In this document: one piece after another, positions 1-64,000 of the stretch
Numbering within the stretch: the stretch's first letter is position 1
How the letters are laid out: every line of letters begins with the position of its first letter
NCBI GenBank assembly: GCA_038496445.1
Contig: JALMLS010000009.1
Location: 186,001-250,000 of the forward strand
DNA from: Trichosphaerium sp. ATCC 40318
Lineage: Eukaryota > Protista > Tubulinea
Direction of reading: 5' to 3'
Length of the DNA: 64,000 nucleotides
Made by a program: the position numbers and the translations under genes
Notes under the pieces: model-generated
Database searches by the model: none
What the model saw: only the letters and a program-made list of their open reading frames with translations
What the model was told of the DNA's origin: nothing

Positions 1-172
1 GCTCTCGGCTGTATTACCACTGACCGTGTCAAAACTGGCGTCTCCACTTGAATTATCTTTATTTGTAGCCATAATCACATTCTTTCATTGCATTGTAGAG
101 CAAAAAATTGACAATTTCAATGTTAGTCTCTTACAGTTTCTCAGAGTAGTTATTTCAAGTTCAACAGCCCAC

Positions 173-2240
<2,068 letters not shown>

Positions 2241-2622
2241 AATATTGGCTTTTATTTGCTTTTATTTTTTTTTTGAACCTTGCTGTACAACACATAATTT
2301 TGGACTCTGTTGCGGTTTTTTTGGCGCTACAGCATTTATTGCAAACAAGAGTAAATCTGTGCTAATAAATGGGTGTAAATTTGTTCAATTGTACTTTTGT
2401 TAGCGTACTAGTGTCGGTGCGCTTTTGTTGCATGGTTTGTAAGCCTTTTTTCGAAACACAAGCTATGTACACTAGAAATACGTTGAATTTGTATTTTGGC
2501 TTTTTCGTGTATTGCTTTACGAGCTTTGTAGCATTTAGTTGGCGTATAATTGCTTTCTAGTTGGTACGTAAAAAGATATGGTTGTTTACTACCTATCAGT
2601 ATGGTACTGATTGCAATTAGAT

Positions 2623-5600
2623 ATGCGAGGGCATTTATTTATGGTTTTATGCCTCGTTGGTGTTATAACTGGTGCAACCATAACAGTAGATGTATTTCGC
2701 GACACTGATGGCAGTGGTATCCAGGATGGAGCTGAAGTGCGAGTTGGTGCGTTTTTTGTCAACTTTCACTATTTTAGCCATTAACACAAGAATAGGTGCC
2801 AATGACGTCACAATAACCTTGTTGCGTCGTGATGCAACCGATAATGTGCAGTTAGCACAACAACAAACTACCAGTGCTGGTAGTGTTTCATTCACCGGCG
2901 TCACTGATGATGATTACAGATTAGAGGGTACATAAAAGAAGAAATGGTTTCCATTTCGGTTGTCTCAACCGTTTTCTTTCAAACAACTGTCTTATCTCTT
3001 TTCTACTTGCCTCTAAACCATTCATTTGACATTCCTTAGTTAGCTCTGCAAATGGTTTATCTGCTACGGCACCACCTACTGTTCCTACAGGCGTATCATC
3101 GCAGTTTTTTGTAGATTCCTCTTACGAGTAAGTGCTCAATCTTTGAAACTTAGGTCACCTCTTCCCTTTGAAATTAACATGTCATTTTTGTAGTTTGACT
3201 ATTGCAAGTAATGCTGACGTAACTGTTAATCTTGGTGTTGTCCAAAAAGTACAAATTGGGCAGTTTATTTTCTTTAATGATAATGACGGAGATGGAGCAT
3301 TTAATGCTACAGTAGATGAGCAATTTGAATTTATTGCAGGTTATTATATGAGAGCTGGTGATGACCAAACAGTGGAGGTACGAAAAAACTAACAAAATAC
3401 CTTAACAAACAGTAACACTTGTTGACACAACATCAAGAATATTTTGGTTTTTTTTTTTCGTAAAAGTGCCAGCGCATACTACGTACATGGGTTATTTTTA
3501 AGTCCATCACGTGCTTTTTCAGATTTGGTTTTTTTTAATTTGTTCATTTTTTTCATAGGACAACATTGTAGATGATTGGGAGGCTGACACAGGAAATATT
3601 ACAATTTCTGTTATTCCAGGAGATATCATTATTTATGTTATTTTCCCTGAAAACTCAAAGTTGACAATACCCAACAGAGTCGTTCCAGGCCTTCCTTCCA
3701 GTGAACTGTACGATTTTATTATACAATATACACCATATGCTCATGAGTGCATGCTAGAGAGGATACCTTATCAGTTGTACTTGACACTGGAGACCGTGCT
3801 GTAGGTAAAGCATATACGGTACGACACTATTGCTTCTTAAGTAGCTCCTCTGATGAGTAATCGTAGGTTACTGAAGGTCAGGTTGTTGCAGGTGTTACAG
3901 CAGGTCTTTACACTCCTGTAACGCTCGGGCCTATATTAGTTTGGGATGATATTTCACGGTAAGTAGCAAGTAACAATTGAAAGTATTTTTGGACTTAAGT
4001 ATCTTTTAGGAATGGTGTTCAAGAGGAGTTTGAAACACCTCTACAATTAGTAGATATTATTCTAAGCGATACACGTAATGTATGGCCAAATCGTACGCTT
4101 ATTACAAGCGAGAAGAGTGGTACTGTAATCATCGAGTACGTCATCACGTGATTCTAAAGAAATGTTACTAAAGCTGTCAAAAAACAAATAGAGACGTGCC
4201 ACCATCAGACTATAATTTGATTATCGTGCTTCCAGATGACTTCCCAATGATATCTCCAGTTAATCAAGGTGTAGACGAATCAGTAGATAATGATTGGCCT
4301 CCACCTGATAACGTACGTCTAATTTACTTGTAGTCACTCTGATCGTCCCCTATAGGGTGTTTTAAGACTTGAAGTAAGATCAAGTGTTGATATTTCAGAT
4401 TTGGCTGCTGGATTATTCAATCCAGGTTCGTTTTAGTTTTTAACTCTGTACTTACTTTTCATCCGTCGTATAGATGTTGATCCACCTACACCTGCTCTGA
4501 TTATTAATAATTCCAATACTGAAAATATTCGTATAGCTGTAGCTGTAGGAACATCATTAGCACTCATCCTTCTTATACGTATGACAGAAAAACACTTCCA
4601 AACTCTTAGTTAACTTTCTGTTTAGTGATTATTGCATTTATTGTATACTGGTGTTTCTTCCGAAACACTGGACCTACAGATGTAGAACTTGCTATGGATT
4701 TAATTGAGAAGGCTAATCTTATTAAAGAATCGGAGTCTAAGCTTCTTAAAGAGCGAAAGACATGTACGTTATACTTTACCTTTCTTGTTCTTTTTTTTAT
4801 TTTTTGTTACTTGTTGTTCAGCGGCTTGTACATCACTGCCAATCATGTACTTACCAAAATTATAGTGCGTAGGCTAGAAACAGCTCTATTGAGCAGAGAA
4901 AAACTAGCATCAAAACGAGAAGATAATGCTCGTAAACTAGAGAAGACAGTACTTAAAAGAGAGCGTGCTGTAGGGCATATGGAATTGTATATTTACGAGA
5001 CCATAAAGGTTGGTGATAGTGAAGCTAATCTTAAGACATTGGGCCTCAATCTAGATAATGATGCTGACGAGTACGTCTTTGTTATTTCATTTTTGGTTCA
5101 CATCAAAATACAAACTTTTTACCTTTCTTATCTATCTCATTCTTGGCAAGACATTGTGATAAAAGACTCGTATTTTCATTCTAACGCTTTCGTAGAAATG
5201 GTGATGAAGATAGTGACGATGATATTGATCCACAGATTAAGGTATGTGTACCACTGGTTGTTTTTAAACGCTGTTCTCCATAAATTACTTGTGATCTTAC
5301 TTTGAGCCTTAGAAAGCCCTTATGCGTTCAAGAAACGCTATGAAGAAACATAAAGTAGTAAAAGAAGCTATTACAACACCTGATAAGAAGAGACGCGCCA
5401 CTTTTGGTGGCAATGAAGACGATGATGGTACCCACTTATTTCTGTTTTTTTTATGAATTTCTTATGTTGCACACAAAGCGCCTTGTCTTTCGTGTATCTG
5501 TTTTTACTCTACTAATAATTAACTTTCTCAGATATAACTGCTGCCAAGAAGATTATGGCAAGAGAAAAAGCAGCACAAAGAGCTGCTGAAGAAGAAGAGG

Positions 5601-5955
5601 AGTGAGTTTTTTGGAATTAATAGTTGTGTTTTTTTTTTGGCTTTTATTGACTTTTTCAAAGCTCATCTGGAGATTACGAAGAAGCTATCATCAGACGAAA
5701 GAAAAAATCCAACAAAGCAGATATGGTACGTCATTAGAGTTGAAGTCCGATTCTCATCCTTTTTTGCAACAGATTGAGCTTGGAAGCATACCAACTGCAC
5801 GTGATATGAATGAAATACATGCAGACATCAGTACAAGTGATGAAGAAGATGATGAAAGTAGTAGTGATGAAGACGATGAAGATAGTGATGATGATGATGA
5901 TGATGAAGATAGTGATGATGGTCAAATAGTTGATGTTGGTCTGACGCTTATGTAA
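2623..5955 (+). CDS. Type I membrane protein with SdrD B-like (Cna-B/prealbumin-fold) repeats, one TM helix and a coiled-coil/acidic cytoplasmic tail
   Basis: Signal peptide MRGHLFMVLCLVGVITG. Three repeats start VFRDTDGSGIQDGAE, FFNDNDGDGAFN and VWDDISRNGVQEEFE. Also TTSAGSVSFTGV and SPVNQGVDESVDND. TM at about 4530-4660, Asp/Glu-rich tail. Confidence 0.7.
5838..5920 (+). repeat. (GAT/GAA)n coding microsatellite, acidic tract
   Basis: Imperfect GAT repeats encoding SDEEDDESSSDEDDEDSDDDDDDEDSDD. Confidence 0.9.
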
Positions 5956-6223
5956 AGAAATAATTATTATCCAAAACAAATATTCAAGAAAAAATTTTCT
6001 CTTCATATTATTTGTTACAATATCCAGTCAGCACTTCCATAATGATTCCTGCAAAAGAAGTGAGAGAAATCACTGAACAGCTACCAAGGGTTCCTATGCA
6101 TGTTCACGGAAAAAACCAACAAAGAACATAATATATTGTTACAAAACGATATCGTGAGTACATACGACGAAAAAGGTTGACAACGACTGTGTTTATTTAC
6201 AAAAAAGAGAGGGGATCCTTGCA

Positions 6224-9200
6224 CTACTTTTTGAAAGATTTACTCCATAGTTTCTGGTCTTTCTTTTCTTGAATACGTAAACGACAATTATGACGTTCAT
6301 AGAACCTTTTAAATACGCTGTCACTATTTTCAATATCAGGTTGTATTGTTAATGCTCGTTGGAAGTCTCTAGTTGCTTTTTCTGTTAGATTTTGCTCGCT
6401 ATAGCTAAATCCTCGTCTATATAAGGCCTAGAATTTAAAACAATCAGGAAAGACCAAGTACACCAAAGAAAAGAATTGTAAAAAGAGAAGTTGGTTTTCA
6501 GAAAAAATTGAGAAAGAAAATAATTTTTTACCTTAACGTTCTCTTCATCAAAAGAAAGGGCTTTATTACAATCTTCTATAGCAGATGTATATGATTTCAA
6601 GTATATCAAAGTCAGTGCCCTATATTAACAATAACGTGAACATGGTTTGGTAGAGTGCCGTGAAAAAAAAGAAAAGACAATTTCCATTGAAGGTTGATTA
6701 TTGTGTTGATAAAACGTGCTTTAGTAAAGCACTCAAGTTTTCATTAATAATCAATACGTCATAAAGTATGCTTGGGTTTTACAGTAAAAGTAGATTTTGA
6801 CATACCTGTTGAGGTAAACGAGATGTTTGGCTGATTCTATTTTTAGTTTCTTTTCGTCAGTTAGGTCTTGAACTATATCAAAATCGGCAAGACACTCAAT
6901 GGACTAATACATGGTTAGAAGTCTGTAAAACATACAATGATGTAAAATAATTGAAGCTATTGATTGTAGACAACAACAACCACAACAAAGCGACAGTGAT
7001 CGAAAAATAATAAAAACAAGATATATGGAAAGTGTAATATGACTTTTTGTGTTCACGTACTTCTGTGTATTTTATGTTTGCTAGCTTGAACCTCTTTCTC
7101 TTGAACAATATGTTGCCTTCAAGTCTCAAAGCACTAGATTGTTCAACACCATATTCTACGTTTACATAGTAATTCTACAATAAAAGTGTAAGTTGTCACG
7201 TTTTGAAAAAAAAAACCCTCAAAGTACCTTTCCTGAGCGACCTTTCTTCTTTTTAGGTGGAGGTGTTACGTTTTTTATTTCTATCCAAAATAGAATATCA
7301 GATTCAGGCGGTATTTTAGGTGGACAACCACATTGCTTGTAACTAATAAAACTTATCAAAAAAAGAATAAAGCAACAAAAAAAAATATGTTGAAACTCGT
7401 AAACGAAGCCAAATGACCAAAAAGAGCACTTACGCTCTGGACCAGTGACCAAGAAGAAGCAATTGTGTTCCTGCACGTAAATCAAATAATCCGTAATCCA
7501 ACATTGAAAGTACTTCGCCTTCACCAACTTTAAACTACGTAGGAATAAACAAAGAAAAATCTGAGAAAAAAAAGCAACGTTTGTGCTGTACCTTAAGATT
7601 TTCATTTCTAGCAACACTACTATCAAAAACAGTATCATTTGGGAGACGAGCCACATAATGTACTATAAAAAATAAACATCCACAGCAAATACAAAGAAAC
7701 TTCAGCCCCGAATGGACAAACTAATTAAAAAACCGACTGTTTTTTTTTTTGGAGTTAACTTACGTTCTACGCGATGCCCTCTTTCTACAATATCTCGTTT
7801 TCCTTCCTTCAATACAATTCTACGTAAAGTACCATCTCCCAAAACATCAAGGGCAGGAGTGGCTTTGTCTAACTCGTTAAACTTTGCAAACGTGTAATCT
7901 GGGGCTGAACGTTTCATGTCATCGAGCGATACTATAGCAACCTGGCAACATGAGAGTAAGTGGATGGACATTAATTGTATTAAAGTACCCCATCATCAGT
8001 AAACAAATCCTTTTCTTCCTTCACAATTTCAGGAAGATCTGATTTTTGCTGATTTTGTTTGGGAGGGTTTTTATCGTAATTTTCTTCCTTTGCTTTATTT
8101 AACTTCTCTTTGTTAATGTCTTTGCTTTCATCATCTTCGCCATCTTCTTGTTGGAAATTTTGTTGACGATTGAGCCATTTAACAACCATAAGAGCAGCAT
8201 TATGTCTAGCCTATACGAATTATTTGAAAGAAGAAATAAGAACAGCTGCAGTTCTATTCATTCACACCCATAGAAAGACCTCACGTTTTATTTTGCAAAT
8301 AAAACAATATTTTCAATGTGAGGAGATGAGAAAAAAAGCGAAGAATATGAACGTTATGAACTGTAAAGGCAAAAAAAAAACACTCAAGAAAACTTACTGT
8401 TTTCTTTCCTTGTGATGCAAAATCTGGTTGAAATTCAAAAACCTGGTCCTCTATTGTAACAATAAACCTATTCAAATACGTTAATGAATCAAATACAAAA
8501 AAGAGGTAAAATAACCTTACTTGTAAACAAATGGACCACCCTCAGGATTAGAAGGATCTTCCTCGTATCTAACATTAAATATTTCAGAAGAAGCGATCTG
8601 TTTAAACTCATTCAGAAGCTGTGATGGTGTCTTCCTATTACCCCATGTAGCAGGATCATATTTTTCAGGGAACGGATCCTCATCTTTGCTTTGAACCTAG
8701 AAACCGTTTAACACGATAAAAAGCTCCAAATCGTTCAAAGAAAGAAAAACAACAAGCTTGACGGCTTCCTTCAAGAGCTCTATGGCTCCTTGACCACAAA
8801 AGGTTGAACAATAAGTATAGTACCTTGTTCGCTTCTTTCCCCAAGTAGAGATTAGTAAAACTAAAGCTCTTGGGTTGACTCTTTTCAAGCTGTCTCATCA
8901 TCTTTGTGTAGTGGTATCTAAAATACGTTAATAAAGCATACGTTTACGTGCCTGCCTTAGTGAGCATAAATCACGTACATTTCTAAATGACGTCCTTCTT
9001 TGTTCATGGCAATAGCGTCCCCATAAATTTCGGCTTCAGTTACGCTTGTTGCTCTGAGAGAAAAAAATTAGAACTGTATTTATGGTTTAGAAGTAGTTAT
9101 ACCTTTCGTTTAACGCAAGGCCTTGCTCTTTTCCGTTTTTATTGTAATAAAGATCAGTCTCAAATCGCGTTGACATTGTAGCACCTAGAAATACCTTGTT

Positions 9201-9518
9201 AGCAAGCGAAAACGCGAATAACATGATTGAATCTACAAAAAAGACGATTCTGATTGAATATAAGTATTGTGCGTCTTGTGTACCCCATACGGTGCTGGCG
9301 CCTATTTCTTTAGCGTTTAAGAGCGCTTTCATGCTAAATGTCAATAATAAGTAAGCTTCAAGCGCAATAACTGTATACCTCTGCTCTACATGGTCTCTAA
9401 GCACAGATGCGCTGCTAATACGAACGTCCACATTGCTTGAGATAACTACAACGTGTACAGACTCATCATAATGCTCACTGTCATCTCGAGGACCGTTAAC
9501 GTCCGTTGAGTGGTCCAT
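6224..9518 (-). CDS. dsRBD + FKBP-type PPIase-like + TPR protein (start uncertain)
   Basis: Spliced TPSQLLNEFKQ...GPFVYKFIVTI...GKKTARHNAALMVVKWL (dsRBD). LHYVARLPNDTVFDSS...GCPPKIPPESDILFWIEI (FKBP). EGNILFK, YLNRALT..AIEDCNKAL..NVKALYRRG (TPR clamp). Confidence 0.75.
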
Positions 9519-9767
9519 GTGTAGTTGTAAAAACAAAAAATAAGATTGACAAATTGCTATTAAGTCAATGTGCACTATCAATCACGTAAAACACATCAAT
9601 CTCAATTGTTGAACGCGACATCATACTTAGTTTCTAGTTAGATGTAGATGTTATCTAACTAGTCTACAAAAGCTCAAAGTTTACAACAATTCTCAAACAC
9701 CGATATTTGGTCAGCTTCTGAGCATAAATTTAGTTTATTGTACATAAAAGTCCAATGAAGATGTATT

Positions 9768-12152
9768 CTATTCGGACGTTACAGGTTTGTAACCACTTCC
9801 AGTTTTTGACTCTGTAGCACGACGCATCAAGAACGTGTAGATCATTAATCCTATTAACGCAGTTGTACCAAAAACACCAATAAAATAACCCACAAAAACG
9901 ACATCTTTAGTTACTCCATACACACGTTCTTTCGCTATAAAACACAAAATCAGCAGTTATTATTACAAGCTACCTCCGTACCAACAAGGCAATTATCACC
10001 ACAGCTACATGCTGCATCGCAAACATCGTATTCATAACGATCTATACGTAGTCAGTACAACTGAAGAAATACGTACTACTTCGAGGGGAAAATAGTTTTT
10101 CTTCATGTTTTACGTGCCTGGTGTTACATAAACTTGAGTTGTCAAAATAATTGTATGACTATCATGTTCTAAGCGCTTAGCACCTCGCTTAGATTGATGA
10201 CGATGCTCAACAGCAACATCAAATTCAAACTCTACAAAATATGCTTGCCATCCTTTCTTGGCTGGTAAGCTTACACGATAGTGTTTAGGCTCTACAACAA
10301 GAGTTAAAAGGAATAAAAGATTTTGTAGACTACAAACTGACCTTCAGGTGTTAATTCTGTGGGTTTGTAAACGATTGATGATTCATCTGGGGTGTACTTT
10401 CTGAAATCGCGTGCATCTGGGTTGTAAGCAACCCATAAAGTTGCACGAGTAGGTACAACGTTAGTTGCTACAACAAGCTCTTTTTTACCATCTTCAGATC
10501 TTTTGATATGTTCTTCTGTAATATTAGGTGGTACTACGCGATCTACGATCACAGCATAAAAGGTAGCGATGGACAACCTTAACCGAGTTAAGCAAAGGCA
10601 GAAAAAAAAACCAAAAAAAAAAAGTTTCTTTTTGGATAGTTGTACGTACGTTATTCTCTCGTGGTACTCTGTTAGATTGTTGGCTACATTAGGTATGTAG
10701 CGAAGGAACTTTTGTCCTGTTAATTCATTGTAAAAGAATTGTGTAGAATCAGGTGGATAAAACTCGTCTTGAGCGGCATTGATAATGAACTTAGGTTGGC
10801 TAATACGGTTGTTGTACTGTAATGGATCAGTTAAGGTTATAGCTCGTAACCCCTCTTTTGTCTTTAGCCATTTCATTACGCCTTCATTTACATACTCTTC
10901 AAATGCATGACTCCAGTTTCCGTAGGTTCTATAAAACAATTAGCTTGAAGAAAACGAAATTAAGAAAGCCATTAACAAGTGACATACTGATGATGGTGAT
11001 CATGTTGCTTGATGCTATTCAAACCACAATAAGATATAGGAACCAAAGCCTTTACTCTTTTATCAGTGGCAGCGATAAGCCAAGTAGCCCTAGGTATCAA
11101 GGTTAGGATAAAGAATAAAACACGACTCAATAGCAACAAAAAAAATTATACCATCCACGAAGCGAATCACCAACAACCACAAAGTCTTTTACATGCGGTA
11201 ATTTCTCTTGAACAATTGACATTGCAGCAGTGGCAGTCCTTATCATTGGCAATTGTGCATGCTAAGGTAGTTTCATTACGGTAATTCAACCAAATATAAC
11301 AAACAAAAACAATAGACAATAAACACCATAAAACGTACCAGCTTTGGTTGTTTACTGTTATGAAAGAAATTCATCATACTCTTAGCAAACAAAGCGTCTA
11401 TAAAGTAAAGTAAGATATAATTAATAGGCATATATTTCTCGTACGTCCAGAGCGATTTCTAGGTATGGCCTCGTTTGCGAATTCTACTGGACCATTTGGC
11501 ATTTGCCAAAGTTCAATTACAGCTGCTTGAGTGTGTACAGCTAGCTTGATTCCTTCAGGACTAGCTTCATTTGGTGTATCCTCTCTATTGTAGGCATAAA
11601 CTCCAAGAGACGATTTCCAAGGTAAACGTACTTGTGCTCGTCTCCACGCAGTATGAAAATAGCAGTTTTCTCGTGATAGTAGTTCTTTGGTATCGTTCTA
11701 AACTGCGTTAAGATTTCCGTGACAAGTGTCCGTATAAGATTGATAGACGTAATGTAGGAGTTTTTTGAGCAAGTTGTACGTACACGGTCATCCAGTGTGC
11801 CCATAAATTGTTGTGGGTGATATAGTGTTGATCTAACCACAAGAAGGAGCTAAAGCGAAAAACATGCGTCGTATGTGTTTCGTACACTTTTGTATCAGCT
11901 TGAAAGCGTGAATACCTACAACGAGGTTAAATGGAATCAATATTAAATTTCAATGATTAGTAGCGCTACACTAAAGTATATGCGCAGCTGTAGAGCATTG
12001 TATACGGCTAATTTTCAAAATAGTAATACTGCAACCGTATTATTCACGTACACGTCAGACCTCAACACAGAGTACTTGTCCAAGTCACCATACTGTTTTG
12101 AACACGCAATTGCTACTAGCAGCGTTATCACTGCAACGTATTGTATAAGCAT
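9768..12152 (-). CDS. PqaA/AprA-like alpha/beta-hydrolase-fold protein with signal peptide and C-terminal TM
   Basis: VVVGDSLRGWATWLIAATDKRVKALVP, YGNWSHAFEEY, DPLQY, PKFIINAAQDEFYPPD, LRYIPN, ARDFR. C-terminal hydrophobic helix, then RRATESK...E*. Confidence 0.8.
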
Positions 12153-12336
12153 AGGTTGCTTTCTACGTAAATGGGGCAAGCTTGTGGATGTACCCGAAGA
12201 CCGAAAACGACCACAACGTGAAATTTACAATTCGAGAAAAAACAAGCATAATTGCACTGTTTAACATTCGACAATACAGTTGATCCAGACGCGCTTGTAC
12301 TGATGTTTAAAAGATACTTTATTAAGCTATTTTGAT

Positions 12337-15274
12337 TTACTGGAACTTTGACACAGCGCCGTAAATTGTATTGACAAACCAGCTGCACGCGTAGTATCCA
12401 ATGGATCCTTGAATAAAAATAAGCAAAAGGTTATTTGACATTTTTAGACAACATACCTGTGCAAACGAAAAAGGCGAAGCACATCATGAAGGAATAACCA
12501 AAGTAAAGAAGGACTAAGCGGAAAAATTAGTCAAGTGTGCACAAACAAAGAACAATTTAGCATACCTGGTACGAATCCAGAAATGTGCAACGTAGTGGCA
12601 AAGTAAAAGATAGAGTACAAAAACATGTAGAAGGCTGAAGCGCCAGAAGTCATGTATGATCGCCACCACCAATGGTAATCCTAAACGAAAAAACTTTAGT
12701 CAAACAAACCAAAACATATGTATACGTACCTCAGAGCAAAGTTGGAAGTAACACATTACAATGGTAATTTCAGCGCATGTAATGACAAGGATGATAAAGA
12801 CCAAGAATAAAAAGCCAAAGAGGTAGTAGAATCGGTGTAACCAGATTGAAGAAAGGATAAAGAACAACTCAATAAAAACAGCTCCAAAAGGTAAAATACC
12901 ACCCATAAGTACAGAGAAGATTGGGTGCATGTACCTAACACATGAGTTAGAAGAGGTCATTTCATACTCAAAGCATTATCGTACCAGACTTGGACTGGAA
13001 TATGACGTGGAATCTGTTTTGGCTCACAAAGTGGTTTTACTTTCTCTCTACGCCAGGCAAAGTAACTTCCGAAGAAGCACAATGGTACAGAGATACCTTG
13101 ACAGCCATTAGAAATTATAGCGAAAATGTCTAATAAAAAACGTACCGAACCACAAAGCAATGAGAGCGAGAAGAGCTGAGAATGGGATACCAGCAGATGA
13201 GTGCATACCCCAAAGGAAGCAACTCAAGAAAAAGAAAGTACCAAAGAAGATGCCAGGGAAGAACAAAGCAGTCAATAGAGCGTTGCGCTTCCATTTTTCA
13301 CCACCAAGGTTTTTGTAGGTACGGGTTGAGAAGTAACCTGCAACAATACCCATCCACACAAAGAGAACAAGCATAGACATAGTTAAAGCACCTTTGTTTG
13401 CTGGGGAAAGTATTCCGAGAACAGCAAAAACTAAGTAGAAATAAGATGAAACAACCGGCAGACCGACAGTGGACGAAACTATCCAGCCAGGATTCAATCT
13501 GAAACGTACCCATAACAACAATAAACATTCCAGTGACTTGCATTCCTGAACCTACTAGGACAGAAAAGAGCATAGGGTAACGTGGAGGTCTAAATACATC
13601 GGCATATACAAATTTCCAACCAGTCTCATCAGGTTCTTCTACATCAGCAGTGCTGTTGATACGTGTAATTTCTGCGTGAAGTGTACGCATCATAATCATA
13701 GCAACCATACCTTTAACACATTTTTTAGCGTGTTATAAATACTAAAAAACTAGTTTGGTTTTTAACATACCAGATAAGAAAAGAACAATCATGAGGGAGT
13801 TGATGATAGAAAACCAGTGAATTTGACCATCACCGTTCATTGTAAGGTATTTATCCCAACGTTCAGACCATTTAATGTTAGACTTGGACCAGTTAACATT
13901 GTAAGTAAAGAATACATCAGTTTCTTTGTCTTCAGATACATCAAAAGGAGCGTGATGAGTAGCATCACAATTTTTTACGTCTATTCAACATGAGATACAA
14001 GCCGCGACAAGTTAAAATGCAAATACAAGGTTGAAGGGTTACAAATAAATAAAAAAAAAGGTAATTAAATAAAAATTTAAAGTGAAATTCATTGCGCTTT
14101 TCCGCCCACGCGTGGCATAAAAATTACTTTTTTAACCTTTTGACCAAACAAAATACGAGACAAGATAGTAATATGACCCAGAGAGGAAAAAAGCGACAAT
14201 TTGAACGTAATACAAGTATTCTTTGTTGAAAAAAAGTGTAAAAAGAATCACCATACCTCCAGCATTTTTGTATGCGATAGATCTTGGATTAACTTCGAAA
14301 AATACAATTCTGTTACCATCATCTACTTCATTGTAGTGAACAAATATGTCGACGTGGTTATTCAAATGAGAGAATTTTTTTGCAGCTTCATCATTCTCGT
14401 CCTTTTGCTGGTAAGGAATTAGCGGTGGTTGTAAGGTATTTAATTAAATAAAAACTAACCCTAGCACCAATTGCGAAACCAACTTCGTAGGCGAAAGTGT
14501 CGTGATCAGGATCGGTGATTTTTTTCTCTTGCTCCTTTGTGAGGATTTGTTTACCAATACGAGAAGCAGAAGGGAGTGTTAAATCAATAAGCCTAAAAAA
14601 CGAAACGTCAGCTATTATTGGTTTTTTTGTTTTATTGAAACTAGTCTACGTACCAGTGGGCTTTGTATTCTTCCTGAATTTTGTTCCTGTACGCAATTTA
14701 ATAAGAAAATAAAACTTTCTGCTGTTCGAACCTCCAGTCTTTAACTTCGTCTACCGTGAGGTGTTTTTTACACAAGAGGTGACATTTAACAGTTTGGCGC
14801 ATTTCTAACTAAGAAATTAATGTTAGTTTGTAAAGCAACGTGGACAATTTTTTTTGTAACCTAGCGCTCAAAACGCTCCAATATAGCTAATTTCGTAGTT
14901 TTACAAATTTGAAATAAAAAAACAAGTATAAATACCTTATACAGTGACGTTTCAATACTGTCACCAAGCACTATTTCGCCCAGGTTCTCTTTTGTCTTTT
15001 TGATGCTTTTGTCGTCTTTGTCTTCAGCATTTGCTTGTCGGCACACAGGGAGGTTGTGGTAGTTGTATGGTATCTGGGTTCGCACAGAGGTGATCTTATT
15101 AGTCCATACAGTGACCTTACCACCGTTGGCGTAAGTGGTCGGGCGAAATTCTGGGATAACGAAAGCGTGGCGAGAGCTAACAGATACAAGTGCCATAACA
15201 ATGGTAAACACCAAAGCCAAAACACCAAAGGCAATAATGGCCTTGCCATTGCCTGATTTAACCATAGATTGCAT
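12337..15274 (-). CDS. Transmembrane 9 superfamily (nonaspanin/EMP70) protein, TM9SF2/4-like
   Basis: [71 protein letters not shown]. Confidence 0.93.
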
Positions 15275-15477
15275 CGTGGTTTACGTACAGAATGTTTTTG
15301 GGGCTATGGTCTCGTGTATAAGTGCCAATGTCGCTTAACTTCAGCACGAAATCACACATACATCACGCCGTAGTGATTTTGGGTGACGTACTAGGTGTGT
15401 GAAAGAGTTTGTAGTTTAATTTAGATTGTGACAAACCTTTTTTTGCGGTTTGGCTACTAATACGCGCAATAGGTATC

Positions 15478-18451
15478 ATGGAGCGGGAACGCGTGTTTAG
15501 GAAGCGATCACGGTTATCTGTCGCCTTGACATTACTAGGGTAACACTGCTTACCCTATGCGTACTTACATTGATCAGATGTGTAGCTTACGTAGTTGGTA
15601 TTGTAACATTCTTTGGTTATACAGAACTGTACAGCAGAAACACATATATTGACGAAAATGCGTTACAGCCAGGTATTGTGCAATTTTTGAAGACATTTGT
15701 TAACTATGACAGGTACCGCACGCTCAGGGTATAGCACAGCGGACTTTGAAGTGCGTATGATCTAGAAGCTTTTATTATCCTTAAATAACACATAGTACGC
15801 AACTCGTTTTACAAAAGAGTACTACGATCACCAAAAAAGTACAACTTACGCCAATAACACGACGTGGAGCAGGTATAACTTTTTTTTTCTTGCACCAACC
15901 ACTTGTTCACTAAAAAGTTGCAATTACACTCACACGGAATTTAGAGCGACGTCTTCATGGATACAACAAAGAGTAGAAGCCTTAGGCTTTGAGAGTCATG
16001 TTTTGGAACACCCTTCTGCTAAAGTATGCCAATGGAAACTAGCAACGTTTCACTAACGTGATGACAAAAAAGGGAAACGGTTACATGGTTGTCGGCATCC
16101 TACGCGCACATAAAACGGATGGAAGTGCTTGTTTAGTAGTTACATCAAAGTACAAGCATATACAAGAGGACGTTAATCTAAATGATGGAGTCACAACAGG
16201 TGTCGGAGCTGTCTTGTCGTTTATGAAGTATTTGTCAGGTATTACAAGTTACTACAGAATGGCTAGTACATTTTACTAACAAATTCGCATAGATAAAGAT
16301 TGGTTATCTAAAGATTACGTCATGGTCTTCTCCGGAGAACCTTTTGGGCATAGTGGTGTAAAGCATTGGCTAGCAGGTAGATTCGATAACCATGTTCAAC
16401 ATACACAAGGCGATTTACACCCGGTAATACTAAACTTACCATTCTAAAACTATGGGCAAATAGCTCGTTATTTATGTTTTCTGGTAGGACATTGGTGACA
16501 TAGTTGCAGCTATTAATTTGGATATACATGATGCAGCCAAGTTTGAGGCGATAGCTGTACGAACTGGTACGTTTATGATGCTTTTGGTAGAACTCACACT
16601 GATATTGTTTTTGCACCAACTAACTTTTTGACGTTTTAGAAGGAACTAACGGTATTTTGCCCAACTTGGATCTTGTGAACCTTGTTGTACGCATGTCTCA
16701 TACGCGTTACGGGCAATCTAAGATATCTTTCGCTGGTAAAAGCTCGGAACTTAGTAACCGAATTCAACCTGCGCTTGCTAGTCTTGTACCACCTGCGAGA
16801 TTAGATTTGATTACTTTTATGGTTAATGCAGCGTTTGGTGAGCCGACTGGTGATCACGGAATGTTTTCAAAATATCACATCGATAGCGTCACGCTAGAAA
16901 ATAAATCACCTAGCGGAAACAAAGTTAATGGCAAAACCATGGCAGCTTTTGTAGAGTGCGTAACCAAAAAAAACAGAAAAGAAGACTTTTCCGTTTCCTA
17001 CGACTATTCCAAAAAACAACGATCTACAATTACTTTCTATGCGTGTAAAACACGTTTTTTAGATACAATTACGGTTTTTCTACGGGTAAACTAATTCGTT
17101 AAACTAATCTCACCTAGAATTCTGGAGGGAACGCTTCGCAGTCTCAATAACTTGATAGAGCACTTAAACCACGCATTCCATTACTATCTTATTTTAAGTT
17201 CAACCACATTTGTTCCAATAGCGCACTACTTTATACCGTTAGGTCTTATAATCCTTGGTTACTTTGGATGGGTACTTCTGTTATTCCCGCCATAAACGGT
17301 TTTTTTTTTTGCGCGTTTTTTTATTATTTCGAGATTTCACCTAATGTGTTTGTTAGCCCGCTTTCATACTTATGCAGGCGCTATCCGTGAACCTTTTATA
17401 CGCATCTGGATTCGTAATATCAAGCCACGTTGCTGGTGGTGCGATATTTTCGTTTCCAATTATGGCACGCAAACTCGCGTACTCTGGGTATATTGCACCC
17501 GCTCTAGCGACTGACGAAAATGTATGAGCGTTTTTACCTTTTTCCTACTTTTCTTTTTTGCTTAAACTGCAGTTCACGATTTAATTTTATTGTTTATTAG
17601 ATCATATACGCATGGATTATATTTACAGCGGTTATAGTGATTGTTTTATTTTGGGTTGTGTTCCCCTTCTTTTCTTCTGCCTTTAAGGTTCCACGAGACC
17701 GTAAATATAAAGATAAGAGTGATGATATTGTTGAGTTATATTCGTACGAAGACATTCTGACTGAAAGAACGTCTGTACTCTCAGTACGTCTTTATTTTTT
17801 TTTAGTAGTTTATTGCGATAACACTAATGGTTGCATTGTGCATATTATTATTATAACGGTTTGACACCGGCTCTTTCTAGAGAGATCTAATTTTACATCT
17901 TACAAAAAAAAAAAAAAGAGTTAAAAATAACTCTCTAACTTTCTGAGCTTTTTACCTCTTTACATTTGTTTTTACCGATTCATAAATATACTCATGATCA
18001 TCCTTATTTTTATAAAAGGCGCTATCGACTATTCCTGGGACAATGTTCATTGGTTGTGCTTCGCTCGTTAACTTTTCATTTTGTTTCTTGTCTGCTGTTG
18101 TTATTGTACCTGCTTTTGGGTTTTTGCGTACGTAGTAATATCTGAAATGCCCATTTGAAGAAATTGGGCCAAACAACAAAAAAAAAAAAAAAAACGAAAA
18201 AAAACTAAAAACTTTTTTTAGACGCAACGAAGAATAGCCTTTCACGGACATTGCAGCTTATCTTATTGACAATACTAAGTCCTCCCGGGCTTTTAATACT
18301 GTTTGCGTTATATAATGACATGACGCCATTTTCAGTACTTTTGCGGATGGTACAAGGATATGAAGCTTATGGAACGCTTATACATCCATTTTTTTGTTGC
18401 GTTTACACGCCTCTCGTGATATTACAGATAATGATTCTGCTCCGTAAATAA
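15478..18451 (+). CDS. GPAA1: GPI transamidase component GAA1/GPAA1
   Basis: TYIDENALQPG, WLSKD, EGTNGILPNLDLVN, LEGTLRSLNNLIEHLNHAFHYY, multi-TM C-terminus. Confidence 0.88.
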
Positions 18452-18775
18452 ATCTGGATGGTTGATAGTAAACAAGGAATGCGTGTACAACAAAAAAACT
18501 TTCTTGTTGTTTTTTTTTTTTCTATTCTTTGGCGCTAAAAAAAGATCTGTGTACTTGTTTGTGTACAGTACCGTTGCTACAAAAAAATAACGTGTATTGT
18601 TTGATCAGTTGGTAAAAGTACTGTCCTCATATTAAGAAGTTTAGTTCACTTTCCAGATAAAAATAAAAGCACCACAAAAAACTCGTGACTTTTTAAAAAG
18701 GATTTTAAGTCGTCAAGTTTGCGACTTATTAATAGATTTAAGAATTCCACCAACACACCAACACATCACCTCATA

Positions 18776-19132
18776 ATGAGCAAAAAGGCCACTCCACTGT
18801 CTACAGAGACATTCACTGAGCTTCTTACCACGCTCCCAGATGTAAAACCAGACTATTCCAGCGGTTTTCTTGTAGAACATGAACACTGCTATGTTTTACA
18901 TTTTACATACCGCGACGGACCTGACTACAACTCAATACAAGCTGCAGTTAACGACTACATGAAAAACAGGAAAGTTTACGAGACACAACTGGGATCTTCC
19001 AACAACGATAAACCAACGCCTCCACGAGGTATTCGAAAGCCACAACCGGTTCGCCCGCGCTGCGCGAGACAACTGACCAAACCTGTACCAATGGCAGAGA
19101 TCAGCGGCTATACACCTAAACTGGTCAAATGA
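18776..19132 (+). CDS. Hypothetical single-exon protein (about 118 aa)
   Basis: Open frame with coding-like composition between AT-rich spacers. No motif recognised. Confidence 0.5.
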   Translation: MSKKATPLSTETFTELLTTLPDVKPDYSSGFLVEHEHCYVLHFTYRDGPDYNSIQAAVNDYMKNRKVYETQLGSSNNDKPTPPRGIRKPQPVRPRCARQLTKPVPMAEISGYTPKLVK

Positions 19133-19326
19133 TCGAAACTAACCAACTATGGATTTTTTAAAGCCACCCCAGAATTTTTTTTTACTTAAATGGCTAATAC
19201 AACTCTCTGGGGATACTACAATTTTGTATTATCTTGTTACACTTTGTATAATGTATAGAAAAAAAAAACACATTAAAATATACCCAGACACCTCCCGCTT
19301 TTATATAATTAATCGCGTGGTTCGTG

Positions 19327-21569
19327 TCATTTTTTCCCTCTAACTTGCAGTCGCTTTTTCTTATCGTGGTCCCCATATCTGTAAAATTTGAACAAGTGCG
19401 AAGGCGGCAAATGTTGAGTTGTTTCCGAGGTATCAGACGCTTCTACCTAGGCGTCCAAAGCGATTAAAACAAAAAAGGAACGGTTGGGAAAAAGTGAGGT
19501 TAGAATTGCTTTTGGTTTTTTTTTTTCTTGTATTCTTTTTTTAGATACCCACTAGAAAATACGCTCAATGTACACGCGATAGCATGATAAAGCATAATGA
19601 CTAATACTATTATTCTACAAAAAAAGCTAGCGAAAAACAAATAACTTTTCACACTTTTTCTTTTTTCTTTGTTGTGTTCTTTTAACAAAAGCTAAAACTC
19701 TCCTTAAAAAGATTTATAAATGGGTAGTTGCTTGTTCTTGCAAGAATGCGTATTTACAAACTCGTACAAAAGGAGGAAAGAAATTACCGGTAATTTTTCG
19801 GTGTAAGAAAAAGTGCCTTTCATCCAAAAAGATCAACAAAGAAAATTTGTCGAAAAGGGTATCAAAAGAATGTATGAAAGCGTTTGGAAAGTATCGCAGT
19901 TTCAATTTTTTACAAATAAGGGAAGATGATTTTGTGAGTACCTTTCTAGCCAGTAAAAATCCTTCTAGCAAGAATATATGAACGCATATACTAAATTGAA
20001 GCGGTTTTGCGTCCTTTTTATCCTCTTTTTTGATTTCGCGCTCATACAAACAATGCATCTCTATAACGCGCTAAAAACGGAGTTAAACAACGCCACAGTA
20101 TGCCAGAAAACATGAATGACGCGATTTTACGCCGTATAATCTAAGAATCAGAAAAAGTGAAAAAAAAAAAAGCATAGAAATCGCACCAAGCCGTCTACGC
20201 AAACCCATTCGTAAGTACACTTTGTCCACCCGCTCTTACCACGTTTCGTATCGTCCCGAAAATAGCAATACATGTTACAACGTGGTGTTATTTTACCTTT
20301 ATGCTCATCTTCATTGCAAAATCGAAAACCGTGTAGTTGTAGTTTTTCTTGACTCTTTGAAATAATAGCTATACCCACTGTATTCGCATCACAGCAAAAT
20401 AATGTTCCAGGACTTACCGGACATAATTTATGGAATAAGAAAGTAGGTAAAGGGGAGTTTGTAACGAGTTCTTCTCCGTGTACGAACCAGTATCTACGTG
20501 AAGTTTTTAGAGTTATACTCAGTACTAATTTTGTACACTCCAAGCAAAATAGCGGTATTTTAACTAAATATAAAAGAATTTGTCATTTGTGTTTCTATAC
20601 TTAGCATTGAACTAAAGAATACGCACTCTTTTGATTCACCCATGTATACAGTTACTCTACTGCCTAGTCTATCGAATTTAAACTTTTGTGGTTTCATATG
20701 ATTTAGTTTATGAATTCCCAAAGCAACACCGCTCTCTTGCCCAAAGTGAATGACTCTAAACCAAGGAGTAGATGAGCAACTAACAAATAGACCGTTCTCT
20801 AGGCCGCTCTAAACATAATTAGACGCATAAAAAATAAAATAAAGAAAAACTTGTCAAAAGAATTTTATTTTTATCAGATTTTCAGTTTCCAAAACTTTCT
20901 ACAAATGAAACGTACCATGACAGCTGATTCCATATGCGAGCGCTTAGATGGTATTGAGATGCTGTAAAACTCCATTTCCTCCTTTAAGCGCTCTGGCGGT
21001 ATGTCCTGAGGCGTTTTGTGAGCGGAAAAAATGGAAAATGGTTTTGTGATGTTTAAATACGATCATGAGCGTTGTTTGTACCTCTAAATAGCCATACTTG
21101 CTTGTACGTAGGAAATCCAATAGAGGACTGAAATATTTTCCTTTTAATAAGCGTTAGTTACTATTTTCGCTTCTTCAGTTATAGTAATGAATAGATATGT
21201 ATTTTTGAGCTGAGTTTAAGCTTTGTGACATTGTTTGTGTTTCTGTGTGTCGTACCGTTCCTGTCTATAAAAATATAGCCTTCTTCATCCTTCAAAGGCG
21301 AGAATCGACCAGATAGAAGCGATGTGAAGAAGTTTTGCCCACTTTTTGTAAGCGTACTGTTTATATTAGCGCTGATGCATACTATGTACGTTTATAGAGT
21401 ACCTAGAAGTTGTAACGAACCTACGTAAAAATTAGCTAAACGGCTTCTTACGCTGGTACGTGCTTTACTCCGCCAATATTTAGCTTTACAATTTGTTCTA
21501 GAGCGATGTTATTAAAACTACCCCGACAAAAACAATACCTTTGGGAGATGCTCTCCTCCCGTCATTCAT
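19327..21569 (-). CDS. KCTD-type BTB/POZ (T1) domain protein with uncharacterised C-terminus (3' exons approximate)
   Basis: Spliced IVKLNIGGVKFVTTSSTLTK..NFFTSLLSGRF..KDEEGYIFIDRNGKYFSPLLDFLRT...LKEEMEFYSI. Confidence 0.8.
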
Positions 21570-22189
21570 TTATGTTACTCCAGAATGTACATTGTAAAGA
21601 TACCAGTACAAGTCTTACTTAATCAGAGTTCACCGTTTGCCTTGTTGCGTCACTGTGCGACTGTCTAGTTTTTGCCACGAGAATATAAGGGTATCAATCT
21701 ATGACCATTTTTGTGATCGTTTACAATTTACGCAAGTTACCAACGGACCATCAACTTTCGTAGTTGAGGCAGTGAGTGGCTGAACGTACTTTTAAATACT
21801 GAGACGAGGTGGCGCTCCTCAAAGTTGTTATTTTCAACTCCTTACCAGTTACTCAAGCTACTACGTTTCGAGGTATGCGCACATACTAACAGCTTGAGAA
21901 CACAGCTCTCATCTCAGACAAGATGGGCGAACAATGAAAGGAATGGTAGCTGTAAATTGAATCTTTTGGTCTTGTGTGGACTTTACTTACATACTCCAGA
22001 CTTAAAGTTGCCTCAGTAGAATTGGGATCTCAGTGTCATTGTAGGGACAGCATCCAAGACAATGAACCCAATGGCACCGAGGTACTAGAAGTTTAGTATA
22101 AAATTGAAGAATGAGTGTACCCATTTCAAAGTAGAACCAATAACATACGCATCCATCCTGGCGTTCCACAAATTTGTCACGCCCCAATT

Positions 22190-22842
22190 AGGTTTGCTAT
22201 TTTACCTCTTATAAATGTATAGCTTGAAATGCATCCAAATCTCTTTGAGTGCGACCTACATTACACTTTAGCAAAAAAAAGATAAATTTTGTTGATTGAT
22301 TGTTCATACCTTAAACCCACTTAAAACAATTTTTGAATCCGCGTGAAGCAATTGGATACAAAATTTGGACAGTATAGAGTAGCAACCTTGTCACTACATT
22401 TAAGACAATGCATGCAAGTACAGCATGCCGTATCACAACACGGCAAAAACCACACAGTTTTAGTTTGAGGTTTGTTTATCGCAAATAGTCCACAAACGTA
22501 GTATTGTAAAGATAGGCCACGTCATAAGAGCAAATAAGCATAACAAGAATCCACTATTGTAGTGACAGAATGGAGTGCAGCAATTACTATGAAAAAAGTG
22601 AGAATAGCTAGATAGCTAAAAAACCTGTTATTACCATGTGTTTTGTCGTGCTTGAAGCTTTGAGATTTCAATATGAGAATAATCTGAGCTTTGGACTAGT
22701 ATCCAAAGCACACAATTAAACGTATATCATGTATTACAGGTTTTTGTGAGTGCCAAACAGTTTTTAGCTGAGGACGCCACAAGCAGTTGTTCTGCAATGT
22801 AACTGACTTGTGTACTTACCTTGGATACTTTAGACGATGACA
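22190..22842 (-). CDS. Possible small multi-exon membrane protein (hypothetical, boundaries uncertain)
   Basis: ATG followed by GT..AG-bounded exons encoding CCTPFCHYNSGFLLCLFALMTWPIFTIL. Confidence 0.3.
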
Positions 22843-23336
22843 TTAAACGAGATTCAAAAGCTGTATCATACAAGAAATAGCGCTAAGGGTTCTATAGCTA
22901 TCAAAAAAGAAAGCACACAAGAGAAGGTATGTTGGAACACTCTTCCATTTTGATTCGAATGGTTGGGATAATAGTTCCACAATTGCAAATAAACCTTAAA
23001 ACAAGTACAATTCAGAGAAACTCTCTAACAATTCAAGCTAATGCAACCGGCAAAACTAATACGAAGCCTTAATTGATCTTGCAAGGAGATACTGTACGTT
23101 TTTATTCAGGTAACGTCACTAACGAATCATACATACAAAGCAAATGGATTGTAAGGGTTCCTGCAATTCTGAAAGTTCTGAGAATTGCAGGAGGTTCTGG
23201 AAGATGTCGGTAACTTAAAGATACTTTTTTTTACTGCTCTGGACTAAGACGCACAATGAAAATGTAGAGGTTCTGGGTGAACTGGTTCCAGAACATTCAG
23301 GAACCTGTCTATCTCCAATAAAGGTCTAGTTGTTTC

Positions 23337-26072
23337 TTATACCTTTTTAGAGCTTATCTCTTGTATACTCTCCTCCCGCATAACATACTTTTTTATCTTT
23401 CCAGTAACAGTCTAAAAATAGGTTGTTAGTGCGAGCTACGAAACAAATATCCTTTTCAACTGAGGGTCATTTTTGTTTTGTACCATTGGGAACTCTTTAA
23501 CAAATTTCCAGTATTTTGGGACTTTATAATGTGCTATTTTATCCTTGCAGTATTCTTTAATATCTTTTGATGTTATTGATTCATCACGGAGCTTTACCCA
23601 TGCGCATAACTCTTCACCATACTAAAAACAATAAATTGTTCAAAAACTCTTAAAACAAAAATAGCATTTTTTTTTTTTAGGTACGTACTACTTTATCTGG
23701 CACACCAACAACCTGAACATCCTCTATACTCGGGTGGGTGTATAAAAATTCTTCAATTTCTCGCGGGTAAATATTCTCTCCACCACGTATTACCATATCC
23801 TTCAAAACAAAGTAAATCGCAAATGAATCAAGAAAAAAAAAGAACAAACCTTGATTCTGCCTACAATTCGACAGTATCCATCCTTATCTATTGTTGCAAG
23901 GTCACCCGTCCGCATCCATCCTAAATTAATTAACGCTGATAATTGATTCTAGCGTGATACCATCCGTAATGGCTTCCTTAGATTTCTCTGGGTTGCGCCA
24001 GTACCCCTTCATTACCAAATAACCTACACGTTGATTAGCAAATCGTTTTGTAGGTAGAACCAAACCTTTTGTCCATAGTTCTCCTGTTGTATCAATAGGT
24101 ACTGTGCACCCTTCAGCATCAACGACTTTACAAGAAGTGTGATCCAACGCTCTACCGACTGTCTCTGTTCTTAGTTCAGGAGGGTCCTCACCACTTGTCT
24201 AACACTACATAAGCAAAATCCACATCTTTGCCCTTTGTAGCTTTACCTGAAAAGAAACTGGAGAAGTCTCAGTCATACCATATGCGATTGTAACTTTTGA
24301 CATGTTCATTTCATTCATGACACGTTTCATAACTTCAACGGGACATGTTGAACCAGCTACAAGTGAAACATTGTAAGATATTTGCGCTTGACGGTCACAG
24401 GCAAATACGTACCCATTATACCAGTTCTAAGTGTTGATAAATCAAATTCTTTGAATTTGGGGTGCTCTAGTTCCGATATGAACATAGTAGGGACGCCATG
24501 GAGTGCAGTACATTCGTATTTCTGAACAGCCTTTTGTTGAAGTAGTTAGCAGTCGCGAGAAGACTGTTTGTGTACCTGCAACACAGATAAAGGATCAAAA
24601 CTTTCTCCTGGATAAATAAGACTTGATCCGTGAGTCATGGCTGCTAAGTTGCCTACACGATTGTCAGTTTGAAAGAAAGAAATGAGATAGAAAGCAAAAT
24701 CACGTGGGGCGTTCCTAGTACTAATCCAAAGCAGTGGTATAGAGGTACAGGTACACAAAGACGATCTTTTTCAGTGAGTTCCATCATATCGCCAACAAAA
24801 AGGCCGTTATTTAAAATATTCCGATGAGACAGTGTTGCACCCTTCGGCGATCCAGTAGTACCTTTTGCAAGCAAGTTATTATTTTTGACATTGTTATTTT
24901 TTTTTTTCAATTGGTACCACTTGTGAATTGTATATTCACTGCATCATCACATTTATGACCAGTACGTATGGATGGGTCATCGGATAGAGCATAGACATCA
25001 TCAAATTTTAGTAAATCTACCCATCATTAGTGAAAAGACTACATAAACGCGATTGGTCAATACCTTTGTAGTTTTCTTTACCAGTGTGAATAATGTATTT
25101 CAAAGATGGCACTTCTGTTGATGCTATTTTGTAATTGATAAGAATTTTCTGAGAATTGGTTTAAAAGTGGTATTACGTAGCGGCATTTCATGCCATACTT
25201 CTCTTAGCATCTTGACGTAATTACTTTTTTTAAAGGATGGCGTTATAACAATTGCTAAAAGAATCATCAGAAAGTACTGAGAAAAAAACCACCAAAGCCT
25301 TGGCTTGATGTACCTTTCATCTCGGATAACTGTATAGCATATTTCAGCTCATGTGTTCTATATCCTGGATTTATATTAACTAGTATTATTCCAGCTTTAG
25401 CAGTAGCAAGATGAGTTACAACCTAAAAGTGACATCAATCAATTTCACAAAAAAAATCAAAAAAAAGCCGTAGAAAAACAACGAAAACGTACCCACTCTG
25501 AGTTGTTCGGCATCCATACGCCTAAGCGATCTCCTTTTTTAATGCCAAGCTTGGCTAAACCAGCAGCGAACAGATTTGCGCGTTCCTAACGGAAATGTCA
25601 GTTTTACGTGACACTTTACCGTCGTACCTGTAGTTCTTTCCATGACCATGCTACGTCTTGGTGTAAAACACGCAACACTTCTTTTTGACCGTATTTGTCA
25701 ACCTAAACAGTACAACCGCGTTAACAGTGTTATGCTGAAGCGACAAGGCGTGCCTGTTCGTCAAAAAACTCTCCTAGTGTTTGATTGAGTAGAACTCGGC
25801 GATTTTGTGGTCCTTGTACATGACTGATTGGGTAGTCCCGTTTGAGAGATGTTTTTACGATGAACGGCCGTTTTTCTGTGTTAGGCACTACAACACCAGA
25901 TTCAGTATTAATTTTACCCTCATTATGTAAGTAATCTAATGGCCATAAGTGAATAGTAGCAAGAAAGTTAGTACGTGCGAGTATATTGTGTATATCTCCT
26001 TTGTGGTTGCGCTTGTACAATGTGACGCTTGGCTACGCGTTTAACACAAGTTTGTAGTGTAGCTAAGGCCAT
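23337..26072 (-). CDS. AMP-dependent acyl-CoA synthetase, ACSF2-like, probably mitochondrial
   Basis: [81 protein letters not shown]. Basic N-terminal presequence. Confidence 0.92.
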
Positions 26073-26566
26073 AGTACAGAGTATACAAAACTAGTGACGT
26101 TTCAACCGTTATTTAAAGTTATATTTGGCTTTTCTGTTACTGTAATGACAATAAGAGTTTTTCTAAGTCTTTGTTGTACAAAAACCTGAACTGGCGTCGG
26201 CTGTTTCACTGAATAAATATTTCGTAGCGCTGACAGGTTTCACCACCCAATGTGTAGTAGCGAAGTGTAATGTGTTTGTAACATTGACTGTCTTCACAGA
26301 TCGCAACCAGGCGAATTACGAAGTTATCTTAGTTCATTGTATGTTGCTGCGCACGTGATAATTGTTATCAGAGCACACGTGCGCTTGCTTCGCGTAGTAA
26401 GCGGTCTAAAATTAAAACCAGCGCAAGTAATTTATACCACATAATTTCCGAAGCACGGGTTACGTTTTTTTATATGTACAAGTAGGTTGTGAGTAATTAC
26501 AAGTCTGTTTCGTTTCGCTATTTACAAAAAAAGTTAGGATTTGGTAACTTTTTTTTTTCTATTCCT

Positions 26567-27027
26567 TCAATGCCAGTTTGTTGTTGAGTTCCTTCGTTTC
26601 ATATTTCCGGGCGTTCCAGTGTACCGAGTTGGTAGCGCTAAGGAGCTAGTTCGTTTTTGGAGCTTATGAGTAGCTGCTCTTTGTCTTATGAAGTTCTAAA
26701 AGCGCGTGGGTCAGTATATCACGTCATACGCTTGAAGGGGTTTTTAAGAAGAACAGAAATTAAATGTCTTTTGCGTACTTCACGGTACTCCCGTCTCCTT
26801 GTAGTAACCCTACTTCTGATGCAAACGCGTTCAGGTATAGCGGTAAGGCTAAGACTCATTTTATCACGTGATGGCGGAGGAGAACTAGCGTCGTAAGACT
26901 CATCACCTATTGAAGCTTCAAGCTGTTCTATTGCGATGTATAGCTCATCGTATATTGATGGCCTCTGTGCTCTTGACGCTAGTGTGCTAATGTTCTGTAG
27001 TATGTTTGTCATCATTGTAGATTCCAT
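26567..27027 (-). CDS. Hypothetical two-exon protein
   Basis: MESTMMTN... spliced at GTACGC...TTTTAG to NFIRQRAATHKLQKRTSS...NWH*. Confidence 0.5.
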
Positions 27028-27367
27028 GTTGAATTAATTTAGTTTCTGTTTTTTGAAACACGAGAGAAGTTCCACTTCAAAAAATGGAACTGAACAAATA
27101 AGATTTCTTGGCTTAATCTGTCAACTTATAGCGTGATCAAACGATACGTGAGACCGCCATAACAGACAGATTGTGTAACCGAGCTAGTGTTTGAGCGTGG
27201 TAATGGGACTTTTTTTGCGGAGATAACTCCATGACAAGCAATAGCACAATGGCTAACACAAACGGAGCTTCGAACTGTGTTTACAAACATTGGGTTTTTA
27301 CTTCTTCTCGAAAATATGACACAACCCTTTTCTGATTTTCTTTAGATTGTCCCTTATCGAAAAGAGT

Positions 27368-28487
27368 TTACATACAAGCTAATCCGCCACTTACTGTCAA
27401 TGAAGCTCCTGTTGTGAAAGACGCTTCATCGCTCAATAAAAATATGACTGTCTTTACAACATCTTCTGGTTCGCCAATTCGCTTCATTGGTGACAGCTCT
27501 GTTATACGTCTTTCCTACAAAATATTGTATAAACATGGAAAGTGTTAAACTTATGTATACATACGAATGCAGCTTGTGCTTTAGGTGTATTGTTTGTATT
27601 GATTATGGGTGTTCTTATAAAGGATGGACAAACTGCGTTTATTCTTGAGAAAAACCCAATGTCAGCTACTGTAAAAACCAGCTAATGGCACGCACCGTAT
27701 ACCTCTGGTTGCATATTCCATTGCGGCTCCTTTCGTCATACCAATGACAGCATGTTTGGATGCCACATAAGCGGTGTTACGTCTTTATAAAAGTAAGATA
27801 TCGTGAGTTAGACTGAAACATGAAAAAAAAACCCAAAAAAGCTGGCACGCGCCAGCCCGCGTGACATACTTGAATGGTCCTAAGCCTGCAAGTGATGACA
27901 TGTTTACAATGGAATATCCTTTGCCACCTTGCTTTATCATTTGCTTGGTTTCATATTTCATGCCTAAAAACACACTGCGCGTGTTAACTGCCATCTAGAG
28001 AACGTGTAAATAAGTACACCACGAAAAAAGTGCCTCTCAAAAGCGGAATGAACAATTTTGGAAGTAGCTAGTTGGGAAATTGCCGTTTACCTTTACGAAC
28101 GGCTGTTGTAGCGTACCACTTTATCGTATGTGTCTGTGGGGTAGTCTTGAATGTCATACCAAGCGCCAGCAATACCAGCGTTATTAAACGCCATATCTAT
28201 ACGACCGTAGCGTTTAACTGCGCTGTCAACCATTCCTTTCACCTCTGACTCATTCGCGACGTTCAGTTTATAAAAATACGCTTCTCCGCCTTGTTATAAC
28301 GTTAGCACGCTCAACGCAAAAGCGTACCATTATTTTTGATTATATCAACCGTTTCTAGGGCTCCCTCTTCATTAATATCTCCAACAACTACTTTAGCGCC
28401 TTCCTTTGCACATGCTATTGCCGTAGCTCTTCCAATACCGGATGCTCCTCCCGTAAGAAGTAATACCTTATCCTTAAAACGAGCCAT
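27368..28487 (-). CDS. Short-chain dehydrogenase/reductase (classical SDR)
   Basis: [23 protein letters not shown] catalytic motif, [17 protein letters not shown]. Confidence 0.93.
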
Positions 28488-28707
28488 TGCCACAAAAATT
28501 GTAAAAAAAAAACCAACTTTGCGAAAAGTCAAGATATTTGGAATTCCATGTCTTTTTCAAATGCTCATTGTTCCTCATGTGACGTATTATTGAAGATATC
28601 TTTTGAGCTCTCGTCAGTCACTTTGACATAGTGTGACTTGAGCAACTACGTTTTGCGAAAGTCACAGTTTTATAAAGGTACAAATGTTTGATTGTAGAAC
28701 ATCATGG

Positions 28708-31252
28708 TTAAGGCTTTGATAAACCTTCATGATGTGATTGAGAATTTACTATATTGACCACAGCTCCTCTAGTTCTTTTTTTACTCTCTCGGCTGAGGCT
28801 AAATGGGAACACAACCTTCCTTAATGGTTCAATATAGCAAATTAAAAGGATAGCTATGGTCACCAACAAAACCACTCCAATACAGCATCCAATCATAACA
28901 TACATCAAAACGTTTGAGTTACCGCAATTCGATTTGTCAACATGGAACACAACTGATAGTCTACCTACAAAGTAGCGTTTAGTTATTAACAGTACGATCA
29001 TATCTTTGTGGTTCTCACCTTCTTCAAGTTTATCTTGGACACTTACTTCTTCACATTCCTTGTTTGCTGTTTGAGCTTGAAGCGCTCTAAAGGAACCTTG
29101 CAGTTTATAAGCGAACATGCGTAGTTCTTACAGCTATTAGAATCATACCAACTGTACAGTCGTCAGCGTCATATTGTAGCACTGTGATCTCTTCTCCTGT
29201 TTCAACTGGTTTATTGTGCTTGAATAAGACATATCCATCAAAAGAAGCACAACCTAGGCGGGTGTTACTCAAGCAGTAGTATTACCAATTCACAAACGAC
29301 TTGCCTCTCACTCTGACTTTCGCATTGTACTCAAAAACTAGCCATCCACTCCCTGAACATGTGATATTTTCCACTTTTACTTTCCCTTGAAATGTAATTG
29401 TTGTGTTTGGGTCAACAACAAGCTCTTGTTCATTGGGAAGAACCCATACAGCTTTCAAACACAAGAACTGCTGCGTAGGTGCTGTTCCAATACATTTAGA
29501 ACGTGATCTACCGGTAGGTGGCAACGTTGATGTTTGATCTTGTGGAGGTAGTGTACTAATATTCGAATAGACAGTGCGCTACAAAGATCAGAATAGATTT
29601 TGGGTTGATTAACAGCTGCGTACAAATTGATATGCGCCAACATCTATGATTCTGTAGTCTCTTGTTATATTCTCTAGAGTGTATATGTTAACAAAAGATT
29701 ACAATGATGAAACAGCTTACGAATATCCCATTGTGGTACATCAGGGTCAGCATCTGTTTATATCAGTATCTTACAAATTTAAAACAGACAGTACCTGTGA
29801 ACGAAAATACAACATCAGAGGTATTCGTCAGTTGGTAATTACCACTTGCTATATTTTCGAATATGTCCGTGGTATTGAGGAACAAGAAAGAAGGTTGAGG
29901 GTACTCTCCATAGCCTCTGTACTCATGTGCAAAGTTATAAAGCAGTATGTTCTTCCAGCGAGTAACAGAATTGGTTGGTAGCGCAAGGGAATATGTATCT
30001 TAGATTGTTAAGTAAAGAGTAATAGTAGCATGGGATTCGTACTGACACCAACGGTTACAGACTTAAGAGTTGAGTTACAAGTGTATGAAATGACTTAGAA
30101 GACGTTAGTGTTAACTTGAGTAATGACAACGTACAGTCAGTGTTTTGTATAACCGAGTTATATACTGTAATTGAGTGATTACCACCACAACGGAATATGG
30201 CGCTGGTATTTCCGACTGTTCCAATAAAGAAAGTTCTGTCGAAGTACATTTCAGAATTACGCGATACAACCATTCCTGCAAAAAAATTCACACTTATACA
30301 GTTGCAACCGATTGTGAGGCTCACCAGGTGCAGTTGACTTTATGACTGCATCGTTTACGTGTACTACACTGTCTTCAGCATCAATAGAAAACTGAACCTA
30401 AACAGTTGTGTCAAACACGTGGACTTTTTATTTCTGTTCCTACCCCGTCTGAAAACATAACTATTGAACTGAAGTGTACGTGCGAACGGCGAGTAACTAT
30501 TGTTTTCCGAAGATTGATACTTGAAGGTGTGAAGATGTCTCGTATGGTTACATTTGTGAAGGATACTAAACCTATAAAGCGCGTCACAACAAACATCACG
30601 TTTCTTCATGTATAGATTTTGCAAGTCGTCCGTTTGTACAGGAATAAGTACTACTAGAGGTACTAAACCCACGTTCGACTCAACAAAGTGTACGCTGTAT
30701 AGCTCAAAGTGAAAAACGCGTACTTGACGATACTGTTATTAGTTGGATTTGTTGGTTTGTAGTTGACATTGACAAGTCTTCAAATGTAATATATCTACAG
30801 TTTTCTATGTCAATCCTTGACGCATTATAAATGCGGATCGATACGTTTACAGAGCTTGAAAGTGTGAGTTGCGCAATTTCTATCTGTTGCCAATGATTTA
30901 GTATAACAAAAAAGAGCACTTGTTTTTTTTGCTTCAGGTGTACGTTTGGATCGACTATGAGTTGTATATTACTTCTACTAAAAGATATCCTAGTTCCCGG
31001 CGGTGCTGATATTACATGTATACAATCCAAAGAAAAGTCTCCCTAACATCAATTATTACAAAACTCCGGTGGGTTACTAAAAAAGATCCACTAATAGAAC
31101 AGTACTAGAGCATTGGTAATAGTCGGGTAGCTTGGTGATGGCACAATTTCGCATCCACGTGCGGGAATCAGTATGAGTTCCACTAACACAAATAATGACA
31201 GAGCAAGGCGTAGGCTTAGCCGTTCCGGTGTATGATTGCTGGAAATGTACAT
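28708..31252 (-). CDS. Type I surface glycoprotein, tandem paralog A (possible beta-helix ectodomain, Cys-rich juxtamembrane domain)
   Basis: Signal peptide, YPTITNAL, many N-glycosylation sequons, CIGTAPTQQFLC..W, TM YVMIGCCIGVVLLVTIAILLI. Confidence 0.7.
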
Positions 31253-32149
31253 TAAGTGTAAATATAAATCTGAATTTTAGAGGCGTTTGTATTAATCGGT
31301 TACGTGTTTGCTTGGAGCCCCACGGAATTACTTTTCCTACTCATATACTTGTGTAGTAGGTTTGTTACTTAACAAGGTATGTTAAGCTAGTTCTTGATTT
31401 GGCTACGAGCTCACAAGTATTGTCTGTTTCATTCAAGTTTTGAGACAGACTGACTTTTAGCAAAAAAAAATCCAGTTTCTGCCTGATCTGTCAGATCTGA
31501 CGGATTTGACACTTCTGACAGATCTTGCAAATGCCATTTTTTAAATGTGATCTACCCTCACGCCTGTCCAGCCGTTTCACACCCACGTGATTTAACAAAC
31601 CCCACAGCAAACTTTTTTATTTACATATTTGACACCTAGCGGCGTTTACAAAGCCTACAGCAACGCTGCTGGTGTTTTGGGGCGGTTTTGCCGTTGTTAC
31701 ACCTTCATTGCTATTTGAATGCTACCGTAGCGCTTCTGTTAGCGTGGGGTAGGCGCTAGCGTAGCGCTAGTAACTTATACACGTACGTTGATTTTTGATG
31801 CAAAATATACTGCAAACAGTGTTTGAGGCATTCAGACCGTGTTTGGCGGTAATGCGATAGCTTTGTAGGACATCACACCTTTTTAATTCGCTTTTAGCTC
31901 ATGAGTATTGACACGCAAATAGTTCACATTGTCAGATATAAACCATTTGACAAAAGTGGCATTCTTGCTAGATCTGCTAAAAGTGATAGAAACTCACTTT
32001 CTAGAAAACATTAGTAAAACTTGAATGACACAGGCAATATATCCGCCTTTGAATTAGTGCCTTTGATTCAGTTCTTATCTTTTCTCAGCAATACAACTGG
32101 CCAAATACGAAACGCCAAGCAGTGTTTATTATCCAGTATGTACAAGATT

Positions 32150-34620
32150 TTATGGTTGGGTTACAATGCTTCTAGGCGATTCAGAATTTACAATATTAGC
32201 AACATTTCCATTTGTTTTGTTTTTCTTTTTTTCGCGCATGTGCAACGGAAATACTGCCTTATTCAGTGGCTCGAAGTACCAGATTAAAAGGATAGCAATT
32301 AGTGCCAACAACAATACTCCAACAGAACAGCCAATCATTACGTACATTAAAACATATGATCGTTTGTCACATTTCGAGTTGTCAACATGAAACACAGCTG
32401 ATAGTTTACCTACAAAGTTCTTTAGTTTGTTTTCAGTATCAAGCGTTCTCCTACCTTCTGCACGCTTTTCTTTTACCGATATTTCTTCACATTCTTCATT
32501 TGCTGTTTGGGCATGATATCCTATAAAAGATCCTTGAAAGAACCGTATTAATAGACATAAATTTTTAAACAAGTATTACCTGATGTACAATCATTACTGT
32601 CGTCTAATGTGAATAGTTTAACTTCATCTCCTGTTTCAACTGATCCGTTTTGTTTGAGTAGCACAAATCCATTAAAGTGAGCGCAACCTAAAGATCAGTG
32701 TGTTCATTACTTCAATCTTTTAATGCTGGTATACCTCTTATAGTGACATTCGTATTGTGCTCAAAAATTAACCATCCGCTGTCGGAACAAGTGATATTCT
32801 CCATTGATACATTTCCTTGAAACGTCATATTTGTGTTAGGGTCAACAACAAGCTCTTGATCATCGGGAAGAACCCATATAGATCTCATGCAAGTGAAGTT
32901 TTGTGTAGGAGCTGTTCCAATGCATGTAGAATCTAATGTACTTAGACGAGCAGTCGGGTTGCCATTGAATTGGATGGTAGGTGTAGAGTTTGATAAACTC
33001 GCTTCGTTTGGAGGTAGCGTAGTCTCTATAGTGCGCTAAAGCAGTATCAGTATTGTTTTTGTGGAGTGCAAATTGTACAAACTGATATGCGCCAACATCT
33101 ATGATTCTGTAGTCTCTTGTTGTATTCTCTAGAGTGTATATGTTATTAACAAAAAGATTACAATAATGAAACAGCTTACGAATATCCCATTGTGGTACAT
33201 CAGGGTCAGCATCTGTTTATATCAGTATGTTAAAAGTTTAAAACAGACAGTACCTGTGAACGAAAACACAACATCAGAGGTATTCGTAAGTTGGTAACTA
33301 CCACTTGCTATATTTTCGAATATGTCTGTGGTATTGAGGAACAAGAAAGAAGGTTGAGGGTACTCTCCAAAGGCGCTGTACTTATTTGCGAAATCGAACA
33401 GAAGTATGTTTTTCCATTGGACTATAACTCGAGATGGGCTTGCCAAATTGTCAATATCTGTTCTTCACATGTTAGATAGCAACCCCCCAGATTGTTATAC
33501 GTACTGATGCCAACAGTTACAGATTTTAAAGTCGTATTACAAACATGCGATATTCCTATGCAACTAAGTACTTTTGTTACTGTTTGTGGTGACAACTTAC
33601 TGCCAGCGTTTTGTATAACGGTGTTGTAAACGGTAATGGGGTTATTTTGAACACAAAAAAACGTTGCGTGAGTTTCTCCTTGTTGCCCAAAAAGGCTACT
33701 TCTGTCGACAGACAACGCGGAAGAATCCAAGTATACTAACACTGGTGATACTGTTAGAATAATGATTAAAAAACACTAGGTTTACCGCTTGATTCTGCCC
33801 TTATTCTCGCATCCTCTATGCGTACATGACTATGAGACATCCTTATAGAATGTAGAGGCTAAAAATAGAATTAAAAAAAAGAATCACGTGATGTAGAAAA
33901 TGTAAACCACAATCAGTCGTACCCCTATTGTAAATACTATCATATCATTAAAGTATACTTGAGAGTGATTTATAAGAATGGTGGAGCGACTGCTTGCAAG
34001 TCCATTATCTTTTGCTTTTAAATTCTTGAACTGTACGGAATCTATTACCTGTCAATCAACACATCTGTTTTCTGAAAAAGAACGCACCGGAAGTGTATAC
34101 TCCTATTAGTGCTTCGGGCGCATCAACGGTTGTCATTGACATGTCTTCTATCGTTATGTTTTTACAAGCTTCTATTACAAGTCTTGATGCCGTTTGAATA
34201 CGTATTGAAACGTTGGTAGAGTTAAAAATTGTAATTTGATTAATTGCCAACTACAACAAATTAGAAAACAAAATTGCAAGGTTGCCGGTTTTTCTTTTTG
34301 GTTTTTGGGTGTACATGAAGTCCGATGAAGAGGCTCACATCGTTTCTGTTTATAATTACATCGGAACCCCCCAGAATCGATATTACTCGTATACAATCCA
34401 ATGATGAGTCACCCTGCCGTATTAATTATTCAAAATCAACAAAAACTCCGGAATCGCGAACAGGTGGCCGTACCAGGGCATCATCAAGCGTTGGGTACAT
34501 AGCATCCGGTACGTCTTGGCATCCACGTGTAGGAAAAGGCGTGTATAAAAACATCACCAATAAAACGAGTTGAAAGCTAAGGTTGATGTGCCTTTTTGGA
34601 GCAATACAGTTGTGGTACAT
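32150..34620 (-). CDS. Type I surface glycoprotein, tandem paralog B
   Basis: Same exon layout and motifs as paralog A: YPTLDDAL, CIGTAPTQNFTC..W, YVMIGCSVGVLLLALIAILLIW. Confidence 0.7.
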
Positions 34621-35348
34621 GAGAAACACCAAAAATATTATCACTGTATGTGTTATGCAGTTTTGGCCAGCTGTGTTTTCCTAATGTTCGTTTTAGTCAG
34701 GAGTGTATAATAACAAATTACGAGGAATTACCCAACTATTTTGAGGGCGTATTGTAATAAACAGTATTAGGTCCTATGGTATCACTAAGTCATGAGTTTT
34801 CGGGTTTAGCAGGAGCGAACCTTCGAATTATCAAGTAGATAGACTAATAGAGAGCAACAATTACCCTGCGTGAAACTAAATACGATGGAATGTACCAACA
34901 ATACAAAACGGAGTTGTGGGTACCAGCGGAATATGTAGTTGCTGAGGGATTCTAGTGAGGACAAACAGGTTTGTTCTTTTCGCGACAAATATAGTTTTAG
35001 TTTTTTCAACAATGTCCTGGTCTCAAGAAGTCACGTTCCGAATGTTTGCCCCACAATTTATTCCCAATCTATACTGTAACCCAACCAATAGCAAGCTGCG
35101 ATACGAACAATTGTGTTCAGGCGCAGTAAGAGGTGCTATCACAAGACCTGGAAGCAAAAATGGCTATTACCTATTCTTGCTTGGTGTTCTTTGTAGGTTG
35201 AAGTTCTCTAATTGATTTTAAGTTGAAGCTTTGACACGGGCCAGGCTTGCATCTTGGGGACTTGATATTTAATAGTAGAAACCTTTGTGATTGATTTCTG
35301 CGTTAGTTGAAGTCAATTTACGAAAACTCCCAAATCGATCACACGCGA

Positions 35349-37192
35349 ATGCTTCGCGGAGCTTTTGAGTTCGCAATATTCCTGCTATACGTTAGAGGAC
35401 TTGTAACAGTTGTAAATGAATCATCTGGCAATACAACAGCAGAAATTGAGTCATGGCCTCTATTCTTCGGTAATAACGATGTTAACTTCCCTACAATACA
35501 CAATGCAACAGTGACGTCTCTTAAAGACGCCTTTTCAGGTGGGACAACAGAAATTCTATATTTACTCGTCTTCAAAACCTCACGATGCGCAAGGATGCGT
35601 GGTATTCATGCCGCCTGATAAAAACACTGCAGGAAATATTTTAAGAGCCAGGGATGCAGGCGCAATCGCCGTCATCATACGTTATAGTAGCGAGTTCGTT
35701 TCGGGAGGCTGTGGCATGTACTATATTTACCGTACGGTTTGGTGGCTTTAATCTTTTTGTGTAAAATGATTTAATTATTGGGAAATATTTTGGGGTTTTT
35801 TTTTTGATTGTGTTTCGATTGATTAACTCATAAAGGTAGGAAATGGAATAAGAGAATTGAATGTGCCTGTTTTAGAAGTGGCGGAGAGGGACATTGGCCT
35901 CACCAACGATAGTACCTTTACAGCGACCATTACGTCAAGTAAATTTGCTTGTTTTTAAAATGTACAATTTCTAATAGTCCTAGCACCAAACACGTGTCAG
36001 AATTATTTTAATGGACCCGAATTTGGTCTAATACAAGCTGTGTTGCTTCTATTATGTGTATCGGCTGAAGTACTGTGTGTTATAAGGTGCGGTATTTGCG
36101 GCTTTTTATTTGATTGATTAATATTGTTAGATTAGTGCAATACTACAGGCGAGGACGCCTGTTTAAACTGTCACTCGCCGTTGTTGCCATAAACATAGAA
36201 ATAGTATCAAACTTGTGTAATATCAGATATAGATGAGCGTTGTCGTATCATCCTAACTGTTCGTTGTAGTGAAGTTCATTTACCTCGTCAACTTTCTTGG
36301 TTCACGTCAATTGTATCATAATTTATTCGATGACTTCATGCTTGCTATTTCATTTCCTCTTTCTACCATCACAAATGTCATGATTATTATGTATTGGTAC
36401 TGGCCACGTGTATTACATCTTTCTTTAATTTACGTATAGGCACGAAGCACTTGTTGCTAAGGCTGTAAAGATCAGTGTTTTTCTCAAAACAAGAGTGTTC
36501 AGGATTGCGTTTATAATACTGAGTATTGTTCTGGTTAGTATTGAGCTCATTTCAGCTTTTGTCCGCGTCACGACTGCGCTTGTAATTACACTTTATTTGC
36601 CTCAAGTGACTAATTTCATTGCCAATCTTGTGACACTCATTTATGGTGCAGTCATTTTGATTAAGGTACCTTCCTTTCAGCTTTTAATCTATGTTTTAAA
36701 GGGCCTAGGTGTACCAACGTGCACGTGGAGTAGAGGATAACTCAAATTCAAGTCTTTTACGGAAGGTGGTAACTAACAATATGTCACGTGACTAACACGT
36801 GATATTAGATTTTATTGCGATTAACGACGAACACGTTCCTCTTGTCTCTCATGATGATCAGTATTCTTGCATTGGCGATCCCTCCACCTAGGAGAATAGC
36901 AACAAGAAAAACAGTTTATACTTTTGCATCTATTTATGCATCACAAATGTCTTTGTCAATTCTACAAGTGCGTCTAATAAATAGTCTAGGTTTCGTATTA
37001 TCATTGACTTCCATGTAGATATACTCTTTTAAACCACCTCCAAAAACCAAGACATCATCTAATATGACTAGTGGAAACAGATCTAAGCTGACCTTATCAG
37101 ATAAAACAAGTGTAACGGCAACACCTATGTCAAAAATTTCAAGTATCCACCCTACCTCAACAATACAAAAAGATTTTGTGCTGAATAAATAA
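35349..37192 (+). CDS. Secretory PA-like (protease-associated) domain fused to a multi-pass TM domain
   Basis: Signal MLRGAFEFAIFLLYVRG, NILRARDAGAIAVII..ELNVPVLEV (PA-like), then about 7 hydrophobic helices and a Ser/Thr-rich tail. Confidence 0.6.
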
Positions 37193-37289
37193 TTGTACTT
37201 CTAAATACTCAGTATCAAGATCAACCACCTTCTGCATCAATCAATCAATCATTTGTTTTACATTTATTTCTACACGAAAAATCTGAGCA

Positions 37290-37900
37290 TGAATTGACAC
37301 ACGCCCTATTCATACGCGTTTAGTAGTACACGAAGATGATACTTAGAAATCAAGTAATGCTGTATCGCATAATGTATCTGACACTATGCGAAACAGCAAG
37401 TTCACTTCCCCACTCTGTCCGATTCTCTTGGGGAATATGCTAGAATAGTGATCATGAGCCAAAACGTGTTGGTAGCTATCACGCCATAAGATCTGATATC
37501 GCGTGTTGGTCATGTAGCGTATTGTTTATTAAGGAACATTGTTCAAGATATTATCATGCACTGGTATTTGCAAGGTAGATTCGTGCAGCAAAGTGGAGAA
37601 GAAGTTGCCTTTATCACAATGACAGCACCATAAATGAGTGTCACGAGATGGCAATCTGCAGTAAATAAAGTGTAATTCGCCGAGTAAAGATGATGTGAGC
37701 TCAACAACAATCAAACAATACTTAGATTATTTATTTTCACAAAACAAACACAATACATCCTGTACTAGACCAAATTCGGGTCCATTGAAATAATTATGAC
37801 ACGTGTTCGGTGCTAGGAATACTAGTAAAATGTTCGCAAGTGTTCATTTTAAAAAACAAGGAAGTTACTTGACGTAATGTTCATCGTGCTGTATGGAATT
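37290..37900 (-). pseudogene. Inverted, internally deleted, degenerate copy of the PA-multiTM gene
   Basis: Minus-strand CCTAGCACCGAACACGTGTCATAATTATTTCAATGGACCCGAATTTGGTCT matches about 35979-36029. GTGACACTCATTTATGGTGC matches about 36630-36649. The intervening exons are absent. Confidence 0.7.
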
Positions 37901-38667
37901 TGTCTAGAATTATTTTCAATACAATGAGAGGCCATATAACCAAGCTGTTCATGCAAACACCAAGGTAAAATAGCAAGACATAGTAAGAACTATCTTCAGG
38001 CTTAGATTTTCTATGACAAAGTTAGTGATGAAGGTTGGCATTAAAACAAAAAAAAGAAAAGCGTACATCAACATGTTTGTTGCTTGAGTAACAAACTTAA
38101 GTTCGACTGTAATCCGAAAAAAAGCAATTGCAATGGCAAAGGGTAGTACAACGAAACTAGGGAATATTGATACTAGCCCATACTGTACAACACTGATAGA
38201 AACTGACAACCAACTGATAATCCTCACGTGGTTCTGTGAAAGAAAAGTATAAGCAATATCAATCTCTGTAAATCGATTATCAAACGTTGTAAATATGTTT
38301 ATTCGCGTACCAACCAATCGGGAAACTGTACTACACCATGTATAGCTGGATTTATTTCTTGCAGAATTGCTGCGCGTATAAAACACGAAAATAGTGTTCC
38401 CAAGTCTACTCTTCCAACAAAAAAGAAGATGTATTGCACAATTGATGTAAACATCGCCAAATAAGAAAAAATAGCGTTTCAATCAGAAATTCCACTTAAC
38501 TCGTAACTAACGACTTAACTCATCTATCAACGCTTTTCCACTTTTGTTCTGGGTTAACGATCACCTTGGAAGCAAGTGGACATAGCATGAACATAAAACA
38601 AGAGAAATATTGCAATAGCTAAAAGGCTTAATCACATGGCGGTTACGTCCATTGAGTAGCATGTTTA

Positions 38668-40050
38668 TTACCATTCATAAACATAAGCATAAGATAGTAC
38701 TTGACTCTTTGTAGGACCTCCTGCTGGCTTTCCGTTATCATCAATACATTTCTGACCATTAGGTGCTACTGTATCGCCGTTTCTCCATACTACGATATAG
38801 ATTAGTCACTGTATAACACCTCCATTTACATACCAATAGTACCATTGCTATTCCAAGCAATTGGGTCTTCGTAGTGAAATCTGTAGGCTGAGACTTCAGA
38901 TTGACCTTCCACAATAGTCAGAACAACCACTTCATTATTCTGTGCGTACCTGCTGCTCTATCGATGTGTGTTAGACCAGATACTGGCAAATGGAAACCAC
39001 CGCCATTAAAATAGTAAGCTGAATCGAAATAATCCTCTGTTCCAGAACTGAAGCGAACAAATCAGCTTTTTCAAGTTTTGTTAAAGCATCGTCCTACCTC
39101 AAGAGCATCTTTGGTCTACCATCAAGATGAGCTCTAAGACAACCCTACAAATAACGTATGAGAATCTAAGAAAACTCCCACAGGTAACCACTGTAAACTT
39201 CGTACTTCTAGGAAATGCAAGTTTTCCGATTGTACAGACAACATAACTGCGAAAAATAATCCCGATGATGTACTCTGTACGAGGTTTATCTTTTCTAATG
39301 GGTTATAGGTTCCATTATTTTTGTAAACTTTCAGGTGAGAACTACGTAATGTTACTAGGAAAATTCTTCCAAAAAAAAATCACGTGACATACTTTGGAGG
39401 TAATTTAAACCCGTCAACATGCACAGGCAAGTTCTCTGCACCTCGAACAATAAACCAGAATTTTCCCTCAGGGTCTGAAGCAGCTTGTTGAACCGAGACA
39501 CGAAGAGAGGAGGTAAATGGTATCCTGATATCTTCAAGAATGTCAGAAGAAAACAACCAAACTAGAGACGTACTATTAAACACTGCACCACCTTTTGCTC
39601 CCTACAATAGCAGTTATAAATAAAGTGTTCGTTTTTATGTCCGTACTTTTCCAATGAATTGAGTGCCCCAAGGACTTTCGCTATCGTCGAAACCAATCCC
39701 AACGGAGAAGTCAGCAATAAGCTCAACAGTTAAACTTGGATTGTCATCAATGTAAAATCGAACAATGGCATTGTTCACGTGGGCTGAAACAAAAAAGTCA
39801 GACGAATTTTCCTAATGTTCGTACGTCCTGTAATCCACCAGTGGTTGACAGCAGCGCCATCCGAACCTTGTACAGTATGCGTGAAGCTATTTGAACAGTT
39901 TAGAAAAAATCAGTTTAGAAAAGCGCATTACACGGTTTGTTCTTCGTGTCCAAGCGTTCCCACGGATACTGCTGTGCCAAAAGGCACCGGAATAGCATTT
40001 GCGACCGCGCTGATAGTACTAATCAAAATAAAGAGCGTCAGTACGTTCAT
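38668..40050 (-). CDS. Secreted DUF2961 (GH172-related) family protein
   Basis: Signal peptide, NHWWITG, IVRFYID, GGAVFNNIRIPF, FLEGC, SSGTEDYFDSAYYF, SAYRFHYEDPI. Confidence 0.75.
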
Positions 40051-40601
40051 TACTATCAATATTTGTATGTGTCTGCGGTTGTTGACGTCAGAAATACCAC
40101 TTTGTTGAAGAAAGGTGACTTTCTGTTTTTTAGCACGTGACACATTTATACAGTAGCGATAGTGTCGAAACACGGCAAAGTTTTTCTGGAAGCTTTCAAC
40201 TTTTGCTTGTGTTTTTTGCCTTTATCATGGCTTGATTTTCTTTCTTTTTACTTTCACGTGAAAGAGTTATAGAAATTAGGTTTTGTACAACTGTGTAGCT
40301 CACAAATTACACGTCATCACTACACAACAACATCTTTTCAATACATCATCTCTTACATCTTTACAGTGTTTTATCTCTTTTTTTCATCTGTTCAGCTGTT
40401 CACGCGTGTTGGAAGAGTGAAAGTCCGTAAGGGTGCTTTTGTAAGTACCTTATTAAAAACACACAGCCATTAGGTCTTCATTTGAAAAAACTAATCTCAA
40501 AAATCAAAGTGTAGAGCAGGTAAAACATTTATTTATGCCGTATAAATATACATCCACGTTGCAATATCATTTCCTTGTATTAGAACCAGTCTGTCGGAAA
40601 A

Positions 40602-42239
40602 CTAGACGAACCAGTCAAGACGTGATTTCCAATCTGTCAAATAGTTTACTCTCCACTTGTTTACAGTCTCAATTGCGGTATTAAATGAACCTTTCTCGCA
40701 GCTATTAGCCTAACTAAGTTGCTTTTTAAACGTACTCTTGTCACCCCAGTAATTATTTCCGTGTGGTAGTTTAACTAAGACGAATGATCAACAAACCTCT
40801 GGGCTAAATAAAGAAAATAACAAAATGTGTTACACACCGAAAGAACCTCCCCAATGTTCTGATGTTGGATCGCTTGCGTTTCCTTCAGAGTGTAAGAAAT
40901 ATAATCAACTGTTAAATTCTCACCTCGCAATAAGTAAAGAATGCTTGCCATATCACCCTGTAGTTAGTTTAACATTCAATAAAATACTCTAAAGTTAACC
41001 TCTTTCATTGACACGTGACAGTTATTGACATAAAAATCACCCAACGGTCCATGACCCTTTATGTGGGTATCAACGAAAGTGACGTCACCCATATCACCAG
41101 TTTGATTACCACCTTCATAGATACCCCTAAAGGAAAAATTCGTTAAGCTTTTGTCACTGTTTGATTTGCAATTACCGAAAAGTTGTGTTTGCTTCAATCC
41201 TTAACAAATAAGTTACTTTTGTTTCTCTATACTGCCTGCGTACCACCACAATTTCGGAAAATTTTCGTATATGTAATTTCTTGAATACGGGTCATGCTGT
41301 GTATTCCATGATCCAACGCAATACCTTATTTCATTGTTAAAGTAGTCTTAGAAAAAAAGCGAAAAACCCACACTCTTAGTTTGTTTACTATCGATGGTTC
41401 GTCATGAAGAGCTTGTGCTATAGATTTTGATTACTAACTATACTCTATAGAAAATTGAATTACCAACATCAGCCAAACCACCTCCAGTAATGACATAGAC
41501 AGGTCGTTCGTCATCCTGAAACAAAAGATTAGAATAAGAAAAAAAAGCGAAAGAAGTTTAGTTTGTCAAATCCGCACCTGCATAGCAATACTAATTATAG
41601 CTTTACTACCATTCGTGGGTGCACCTCAATATTCTAGTTAATGAAATAAATAACATACATTAGCTTACCCCATCCTTGAGATCCAGGAGATGTCTTTTTT
41701 CCTAATCGATGTGAGGCTAAGCAAAACCAAAGTTTCATGCAGTACCAGCATGCACCTTTGATCTCAATTCTTGGGCTGTGGGGTAGTTCGATTTATGCTT
41801 TTCTAGAACAGGGAAGGCACCATCGTAGGCTTCGAATGCCTTATAGAAAGACTGAACGCCTCCATTGAATGGTGTAGTAGTAATGAACGCTTAACAAAAA
41901 TAAAAAATTATTGCGCTAGTAAGAAAAGTCACCTTCAATGTCAAACTCGTTAACGTAGAATAAAAAGTTTGCTATGAACTGATAGTCATCGCAGTCGCTA
42001 CCTTTTAGTCGTAAATCGCAGAGTTAGGTGCTAATCGATCAGTACCTCCAATGTCATCTGTGTAAATGAGCCTAAAGCGTTGTCCATCAAGAGCACCACC
42101 TGTTGGTGTCGTTTTATAAGAATTACAGCTCGTCGGTTATAATCCTTGTACCTGAAGGGTTTGCGGGCATAAAACACAAGCTCGTATGCACTAAACACGA
42201 AACTAGCAACACTACATTACAAACAAGACTGTGTCGCAT
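40602..42239 (-). CDS. Secreted DUF1593 (Sde182/nucleoside-hydrolase-like) family protein
   Basis: Spliced RLIYTDDIGGSDCDDYQ..NEFDIEA, YPTAQELRS, GSKAII..DDERPVYV..GGLADVAQAL, GHGPLG, KEGDMAS, DPTSEHWGGSF, RLDW. Confidence 0.78.
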
Positions 42240-42613
42240 GATTGTGCGGGTTTTGATTATGAAACACGTGACTAGAAATGACTTCGGTAAAAAAGTAGAG
42301 AAAAGAAATAAAAATACTCACAAAGTTTGACTTTCTCTCGCATGTCGTGTAAGGTCCGCCTCACTCCAACAGCGATTGTTAATGCGGTGTTGGCGTAGTG
42401 TATAATATACGACACGCACATGCAATGAACTGACATGTATCAAAGTTCGGTGTTTGCTAGACCAAACTTTCTGAAGAATACTGCGTTTTTTTATATTTCT
42501 TTATCAGAAAGCAACTAAAGTTCAACAGCAGTGGACGATTATACAACAGTTTAGGAAATAGATCCGTGTTTATTTTTCTACAGTGAGTAATTACTCTATC
42601 AGTGATAGTGAGT

Positions 42614-45600
42614 TTATCTCCTGTTAAATTTAAACCAATTAATATTAAAACGAGATGAAAGCATTTGCAGTTTCACTTGATGTTTTCCTCCAGATATGTT
42701 TCCGTTAAGGTTAACAGTAGCTGTAGAATATGTATGCCATCCTCCAGTACCTGGGAAGCTTATAGTTCCCTTGTCAACGTTGTCTATTAATATCTTGACG
42801 GAGAATTGTTCTTTCATCAATGAAGCATGTCGAATAGTGAACGAGTAAGATCCTGACTGGAAGTTTACATTGTCATATGCTAAATACTCTCCAACATCAA
42901 TCCAACCAACATTACAACCTCCTCCGTTATCTGTGGTTCTTTGCATATCCACTTGGGCTTTCCCTGCGACAACTTTACCGCCACAAGCTTGGCCTATTAC
43001 AAAGTTAGTAACTTATTTTTTGGAAAAGAGAAAAAGCCAAAGGAAGAAAAGTAAAAAAAGCAGAATATCGGCGTACCTTCATTTTTTGATGTTGTATCAA
43101 AAAAGTCAGTGTATTTCTCGGCTTCAATCCTGTCAGTAGCAGAAAATCCATTGTTGTTGTTGTTGTTATTGTTGTTGTTGTTGTTATTGTTATTGTTATT
43201 GTTGTTGTTGTTGTTGTTATTGTTATTGTTTTGTACTTGCAACTTGGCGAACGGATTTGGGACTGACACTCCGCATTCGCTACAACTGGAAACAAAGTTC
43301 CATACTGGGATTGATTGAGGGTTTGCGTTTCTACTTCTGTCAGCGCAACTAATGCATTTGTCATGGAATATGGCAGGTACGACTAGAGCAGAGGGTTTTG
43401 AAGAGCTAGTGAAACCAGACGGTTGAATCTTTTGAAGGCAAGTTGAAAGGAAGATCGGGTCATGTGGATCTGCTGTTGTCTCGAAAGGACCGAAGGTACT
43501 TGACATTTGACGTGCTTGAACACCATAGCAAATGAGGGCTTTGTCATTATTTCTATGACGGTTCTTGAGGGTGTTACACTCGTTAGGTAAGAGACTGATG
43601 AATCTGTCATATGGTGTGTTAACCTTCGCTGGAGCAATAATGACGCCATCGCAGTTGTTGTTGTTTCTACAAGCATCTACACATGGCTTTGCACCGGCAA
43701 CGTTGTTGTTAGATACCAAGTGACATCCTCCAGTAACGCTTCTACGATCAGGGGCAAAGCAATGATCAACTCTCCTAACAACAAAGTTAGTAAAAAGCAA
43801 GAAGAAAGAAAGAAAAGCAATTACGTACCCGAAAGTGACTTGGTTGCTTTCTTGCTCTTGTGGTGGTTCTGGAACATTATTGCGAGGTTGAGGTACGTTC
43901 ACTGGCTTGACAAATGTCGTTCCTTTGTTTCCGTATATGCTCGCAACTTGTTGGCTTTTGTAGTCAACGTGAACACAATCGTAGTATCCATGCCAATGCC
44001 ATGCAACAATATACCTTCCGAATTTAGATCCTTTAGGTATTGTGAGTTGAGCGACATCGTTATCGAACGGTCTGTGGCTAGTTATACGATACTTGTATAC
44101 AGCGAGCATATCAGGGTATTTACTACTTCTATATGCGCGGTATTTGTTGTCCTTGAGGCTTCTCGTGGTGTATTCATAAAGCTTGTACATTGTTTGTTTT
44201 TGACCTTCGAATTTTATAGGTCTTTTGTTGCTGAATGTATCTCGGAGGTACATTGGATCACCTGGTTTAATCTCTCTCTTGTATCTAGTTCCGAACGCTT
44301 TTCTGTTTAGGATCATACGGAAAAGAGGCGTTCCGTCAACTTCAGAGCCTCCTGGAGCGTTTCTGAGGTAGTCTTCAAATTCGTTCTTTCCGCGACTTGC
44401 AAACTTCCCGAGTGACTCCTCAGCGAGGATAATAAGGTATGAAAAACTATGTTCAGGATGGCCTACTGACCATTCAACTTCGAATTTCTGATCTGGACCG
44501 ACTTGAATGTGTGGTGCATTTCCAGCTTTAGGAGGGCAAGGCTTTTTTGTTGACGATCTGCCTTGGCTAATTGCAGGGGAACCGAGCCAGTTGTGAGCTT
44601 GAACTGTGGTGATAACTGTTGAAAGAGCAATCAAAGCAATTAATGTAATTGCGAGGCTTGGCATAGCTACGGCTCCATTTTTTTTAGTGACAACTAAAGA
44701 AACGAAGAGAACTAAAGCAAGGAGAACGAAACTAATGAGGAATAAGATCGAGAAAAAAAAGAAAGAAAAAAAAAAGAAGAGTGCTAAAAAGGTTTGTACC
44801 TTTGTGATTTAGAAGAAGAACCGCTAGGTAGATCTTGTGCAAGAACTTTCTGGTTTTCAGAGATAACATCGTTTGTAGATAAATCACGTTTTGAACCACC
44901 TGAGCAAGCACAAATACGTTTGATCGCCGAATCACGTGCATTACATTCGACACGTCTATTGCAGTTTGATTGTCTGAAGAAACAGTGCGCTCCTTTTTTA
45001 AAGGTACCAAGTGATGAACAACTTGTAAGAACTAAATCTGCGCATATCAAATCGTTTGCAATGACCATACTAGTCATGCCGTTTTGTGAACTGATATCTT
45101 GGCTCATTCCAGAGTTGCATGTTTTTCCTACGGCTGAGCACGCTTGACTGCATGACTCGCCGACCTTGGACTCATACCAAGTCTTTGGAACACCAGACCC
45201 TTCGTTCAATCTTACGTCACCATTTCGGTTTGGATGATAAAAAGCTCCAGTGTTTGCATCTCCTTGTTTGATGAGAATTCTGAAGAAAATAGGTCCTGTG
45301 CCGGAAGGAGGTGCTTCAAACTTGAAACGTGAAATCAAAGGTTTGATATCTGCAGATGAGTGGGTTACAGAGCGTGAACACTGGTGTCCTGAGTCGCCCC
45401 AAGCTTTCTGGAAGTAAGCTAAACACAAAGTTAGAAAGACTCTGGACACAAGGTTGACTAGCGTTGAACAAAATAGTGCTTACTTGGAACTTGATCGAGA
45501 AGTTTGAACGATCCTACTCGTTTTCCGGTGGAATCTTCGGCGTATAATAGAATACCGCGGTACTAAAAGCGGAGATTAGTTACGACGAAAGTTGTATAGG

Positions 45601-46078
45601 CAGAAAATAAGACAAGTTTTTTGTTCTCTTAGGTACCTTCAAGTTGTAGTCAATAACTTTTACAGTCAAGTCCAAAACGCGACCAGGCTTGTACGTGGAA
45701 GCTGGGTTATTCTCACTTCCAACGTACGCACGAATACCATCGGTTCGCACTGTTTGAGTAGCCCAAGCCATTAGAGCATTCTTGTCACGACAGTCTAGTC
45801 TGTCTTCTTTACCGTTAACTCTGTTGTACTAATAATAACAAACGGTAAACAAAAAAATTGAATAGAGGAATTCAAAGACAGTACCTGTCCTGGAGGACAT
45901 CCGAAGCGCTTATCAAGTGCATTACATACGCTTGGTTTACCGTCAGAAGCGGCAAGTGCGGGGAGCACGAGTGCGAGTGATATTATGCTCAAGAGCACCT
46001 CAACAAACAAGTTAGTGGATTCTAACAAAAAAAAATAGCTTCTAAAACTGCGCGTACAATTTGTGAGTGAACAAGCAT
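42614..46078 (-). CDS. Secreted polyprotein: Reeler - Cys-rich - TM - internal signal peptide - His-brace LPMO-like - PAN-like - polyAsn - CBM6
   Basis: Seven exons join in one frame. Reeler: YKPG..YRGILLYA..VGSF..C..SVTHSS..K..FEAPPSGTGPIFF. VQA|HNW..GHP..YIVAWHWHGYYDC. CBM6: RIEAEKY..VGWIDVGEYLAY..GTGGWHTY..FNINWFKF. Confidence 0.72.
43151..43230 (-). repeat. (AAC/AAT)n coding microsatellite, poly-Asn linker
   Basis: TTG/TTA run on the + strand encodes the long Asn run just before the CBM6. Confidence 0.95.
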
Positions 46079-47325
46079 GTTTACGTTGTGTTTATGGGTG
46101 TGATTTTGTTGTGAGGTGAGGACGTGATGTGCTTGTAGTGAAAGTTAGCTTATTTTGCTGTCTCTTTCCTTTTTCACGCACAAAACCAGATATTTACTAT
46201 TTTGGTCTATAACTAGCGCCTTTGGTTTTGGGCAATCTTTTAATACACTAACGCATGCTATCCCTAGCAGGAACGAGTATAATACGAAATTGAACTTTCG
46301 AGCTCAGAAAATGCGAAAACGTATAAACTTGCGCGCAACTAACAAAACAATGTATTTCGACGATAATCAGCACTGCTCCGAGCAATACAGCAACTTTGCT
46401 ACATTTGCAGCTAGAAGTTGGCCAAAATGGCCAAAGGACCCTTCTTTGGTAGTGTGTATGGGCCACTCGTCTCAGGCACTAACAACCACAGCGTTAACTA
46501 CTACTTATCGCTAGCGCAATTTGCCTAATTTGCAACATGACCTTTTTTGGCAAAGCTATCCAATTTGGCCTCCTACCCGGAACTATAACTAGTTATAAAT
46601 GGTATTCCCTCACCCGAAACAAAGTCCACACGGATTGGCTAGCGGTAACTGTTTAAAGAAAATAATATTATTTTTGCAGACAATCACATGAGAGCGCAAG
46701 CCACTGATACCAACAACAAATAATCACAACAAAATTTTTGCGGTTGTAGACTACAAAGCTTGATGTGTTTTGTTTGTAGTGGTTCAACGCTTACTACATA
46801 ACTAATCATCTGAAACACCAATTTATTTGTGTAATCAAATCACTCTAGTTTGGTAGCTCCGTTCTGAGTACTGTATGAGTATGGCCTATGAATCCGTCGG
46901 AGGTGCTCTAGTGTTTGCAAAGGGGTTCTAGAAAAAACCAGGTCATATACGCTGTTCAGTATCATTGGTAGTGGTTGCGCTAAAAAGTGAGTATCAAATG
47001 CAAGATTATTTGTTTTCAACAGCAACGCGTTGTACAAGTAGAAGCGGTTGATGGTCTTGATGAGTTAACATTTGATAGGAACTTAGAAAACAGTGTCGGA
47101 ATCGGAACTTTAACACAGCCCAGCACTTTAAAAAAAATAGCGCCGCCCAGACCTTAGGAAATCAGCCAGCAGGTGTCAAAGACGTTTACAAGTACGTAAA
47201 GGAATTGAAAAAGATGTAGCAATACAATGACTCGAATCGTTTTCAGGCTGAAAATCGAAGCTCCGTCCAAATTCTTTGCCGGCAGCCGTTTTTAGCTGAA
47301 ATTAATAATTACAATTGTTTTATTT

Positions 47326-48218
<893 letters not shown>

Positions 48219-48652
48219 TTATTTTTTTAATTGTAGAGTTAATACGCCGGTTTTAAATATCCTTCATCGCACTTATAAGTGCAGGTGGACGTATGGTAAT
48301 AGTCTGCAAACAATATATGGTCGTGCTGAGTCTCAAAGGCCAAAAATAGTACAAAAGCACTACAAAACGCTAGTAGAGGTAGATAATCCCTCAGCTCAGA
48401 GAAACTAATATTGTAAAGCAGTAACTTGTTTTATTTATTTTCAAATAATGTGCAACGTCTCAAAACAATGCACATGCTGTTTTCGTACATTTGCACTATT
48501 CCACTGTTAAACTTCATCACGAAACCCGTCTTGGCGTTTGGGCTATAGGCTGTAAGCTAGGCTTCCTTACATTAAGTCAGTAAACGCCCTTCGCCGGCTG
48601 TTTTGTGTTTTATCAAATTGTGTCTGACACAATCTATTTTTATTTATTTTGG

Positions 48653-49374
48653 CTACAATCTAGAACAAGCATAACATTCTGAATATCCTTTAGGGCACAC
48701 TAAGCGTTGATAGTATCCTGAGGTAAAGCAATCCTTACACAACAGTCCTTGACAACTCTTAGGCACTGCCTCACCAGCAGTAAATGAAACAGAGTAATGA
48801 ATCAAGTTTGATTGTGTAAACTCCACATGGCAGTAACAGCAATATCTAAACCCAAAGACATTAGTACAATGCCAGTACAAAAAAAAAAAAACAGAAGAAA
48901 GAAAGCTCAAAATCTCAACAAGACTAGGAATCAACACAGAATCAAATACAAATATTGCTTCTTAAGCGCTAGCATTTCAATTGATAAAATCAAAGATAAA
49001 GTCTGTTGATACTTCGGTGTTGCAGCAGTTTTTGACTAAGACTTCAAAACCGTTGTCGTAATAGTGTACCTGTATATGTAGTAACATCGCCAAGGTGGTA
49101 GGCAAAATGCGTATAGTGGTACTTCGTAATCGTACTCACCTGGTTCACTGCTTCCAAACAGTTTATTGTTGAGGCGCAGATATTCCCTGAAAGTTTTAAC
49201 GCTCCAATAAACATTATCTTTGTAAATATTGTTAAATAAATGGCTAATACGCCAAAACACGTGTGCTAGATCGTATACAGTCAAGTAGGAAGCAATTATT
49301 GTCCACAGCTCTGGTGGGAGGTAAAGAGATACATTGGAATCTTTTTTAAATGGTTTTTTATCTGTTGGATCCAT
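48653..49374 (-). CDS. F-box protein with Cys-rich C-terminal part (3' end uncertain)
   Basis: LPPELWTIIASYL...W F-box. Second exon has CCYC..LCKDC. Confidence 0.65.
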
Positions 49375-49623
49375 CTTAGTGGTAGAACGAGGAGATGTAA
49401 ATCAAAACACAATTTCTTCGAATGTTACAACTTCACAAAAAAAAAATCACGTGTGCACAATACTACAAGAGCTCACATAGACTTTCACGTTTTATTGATT
49501 CTGGTTTATTCATGTTGGTATACAGCCAATTAACAAGCTGCTTCCCAATAAAACTTACCTTTATGTTTAAGTGTTGTATTGTCATTTCGTACATAAAGTC
49601 CTCGCACTGGCAGAGAACTACCG

Positions 49624-50274
49624 TCACTCTAATATCACGAAACCATGTAGCATACTATGCCTTAGTATATTTCGTATTGCTTTGTATTTCTTCATTGTAA
49701 TAGCCCATGCATGTTTATTGTCTACCTCAACTTGATGACTTGTTCTTAAACTCAATGTACCGAAATAATTAATCTGAACAAACCAACTCCAACTGTTGTT
49801 AAGAACATAACTCCTAACATGTTCATGCAATTTATCAAACATGTCAATTGGATAAACTGATGCTGATTTAACTCTTGCTCTTACAATAATGCGTCTACGG
49901 ATCTGTACTGCAAGAGGTCTTATGTCATGAGAAACTTGTATCATATCATGGCAGAGAAACAGTTGGTTTAAAATCTCCCTTGCCACTGTTTCTGAGTTTT
50001 TTGTTTTGTCTTCTCCTTTACCTGTTAGACTGTATAACCATATTGCCACCAATAAATCAATACGACAACTTGATCTTTTTACTTCATCGCAGTATTTCCA
50101 AAAGTTTTTGAATAGTCGCATGTCTAATAATAGTTCTATGTGGAATGGACGCGTCAGTGATTTCTCCTGGCATAATAAAGAAAAATTAACGTTAATACAT
50201 TTAATTTTACTAAGTGTTCGTAGTGGTAACGCTTTAAGTATTATGAGAAGAATTTCATTTGGCAATAAATCCAT
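49624..50274 (-). CDS. Intronless F-box protein
   Basis: MDLLPNEILLIILKALP..TLSKIKCINVNF N-terminal F-box. 216-aa uninterrupted ORF. Confidence 0.7.
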   Translation of the reverse strand: MDLLPNEILLIILKALPLRTLSKIKCINVNFSLLCQEKSLTRPFHIELLLDMRLFKNFWKYCDEVKRSSCRIDLLVAIWLYSLTGKGEDKTKNSETVAREILNQLFLCHDMIQVSHDIRPLAVQIRRRIIVRARVKSASVYPIDMFDKLHEHVRSYVLNNSWSWFVQINYFGTLSLRTSHQVEVDNKHAWAITMKKYKAIRNILRHSMLHGFVILE

Positions 50275-50533
50275 ATTGTGGCACGTGTTGTTTCTTAAAC
50301 TTAATGAGTTATGGTCAATTTAATTACACACTGACATTTTCCCACAGCCCTCTCACATTACAACGCATGTTAGGTTGTCTGTGTGGTTGTAATATGTTAC
50401 GTATAAAAAATATGCGTAACACTTGCATTAAGTGCCTTTCAAACTATTGCAAAGGCGTTGAAAGAAGTTGTGTTCAACACGTTCAAAAATATGTAAAAAA
50501 CAATACTGATTTGCTTACCTTTCCAGCCATTTT

Positions 50534-50548
50534 AAAAACCTTCAAAAA
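50534..50548 (-). terminator. Pol III-type oligo-T terminators (two T5 runs)
   Basis: TTTTT directly after the terminal helix (50548-50544) and a second TTTTT at 50538-50534. Confidence 0.55.
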
Positions 50549-50673
50549 GACCCAACCCTTGCGGGATAATATATGTGCTACCACTACACCATGGGGGAAG
50601 TAAGTCCCCCAGTGGGATTCGAACCCACGCCGTAAACTCCGAATGTTTGAATTAATGAAGTACTATTGGGTCT
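50544..50673 (-). tRNA. Putative circularly permuted tRNA (anticodon TCG, Arg) or tRNA-mimic ncRNA precursor
   Basis: 3' half AAAC-ATTCGGA-GTTTA-CGGC-GTGGG-TTCGAAT-CCCAC-TGGGGGA (50648-50605), spacer CTTACT, then 5' half TCCCCCA-TG-GTGT-AGTGGTA-GCAC-A-T (50598-50573). Termini AGACCCAA and TTGGGTCT pair. Confidence 0.7.
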
Positions 50674-50696
50674 GACTTTAACATCACAAAAACAAG

Positions 50697-50704
50697 TATT
50701 TATA
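50697..50704 (-). promoter_or_regulatory. TATA box (TATAAATA) about 30 nt upstream of the predicted start of the permuted tRNA-like RNA
   Basis: Minus-strand TATAAATA begins 31 nt before the A at 50673 that opens the terminal helix. Confidence 0.55.
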
Positions 50705-51220
50705 CATCGCAGTTGAACAATAAAAAAACTTGTGGTTTTACAAACATGCACAGAGTGCAAAATGGCCAATAGTAAACCGCTACATGATTTTTTAATCTAT
50801 TGTACAGTTTCAGAGAAATACCGAAAAATTGATGTTAACTTTACTATTAGCTTGTTATCACATCCGTAGTACCCCAACATAAACTTTGTTGAAGCTACTA
50901 TGGATCAGTTTTATTTTCCTTAATCTGCACACTCAACAAAGCGTATCTTTGTAGTTAATAAAGAAAGAAACGCACGTGACTAGTGAACTTTATTTATTTC
51001 TTTGTATTTCTCGATGGACATGTGATTTTTACTATAGCAGGTTGCCTTCACACCAGAACAATATCAGTACTGATATCTACCTTTCCAATATGTTGTTTCT
51101 TGGGCAGTCTGATGGACTGAACAGCAAACGACAAGTAATAAAAAGTCTGGTCTAGTCAAAAAGTAAAAAATGATACAATTAATAATAGCGGTGACACTGA
51201 TAGTATCAGCTAACGCAATA

Positions 51221-51999
51221 ATGAGTAAATTTGGTGATGACGTTGAAACAGAATCCGTTTGGGACTACCCAAGGTAAATACGCAAACAAATGCGCTTATA
51301 CGCTTTAAAATCGCTTTGGTACTATTTTTAATGCGTTTTAGACCTCCTGCTTTAATTCCAACAAGTAAACGCGTCAGAATCATTTTTAATGGCGTAGTCA
51401 TAGCAGACACAACGAAAGCTCTAAGGTAGGAGAAACAAATCGCCGAAACGATTTTTCGTTAACTGCCAAACTTAGAATATTGGAGACAAGCCACCCACCT
51501 ACATACTATATACCTCCTGAAGACATCAAGAAGGAACATTTCATTCCTGTCGGCCGTACAACATATTGCGAGTGGAAGGTTGATATTACTATTTTGTTGT
51601 TCTTTGAACTCTCTTTAACGTTGTTTTAATAGGGTACAGCTAGTTACTACAATATCAAGGTTGGCGACAAGGTATCTGAACGATCTGGCTGGTACTACAA
51701 GGTATTAAATAAGATAATGACATCCTCAATTGAGTTTGGTTAATTTTTCTTCTCTAGAGCCCTGTATCTGCTTATAAGGAGTTGAAAGACCATGTCGCTG
51801 TTTACGCAAGTCGTATGGACGAATGTTATGTTGGTGACGAGAAAGTTCAGTCTCAGGAAGGTGACTTTTATGGTGGATGGATTACTTCGGTAATTTCTTT
51901 TTTTTCTGTTTTTTGACTTTGGCTTATTATTTTTTAATGTAGAACATAAACGGAGGTAAAAAAGGTTTCAAAGGTGGAGCAGGGACATGGGGATGGTAG
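51221..51999 (+). CDS. DUF427 family protein (6 exons, absent from the ORF track)
   Basis: Spliced ESVWDYPRPP..RILETSHPPTYYIP..TYCEWKGTASYY..QEGDFYGGWITS..FKGGAGTWGW*. Confidence 0.88.
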
Positions 52000-52142
52000 A
52001 ATAAAATTATTAGTTTGTGACTATTAAAAGAAAGAGAAGAAATTACTCAAGTTGGAATGTGTAAAATGGTTTTATTTACTAAATTTACAATCGACGTTAG
52101 ATCGATACTGGGATCTTTGTGAAATCAATGAGATTTATGTTG

Positions 52143-52683
52143 TCATAGATGTAGAAGCGCTGCTTCTTCCTCAAAAGTAAGAGCTCTTGTAGATCTTTTT
52201 GTATGAGAATGTCTTATTATATTTTGCGTTTCTATGTTTTTCTGGTCGAAAGATACTGTTCTTGCGTTTTTGTAAAATCGTTTTTTTGCAACTCTAGACG
52301 GAGCTTTCATATTCATGTTGTTTGTTGCACCATTCTTTTGAACGACCTAATATACTTTGTAAGCTTCTTTCCAAGTTTATTTCTGATGAAGAAAAAAAAC
52401 AACAGTGACTACGCGCAATAGGCGCGTAGACAAACTTGCTTGCGTAAAGCGCTCAACTTGAAAAAAAAAACGGTTGATTGAAATAGTTATGTACCTGGTT
52501 GTGTGATTGACAGTTTGTTTTGGGTTTTTCTACAACATCGATATATAGAGGCCTTCTTTGATTCATCCTTTTGAGCACATTTGTAACAAGAAGGTTTGTT
52601 GATGCAACGAGAGGACTTGATTGCTTTTCTTGCATTCTAGTGTTGAATTGGCTTCTAGGATATTGTACGGTGTTTTGCATCAT
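52143..52683 (-). CDS. Hypothetical basic two-exon protein
   Basis: MMQNTVQYP... spliced to ...TRALTFEEEAALLHL*. Confidence 0.45.
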
Positions 52684-52960
52684 GTTGTATAAAGGTAGAA
52701 GTGTTGTAGTTCGTGTATAATAATGAAAAAAATGAATGAAAAACTGTGATTGATATTTAGGTTGGTTCAACAAACGGAAAGAAAAATCAATCTACAAATA
52801 TCAATCTACAAAAATCACTCAAAATTTTCTTCAATCAGTTTTCTAAAGAACGAAACCAATCTTGTAGAATCATTAAGCTATCAATCTATTTATAAGCATA
52901 CTAGAACACTCAAATCAATACATGTATTGGGCTTTATTGAGGTTTTATTTGATGAACAGT

Positions 52961-54176
52961 TTAAAGTTTTACAGTGTTTTTGTGGTATGGATAAAACTCG
53001 TTGAATTCTCGGAACCTTACAAAGGATAATGCAGGAAGCATTAGGTTTTTTATGAACCATGGTAAGTTGCTGAACATTAGAGCACGTTCTTCCTCAGTTT
53101 GAGAGTAATACATCATAGGAAATTGAGTTCCTACTTTATCTTGTTGCTTCACGTATGTCATGATTTCTTTAATGACATCATCTTCTTCTTCAACTGGTAA
53201 GTACTTTACAACCAACTCATGGGTTATAAGAGATGTTTCAGTAGCGACGTGGGCCTATGAGACGAGTGTTAACGAAAACCAAGGAAGTTGTAGATTAAAG
53301 CAAACAAAAAAAAACTGTTTGGGTTAACAGTCACGTGCCGTGAAGGCATCTCTAACGCTCGTAGTTTTCTCTAACAGCTCATCTATACCCTCTTTTCTGT
53401 TGCAATCAATCTCAGTTTCGCGTATTTCTTTAATCTTGGCAGCTAAGGCTTCATGTTCGTCTTTAACAACGCCAGAATCCTAAAACAAACCAATTAACTC
53501 GCTTCATAGAACGCACTGCTTCAATTATGATTTAAAGAAAATAAATAACCGATTTACGTCAACGTGCCTTGTTGAATGATGCTATACGCTTCGATAGTGC
53601 TTTGTGAATAAATTTCTCTTCTTGACCGTGATGAGTCTCAATCACGTCGAGAACTGTAAGTAAGTGTCTATGGAGCGCTAATATTATGTCAAGACGTTAT
53701 ATAAAGTATTGTAGAAGCCTTTACGTACCTCCACGGCGTTTTTGAGGCCATAAATTCGGACTTTTCTTTATCTGAGCACAAGCCTTTTGTATCCTTTCAA
53801 GATTTCTATCAATTACCTTGTGGGTATTCTCATTACCACTCACAATCCTAGAAACAGTGCGTTCTCCTATAATTTTTATTTTAGGTCGGTTTTTTTGTGA
53901 CTCCAAAAAATATCACGTGATAAGCATTTACAAGTACGAGTACGTGTAAAAACTGAGCAGCGTACCTGTTTTTTCTTGTTTCGGTTCTTCCTCTTGTTTT
54001 TGATCTTTCTTTGCCTCTGTCGCTTCTGTAGTTTGTTCTGGCGTTGGAGATACATCTTCTGGAGTATCTTTTTCTTCTTTTTGTTCCGTCGAAGGCGTTG
54101 GTTTCTCTACAGGTGGTTCCTTTATATTTTCGAGTGCAGAAGTATCTACAGTCTCTTGAGTAGGTGTTTCGGCCAT
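52961..54176 (-). CDS. Hemerythrin-like (HHE) domain protein with acidic disordered N-terminus
   Basis: Helix-spaced ligand pattern TH..; ETHHGQEEKF; KDEHEAL; AHVATE. Confidence 0.72.
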
Positions 54177-54451
54177 AGTTGTTGTTAACGTTGCGGTTAC
54201 TACACTCTGTTTTTCCGGAAACTCGCAGAAAATTGACCCCTTTTAAAAAACCGCCTATCCAGTTTTCTTGTGATTTCAGTGGTTCTGAGACGCCTGACAA
54301 CCTCTTCGAGAGTTTCCTAGTAGCTTTAGAGATAGGTTTCATTGCATAACGACAAGAAGTACAATCCAAAAGTACAAGTTTATGTATACTACAACGACAT
54401 AATTAAAATACACTTTTTCTTTTGTTGTTTGGCGTCCATTGAGTAGCCACT

Positions 54452-57400
54452 TCATTCATCAGGTACAACATCCTCGTAGAGTTTAAGAGTAACGCCATGT
54501 AAAACAGCATTAGTAGCTTCTTGACAGAGCCTATGAAGCCTTGGATCACGTGCACACTTCTTATAATTCGCAACAATAAAATCAACAGCCATTCTTCTAA
54601 GTTTAGGCAAGTGATACTTTACGCTTGCTTCAAGCAACTCAAAGCAAGTATCCATATTAGTAAACTCAGCCAAGCTTGTCTTTATAAGCTTCTTAAGGTA
54701 CTTATCCTTTGACATGCCATAGAAATGCGCTTGAGACATAACTTGGATACAAGAATCAGGAGAACAAGATAACTTTCCAGTGTACAAGTAACTAAAAAAA
54801 GTCGTCAGTTTGTGAAAGAAAACTACGAAGGTAAAAGCCTACTAGCGAACTAGCGTAAATTTTAACATTTTAAACTTAAAATTGAAATACGCTAATAATA
54901 GCACATCTGTTTGATTGATCAAGACATAAAAATACTCGGTATGGATGAAAATTGAGCTTAACTAAACTGAGCTTATTGATTCCGTACGTTAAAAATGCAG
55001 CAAATGCTGCAGGGTCCATATCAGCATCATGCTTTAGAACCTTGTGTTTGAGTCCGTTCTGTCCACTATTTACATCAAAATTGAACATTGAGGCGAAGAA
55101 GGGGCAGCGTGCAGCGATTATAGCTTTATGAACACGAAACTTTGTACCCTGCAAAAAAAATAAATAAATAAATGAACATTAAAAAAATATTCGATTGTTA
55201 CCTTCACAAGAATAGACAAATCATAGTGGTCGTGACTGTTAAGCAATTTCTTCATATCAGTACGAAGAGTAGAAGAAGTAATCATATCAGTATAGAACGT
55301 GAATACATGTTGGCGCTAATAACAAGGAGTCAACAAACTTAACAAAAAACCAAGAAATTGATATCAAAAAAAAAAAAAACGTACAGACATCAACAACACA
55401 GACAAACAGTACTTTGTTATTTCATCAATAAACTTAACTTCAAGAATGAAGCGTATCCTATAAAGAACAAGTAAGTAAACGCCCGTGTGATATCCTATTA
55501 ACCAAACAAAAACACAAACGTACCATTGTGATCGATGCCAATTTATTACTGTATCTTTATCAGCTTCGCTGGATATACCCAAAGTTATCATGAAAGGTGA
55601 TATATCCTCGTCCTACAACAACCAGTAAATAAACGGACCTTGAGTTATAATTAAATCAATAAAAAAACGTACAACAAAGTTATCTTTAGCCCATTGTCCA
55701 CAAATAATCTCAAGTGGCTTCAAACTAAAATAACGTGCGCACTTAAGCAACAAGTACACATCATTAAGAGCACGTGATTCAAGATCCAATTCTTCAGTAT
55801 ATAAAAACTCTAGAAACAGGCCAAGTACGACAGGAGTAACGCCTTCACTTTGTAGCCTAAATAAATCAATAAGTGATCAAAACTAACAAAAAAAAATGAA
55901 AGAAAACGTAAAACATGTTCTTGAAGGTACCATTGATTAATTTGACTGAAATTTAAAAATATCTTGCATCTAGCGTGTATAATACATTTATGAAGGTAAA
56001 AATTCTGACCCTTGTAGTTTATAGTATAGTCTGAGAAGGTGTGATTGCGAAAAGTCATCGATAAGTCTTTTTTGTATGGATCGATCTGATCACGAAGGAA
56101 AATCTTCTCCTCTCTTGCTAAGAATGCACGAAGGTACATACCAACATACAAACGTAGAAAATGGTCTTCATACTTGCCCTTAGCAAGCCTGTCTTTCTTT
56201 AAAATTTTCGGAATTTTCATGTGTTTTTGGGCCAAGTTTAAGGCTAATCCTACTTTGTGTAACCTCTGATCAAGCTTTGGTGTTATATTATTTGATTCTT
56301 TTACTACTTGTTCATATGAAAATATCGTAGGATCATATTTATGAATAAGAGCCAAAAAAACATTTCCGTCTTGAAATGAAGCAGTGAAGTTTTCTATGTT
56401 TATCTCATCGTAATCCTTTCTAAATTCAATACCATTAGCATATATAAGATAAAAAAAATCCCTCATAAATAAAAAAACAACAAATCGTGAGTCTCGATTT
56501 TTTTCACTCACGTGATGTAGCATCGAAGTTTTTTTTTGTTTTGTATTTTTTTTTGATCAAAAAAAAAAACTATGCGTACGTCATTTGTTTGCACCATTCT
56601 ATAAGTACATTATTGAAAATAGGATCCTCATCACACTGTAGAGATCTTAGAAGCATTTTCTTGAAAATAGTCCATAAGAATGCAAAGAGAATATGTTGGT
56701 TACAGTAGTGTGTATCAATAAAAAAATCCTATAAACATTCGTTAGAAAATACGCAAAAGAAGAGTAAGACGAGGAAAAGAAAAAAGGAAAACTGCGAACT
56801 TCGCAAAAAAATGATAAAATGATAAAAACGACGTGCAGATAGTTTTATAATCTGATTCTTTTGTGGTAGTAGCTCTGAATCTTGCAGGAAAGATAATGCA
56901 ACACCAGTATTAGCCATTCTTTCAATTCTTGTTCTAGATAGTCCGTTTTAATATTAATCCATTAGTTGGACTATGAATACGCTTATAACGCGTGCGTATA
57001 TATGTTTAGACAGTCTTAGATCAACTAAGAAAAAAAGGCGTACTTTGGACGTTTCACATAGCGTTTGTTTATCGTTGATGAGCATAGTATTTCTACAAAG
57101 TATATGATAGTAATGCCATCAGCAAATGCTTCTGTTAGGGGCGCTTTTAAACAAAGGTCCCGTTGTTTTAAATACGAATTTACAAATTGCGTAAATGCCT
57201 AAAACTGGGATTTAGGCGTTTGGTTGCATCACCAACAGCGTATTTGGTGTTATTGTGTACATACCGCAGTTTGTGCCTTCTCCCAATGCTTCCCTATCCA
57301 TCTACCGCGACCATACTGCATACCTGTGCTATTCCCATGCTGTCTTGGTGAACTGTATGCGCGTACAGTTCTACTTCTTCTAGTCGTCATAAGAGAGCTT

Positions 57401-57474
57401 GCGGTGCTTTTCTTGTGCGTTCGGTTACTTTGTGGCAACAAGCAGGCAAGTGGCGTAGGATTGTGTTCAAACAC
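54452..57474 (-). CDS. Tandem calponin-homology (CH1-CH2) + two BTB/POZ domain protein (start uncertain, may extend to about 57.9 kb)
   Basis: WEKAQTAAFTQFVNSYL..FADG (CH1), NFTASFQDGNVFLALIH (CH2), FSDYTI..FYLHKCIIHARC and YDLSILVKGTKFRVHKAIIAARCPFF (two BTB). Confidence 0.8.
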
Positions 57475-58199
57475 TACAAAACCTGCACTTTTATTTACTG
57501 TTTTTAGGAGAGCCGTGCAAAAGAGTTATAGTCTCAAACTAGAAAGTTTAAGAAGGTGCTTTGACTGAATATAGAAATCTGTATGCATGCTTATTACGAG
57601 ATTGAATACTACCGAACGTGTGTACACGCGAGCTCCTCGGAGGCGTGCTTTAGCCCACAGAAGGAATGTGCGCTTGGACGCACTTTTTCTCGAAGCAACT
57701 ATCGTACCTGTAGTCGCGGCATTGCCACAAAGACGCCGATGGCAACCTGATGACGCTACTACGATCGACAAAAAGGATTATAAGGTAGTGTATACCTCCG
57801 ATAATACAAACTGTCAAAAAAAACAGACACCATACTCCGGATGTCAATCACAATGCCCTCATTGTGTAGCTCCAATACGCGTTTTCGCAAGTAGTATGCT
57901 ATGACGTGCTAGCGTAGATTTTGTGACATGAAACATGAACAATAATGTTGCCATATCACGTGAGTGATTTATTATTCCGTGACGTGTTTACTTTATACGA
58001 GTGTCAATCATATGCGCACGCATCGATATATCACCTCAAATCCGTCTACGACAACCGTTTTATAATACAATCGCTTACAGATAGGCTCGTATACTGGTGA
58101 TAGATTCTACTTTCAAAAAAGCGTGAATTCCTGTATTTCAATCATCCCGAATAGGTCAGTTTTTAAACAACAAACAACAGCAACAACATCTCAGCTAAC

Positions 58200-58808
58200 A
58201 TGAACGTATCAAAGATTGTCAACCAGAACAGCGGAGGCCCTGCCAACAGCCAAGCGAACAACAGGATCACTTATATACCACGTATGAGCAACGTACAGAA
58301 AATGAGGCAAGCTGCCCGTAAGCACAAGAAGGAGAACCCAAACGGTAGACCAGTACGTAACAGCTAGCAGGTATCAGCCAAAACTCACATTAAATCTAGT
58401 TGCTCTTTAAGGAAACGCCAGTAATGAAAGCGCTACGAAGGATTCAGCTAGCAGACGTCTGCGTTAAAAACCTTCCAAGACTAGAACAAATGTTCCCAAT
58501 GGTAAAGAACATCATTATGTCTAAACGTTTAGAGGTACGCGTACAAAGTAACGAACAAAACTCAAGACCAGACTGATTGATTTAGAATTGACAGCCAACA
58601 ACTTTTTAATGTTTTGTTTTCATTCTTTTTTTTGTTCTACGCTTAGTATCTATCTAACATTCGATATCAGGTGATAAAGCAAATGAAACTCTTGGAAATG
58701 CGTTCACGTGTTGAATTCACCTTTATCACCAAAGAAGAGGCGCAACTAGTGAACGGAGGCTACAAAGTTTACGATACAGCCACCAATGCTATCGTGACGG
58801 CAAAATAA
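58200..58808 (+). CDS. Hypothetical three-exon basic protein (absent from the ORF track)
   Basis: MNVSKIVNQ..NGRP|LLFKETP..KRLE|VIKQMK..VTAK* with clean GTACG/AG junctions. Confidence 0.6.
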
Positions 58809-59352
58809 CTGTCCACTACTACTATTTGTACAGTCACGTCAATAAATGCAAGATTAACTATTTTGTCAACATTGCCTTACATTGAAAATTCTTCTCTTTT
58901 TTGTAAAAGAAAACGTCAAGTATCCTTCAGTGAACTTGCTTCTCTCATTACCAACGTCATTTTAACCACAGTCACAACAAAGACTCACATGCGCATACAT
59001 CGTAGCCACTTCGTATACAGTAGAGCTGGTAAAACACGAAGTTTCTCTCCAGTCGTTCTCCCAAAAGACAAAAAGCGTAAGAAAAGTGGTAGAGCCGCTA
59101 ATAGACAAAAATACAGCAAGCATGTAAAATCAGAGCGCAAATACAGTCAATTAAAGGCCACACTAGGCTTATAAATTTGTAAAATAACTCCAAACAAAAT
59201 AAACGATTTGTACAATAACGACAATCCCTAGTATACATTTATTGTCACATTATACCCATCTCAGCGACTCCCTAACGTTTTACTTCGCAATTTACCAGTA
59301 TTTACTTTACTGTTTCAAACAACAGCTGTCAACCCTTTGTGCATTGGTACCA

Positions 59353-61215
59353 ATGTTCATGTTGAGCGAAAAGCAGCCTTGTGGGCTGAATAACGCTGTT
59401 TTTTGGGGCACACTGTTAATACAGTTTTTAATAATCCTCTGTCTTCTTGAGATGCGCTCTGTGGGCAAAGAGGGCGCAGAATTTACAGGAGATCCTTCCT
59501 CAGACGTGATTTATCCAGATGGCCTTCAAGTACGCACCATAGCTGTTGCTTTGTCAACTACAAACTTTTACAACAATTACAATTAATCCACGTAGCCAAA
59601 CTATGACAAAAACATCATAAATTCGCCTTGTAGTTACATTTTACGTAGGGAAAGGTAGCCAAGCTTGAAAAGCAGTTAATGAATCTTCAAGTGCACTCTC
59701 TCGGTGCTGTCAACAACAAGCTAATCAGTCCAGAAGCTGTACGCAAGTATCAACAACAATTCAGAACTCGTGACATTCCCGACACGCGAGATCCTCATTG
59801 CAAAAACCTTGTACGTAAACAATACCTTGATTACGCCTCCCTCTCAACACACGTAGGTTTATGATGTTCTAAGTTTACCAACGGCTTCAATTGTCATCCC
59901 TTTCCACGGTGAAGAAGCACCAATGATGGTACAAATGCGCAACAGCCATTGTAGAAGCGCGTAATTTTTTTATTAGGTACAAACTCTAAAAACTATTCTG
60001 GAACGTACACCACCACATCTATTGGCGGAAATCATCGTTGTGGATGATTGGAACGAAAGTACGTCTTCAAAAAAGGAAAAAAGACCAAAAAATTCTTTAC
60101 TTCTAAACGTTTGTTTTAGAGCATCTCGATGAAGAGATAAGTATTGATCCTAAAGTAAAGATTGTCCATCTACCAGAAAGAGCAGGTCTTATTGTAGGCA
60201 AAGTAGTAGGTACTGAGCATGCTATTGGCGCTGCTATTGTATTTCTTGAAGCTCATTGTGAAGGTACGTACTAAACAAGTGTACCAACTTCAATAATTTT
60301 TACTGTGACTGTAGTGAACGTTGGTTGGCTTGAACCGCTTTTAGAAATTATAAGGGATGATGAAAAGGCTGTACCTATTCCAATCCTTGATATTATCGAT
60401 GATAATGGTGCGTGATGAACACAATAACAAAACCCCATAATTTTTAATCAATTCAAGACCAAAAAAAAAACCTGATTGATTCCGCGTGAAATGACTCTAA
60501 TGGTTGTATAGGCAAACCTGGAGCAGAGTATAAGGGAGCACCACTTAATAGAGGAGGATTTGATTCTAGACTCGGGTTCACTTGGATTCCTCTCAGTACG
60601 TAAACATAGCGAAGCTTTCTCAACGCACAGATTTTTGATTAACTTCTTTTTTAGCACCTGAGCAAGTGAAAAAACCAGGACACACTAACATCCCATCGCC
60701 TACTATGGCTGGTGGATTATTCGCTGTATCGCGCAAATGGTGGTCAATTGTAGGAAAGTATGACGTTGGTATGAAGATTTGGGGAGCAGAGAATGTTGAG
60801 TTTTCTCTACGCGTTTGGAATTGTGGTGGCTCGCTCATTGAAGTGCCTTGTTCTCGTATTGGTCATGTATTTAGAAAAAGAGGTAAAACGATTTCTTGTT
60901 TTTCGGCGCGAACTATTTTAGCGTTTACAGCCTGTAGGTTTCCCTTATAAGTTCCCTGATGGTCACGGAAAGACTGTATCACGTAATATCGCTCGTATGG
61001 CCGCTGTTTGGCTTGATGAACCAAGAAAATCAAACTTTCTTGCCAAGTATGATTGAAATGTGCACACTCATGTTCTAATGCGTTTATTTAGCCTACCAGA
61101 CCCAGGAGATATTTCTGATCGCTTAAAAATTGTCAAAGATCTTAAATGCAAGAACTTTCAATGGTTTCTGGATAATGTATACCCAGAAGCTCAAGATACC
61201 ATTAAGAAAAGCTAG
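59353..61215 (+). CDS. Polypeptide GalNAc-transferase-like (GT27) type II membrane protein lacking a ricin lectin domain
   Basis: [84 protein letters not shown], then stop. Confidence 0.88.
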
Positions 61216-61417
61216 GCACATAGTGAATGCCGTTTAAAAAACCCTGTAGAAATATAACGAACAAAGATTGCTTCACACTTTTATTTGCTTGAAGAACGTG
61301 TTTTCGGGTTCCTTTAATATGTAACTACACAATTGTAGTGTACACTTGCGCCGTTCACAGGATTTAGCACTCAAAATCGATCATTTGTTTTTTTTCATTA
61401 TCAGTTCGACTAGTACA

Positions 61418-63034
<1,617 letters not shown>

Positions 63035-63748
63035 ACAGTGCTTTTTTTTCAGTACTTGCGTAAGCGTTAGAATTCCACCCAAAGTGGGCGAAAATGACTG
63101 TTTTTCCTGTAGCCTTTGCAGTAGAAGGCATAGACTAGTTTCAAACATAGAGAGTCACGTTTTTTTGTGTTTTGTAAAATTGTTTTGATACAGTTACGGT
63201 TTGTACAAACAGCCATGCTTGCCGTGGTGGGTCTAGGATAGCCGCTAGTAGATATAGCGTTTCGAAAACATACTGCAGGTTGTGATTTCGTAGATCGGTT
63301 AAAGTTTACCCGCATTCACACTGTGAAGACTAACAAAAAAGTAGTTTATAATTTCTCACTGGATAGCCACACTTTGTCACTGTGAGTTTTGAGAATTATA
63401 CCGAGAAAGTTTCGAAAGTACAGAAACTTCCAGATACTGCTACATAATGTAATCTATTACCACAACTTGCCCAAAGACCCGAATTTGCCAAGAATATGCT
63501 GTGTGTTCTCCGAGTTTCGCCAAAAGCTTTTTGAAGAACCAATTAACAAAAGCAAGGTACGTACTCTCCAAAATAAAATGTTTAATGCACTGGGAAATTA
63601 CAATGTTCCGTTACATGGGCGCCCACAACTTTATCCAAAATCTCCGAAAAGTTATGAATTATATCTTTTGTTCGACTGTTTTTGACTTTATTTTCCATAC
63701 CTATCAATCTTATAAACAACAACACCTCAATTAATATAATATAAGACA

Positions 63749-64000
63749 ATGACCATGAGATCAACTGTTTTTATTTCGTGTATACTGCTTGCGATTATAT
63801 GTGTAACACGTGCACAGCAAATAACAAAAGACACAGAGTGGGAGCTAAATGTTGACAACAATGGTGGTTCCTTACGTGCTACAAGCATGAAGCGTTTTTT
63901 CAATGGACTATGGTACTCTTCTCTTGAAGTAAACGCAGACAAGTCAAGTGGAAACTTGAACTACATGTCCGGAGGTACAAGCCATTTCTTTCACTCAGAG
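63749..64000 (+). CDS. First exon of a secreted protein, truncated by the window end
   Basis: MTMRSTVFISCILLAIICVTRA signal peptide. Frame open to a GTACAA donor near 63975. Confidence 0.55.
   Translation, partial: MTMRSTVFISCILLAIICVTRAQQITKDTEWELNVDNNGGSLRATSMKRFFNGLWYSSLEVNADKSSGNLNYMSGGTSHFFHSE

Follow-up and report, generated by a model that had tools for sequence, protein, structure and literature searches.

How Hsp90 and its immunophilin co-chaperones pick the right Argonaute–RNA client is an open question, and the authors of the work on the Tetrahymena co-chaperone Coi12p described duplex recognition as unclear (PMC4331008). A gene in the stretch of Trichosphaerium sp. DNA analyzed here (the window, 64,000 nucleotides) raises the question of whether RNA binding and chaperone recruitment might be joined in one polypeptide. 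In a preliminary description made from the sequence alone, a double-stranded RNA-binding domain (dsRBD) had been placed upstream of an FKBP domain and a TPR clamp, and the protein had been read as a single-chain RISC-loading adaptor. The architecture proposed there, one chain with an N-terminal extension, a dsRBD-like segment, an FKBP domain and a TPR domain, is supported by our analysis. For the protein as a whole we favor, on balance, a large-immunophilin-type co-chaperone of ~625 amino acids whose N-terminal extension bears a dsRBD.

The coding span of one gene on the minus strand coincides exactly with positions 6224–9518 of the window, running from a start ATG at 9518 to a stop codon at 6226–6224. 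Exon frames and GT..AG boundaries were read from the sequence, giving a model of 16 exons and 625 amino acids; with these phases the coding sequence comes to 1875 nt, exactly 625 codons. The junctions were checked against spliced contigs of a public run (X1). All junctions from exon 4 to exon 16 were confirmed by these contigs at 100% identity, with 11 introns bridged outright and a twelfth, between exons 5 and 6, traced through a 16-nt loose end that corresponds to window positions 8679–8694. The RNA evidence consists of three contigs, with a gap of ~83 nt inside exon 6; one contig joins exons 6, 7, and 8, another spans from inside exon 8 through exons 9–16, and the depth table gives these two an overlap of ~19 nt within the uninterrupted exon 8. 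At the 3′ end, a C-terminal basic tail (6334–6227) precedes the stop codon, and record 1 of the run extends to 6186, giving a 3′ UTR of at least 38 nt (tail, stop and UTR together, 6186–6334, minus strand). The X1 contigs provide no coverage upstream of ~9020, leaving exons 1–3 uncovered.

It is highly improbable that the gene model wrongly merges two neighbors, one with the N-terminal region and dsRBD and the other encoding an FKBP-TPR protein. Such an error could be sought in the use of three RNA contigs rather than one, in the uncovered exons 1–3 or in the gap within exon 6, but the contigs joining exons 6–8 and exons 8–16 overlap inside exon 8, splicing joins exon 5 to the acceptor of exon 6, the reading frame stays open over its full length and comes out in whole codons, and the parts are separated neither by a stop codon nor by enough sequence for a promoter. 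Two separate transcripts are very unlikely because the contigs confirm the exon 4–16 junctions, including the link between the dsRBD-like and FKBP-TPR exons. From exon 4 onward, the gene is thus expressed as a single transcript, continuous into the 3′ UTR, as the fusion proposed earlier demands.

In the C-terminal part of the protein, three TPR repeats make up a domain of the type found in Hsp70/Hsp90 co-chaperones, encoded by exons 13–16 (6335–7174, minus strand). The Pfam family TPR_1 matches exon 16 (E 8.9e-7, 28.9 bits, against a cut-off of 27.8) and exon 15 (E 1.8e-4), and the first repeat, in exons 13 and 14, was recognized by eye. Among solved structures, the best match of exon 16 is the Hsp90-binding design CTPR390 (E 4.6e-6; the plain CTPR3 design follows at E 0.041), and exon 15 matches SPAG1, STI1, CNS1, FKBP4/5, SGTA, and CHIP. 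In TPR domains of this type, a K-N-N-K-R clamp holds the carboxylates of the EEVD motif (Scheufler et al., 2000, as cited in PMC3463805). The clamp positions of the amoeba protein, assigned by eye, read R-N-N-K-R, in R(LEGN)-N, N(YLNRA), and K-R(VK/ALYRRG), so that the first residue is Arg, not the consensus Lys. The TPR domain described earlier is real, with TPR_1 above its cut-off on exon 16 and solved matches that are Hsp70/Hsp90 co-chaperones, and from these features we infer that it binds Hsp90.

Upstream of the TPR domain lies a single FKBP domain, encoded by exons 9–12 (7228–7941, minus strand, all junctions confirmed) and extending from GDGTL to WIEIKNV at ~7839–7267. The Pfam family FKBP_C (PF00254, cut-off 21.1 bits) matches exon 10 alone at E 0.016; in a six-frame scan of the genome, exon 10 scores 16.8 bits, and the score summed with its neighbors reaches 25.7 bits, above the cut-off, which establishes the presence of the domain. 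Exon 10 aligns to residues 26–46 of FKBP1A and keeps the HY..L.D..FDSS..R block. Exon 12, which includes the GCPPKIPP motif (7329–7306, minus strand), keeps the G.PP.IPP..L.F.IE block, including Y...PP.IPP..L.F, and among solved structures is closest to the FK domain of FKBP6 (3b7x, E 0.021), with FKBP4 next at E 0.13. Exon 11, which carries the part of the domain around the 50s loop and Trp59, gave no match to a solved FKBP, and by eye has Leu at the expected Trp position. The earlier characterization of the domain as degenerate thus applies to the divergent exon 11, but not to exons 10 and 12, where the canonical blocks are kept. The FKBP_C scan also located a separate gene with two FK domains elsewhere in the genome, on contig C105.

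Several known proteins share parts of this arrangement. FKBP6 of mouse and human and Shutdown of Drosophila likewise have one FKBP domain followed by an Hsp90-type TPR domain in the same order. Among solved structures, FKBP6 comes nearest to the GCPP.IPP block of exon 12, a weak lead, and the amoeba TPR domain keeps most of the clamp residues on which Shutdown depends for its function (PMC3463805). Unlike the amoeba protein, FKBP6 and Shutdown are animal piRNA factors and have neither a dsRBD nor a 300-residue N-terminal extension. Coi12p is, like the present protein, a protist FKBP-TPR co-chaperone of Hsp90; it promotes the loading of siRNA duplexes into Argonaute and its FK domains are poorly conserved (PMC4331008), but it has two FK domains, where the amoeba protein has one, and no RNA-binding domain. 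The likeness to FKBP51/FKBP52 (FKBP5/FKBP4), Cyp40, STI1/Hop, CHIP, and SPAG1 consists of TPR matches to Hsp70/Hsp90 co-chaperones, together with the FKBP exons that match FKBP4; all of these proteins lack a dsRBD, and FKBP4/5 differ further in having two FK domains.

Two other cases connect such domains with double-stranded RNA or with its binding proteins. The FKBP-family protein FKBP25 (FKBP3) binds double-stranded RNA through its N-terminal module (PMC5714180) and is a precedent for a dsRNA-tethered prolyl isomerase. That module, however, is not a dsRBD but a basic tilted helix bundle, and FKBP25 lacks both a TPR domain and a link to Hsp90. In the R2TP component RPAP3, the domain TPR1 binds the third dsRBD of TRBP (PMC8887487), so that, as proposed for the amoeba gene, an Hsp90 co-chaperone TPR and a dsRBD act together. 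There, the two domains come from different proteins, the dsRBD being of the non-RNA-binding type B, whereas in the amoeba they would belong to one chain with an FKBP domain in between. A literature search for an architecture combining dsrm and FKBP_C found no description of one.

The N-terminal region begins with exons 1–3 (9518–9379, 9333–9284, and 9184–9103; together 9103–9518), an open reading frame with its ATG at 9518, and continues with exons 4 (9053–8979) and 5 (8917–8824), which encode residues ~92–147 (8824–9053, minus strand) and whose junction, 8979/8917, is present in a spliced contig. The candidate introns at 9378–9334 (45 nt), 9283–9185 (99 nt), and 9102–9054 (49 nt) all begin with GTA, as do the confirmed introns, and have GC contents of 0.31, 0.34, and 0.27, as against 0.47, 0.50, and 0.39 in the flanking exons. 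The first two are in frame; if both were retained in the first 416 nt, the protein would have 673 residues. No Pfam match was found for exons 4–5, no paralog of exons 1–3 elsewhere in the genome, and no match for the N-terminal reading frame among viral sequences; in the ESM Atlas, this frame matched unnamed clusters only. Three identities were considered and rejected for this region. A ubiquitin-like N-terminus (Sde2_N_Ubi, E 0.0099, below the cut-off) and a histone fold (H2B, E 0.57) are both suggested at noise level and would each need read-through of a probable intron, and a degenerate first dsRBD in exons 1–5 gave hhalign P values of 0.15–0.65. An AlphaFold2 (AF2) model of the read-through frame was poor (pLDDT 59). 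Of the additional N-terminal domain proposed before, then, the open reading frame stands, but no domain was recognized in it and RNA coverage is absent upstream of ~9020. Residues 1–147 are probably part of a lineage-specific extension of 300 residues.

The segment that gives the gene its interest lies between this region and the FKBP domain, at residues ~170–245, and is divided among three exons as ~36 + 23 + 15 residues. The dsRBD is an alpha-beta-beta-beta-alpha fold of ~65–75 residues that contacts RNA through a Glu in helix 1, a GPxH loop, and a KKxAK motif at the start of helix 2. Exon 6 (8521–8696, minus strand) encodes a linker, the putative helix 1 PSQLLNEFKQIA (8627–8592), a putative strand 1, and a GGP loop without the usual His. 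Exon 7 (8398–8467, both junctions in a spliced contig) encodes the putative strands 2–3, FIVTIEDQVFEF, and the GKKT that begins the KKxA motif, and exon 8 (7989–8210) the putative helix 2, ARHNAALMVVKWLNR (8210–8166), followed by an acidic, lysine-rich linker of ~60 residues. The motifs quoted in the preliminary description are located where it had placed them, with PSQLLNEF at 8627–8604 and GKKT at 8409–8398 joined to ARHNAA at 8210–8193. The formation of the latter motif across a splice junction is directly borne out by an X1 contig that skips, between 8398 and 8210, an intron of exactly 187 nt (CT..AC, equivalent to GT..AG on the coding strand). Judged by sequence, two of the RNA-contact regions are kept (LLNEF and KKTAR-HNAA) and the third, the GGPF loop, is altered in lacking the GPxH His. 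The helix 1 Glu and the KK pair are ~50 residues apart, near the canonical dsRBD value.

All searches with the protein, and its folding, were made exon by exon. The Pfam family dsrm (PF00035, curated cut-off 23 bits) gave no match when exons 6, 7, and 8 were searched separately, and a six-frame scan of the whole genome found 15 other places but none in this gene. Such a miss is expected of a domain divided into segments of ~36, 23, and 15 residues. Phmmer searches of solved structures found no match for exon 6, exon 7, or the start of exon 8. For the exon 6 piece, phmmer found no homolog among 1.84 billion representative proteins, apart from one spurious repeat protein (P0001); the ESM Atlas, metagenomes, and viral sequences gave no match, and the genome contains the piece only once.

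The three pieces were also compared, using hhalign, with a small profile built from this genome's own dsRBDs (A1, which includes a row for L004); homolog searches with the dsRBDs L002, L003, and L004, made to deepen this profile, gave no matches. Residues 26–33 of exon 6 aligned weakly to profile positions 3–10 (P 0.086; 48 of 250 shuffles as good), residues 1–11 of exon 7 to positions 33–43 (P 0.03; 8 of 250), and residues 1–15 of exon 8 to positions 53–67 (P 9e-4; none of 250). The exons thus map, weakly but colinearly, onto helix 1, strands 2–3, and helix 2 of the profile. Among the 16 exon pieces of the gene, exons 7 and 8 are the best two; the one other low P belongs to exon 12, where just one column aligns to the full profile. 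The exon 8 match rests largely on L004, as the P value rises to 0.062 without that row. Direct comparisons showed 9 of 22 residues identical between exon 7 and the dsRBD of L002 at the matching place (blastp), and 7 of 12 between exon 8 and helix 2 of the L004 dsRBD; a local HMM of five sequences gave 1–3 bits per piece. AF2 folding of exon 6 alone predicted a helix at residues 24–35, on PSQLLNEFKQIA, with pLDDT ~80 and no strands.

Taken from the motifs and this weak colinear likeness, and against the blank dsrm search on the three pieces, residues ~170–245 probably form a dsRBD. Were they something else, the gene would encode an ordinary FKBP-TPR co-chaperone of Hsp90 with a fast-evolving N-terminal extension, largely disordered or novel, that resembles dsRBD motifs by chance. 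We consider this unlikely. It would account for the negative Pfam and genome scans, for the blank searches of solved structures with all three pieces and of the Atlas and homologs with exon 6, for an exon 6 profile match at chance level, and for the loss of strength of the exon 8 match once L004 is left out. It would not readily account for three pieces that match in the right order and at the right segments while the 13 other exon pieces do not, for a predicted helix at the place expected of helix 1, or for the near-canonical spacing of the Glu and KK residues, and the 36 + 23 + 15 split is enough to hide a domain of ~70 residues from Pfam.

With the dsRBD as the preferred reading, a mechanism can be suggested. 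The C-terminal half would be a large-immunophilin-type Hsp90/Hsp70 co-chaperone, with one FKBP domain, a three-repeat TPR carboxylate clamp, and a basic tail, and the N-terminal 300 residues a lineage-specific addition comprising the region 1–147, the probable dsRBD, and a flexible acidic/basic linker of ~60 residues. The TPR domain would dock on the EEVD tail of Hsp90 or Hsp70, while the dsRBD would tether the protein to an RNA duplex or to some partner bound by dsRBDs, such as a Dicer-type enzyme. The chaperone might thereby be delivered to a ribonucleoprotein client that contains double-stranded RNA, with Argonaute/Piwi loading as one candidate among others.

A more specific proposal, the one made in the preliminary description, is that of a dedicated RISC-loading adaptor, in which the dsRBD would bind duplexes of small RNA while the FKBP-TPR part would bring in Hsp90 to open Argonaute or Piwi, so that one chain replaces a partner of the R2D2/Loqs/TRBP type plus a co-chaperone. 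By analogy with other systems this is conceivable but rather unlikely. The dsRBD partners in RISC loading (R2D2, Loquacious, TRBP/PACT) have tandem dsRBDs that bind Dicer and the small-RNA duplex. Known loaders have two or three such domains, whereas the amoeba protein has one dsRBD-like segment, hhalign finding no dsRBD likeness in its N-terminal exon pieces; moreover, that segment is itself a probable rather than an established dsRBD, and other dsRNA-linked Hsp90 clients are equally possible. On the other side, genes for Piwi and for several enzymes of the RNase III/Dicer type are present in the genome, the solved structure nearest to exon 12 is that of FKBP6, and FKBP-TPR proteins do such work elsewhere, as in Shutdown/FKBP6 (PMC3463805) and Coi12p (PMC4331008). 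Tetrahymena, furthermore, has no obvious R2D2 homolog, and duplex recognition there is open (PMC4331008). That the gene represents an amoebozoan single-protein loader of small-RNA duplexes into Argonaute/Piwi, and with it a natural “Rosetta stone” fusion, we regard as quite unlikely.

What the gene means for chaperone biology depends on which of these readings holds. Should the segment prove to be something other than a dsRBD, the gene would encode an ordinary immunophilin to which a lineage-specific extension has been added. With a genuine dsRBD but another client, it would still be a rare RNA-tethered co-chaperone of Hsp90. If the loader fusion is true, it would show that dsRBD partners and immunophilin co-chaperones act at the same step. 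A natural fusion of dsRBD and FKBP-TPR in one chain would in itself tie duplex binding physically and directly to the recruitment of the chaperone, in a way open to testing, and would agree with the contact in trans observed between RPAP3 and TRBP in human cells (PMC8887487).

One minus-strand gene, in a eukaryotic, intron-rich, AT-rich genome of 70 Mb (GC about 0.36), has a coding span that coincides exactly with the interval at window 6224–9518 (-). GT..AG splice sites, read together with all three minus-strand frames, define 16 exons, which sum to 1875 nt, or 625 codons, followed by a stop codon at 6226–6224 (-). The first ATG of the open frame lies at 9518, and as the last open frame of the upstream same-strand neighbor, a PhoPQ-activated pathogenicity-related family member at 9768–10939 (-) (PF10142, PhoPQ_related, E 1.4e-33), ends at 9768, the gene must start in the 250 nt between. 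Only about 250 nt hold the 3′ end of the PhoPQ_related gene and the promoter of the studied gene. A convergent neighbor at 5602–5955 (+) has a long Asp/Glu/Ser-rich C-terminal tail, DEEDDESSSDEDDEDSDDDDDDEDSDD, and its stop codon lies about 270 nt from that of the studied gene.

Expression evidence came from X1, a small public sequence run from 2015 (13 million letters, stored as contigs), three contigs of which match the exons at 100% identity and skip the introns, identifying X1 as cDNA. Eleven junctions are seen in the contigs, from exon 4/5 to 15/16 with all but 5/6, as CT..AC on the plus strand and hence GT..AG on the gene strand; the 5/6 junction comes from a 16-nt loose contig end (8679–8694). 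A 1158-nt contig begins at 8139 within exon 8 and continues through exons 9–16 to 6186 in the 3′ UTR. A second, with part of exon 6, exon 7, and exon 8, reaches about 8121 by the depth table, so that it shares sequence with the first within exon 8, which no intron interrupts. The third links exon 4 and exon 5 to the 16 nt at the start of exon 6; coverage leaves out exons 1–3, the greater part of exon 4, and a stretch of about 83 nt in exon 6. The segment at 8170–8640, which might have belonged to a separate transcript, is thus spliced to both sides, and this evidence is short of single-molecule proof by one contig break only.

For the C-terminal half, profile and structure searches were run one exon at a time, and a real FKBP domain is recognizable in exons 9–12 (7941–7764, 7662–7592, 7534–7434, and 7342–7228, all -). 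Exon 10 matches Pfam FKBP_C (E 0.016), scoring 16.8 bits alone and 25.7 bits with its neighbors against a cut-off of 21.1 in a six-frame whole-genome scan, and it aligns to residues 26–46 of solved FKBP12-type chains (HY..L.D..FDSS..R). Among solved structures, exon 12 comes closest to human FKBP6 in its FK domain (E 0.021; GCPPLIPP vs GCPPKIPP), with FKBP4 next. Exon 11, the 50s loop region, matched nothing among solved structures, so the domain is partly diverged; the label ‘degenerate’ in the preliminary description suits this exon, but not exons 10 and 12.

A TPR domain, recognized likewise by sequence comparison, occupies exons 13–16 (7174–7061, 6903–6806, 6619–6532, and 6427–6227, all -). 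Both exon 15 (E 1.8e-4) and exon 16 (E 8.9e-7, 28.9 bits, above the cut-off) are hit by TPR_1. CTPR390, a consensus TPR redesigned for Hsp90-tail binding, matches exon 16 at E 4.6e-6 vs 0.041 for plain CTPR3. Nearly all solved structures matched by exon 15 are Hsp70/Hsp90 co-chaperones (SPAG1, STI1, CNS1, FKBP4, FKBP5, SGTA, and CHIP), and the clamp positions, read by eye, are R-N-N-K-R. Together, the FKBP and TPR evidence points to an immunophilin co-chaperone of the Hsp90 type that has one FK domain, a layout shared with FKBP6/Shutdown (PMC3463805). Two adjacent FKBP_C domains at G000:C105:42004-42801 (-) elsewhere in the assembly (116 and 56.5 bits) probably represent its canonical two-FK (FKBP51/52-like) immunophilin, distinct from the studied gene. 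A gene for a RuvB-like/TIP49 AAA+ ATPase has exons at 26–774 (+), 5 kb away (TIP49 domain, E 1.8e-23); TIP49 proteins are components of the R2TP Hsp90 co-chaperone, and this closeness to an Hsp90-type gene is probably coincidence.

Upstream of the FKBP domain, exons 6–8 (8696–8521, 8467–8398, and 8210–7989, all -) carry correctly ordered and spaced dsRBD motifs: helix 1 PSQLLNEFKQIA, a GGP loop, FIVTIEDQVFEF, and GKKT-ARHNAALMVVKWL, a KKxA-type motif that, as first described, forms across a splice junction, now confirmed. Searched as separate pieces, these exons had no match to Pfam dsrm or, for the dsRBD pieces, among solved structures, nor did exon 6 in the ESM Atlas, and a genome-wide dsrm scan found 15 places, all outside this gene. 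With the domain divided among exons into stretches of about 36, 23, and 15 residues, such silence is expected and proves little. As an independent test, each exon piece was compared with the profile of A1, an alignment of five dsRBDs from that scan, with the 13 pieces outside exons 6–8 as negative controls. The matches are weak and colinear: exon 6 residues 26–33 to A1 positions 3–10 (P 0.086; score reached by 48/250 shuffles), exon 7 residues 1–11 to positions 33–43 (P 0.03; 8/250), and exon 8 residues 1–15 to positions 53–67 (P 9e-4; 0/250), exons 8 and 7 having the two lowest P values of all 16 pieces. The result is fragile, because exon 8 rises to P 0.062 once L004, the sole A1 row sharing KK.A.HNAAL, is left out. 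In an AF2 model of exon 6 alone, a helix falls exactly on PSQLLNEFKQIA. A dsRBD is probable, and we consider the fold likely in exons 6–8; if it is one, it retains two of the three canonical RNA-contact regions and lacks the loop histidine.

L004 itself (1360–2440; G000:C128, about 26613–27693) is a second gene; its dsRBD is clear (32.9 bits on Pfam dsrm), and helix 2 of this domain, KKMAQHNAALAVL, is the nearest match to that of the studied gene; open frames downstream have weak TPR matches (TPR_19, E 4.3e-4; TPR_8, E 0.027), and it may be another dsRBD-plus-TPR protein. Two further dsrm hits, at C14:463640-463879 (-) and C14:505026-505265 (+) (19.5 and 19.4 bits), are in opposite orientation 41 kb apart on one contig, as if a segment with a dsRBD gene had been duplicated and inverted.

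The N-terminal 147 residues are encoded by exons 1–5 (9518–9379, 9333–9284, 9184–9103, 9053–8979, and 8917–8824, all -). Exons 1–3 lie within one open frame, and two candidate in-frame introns of 45 and 99 nt are probably real, having GC of 0.31 and 0.34 vs 0.47 and 0.50 in flanking exons and beginning with GTA like every confirmed intron. Weak matches to a ubiquitin-like domain and to histone H2B each need read-through of the first candidate intron and were taken as noise, and a single-sequence structure model of this ORF was poor. The ORF and exon 6 are single-copy in the genome; viral scans with both, and a metagenome scan with exon 6, were blank. A phmmer search of 1.84 billion representative proteins, a library without this gene's own protein, returned a single spurious repeat protein for exon 6, a 58-residue query that makes only close orthologues visible. 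Overall, the preliminary observation was largely right, and the architecture is very probably an N-terminal extension, a dsRBD-like segment, and FKBP-TPR.

Function is speculative. We lean slightly toward an Hsp90/Hsp70 co-chaperone whose tether would be either dsRNA or a partner that binds dsRBDs. The more specific role first proposed, single-chain RISC loading, has precedents in Shutdown/FKBP6 (PMC3463805) and Coi12p (PMC4331008), FKBP-TPR co-chaperones required in small-RNA loading, the mode of duplex recognition being left open for Coi12p (PMC4331008). Piwi-domain genes are also present in this genome, as are several of RNase III/Dicer type, so there is a small-RNA pathway that such a protein could serve; RPAP3, an Hsp90 co-chaperone, binds a TRBP dsRBD through its TPR1 domain (PMC8887487), and FKBP25 binds dsRNA, although through a module of another kind than the putative dsRBD here (PMC5714180). 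However, there is one dsRBD rather than a tandem, and L004 likewise sets a dsRBD before weak TPR-like open frames; dsRBD shuffling seems common in this genome, so fusion alone says little about pathway, and RISC loading appears unlikely. Compared with it, the tethered co-chaperone is the better-favored reading. What is new is an FKBP-TPR immunophilin, a known kind of protein, with a putative RNA-binding-type extension.

Follow-up and report, generated by a model that had tools for sequence, protein, structure and literature searches.

The ORF at 42997-44664 on the minus strand of the window (the whole stretch of 64,000 nucleotides that was analysed) is, on predicted splicing, the distal part of a single spliced gene that encodes a secretory precursor of 1001 amino acids. 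In order, the precursor contains a signal peptide, a Reeler-like module, a Cys-rich module, a membrane hairpin, a domain that begins H-N-W directly behind V-Q-A (the HNW domain), a linker, a conserved Cys-rich domain, a poly-Asn tract and a CBM6 (Table 1). With moderate confidence we favour a reading in which this Reeler-fusion precursor is cut internally, and in which the released protein would hold copper in a brace of His1 and His46, with Tyr204 beneath it, and carry out glycan-directed oxidation. A first-pass annotation of this DNA had proposed an unclassified copper-dependent polysaccharide oxidase, a reading that our analysis partly supports.

The gene model contains seven introns of 54-83 nt, all of the form GTA...AG (GTAC in six, GTAA in one), and its CDS of 3006 nt is a multiple of three with zero internal stops. 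The ORF itself (...TVQA followed by HNWLGSPAISQGRSSTKKPCPPKAG...FEVEWSVGHPEHS...LTIPKGSKFGRYIVAWHWHGYYDCVHVDYKS) hides introns 6 and 7, both of which look in-frame. Since this ORF is not the whole gene, the sequence that the first-pass annotation took for an ordinary N-terminal signal peptide is internal, and is instead the second arm of the membrane hairpin. Likewise, because the frame continues open on the upstream side, where five further exons are spliced on, His1 can be the first residue of a protein only if the chain is cut. For intron 5, the acceptor chosen is, by our own reading of the sequence, the only one of three candidates to keep the frame open. Homologous sequences also support the fusion: residues 9-391 of the gene model match a profile of 54 fused homologues (the A3 profile; 306 bits, E 1.5e-95), an intronless, cDNA-like contig (L001) has the same fusion within a single ORF of 947 codons, and Trinity transcripts of Flabellula baltica and Cavostelium apophysatum have it in complete ORFs.

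Table 1. Features of the gene model, with positions numbered along the window
Feature	Position	Strand	Residues (aa)	Remarks
Whole gene model	46078-42614	-	1001 aa	8 exons, stop included
Exons 1-4	46078-46058, 45998-45885, 45828-45637, 45562-45484	-		
Exons 5-8	45418-44800, 44731-43829, 43774-43077, 42993-42614	-		
N-terminal signal peptide	45948-46078	-	1-24	spans intron 1; MLVHSQIVLLSIISLALVLPALAA followed by SDG
Reeler-like module	45192-45771	-	65-211	spans introns 3 and 4; matches A3 profile
Cys-rich module after Reeler domain	44895-45182	-	215-310	cysteines conserved in A3
Intron 5	44799-44732	-		68 nt, GTAC...TTAG; joins Reeler half to HNW half
First hydrophobic segment	44689-44801	-	342-356	SFVLLALVLFVSLVV; spans intron 5
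Short basic loop	44656-44688	-	357-367	TKKNGAVAMPS; contains the ATG taken as start in the first-pass annotation
Second hydrophobic, internal signal-peptide-like segment	44596-44655	-	368-387	20 residues, ends V-Q-A
HNW domain	43930-44595	-	388-609	predicted LPMO-like beta-sandwich; family profile match 213 bits
His1 codon	44593-44595	-	388	H in 119/119
His46 codon, candidate second brace His	44458-44460	-	433	H in 119/119; end of strand 38-44; 45 residues after His1
Tyr204 codon, candidate axial residue	43984-43986	-	591	Y 113, F 6 of 119
Pro-rich linker	43774-43929	-	610-643	spans intron 6, 43828-43775
Conserved Cys-rich domain	43270-43773	-	644-811	R.DHC ... DPxDPxF.STC ... C..C; aligns with P0001 and 109 family tails
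Poly-Asn tract	43150-43230	-		27 N
CBM6	42617-43134	-	857-1001	spans intron 7, 43076-42994

The signal peptide at the start of the gene model aligns with the start of the L001 ORF and with the A3 profile. The module behind it is called Reeler-like on the evidence of the same homologues, since 20 of their 54 N-terminal regions match Pfam Reeler (PF02014; best E 4.3e-11), several of them above the gathering cutoff of 21 bits; the exon pieces of the window itself gave no direct Reeler match in Pfam. In 9 of the 54 homologues the Cys-rich module that follows matches Pfam Glyco_transf_18 weakly, in the C-terminal part of that model (best E 1.1e-4). One relative, P0043, has a cupredoxin (32.6 bits) in place of, or next to, the upstream module.

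The Reeler and HNW halves are connected by two hydrophobic segments with a short basic loop between them. A strongly hydrophobic 12-mer is found at positions -60 to -26 in 42 of 77 internal members of the family, and the loop region carries on average 1.96 K/R versus 0.38 D/E. The second segment ends in a cleavage-type site with V at -3 and A at -1, between residues 387 and 388 of 1001. All 119 aligned family members obey the -3/-1 rule after a hydrophobic run and directly before His1; the -1 residue is A in 89, G in 14, S in 14, P in 1 and T in 1, and the -3 residue is only ever A, V, T, S, C or G. From this pattern we infer that ER signal peptidase probably cuts after V-Q-A, before the HNW domain. 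Cutting by signal peptidase at an internal hydrophobic segment of 20 residues is not guaranteed.

The claim that the domain is unclassified is supported. Pfam and NCBIfam, searched with the window protein and 119 members, left the HNW domain without a family, and the only recurrent Pfam match among those members was to AA9, in 4 of the 119 and below threshold (best E 0.0054). The motif pattern is no coincidence: at E<=1e-3 a search with the domain recovered 542 cluster representatives, counted at 50% identity, and 96 of them reach <=1e-30; the residue statistics given here come from 119 aligned domains. All are unnamed protist sequences, the traceable members coming from protist transcriptomes and metagenomes, and no relatives were found in the viral contigs scanned. 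In a word-index search a piece of 235 aa gave no match and the whole ORF gave one, P0001, while the alignment gave 7 unnamed matches. PDB chains searched with the domain and with the 119-member profile yielded chance matches only (a methyltransferase at E 0.45 and Certhrax at E 0.77). Neither the family nor its design was described in the literature that we searched on LPMOs (with Reeler, AA18-20, protists and Amoebozoa) and on internal signal peptides and the histidine brace.

Members of the family occur in two layouts, with the HNW domain internal in 76 and behind a true N-terminal signal peptide in 32-36, the same His following the signal peptide directly in the latter. A Reeler module lies upstream in 64/76 members of the internal class versus 0/36 of the N-terminal class, and 30 of the 76 internal members are without any Met able to start a separate protein. 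The possibility that the N-terminal class is an artefact of truncated ORFs was rejected; in the P0047 and P0021 transcripts the ATG is closely preceded by in-frame stops.

The motifs that first drew attention to the domain are all present, namely the His at its start, a Gly-His whose His lies 45 residues on, and a WHWHGYYDC near the end, and so are the basic (K/R-rich) insert and the Pro-rich linker. His1 and His46 are invariant and an aromatic residue (Y/F) is kept in the last hairpin, where Tyr204 is the first Tyr of YYDC within a W-x-G-Y-Y-D-C motif. Cys207 covaries with Cys20 (both present in 97 members, neither in 20, a single one in 2; n=119, p 9e-21), a link between the N-terminal coil and the last strand. 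The present copy is nevertheless a poor representative of the conserved site of its family, and by sequence it is a divergent, CBM6-bearing paralogue. Four near-invariant residues are replaced in it (R9 by I and D209 by H, both unique to this copy, H96 by L and D150 by N), and its match to the conserved columns, 17/21, is tied lowest in the family, so that the ancestral activity may have been changed or lost here.

The AlphaFold model of the HNW domain (pLDDT 89.7, pTM 0.89) is least certain in the variable K/R-rich insert, where pLDDT is 57-72 around residues 120-140; a single-sequence run gave a pLDDT of 41 and was unusable. The model is an Ig/FnIII-like beta-sandwich that can be superposed on solved LPMOs, though the Z scores are middling and the Foldseek matches weak. 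Its closest structural neighbours are LaX325 (Z 8.1) and the AA15 enzyme TdAA15A (Z 7.7), and structures of AA9, AA10, AA11, AA13 and AA16 score Z 5.4-6.4. LPMOs, with X325 counted among them, make up 15 of the top 50 rows of 48,161 chains at Z 5.4-8.1, each with its His1 aligned to residue 1 of the model; a repeat of the search agreed. By VIA's own guidance, models lacking any true match commonly fall at Z 6-8, and a gap of less than 1 in Z is a tie. With Foldseek, the best LPMO matches in the PDB had E 0.02-0.04 at a TM of about 0.3, with none below E 0.02, viral LPMOs in BFVD reached only E 0.05-0.17 with no clear match, and LPMOs did not stand out from GH123 N-domains, p53 cores and adhesins, which had similar scores. 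The best fold match in the Atlas (TM 0.56) was a haptophyte cluster with LPMO_10 in 19% of its members, and Atlas language-model features pointed the same way, with SCE4755 PMO (0.89), LPMO_10 (0.87) and BIM1-like (0.86). HMM-level similarity to any LPMO family or PDB chain was not found in Pfam, NCBIfam or the PDB. Taken as a predicted structure, the model suggests that the HNW domain is closest to LPMO-like copper proteins, drawn from seven LPMO families plus X325; an LPMO-like fold is supported by the beta-sandwich and the number of LPMO rows, and weakened by the middling Z scores and by Foldseek.

Among catalytic families, AA15 and AA10 offer close counterparts, with 117 residues of TdAA15A (5msz) aligned at an rmsd of 2.4 and ScLPMO10C (4oy7) at Z 6.1, both from the catalytic His1. 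Candidate counterparts of features of these enzymes are the invariant His1, a second invariant His at the end of a strand and a Y/F in the last hairpin by a Cys-x-Asp-Val-like motif, the C-terminal motif being one that we take to resemble that of AA10 and AA15. AA15 and AA10 LPMOs are also often fused to CBMs, and the gene here carries a CBM6. In contrast to AA15 and AA10, the HNW domain falls below every Pfam threshold, and has its second His just 45 residues past His1, with the helical insert after and not before that His. Its 'HNW' start and the near-invariant R9, H96, D150 and D209 of its family may also set it apart. The X325/Bim1 proteins (6ibh, 6ibi) align residue 1 to residue 1 over 123-124 residues at Z 8.0-8.1 and an rmsd of 3.0-3.2, and like the HNW domain as predicted they are compact, extracellular sandwiches with an N-terminal His. 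X325 proteins are fungal and GPI-anchored and lie behind an N-terminal signal peptide (PMC10952591). The HNW domain differs from them in having about 70 extra residues in inserts, a conserved Cys-rich partner and CBM6, and an internal signal-like segment upstream, and the precursor ends in the CBM6, without the hydrophobic or GPI-type tail of an X325 protein.

The CBM6 that had been claimed for the downstream half is present, with the last exon matching PF03422 at 76.6 bits against a cutoff of 28.9 (E 2.6e-21) and also CBM_35_2 (E 2.1e-18); the typical CBM6 start, 'RIEAEKY', is encoded by exon 7 and most of the module by the last exon. A PAN/apple-like label for the Cys-rich domain in front of it did not hold, and is a weak lead at best: the MANEC match (13.5 bits, E 0.089) is below its cutoff of 25.5, exon 7 alone gave no PAN-clan match in Pfam, and the PAN clusters of the Atlas score 0.78-0.81. 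This Cys-rich domain appears to be a regular companion of the HNW domain, as its DHC motif follows in 61/76 internal and 29/36 N-terminal members. CBM6 was found in 0/109 of the relatives scanned. Recognisable carbohydrate-binding modules occur in 7/110 family tails, none of them CBM6, and a few relatives carry ConA-like or F5/8-C-like modules; with such modules so rare, a polysaccharide substrate cannot be inferred family-wide.

The proposed layout of the precursor has a close counterpart in the structural polyproteins of flaviviruses, pestiviruses and hepaciviruses, in which signal peptidase processes internal signal sequences. In these chains one segment stops transfer, a brief loop remains in the cytosol and a signal-like stretch carrying a -3/-1 site then re-inserts, so that two products arise from each chain. 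The precursor differs in belonging to a cellular protist gene family, and its putative cut would, besides splitting the chain, produce an N-terminus with a catalytic or metal-binding role. Known LPMOs and other brace proteins, such as X325/Bim1 and CopC, have their domain directly behind an N-terminal signal peptide, and a histidine brace is unable to bind Cu before removal of the signal peptide unmasks the amine (PMC10952591). The CYBDOM proteins, including human SDR2/FRRS1 and Drosophila CG8399, are membrane proteins in which an extracellular Reeler domain goes together with a redox partner, although the function of Reeler is unknown even there (PMC10691727). The precursor likewise would carry its Reeler-like module extracellularly, on a membrane protein with a putative redox partner, but it has no DOMON or cytochrome b561, and the partner is a putative copper domain across the hairpin.

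In the mechanism that we propose, the N-terminal signal peptide would bring the Reeler-like and Cys-rich modules into the ER lumen, the first hydrophobic segment would halt transfer, leaving the basic loop in the cytosol, and the second would re-insert in the manner of a signal peptide, ending in V-Q-A before the invariant His. Cutting there by ER signal peptidase would give a membrane-anchored Reeler protein and a soluble protein starting H-N-W, made up of the LPMO-like beta-sandwich, the conserved Cys-rich domain, the poly-Asn tract and the CBM6. Copper could then be held by His1, through both its free amino group and its side chain, and by His46, with Tyr204 below. The CBM6 may keep the copper centre on a glycan, and oxidative chemistry as in LPMOs seems the most likely outcome, this being the least certain step. 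A more tentative and on the whole doubtful extension is that such 'polyproteins' are a widespread strategy of amoebae and other protists. One cut would then both set apart a membrane-anchored partner (Reeler or, in one relative, cupredoxin), which may donate electrons, and create the N-terminal His of the LPMO-like family, the cell thus making the anchored partner and a secreted copper oxidase in a 1:1 ratio.

The same precursor, cut and brace could also yield a protein that binds or handles copper without catalysis, like X325/Bim1, with the CBM6 merely tethering it to the wall or matrix. This appears unlikely to us, though it draws on the best structural match of all, LaX325 being a copper-binding LPMO-like protein without LPMO activity, on the BIM1-like feature of the Atlas and on the scarcity of carbohydrate modules in the family. 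The invariant acidic residues D150, D206 and D209 could moreover provide a fourth ligand, as Asp does in X325 (PMC10952591), but two of them, D150 and D209, are replaced in this copy. The lead of LaX325 over AA15 is less than 1 in Z and hence a tie, there is no sequence similarity to X325/Bim1 and no match to the Pfam model BIM1-like_dom, and a C-terminal CBM6 in place of a GPI-type tail is not what this account would lead one to expect.

Two further accounts do away with the internal cut. The domain might bind no metal and serve as an Ig-like binding or adhesion module, remaining uncut on its membrane hairpin, its His being structural or ligand-binding and its likeness to LPMOs that of a common beta-sandwich. 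Scores of Z 6-8 are indeed typical of generic sandwiches, pilins, adhesins and p53 cores come nearly equal, a sequence-level link to LPMOs is absent and the 20 residues of the internal hydrophobic segment are a TM-like length. We consider this account quite improbable, as it leaves unexplained both the His at +1 of a -3/-1 site in 119/119 members and the same His behind a true N-terminal signal peptide in others, and it sits poorly with the number of LPMO rows aligned from His1 and with language-model neighbours that all belong to LPMO-type families. Alternatively, there may be two genes, a Reeler gene ending at a TAG at 44786-44784 and a second gene starting at the ATG at 44664 with an ordinary N-terminal signal peptide. 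The sequence after this ATG is a good signal-peptide-like one, and other family members do begin with a true N-terminal signal peptide. The intergenic gap would however be only 119 bp, the upstream protein would be without the membrane anchor present in its homologues, and the frame is open from 44808. Intron 5, moreover, has a GTAC start and a size like the other six and restores the frame exactly, and the fused layout recurs in cDNA-like contigs, in Trinity transcripts of relatives and in most members of the internal class, which together make two genes very unlikely.

If our preferred reading of a cut precursor with a copper brace is true, it adds to the LPMO-like proteins a large protist family (>500 representatives) that is invisible to current HMM libraries, and a second route to the brace, in which signal peptidase cuts within a precursor that yields two products, coupled to a Reeler or cupredoxin partner. 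It would also give searches for oxidative carbohydrate enzymes in microbial eukaryotes a wider field and provide a cellular polyprotein on which processing by signal peptidase could be tested. Its CBM6 makes this copy a convenient handle in substrate tests. Within the window the HNW domain is present as a single copy, as judged by a search with the family profile, and the sole match among the neighbouring ORFs is a fragment of an Arf GTPase.

The window has a eukaryotic character, with a G+C content of about 38% and short introns, and on its minus strand the ORF at 42997-44664 reads MPSLAITLIALIALSTVITTVQA|HNWLGSP...FEVEWSVGHPEHS...GRYIVAWHWHGYYDCVHVDYKS. All of the motifs quoted in the first-pass annotation were located in this ORF: a second His lies 45 residues after the His of HNW, and YYDC lies close to the domain end. 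Behind them come first a stretch rich in Pro, then a Cys-rich region and a run of poly-Asn; the opposite strand carries a spurious ORF in which this run is poly-Leu. Two introns lie within the ORF, and the second of them splits a CBM6 that appears as a separate ORF; the 'RIEAEKY' with which a CBM6 typically starts is encoded by the exon before.

Features of the locus (window coordinates, or residues of the 1001-aa model)
Feature	Position	Strand	Remark
Gene model, 8 exons	46078-46058, 45998-45885, 45828-45637, 45562-45484, 45418-44800, 44731-43829, 43774-43077, 42993-42614	-	assembled from sequence
Signal peptide	aa 1-24	-	predicted, gene model
Reeler-like module	aa 65-211	-	gene model
Cys-rich module	aa 215-310; 44895-45182	-	gene model; between Reeler domain and hairpin
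First hydrophobic segment SFVLLALVLFVSLVV	after Cys-rich module	-	gene model
Basic loop TKKNGAVAMPS	between two hydrophobic segments	-	gene model
Second hydrophobic segment LAITLIALIALSTVITTVQA	directly before His388-Asn-Trp	-	gene model
Intron 5	44799-44732	-	connects upstream ORF to HNW-exon frame
First His codon of HNW domain	44595-44593	-	
R9, H96, D150, D209	44593-43930	-	putative functional cluster
Introns within flagged ORF	43828-43775; 43076-42994	-	both GTAC...TACTAAC...AG
Cys-rich DHC domain	43270-43773	-	
Poly-Asn run	43150-43230	-	27 residues, AAC/AAT repeats; between Cys-rich domain and CBM6
CBM6 ORF	42614-42952		PF03422, E 2.6e-21
Tiny frame ATG GAG CCG TAG	44664-44680	-	10 nt upstream of first-pass start ATG
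Arf-family small GTPase gene	47631-48188	-	intron-split; first exon piece matches PF00025, E 5.3e-13

P0001, the sole homologue found through a word index, matches the HNW domain and the following Cys-rich domain (BLASTP, E 2e-50) and carries about 290 extra residues upstream of HNW. Its contig (L001, 2886 nt) holds a single unbroken frame of 947 codons that opens with an N-terminal signal peptide and runs on to the stop, and looks like a copy of an mRNA. Just upstream of the HNW ORF in the window we found the upstream module of P0001, encoded in several exons. The CDS of the resulting eight-exon model (3006 nt) contains no internal stops and the gene is intact over all its exons, while the seven introns are 54-83 nt long, begin with GTA (GTAC in six of the seven) and end with AG. 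The junction of exons 5 and 6 rests on sequence logic and homologues: the HNW-exon frame is open from 44808, and of three AG acceptors in the intron 5 stretch only the one at 44732 appears to avoid a stop. Residues 1-391 align throughout with a profile built on the N-terminal regions of 54 homologues (306 bits, E 1.5e-95). The fusion of a Reeler half and an HNW half in one precursor is well supported and very likely. What had been taken for a signal peptide corresponds to residues 365-387 of the 1001-aa precursor, and is internal because the upstream exons join the HNW frame and residues 1-391 match the homologue profile.

An exhaustive HMMER search of cluster representatives with a two-sequence profile gave 542 representatives of the HNW family with E<=1e-3, among them 330 with <=1e-10 and 96 with <=1e-30. 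A functional name was absent from the 20 representatives looked up and from 7 more from a word search of the alignment, which are called 'hypothetical protein', bear bare transcript identifiers or are unnamed. The members looked up come from JGI, Logan, ENA and MERC, with one from NCBI, mostly on transcript-sized contigs, apart from one MMETSP entry and complete-ORF Trinity transcripts of two amoebozoans, Flabellula baltica and Cavostelium apophysatum. When 119 full domains were aligned, H1, H46 and G193 (domain numbering) were invariant, and N2, W3, R9, P19, G45, Y76, D150, Y155, P161, Y195, W201, G203, Y204, D206 and D209 were conserved in at least 90%; at position 204, 113 domains have Y and 6 have F. 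Both C20 and C207 are present in 97 domains, neither in 20 and one only in 2 (Fisher p 9e-21); the two very probably form a disulfide between the coil at the N-terminus and the last strand.

The HNW domain is internal (start beyond residue 120) in 76 members and stands straight behind an N-terminal signal peptide in 32-36. After it, family-wide, comes a Cys-rich domain of the form 'R.DHC ... DPxDPxF.STC ... C..C', with a nearly invariant His in 'DHC', present in 61 of 76 internal and 29 of 36 N-terminal members; it may be an obligatory partner. The PAN/apple-like Cys domain announced earlier is present as a Cys-rich domain, with no Pfam family and only weak leads to PAN.

AlphaFold modelled the HNW domain with pLDDT 41 without an alignment and, given the 119-domain alignment, as a beta-sandwich into which a helical segment is inserted after residue 58 (pLDDT 89.7, pTM 0.89). 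Foldseek found no clear match in the PDB, where GH123 N-domains and p53-like cores were best and AA9 5ufv (E 0.024) and AA10 3uam (E 0.036) were also seen, nor in BFVD (viral LPMOs, E 0.05-0.17). Against 48,161 chains, VIA-align placed LaX325 first (6ibh, Z 8.1, 124 aa, 3.2 A) and TdAA15A second (5msz, Z 7.7, 117 aa, 2.4 A), with AA11 7p3u (6.4), AA9 5acf (6.2), AA10 4oy7 (6.1), AA13 4opb (6.0), AA16 7ze9 (6.0) and more AA10, AA9 and AA11 entries lower down; a repeat look left the ranking unchanged. LPMOs make up 15 of the best 50 rows, each aligned from its own N-terminal His to model residue 1. The best ESM Atlas fold match was a haptophyte cluster (TM 0.56; LPMO_10 in 19% of its members), and the leading features were SCE4755-type PMO (0.89), LPMO_10 (0.87) and BIM1-like (0.86). 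Because these Z values fall where VIA-align warns of a merely common arrangement, the fold evidence alone is suggestive of LPMO kinship, not decisive. The C-terminal motif may resemble that of AA10/AA15, as the first-pass annotation proposed.

A hydrophobic run precedes the invariant His in all 119 members; position -1 is A in 89, G in 14, S in 14, P in 1 and T in 1, and -3 is always A, V, T, S, C or G. That the N-terminal class is real is shown by in-frame stops shortly before the ATG in three independent transcript contigs of one relative (P0047) and in the contig of another (P0021). A Reeler module lies upstream in 64 of the 76 internal members versus none of the N-terminal class. In the internal class a basic loop (1.96 K/R versus 0.38 D/E) precedes the second hydrophobic segment, and 30 of the 76 lack a Met usable as the start of an independent signal-peptide-bearing protein. 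Most simply, this can be read as a stop-transfer segment followed by a cytosolic loop and then by a signal-like segment that re-inserts and would be cut by signal peptidase, so that a second product would begin with the His. That the halves are two separate genes, as first assumed, would recall the layout of the N-terminal class and is a reading we consider very improbable. If the downstream half were ever independently translated, the tiny frame in the table would lie within its 5' leader.

In the fused-precursor reading, signal peptidase would cut at A387|H388, the Reeler protein would remain membrane-anchored via the hairpin, and the freed HNW, Cys-rich and CBM6 protein would hold copper in its His1/His46 brace and act on glycan. 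Taken whole, we rate this somewhat better than even; cleavage at A387|H388 appears rather likely and copper binding by the putative brace equally so, both being moderately supported. The least secure element is true LPMO catalysis, which is doubtful because conserved polar residues are gone from the window copy and CBMs are rare in the family. The window protein matches 17 of the 21 most conserved columns, joint lowest of the 119, and is the only member without R9 (I instead) and also the only one without D or E at 209 (H instead); H96 has become L (H in 104/119) and D150 has become N (D in 111/119). The simultaneous loss of all four near-invariant polar residues suggests one functional cluster that this copy gave up. 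The window protein retains H1, H46, Y204 and both cysteines of the C20-C207 pair. A CBM6 was found in the window protein only among 110 tails scanned, in which Laminin_G_3 occurs in four relatives, Laminin_G_2 in one and F5/8-C-like modules in two. This copy looks like a diverged paralogue with a glycan-binding module added, its CBM6 and divergent residues apparently marking out the locus. An X325/Bim1-like copper-handling protein would agree with the first place of LaX325 and the BIM1-like features; we hold it to be unlikely. An uncut, metal-free binding module is quite improbable beside the uniform cleavage-site pattern.

By its fold and its probable mechanism we regard the HNW domain as LPMO-like, and do not file it in any existing AA family because the family HMMs do not place it there. 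The unclassified copper oxidase of the first-pass annotation is partly supported, its catalysis being the doubtful part. Known LPMOs and other histidine-brace classes all have N-terminal signal peptides, and the brace does not bind copper until the signal peptide is removed (PMC10952591), whereas the signal-like segment of the window gene is internal. Searches of full-text literature gave no paper in which Reeler and LPMO are brought together as in a fused precursor, 'internal signal peptide' is paired with 'histidine brace', or LPMOs are linked with Amoebozoa.

Pfam gave no direct match for the upstream half, in window exon pieces or L001. Reeler (PF02014) was matched by 20 of the 54 homologous N-terminal regions (best E 4.3e-11), several above the 21-bit gathering score (P0061, 41.4 bits; P0147, 33.2 bits). 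Reeler domains lie on the outer side of CYBDOM redox proteins (SDR2, CG8399), their function there being unknown (PMC10691727). In one relative, P0043 (1677 aa), residues 366-441 form a cupredoxin of the plastocyanin/azurin type (PF00127, 32.6 bits, cutoff 21.2), which immediately precedes the hairpin and an HQW domain; P0043 alone in the family has Q, not N, at domain position 2. A redox partnership is hinted at by a blue-copper electron carrier that replaces or adjoins the Reeler module. In 9 of the 54 relatives the upstream Cys-rich module shows a weak match to the last 90 residues of Pfam Glyco_transf_18 (GnT-V; best E 1.1e-4).

Follow-up and report, generated by a model that had tools for sequence, protein, structure and literature searches.

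The locus described here lies on the minus strand of a 64-kb window, by which we mean the whole stretch of Trichosphaerium DNA that was analysed (64,000 nucleotides). The window contains 20 ORFs of at least 120 aa and its genes are eukaryotic and broken by introns, with a GTAAG donor-like site; it also encodes a PhoPQ-related protein and a poly-Asn tract of considerable length. Its GC content is 37.66%, and the draft genome of Trichosphaerium (70.9 Mb in 710 scaffolds) has 37.69% (PMC10521059). A first interpretation made from the letters alone, called the sequence-only reading below, had taken the host for an apparently non-algal protist, and the intron-broken genes, the poly-Asn tract, the PhoPQ-related protein and the GC content fit this view. 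In the paper on the Trichosphaerium genome, tRNA is nowhere mentioned (PMC10521059). ARAGORN calls no tRNA anywhere in the 64-kb window in its genomic order, and at gathering thresholds no Rfam family was matched in the window. Downstream of the locus there is an F-box-like ORF on the minus strand (49624-50274), for which no homologues were found; neither this ORF nor a neighbouring 112-aa ORF is on the database record.

Between positions 50544 and 50704 of the minus strand, every element of a permuted tRNA-Arg unit could be located base for base by reading the strand and by script. Read in the direction of the gene, the unit begins with a TATA box, TATAAATA (50697-50704), which is presumed to be an external promoter. 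The first base of AGACCCAA (50666-50673), the 5′ strand of an 8-bp terminal helix, follows 31 nt past the first T of TATAAATA and is the presumed transcript start; this strand is paired in both the MFE and the centroid fold. An AU-rich leader of 17 nt, TAGTACTTCATTAATTC (50649-50665), leads from the helix to A28 and the anticodon arm (50633-50648). The arm comprises tRNA positions 28-43 (AAAC/ATTCGGA/GTTT plus A43) and carries the anticodon TCG together with U33 and G37. It is followed by the 4-nt variable loop CGGC (50629-50632), delimited by ARAGORN and script, by the T arm GTGGG-TTCGAAT-CCCAC (50612-50628) with the perfect B box GGTTCGAATCC inside, and by the 3′ acceptor strand TGGGGGA, positions 66-72 (50605-50611), found by script and in the fold.

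The acceptor stem is closed by the 6-nt loop CTTACT (50599-50604), which is composed of the discriminator C73 and the 5-nt intervening sequence TTACT. Then comes the 5′ acceptor strand TCCCCCA (positions 1-7; 50592-50598), which together with U8 and G9 spans 50590-50598. The D arm GTGT-AGTGGTA-GCAC, the A-box region with A14, G15, G18 and G19 present, occupies 50575-50589, and A26 and U27 (50573-50574) end the 5′ half. The 3′ half (50604-50648) is consequently read before the spacer TTACT and the 5′ half (50573-50598), all on the minus strand. Beyond the 5′ half lie a 7-nt AU trailer, ATATTAT (50566-50572), a CCC-GCAA-GGG hairpin with a GNRA tetraloop (50556-50565) and TTGGGTCT (50548-50555), the 3′ strand of the terminal helix; hairpin and helix strand are both read from the sequence and recovered in the fold. 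As suggested by their adjacency, the GCAA hairpin and the abutting terminal helix could stack end to end. The unit is concluded by a T5 run, the final helix T plus TTTT (50544-50548), which is the presumed Pol III terminator. Each element that the sequence-only reading had listed on the minus strand was found where it had been placed and in the same order, and the permuted tRNA-Arg(UCG) body that it described, equipped with a TATA box, a terminal helix and a T-run of its own, agrees with the layout as we read it directly.

ARAGORN recognises a 71-nt tRNA-Arg(tcg) once the halves have been joined at 27/28. The re-ordered 71-mer has an acceptor stem of 7 bp, a D stem of 4 bp with one G-U pair and anticodon and T stems of 5 bp each, and its MFE structure is exactly the cloverleaf, at -23.8 kcal/mol. 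U8, A14, G15-C48, G18G19, T54-A58, U33 and G37 are all carried by this molecule. The tRNA-Arg(UCG) cloverleaf proposed earlier for the re-ordered sequence is supported by the ARAGORN call and by the MFE fold. It can be read from the sequence that the junctions 27/28 and 28/29 yield an identical product; the reason is that the 5′ half runs on as ...GCACATA and that ...CA-AAC stands before the 3′ half. It had also been stated that T27 and A43 pair only after joining; this part has to be corrected, as U27-A43 can also pair across the break in the precursor.

Some properties of the cloverleaf are, as we assume, atypical of a tRNA-Arg, namely A32, C73, U20 and the variable loop of 4 nt. In its U1-A72 acceptor stem and its D arm, the molecule presumably resembles tRNAs of the Glu/Asp type. 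In the long ORFs of the window, CGA makes up 11 of the 100 Arg codons. Since an inosine-bearing tRNA-Arg(ACG) could read CGA, this codon usage is indecisive on the function of a tRNA-Arg(UCG). The locus is left un-annotated by ARAGORN and Rfam, and part of the tRNA set of this organism may escape routine annotation.

For an estimate of chance, both strands of the 64-kb window were scanned for a closed 7-bp acceptor stem preceded by a T arm of 5 bp whose loop reads TTYRANN. Only two matches were obtained, the unit itself and one AT-rich match which is without a D arm. A search for the B box gave one perfect match, and this is the one inside the permuted unit. The tRNA parts of the unit are certainly far above chance. 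Taken alone, the 8-bp terminal helix is only modestly unusual: such a helix turns up in about 4% of equally sized flank pairs, whether shuffled or genomic (p about 0.04). This value for the helix alone counts, together with the atypical A32, C73, U20 and variable loop, against a decoding tRNA. The density of TATAAA is 0.59 and that of T5 4.1 per strand-kb, and TATAAATA has only six occurrences in the window, both strands taken together. The helix starts at the usual TATA-to-start distance and its end runs straight into T5; the joint arrangement of TATAAA at -31, helix and immediate T5 would be met at about 1e-5 as estimated post hoc from the densities. The terminal helix becomes persuasive only in combination with the TATAAA at -31 and the directly following T5.

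The presumed 130-nt transcript has an MFE of -44.5 kcal/mol (z = -3.3), and the MFE structure of this precursor includes the terminal helix, the T arm, the closed acceptor stem and the GCAA hairpin. The full tRNA-like five-way fold is calculated at -39.3 kcal/mol, about 5 kcal/mol above the precursor MFE. Both folds count in favour of the permuted tRNA gene.

Permuted tRNA genes of Cyanidioschyzon merolae, of Ostreococcus and Micromonas, of nucleomorphs and of Thermofilum pendens were reportedly described by Soma in 2007, Maruyama in 2010 and Chan in 2011. A compilation lists 34 such genes from C. merolae, four prasinophytes, the B. natans nucleomorph and T. pendens, with junctions at 20/21, 37/38, 50/51 and 59/60 and intervening sequences that span 1-74 bp (PMC3978253). 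Most permuted genes of C. merolae have a TATA-like element upstream and a T-stretch downstream (PMC3978253). In a review from August 2026, permuted genes are still reported from algae, nucleomorphs and archaea only (PMC13578239), and our full-text literature searches retrieved nothing on permuted tRNA genes in amoebae.

The unit has much in common with these algal and archaeal genes. In both cases one strand carries the 3′ half ahead of the 5′ half, the order of the A and B boxes is inverted, leader and trailer can pair and the re-ordered cloverleaf is canonical. With 5 nt plus the discriminator, the spacer falls within the 1-74 bp range, and the TATA-like element upstream and the T-stretch downstream mirror the arrangement in C. 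merolae. Differences are found at the junction and in its surroundings. The break at 27/28 is situated in the anticodon stem and is absent from the positions listed for permuted genes. Unlike in the known genes, the leader-trailer helix stands 17 nt from the junction on each side, the distance being made up by the 17-nt leader on one side and by the 7-nt trailer plus the 10-nt hairpin on the other. A helix at such a distance from the junction resembles the end-protecting stem of a stable small RNA more than it does a structure that places cleavage sites, which is an observation against a decoding tRNA. The host, too, differs, being a non-photosynthetic amoeba-like eukaryote, whereas the known genes belong to algae, chlorarachniophyte nucleomorphs and one archaeon.

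The most important difference concerns the BHB motif. At every junction listed for permuted genes a BHB or relaxed BHB is predicted, which is taken as the entry of the splicing endonuclease (PMC3978253). Strict as well as relaxed geometries were enumerated, with the cut sites and the bulge sizes varied over a range. On each strand the motif was taken to consist of an outer helix, a central helix of 4 bp, a 3-nt bulge in which the cut falls behind the second base, and a further outer helix. At 27/28 or 28/29 none of the forms hBHBh′, HBh′ or hBH is present; only one of the four central pairs and 0-1 flanking pairs can be formed. Away from these two junctions, the best BHB-like placements would have their cut inside the D stem and are incompatible with the cloverleaf. 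The sequence-only reading had already pointed out that no strict BHB could be drawn at the junction, and our enumeration extends this to the relaxed forms. The known permuted genes have a BHB or a relaxed BHB, and the unit has neither. The unit is real and well formed. Judged by its DNA layout, it can be classed as a permuted tRNA gene that differs from those described in its lineage, which is new, in a break point that is also new and in the lack of a BHB; the known class is further characterised by a circular intermediate and a mature, CCA-tailed tRNA.

The best explanation we can offer is a self-contained small-RNA gene for a circularly permuted tRNA-Arg(UCG), which would be matured to a decoding tRNA without the BHB route. 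We regard this reading as tentative, with a probability slightly short of even. The layout is read directly from the DNA, and all steps beyond the layout are those we infer. TFIIIC would meet the A and B boxes in the wrong order, which suggests a TATA-driven start: the upstream TATA box would drive a Pol III-type initiation at AGACCCAA, and T5 would end a transcript of about 126-130 nt whose ends are paired. The closed 7-bp acceptor stem would then be opened by RNase P and tRNase Z with removal of TTACT, and CCA would be added to the opened acceptor end, reading ...TGGGGGAC-CCA. In the case of a YrlA RNA of M. smegmatis with a 7-bp acceptor stem, cleavage by RNase P and subsequent addition of CCA were reported (10.1101/312249). 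By analogy, this makes an opening of the acceptor loop by RNase P plausible for our unit.

Closure of the break at 27/28 would finally yield the decoding tRNA of 71 nt plus CCA, that is about 74 nt, with the joint GCACAT/AAAC. As a BHB is absent, closure would have to take a route other than that of BHB and splicing endonuclease. One option is that the single-stranded AU-rich leader and trailer might be trimmed and the ends sealed by an RNA ligase. Alternatively, the break might stay unsealed, and the terminal helix and the acceptor stem would hold together a two-piece tRNA, as in two-piece tmRNA. A closure of the non-BHB kind proposed here is without known precedent for tRNA, and this speaks against the permuted tRNA gene as the best reading. 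A search for RNA sequencing runs on 50440-50780 listed none, which counts against the decoding tRNA and would agree with a non-functional relic.

Two-piece tmRNA is derived from a circularly permuted ssrA gene, which occurs in alpha-proteobacteria and some cyanobacteria (PMC3978253). The parallel to the unit consists in a permuted gene, an excised loop at the acceptor end, pieces that are base-paired and a product that could work unligated. However, two-piece tmRNA is bacterial and belongs to another RNA family, and its likeness to the amoeba unit is one of mechanism alone, an analogy.

The strongest competitor of the permuted tRNA gene is a stable tRNA mimic of about 130 nt, similar to YrlA or Y RNA, which would be left uncut or nicked at the acceptor loop and would not take part in decoding. 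We consider such a mimic possible, though less probable than the decoding tRNA. Along the same lines, and with similar reserve, its terminal helix might hold the RNA together and offer the tRNA-shaped domain to a modification enzyme, a synthetase, a nuclease or a Ro-like protein. The sequence-only reading had named both a permuted tRNA and a mimic; the layout common to the two stands, and as to the choice between them we give the permuted tRNA somewhat less than an even chance and the mimic a lower one. Stable small RNAs made by Pol III typically have paired 5′ and 3′ ends and a U-tail; we count these features for the mimic, as we do the absence of a BHB and the long unpaired spacers between helix and tRNA body.

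A further argument for the mimic is the arm order of YrlA. In a permissive Rfam search of 50480-50760 (281 nt), YrlA (RF02553) was the best match with 27.4 bits and E = 4.7e-4, well under the gathering score of 69. YrlA and the unit are alike in the order of T arm, loop-closed acceptor stem and D arm and in having their ends paired in a terminal stem. The alignment is carried by the T arm, the closed acceptor stem and the D arm, and the outer stems are flagged as non-pairs. The 8-bp terminal stem of the unit itself is fully paired and free of bulges. YrlA has no anticodon loop, and its Ro60 site is in the terminal stem (10.1101/312249). In contrast, the unit keeps a complete anticodon hairpin (50633-50648) with U33 and G37, which argues against the mimic; an intact hairpin, absent from the pure mimic YrlA (10.1101/312249), is in favour of the permuted tRNA gene. 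No bulged helix of the Ro60 type could be recognised in the 8-bp stem by sequence inspection, in line with the earlier remark that no Ro60-binding motif was seen, and this may be unfavourable to the mimic. The acceptor stem also argues against the mimic: with its 7 bp and the canonical T arm on which it is stacked, it would be a good substrate of RNase P (10.1101/312249). Signals of the eukaryotic Pol III type, as present in the unit, distinguish it from the bacterial and phage YrlA. Judged by sequence, the resemblance to YrlA is one of layout only and the unit is outside the YrlA family. Of the likeness noted in the sequence-only reading, the shared arm order is retained; a membership in the family is at variance with 27.4 against 69 bits and with the anticodon hairpin that is kept. 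We know of no Ro60 gene near the unit.

An improbable reading, ranking well below the mimic, is that the unit represents non-functional rearranged tRNA DNA, such as the remnant of a tandem, a rearrangement or a tRNA-derived repeat, and that the signals around it arose by chance in AT-rich DNA. The p of about 0.04 for the helix and the high frequency of T5 runs (4.1 per strand-kb) are in favour of such a relic, and the joint placement of TATAAA at -31, helix and T5 at about 1e-5, a post hoc value, speaks against it. If the unit were the remnant of a tandem of ordinary tRNA copies, traces of the missing halves would be looked for in the flanks. We aligned the 40 nt upstream of A28 with the missing 5′ half and the 60 nt downstream of U27 with the missing 3′ half; both alignments are at the level of shuffled sequences (p = 0.52 and p = 0.76, respectively). 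Within 3 kb there are no further copies of either half, and no tandem repeat was found at the locus of the unit. The truncated tandem array, which had been named earlier as the scenario that would speak against a permuted gene, was examined in this way, and a decayed array is unsupported. If the unit arose by duplication and loss, its flanks were erased and yet every stem pair and every universal base of the retained halves is intact. This is unexpected for a relic of such age and points to selection, presumably on a single 3′ half together with a single 5′ half.

Two other candidates were rejected. A retro-copy of a circularised mature tRNA is ruled out by the spacer, which is TTACT rather than CCA; this difference also argues against a relic of that kind. 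Spliceosomal back-splicing is ruled out by a junction without GT or AG. For relatives of the unit, we searched metagenome and viral contigs. The exact permuted-Arg pattern had 0 matches in the metagenome contigs and 0 in the viral contigs, and the 3′ half alone had 0 matches in the viral contigs. A relaxed pattern detected 67 loci in the metagenomes, all of them bacterial tandem tRNA pairs or YrlA-like units; relatives of the permuted unit are not among these 67 loci.

Very improbable, finally, is a reading in which Pol II transcribes the downstream F-box-like ORF, with the TATA box as its promoter, and the unit is a tRNA-like element in the 5′ part of this RNA; the element would be excised by RNase P and tRNase Z or serve as a regulatory structure, both of which we hold to be just as remote. 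The unit lies about 270 nt upstream of this ORF on the same strand, and an ATG followed by GTAAGC is found 17 nt past the T-run. A mini-exon ATGGCTGGAAAG (MAGK, before GTAAGC) was considered as the start of the downstream gene and rejected, as it cannot be spliced in frame to the acceptors examined. The reading as a Pol II element is opposed by the mini-exon being out of frame with the examined acceptors just upstream of the ORF, with intervening stops in the frame of the ORF, by an F-box-like ORF that has neither homologues nor a database record and is itself uncertain as a gene, and by a helix that begins exactly at the TATA-to-start distance and ends exactly at T5.

In the literature searched, permuted tRNA genes were found only in red and green algae, chlorarachniophyte nucleomorphs and one archaeon. 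Our reading of the unit as a permuted tRNA gene raises the possibility, which we consider doubtful at present, that some of the tRNAs of an amoebozoan are encoded by permuted genes, matured without BHB and splicing endonuclease, whose break falls in the variable region or at the upper end of the anticodon stem. With comparable caution, it may be supposed that such tRNAs follow an unknown cut-and-seal route, or that an unsealed two-piece tRNA still works on the ribosome. If true, the permuted tRNA architecture would extend to a new supergroup, and it would follow either that RNA ends are joined by a new mechanism or that a tRNA, or a tRNA mimic, is functional in spite of an internal break.

Among the 67 matches of the relaxed permuted-layout pattern in metagenome contigs, by-eye inspection of the match listing revealed a single conserved unit common to about 40 contigs (loci L002, L004, L006, L011, L013, L022, L025, L040, L050 and L054, together with about 30 further loci). 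In this unit, ...CAGCAAT..CTTTCTG.AAAAAAGA precedes a T arm and an acceptor stem with a TTGGTC-type closing loop, after which come the D arm TGGTGTAGTGGTAGCAC and AAAAA.GAGAACCTGTT. Ordinary tRNA genes often lie downstream of it. These units look like YrlA-type tRNA-mimic genes on phage or bacterial contigs, and they are unrelated to the permuted tRNA-Arg(UCG)-like unit of the amoeba.

The amoeba unit's TATA box is preceded, at a distance of about 55 nt, by the palindrome TGCAC-TCT-GTGCA (50757-50769, minus strand), which could represent an upstream promoter element or a protein-binding site. On the other side, 17 nt past the T-run, ATGGCTGGAAAG is followed by GTAAGC (50510-50527, minus strand), which resembles a start codon with a splice donor. 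No in-frame splice was found from here to the acceptors examined upstream of the F-box-like ORF at 50274-49624; the resemblance may be due to chance, or the element may be a separate tiny first exon. The smaller ORF adjacent to it (49036-49374, minus strand) and this ORF itself (49624-50274, minus strand) have the F-box-like N-termini LPPELWTIIASYL and LLPNEILLIILKAL, and for the larger one no homologue was detectable in a collection of 5.8 billion proteins.

Further minus-strand features were a homologue exon of the PhoPQ-activated pathogenicity-related protein (Pfam PF10142, E = 1.4e-33) and nearby exons that look like those of a TM9SF/nonaspanin protein (10304-10939 and 13108-15274). A 555-aa ORF (42997-44664, minus strand) without a Pfam match combines a signal-peptide-like start with a run of about 30 Asn; poly-Asn tracts are associated with amoebozoan (dictyostelid-like) proteins.
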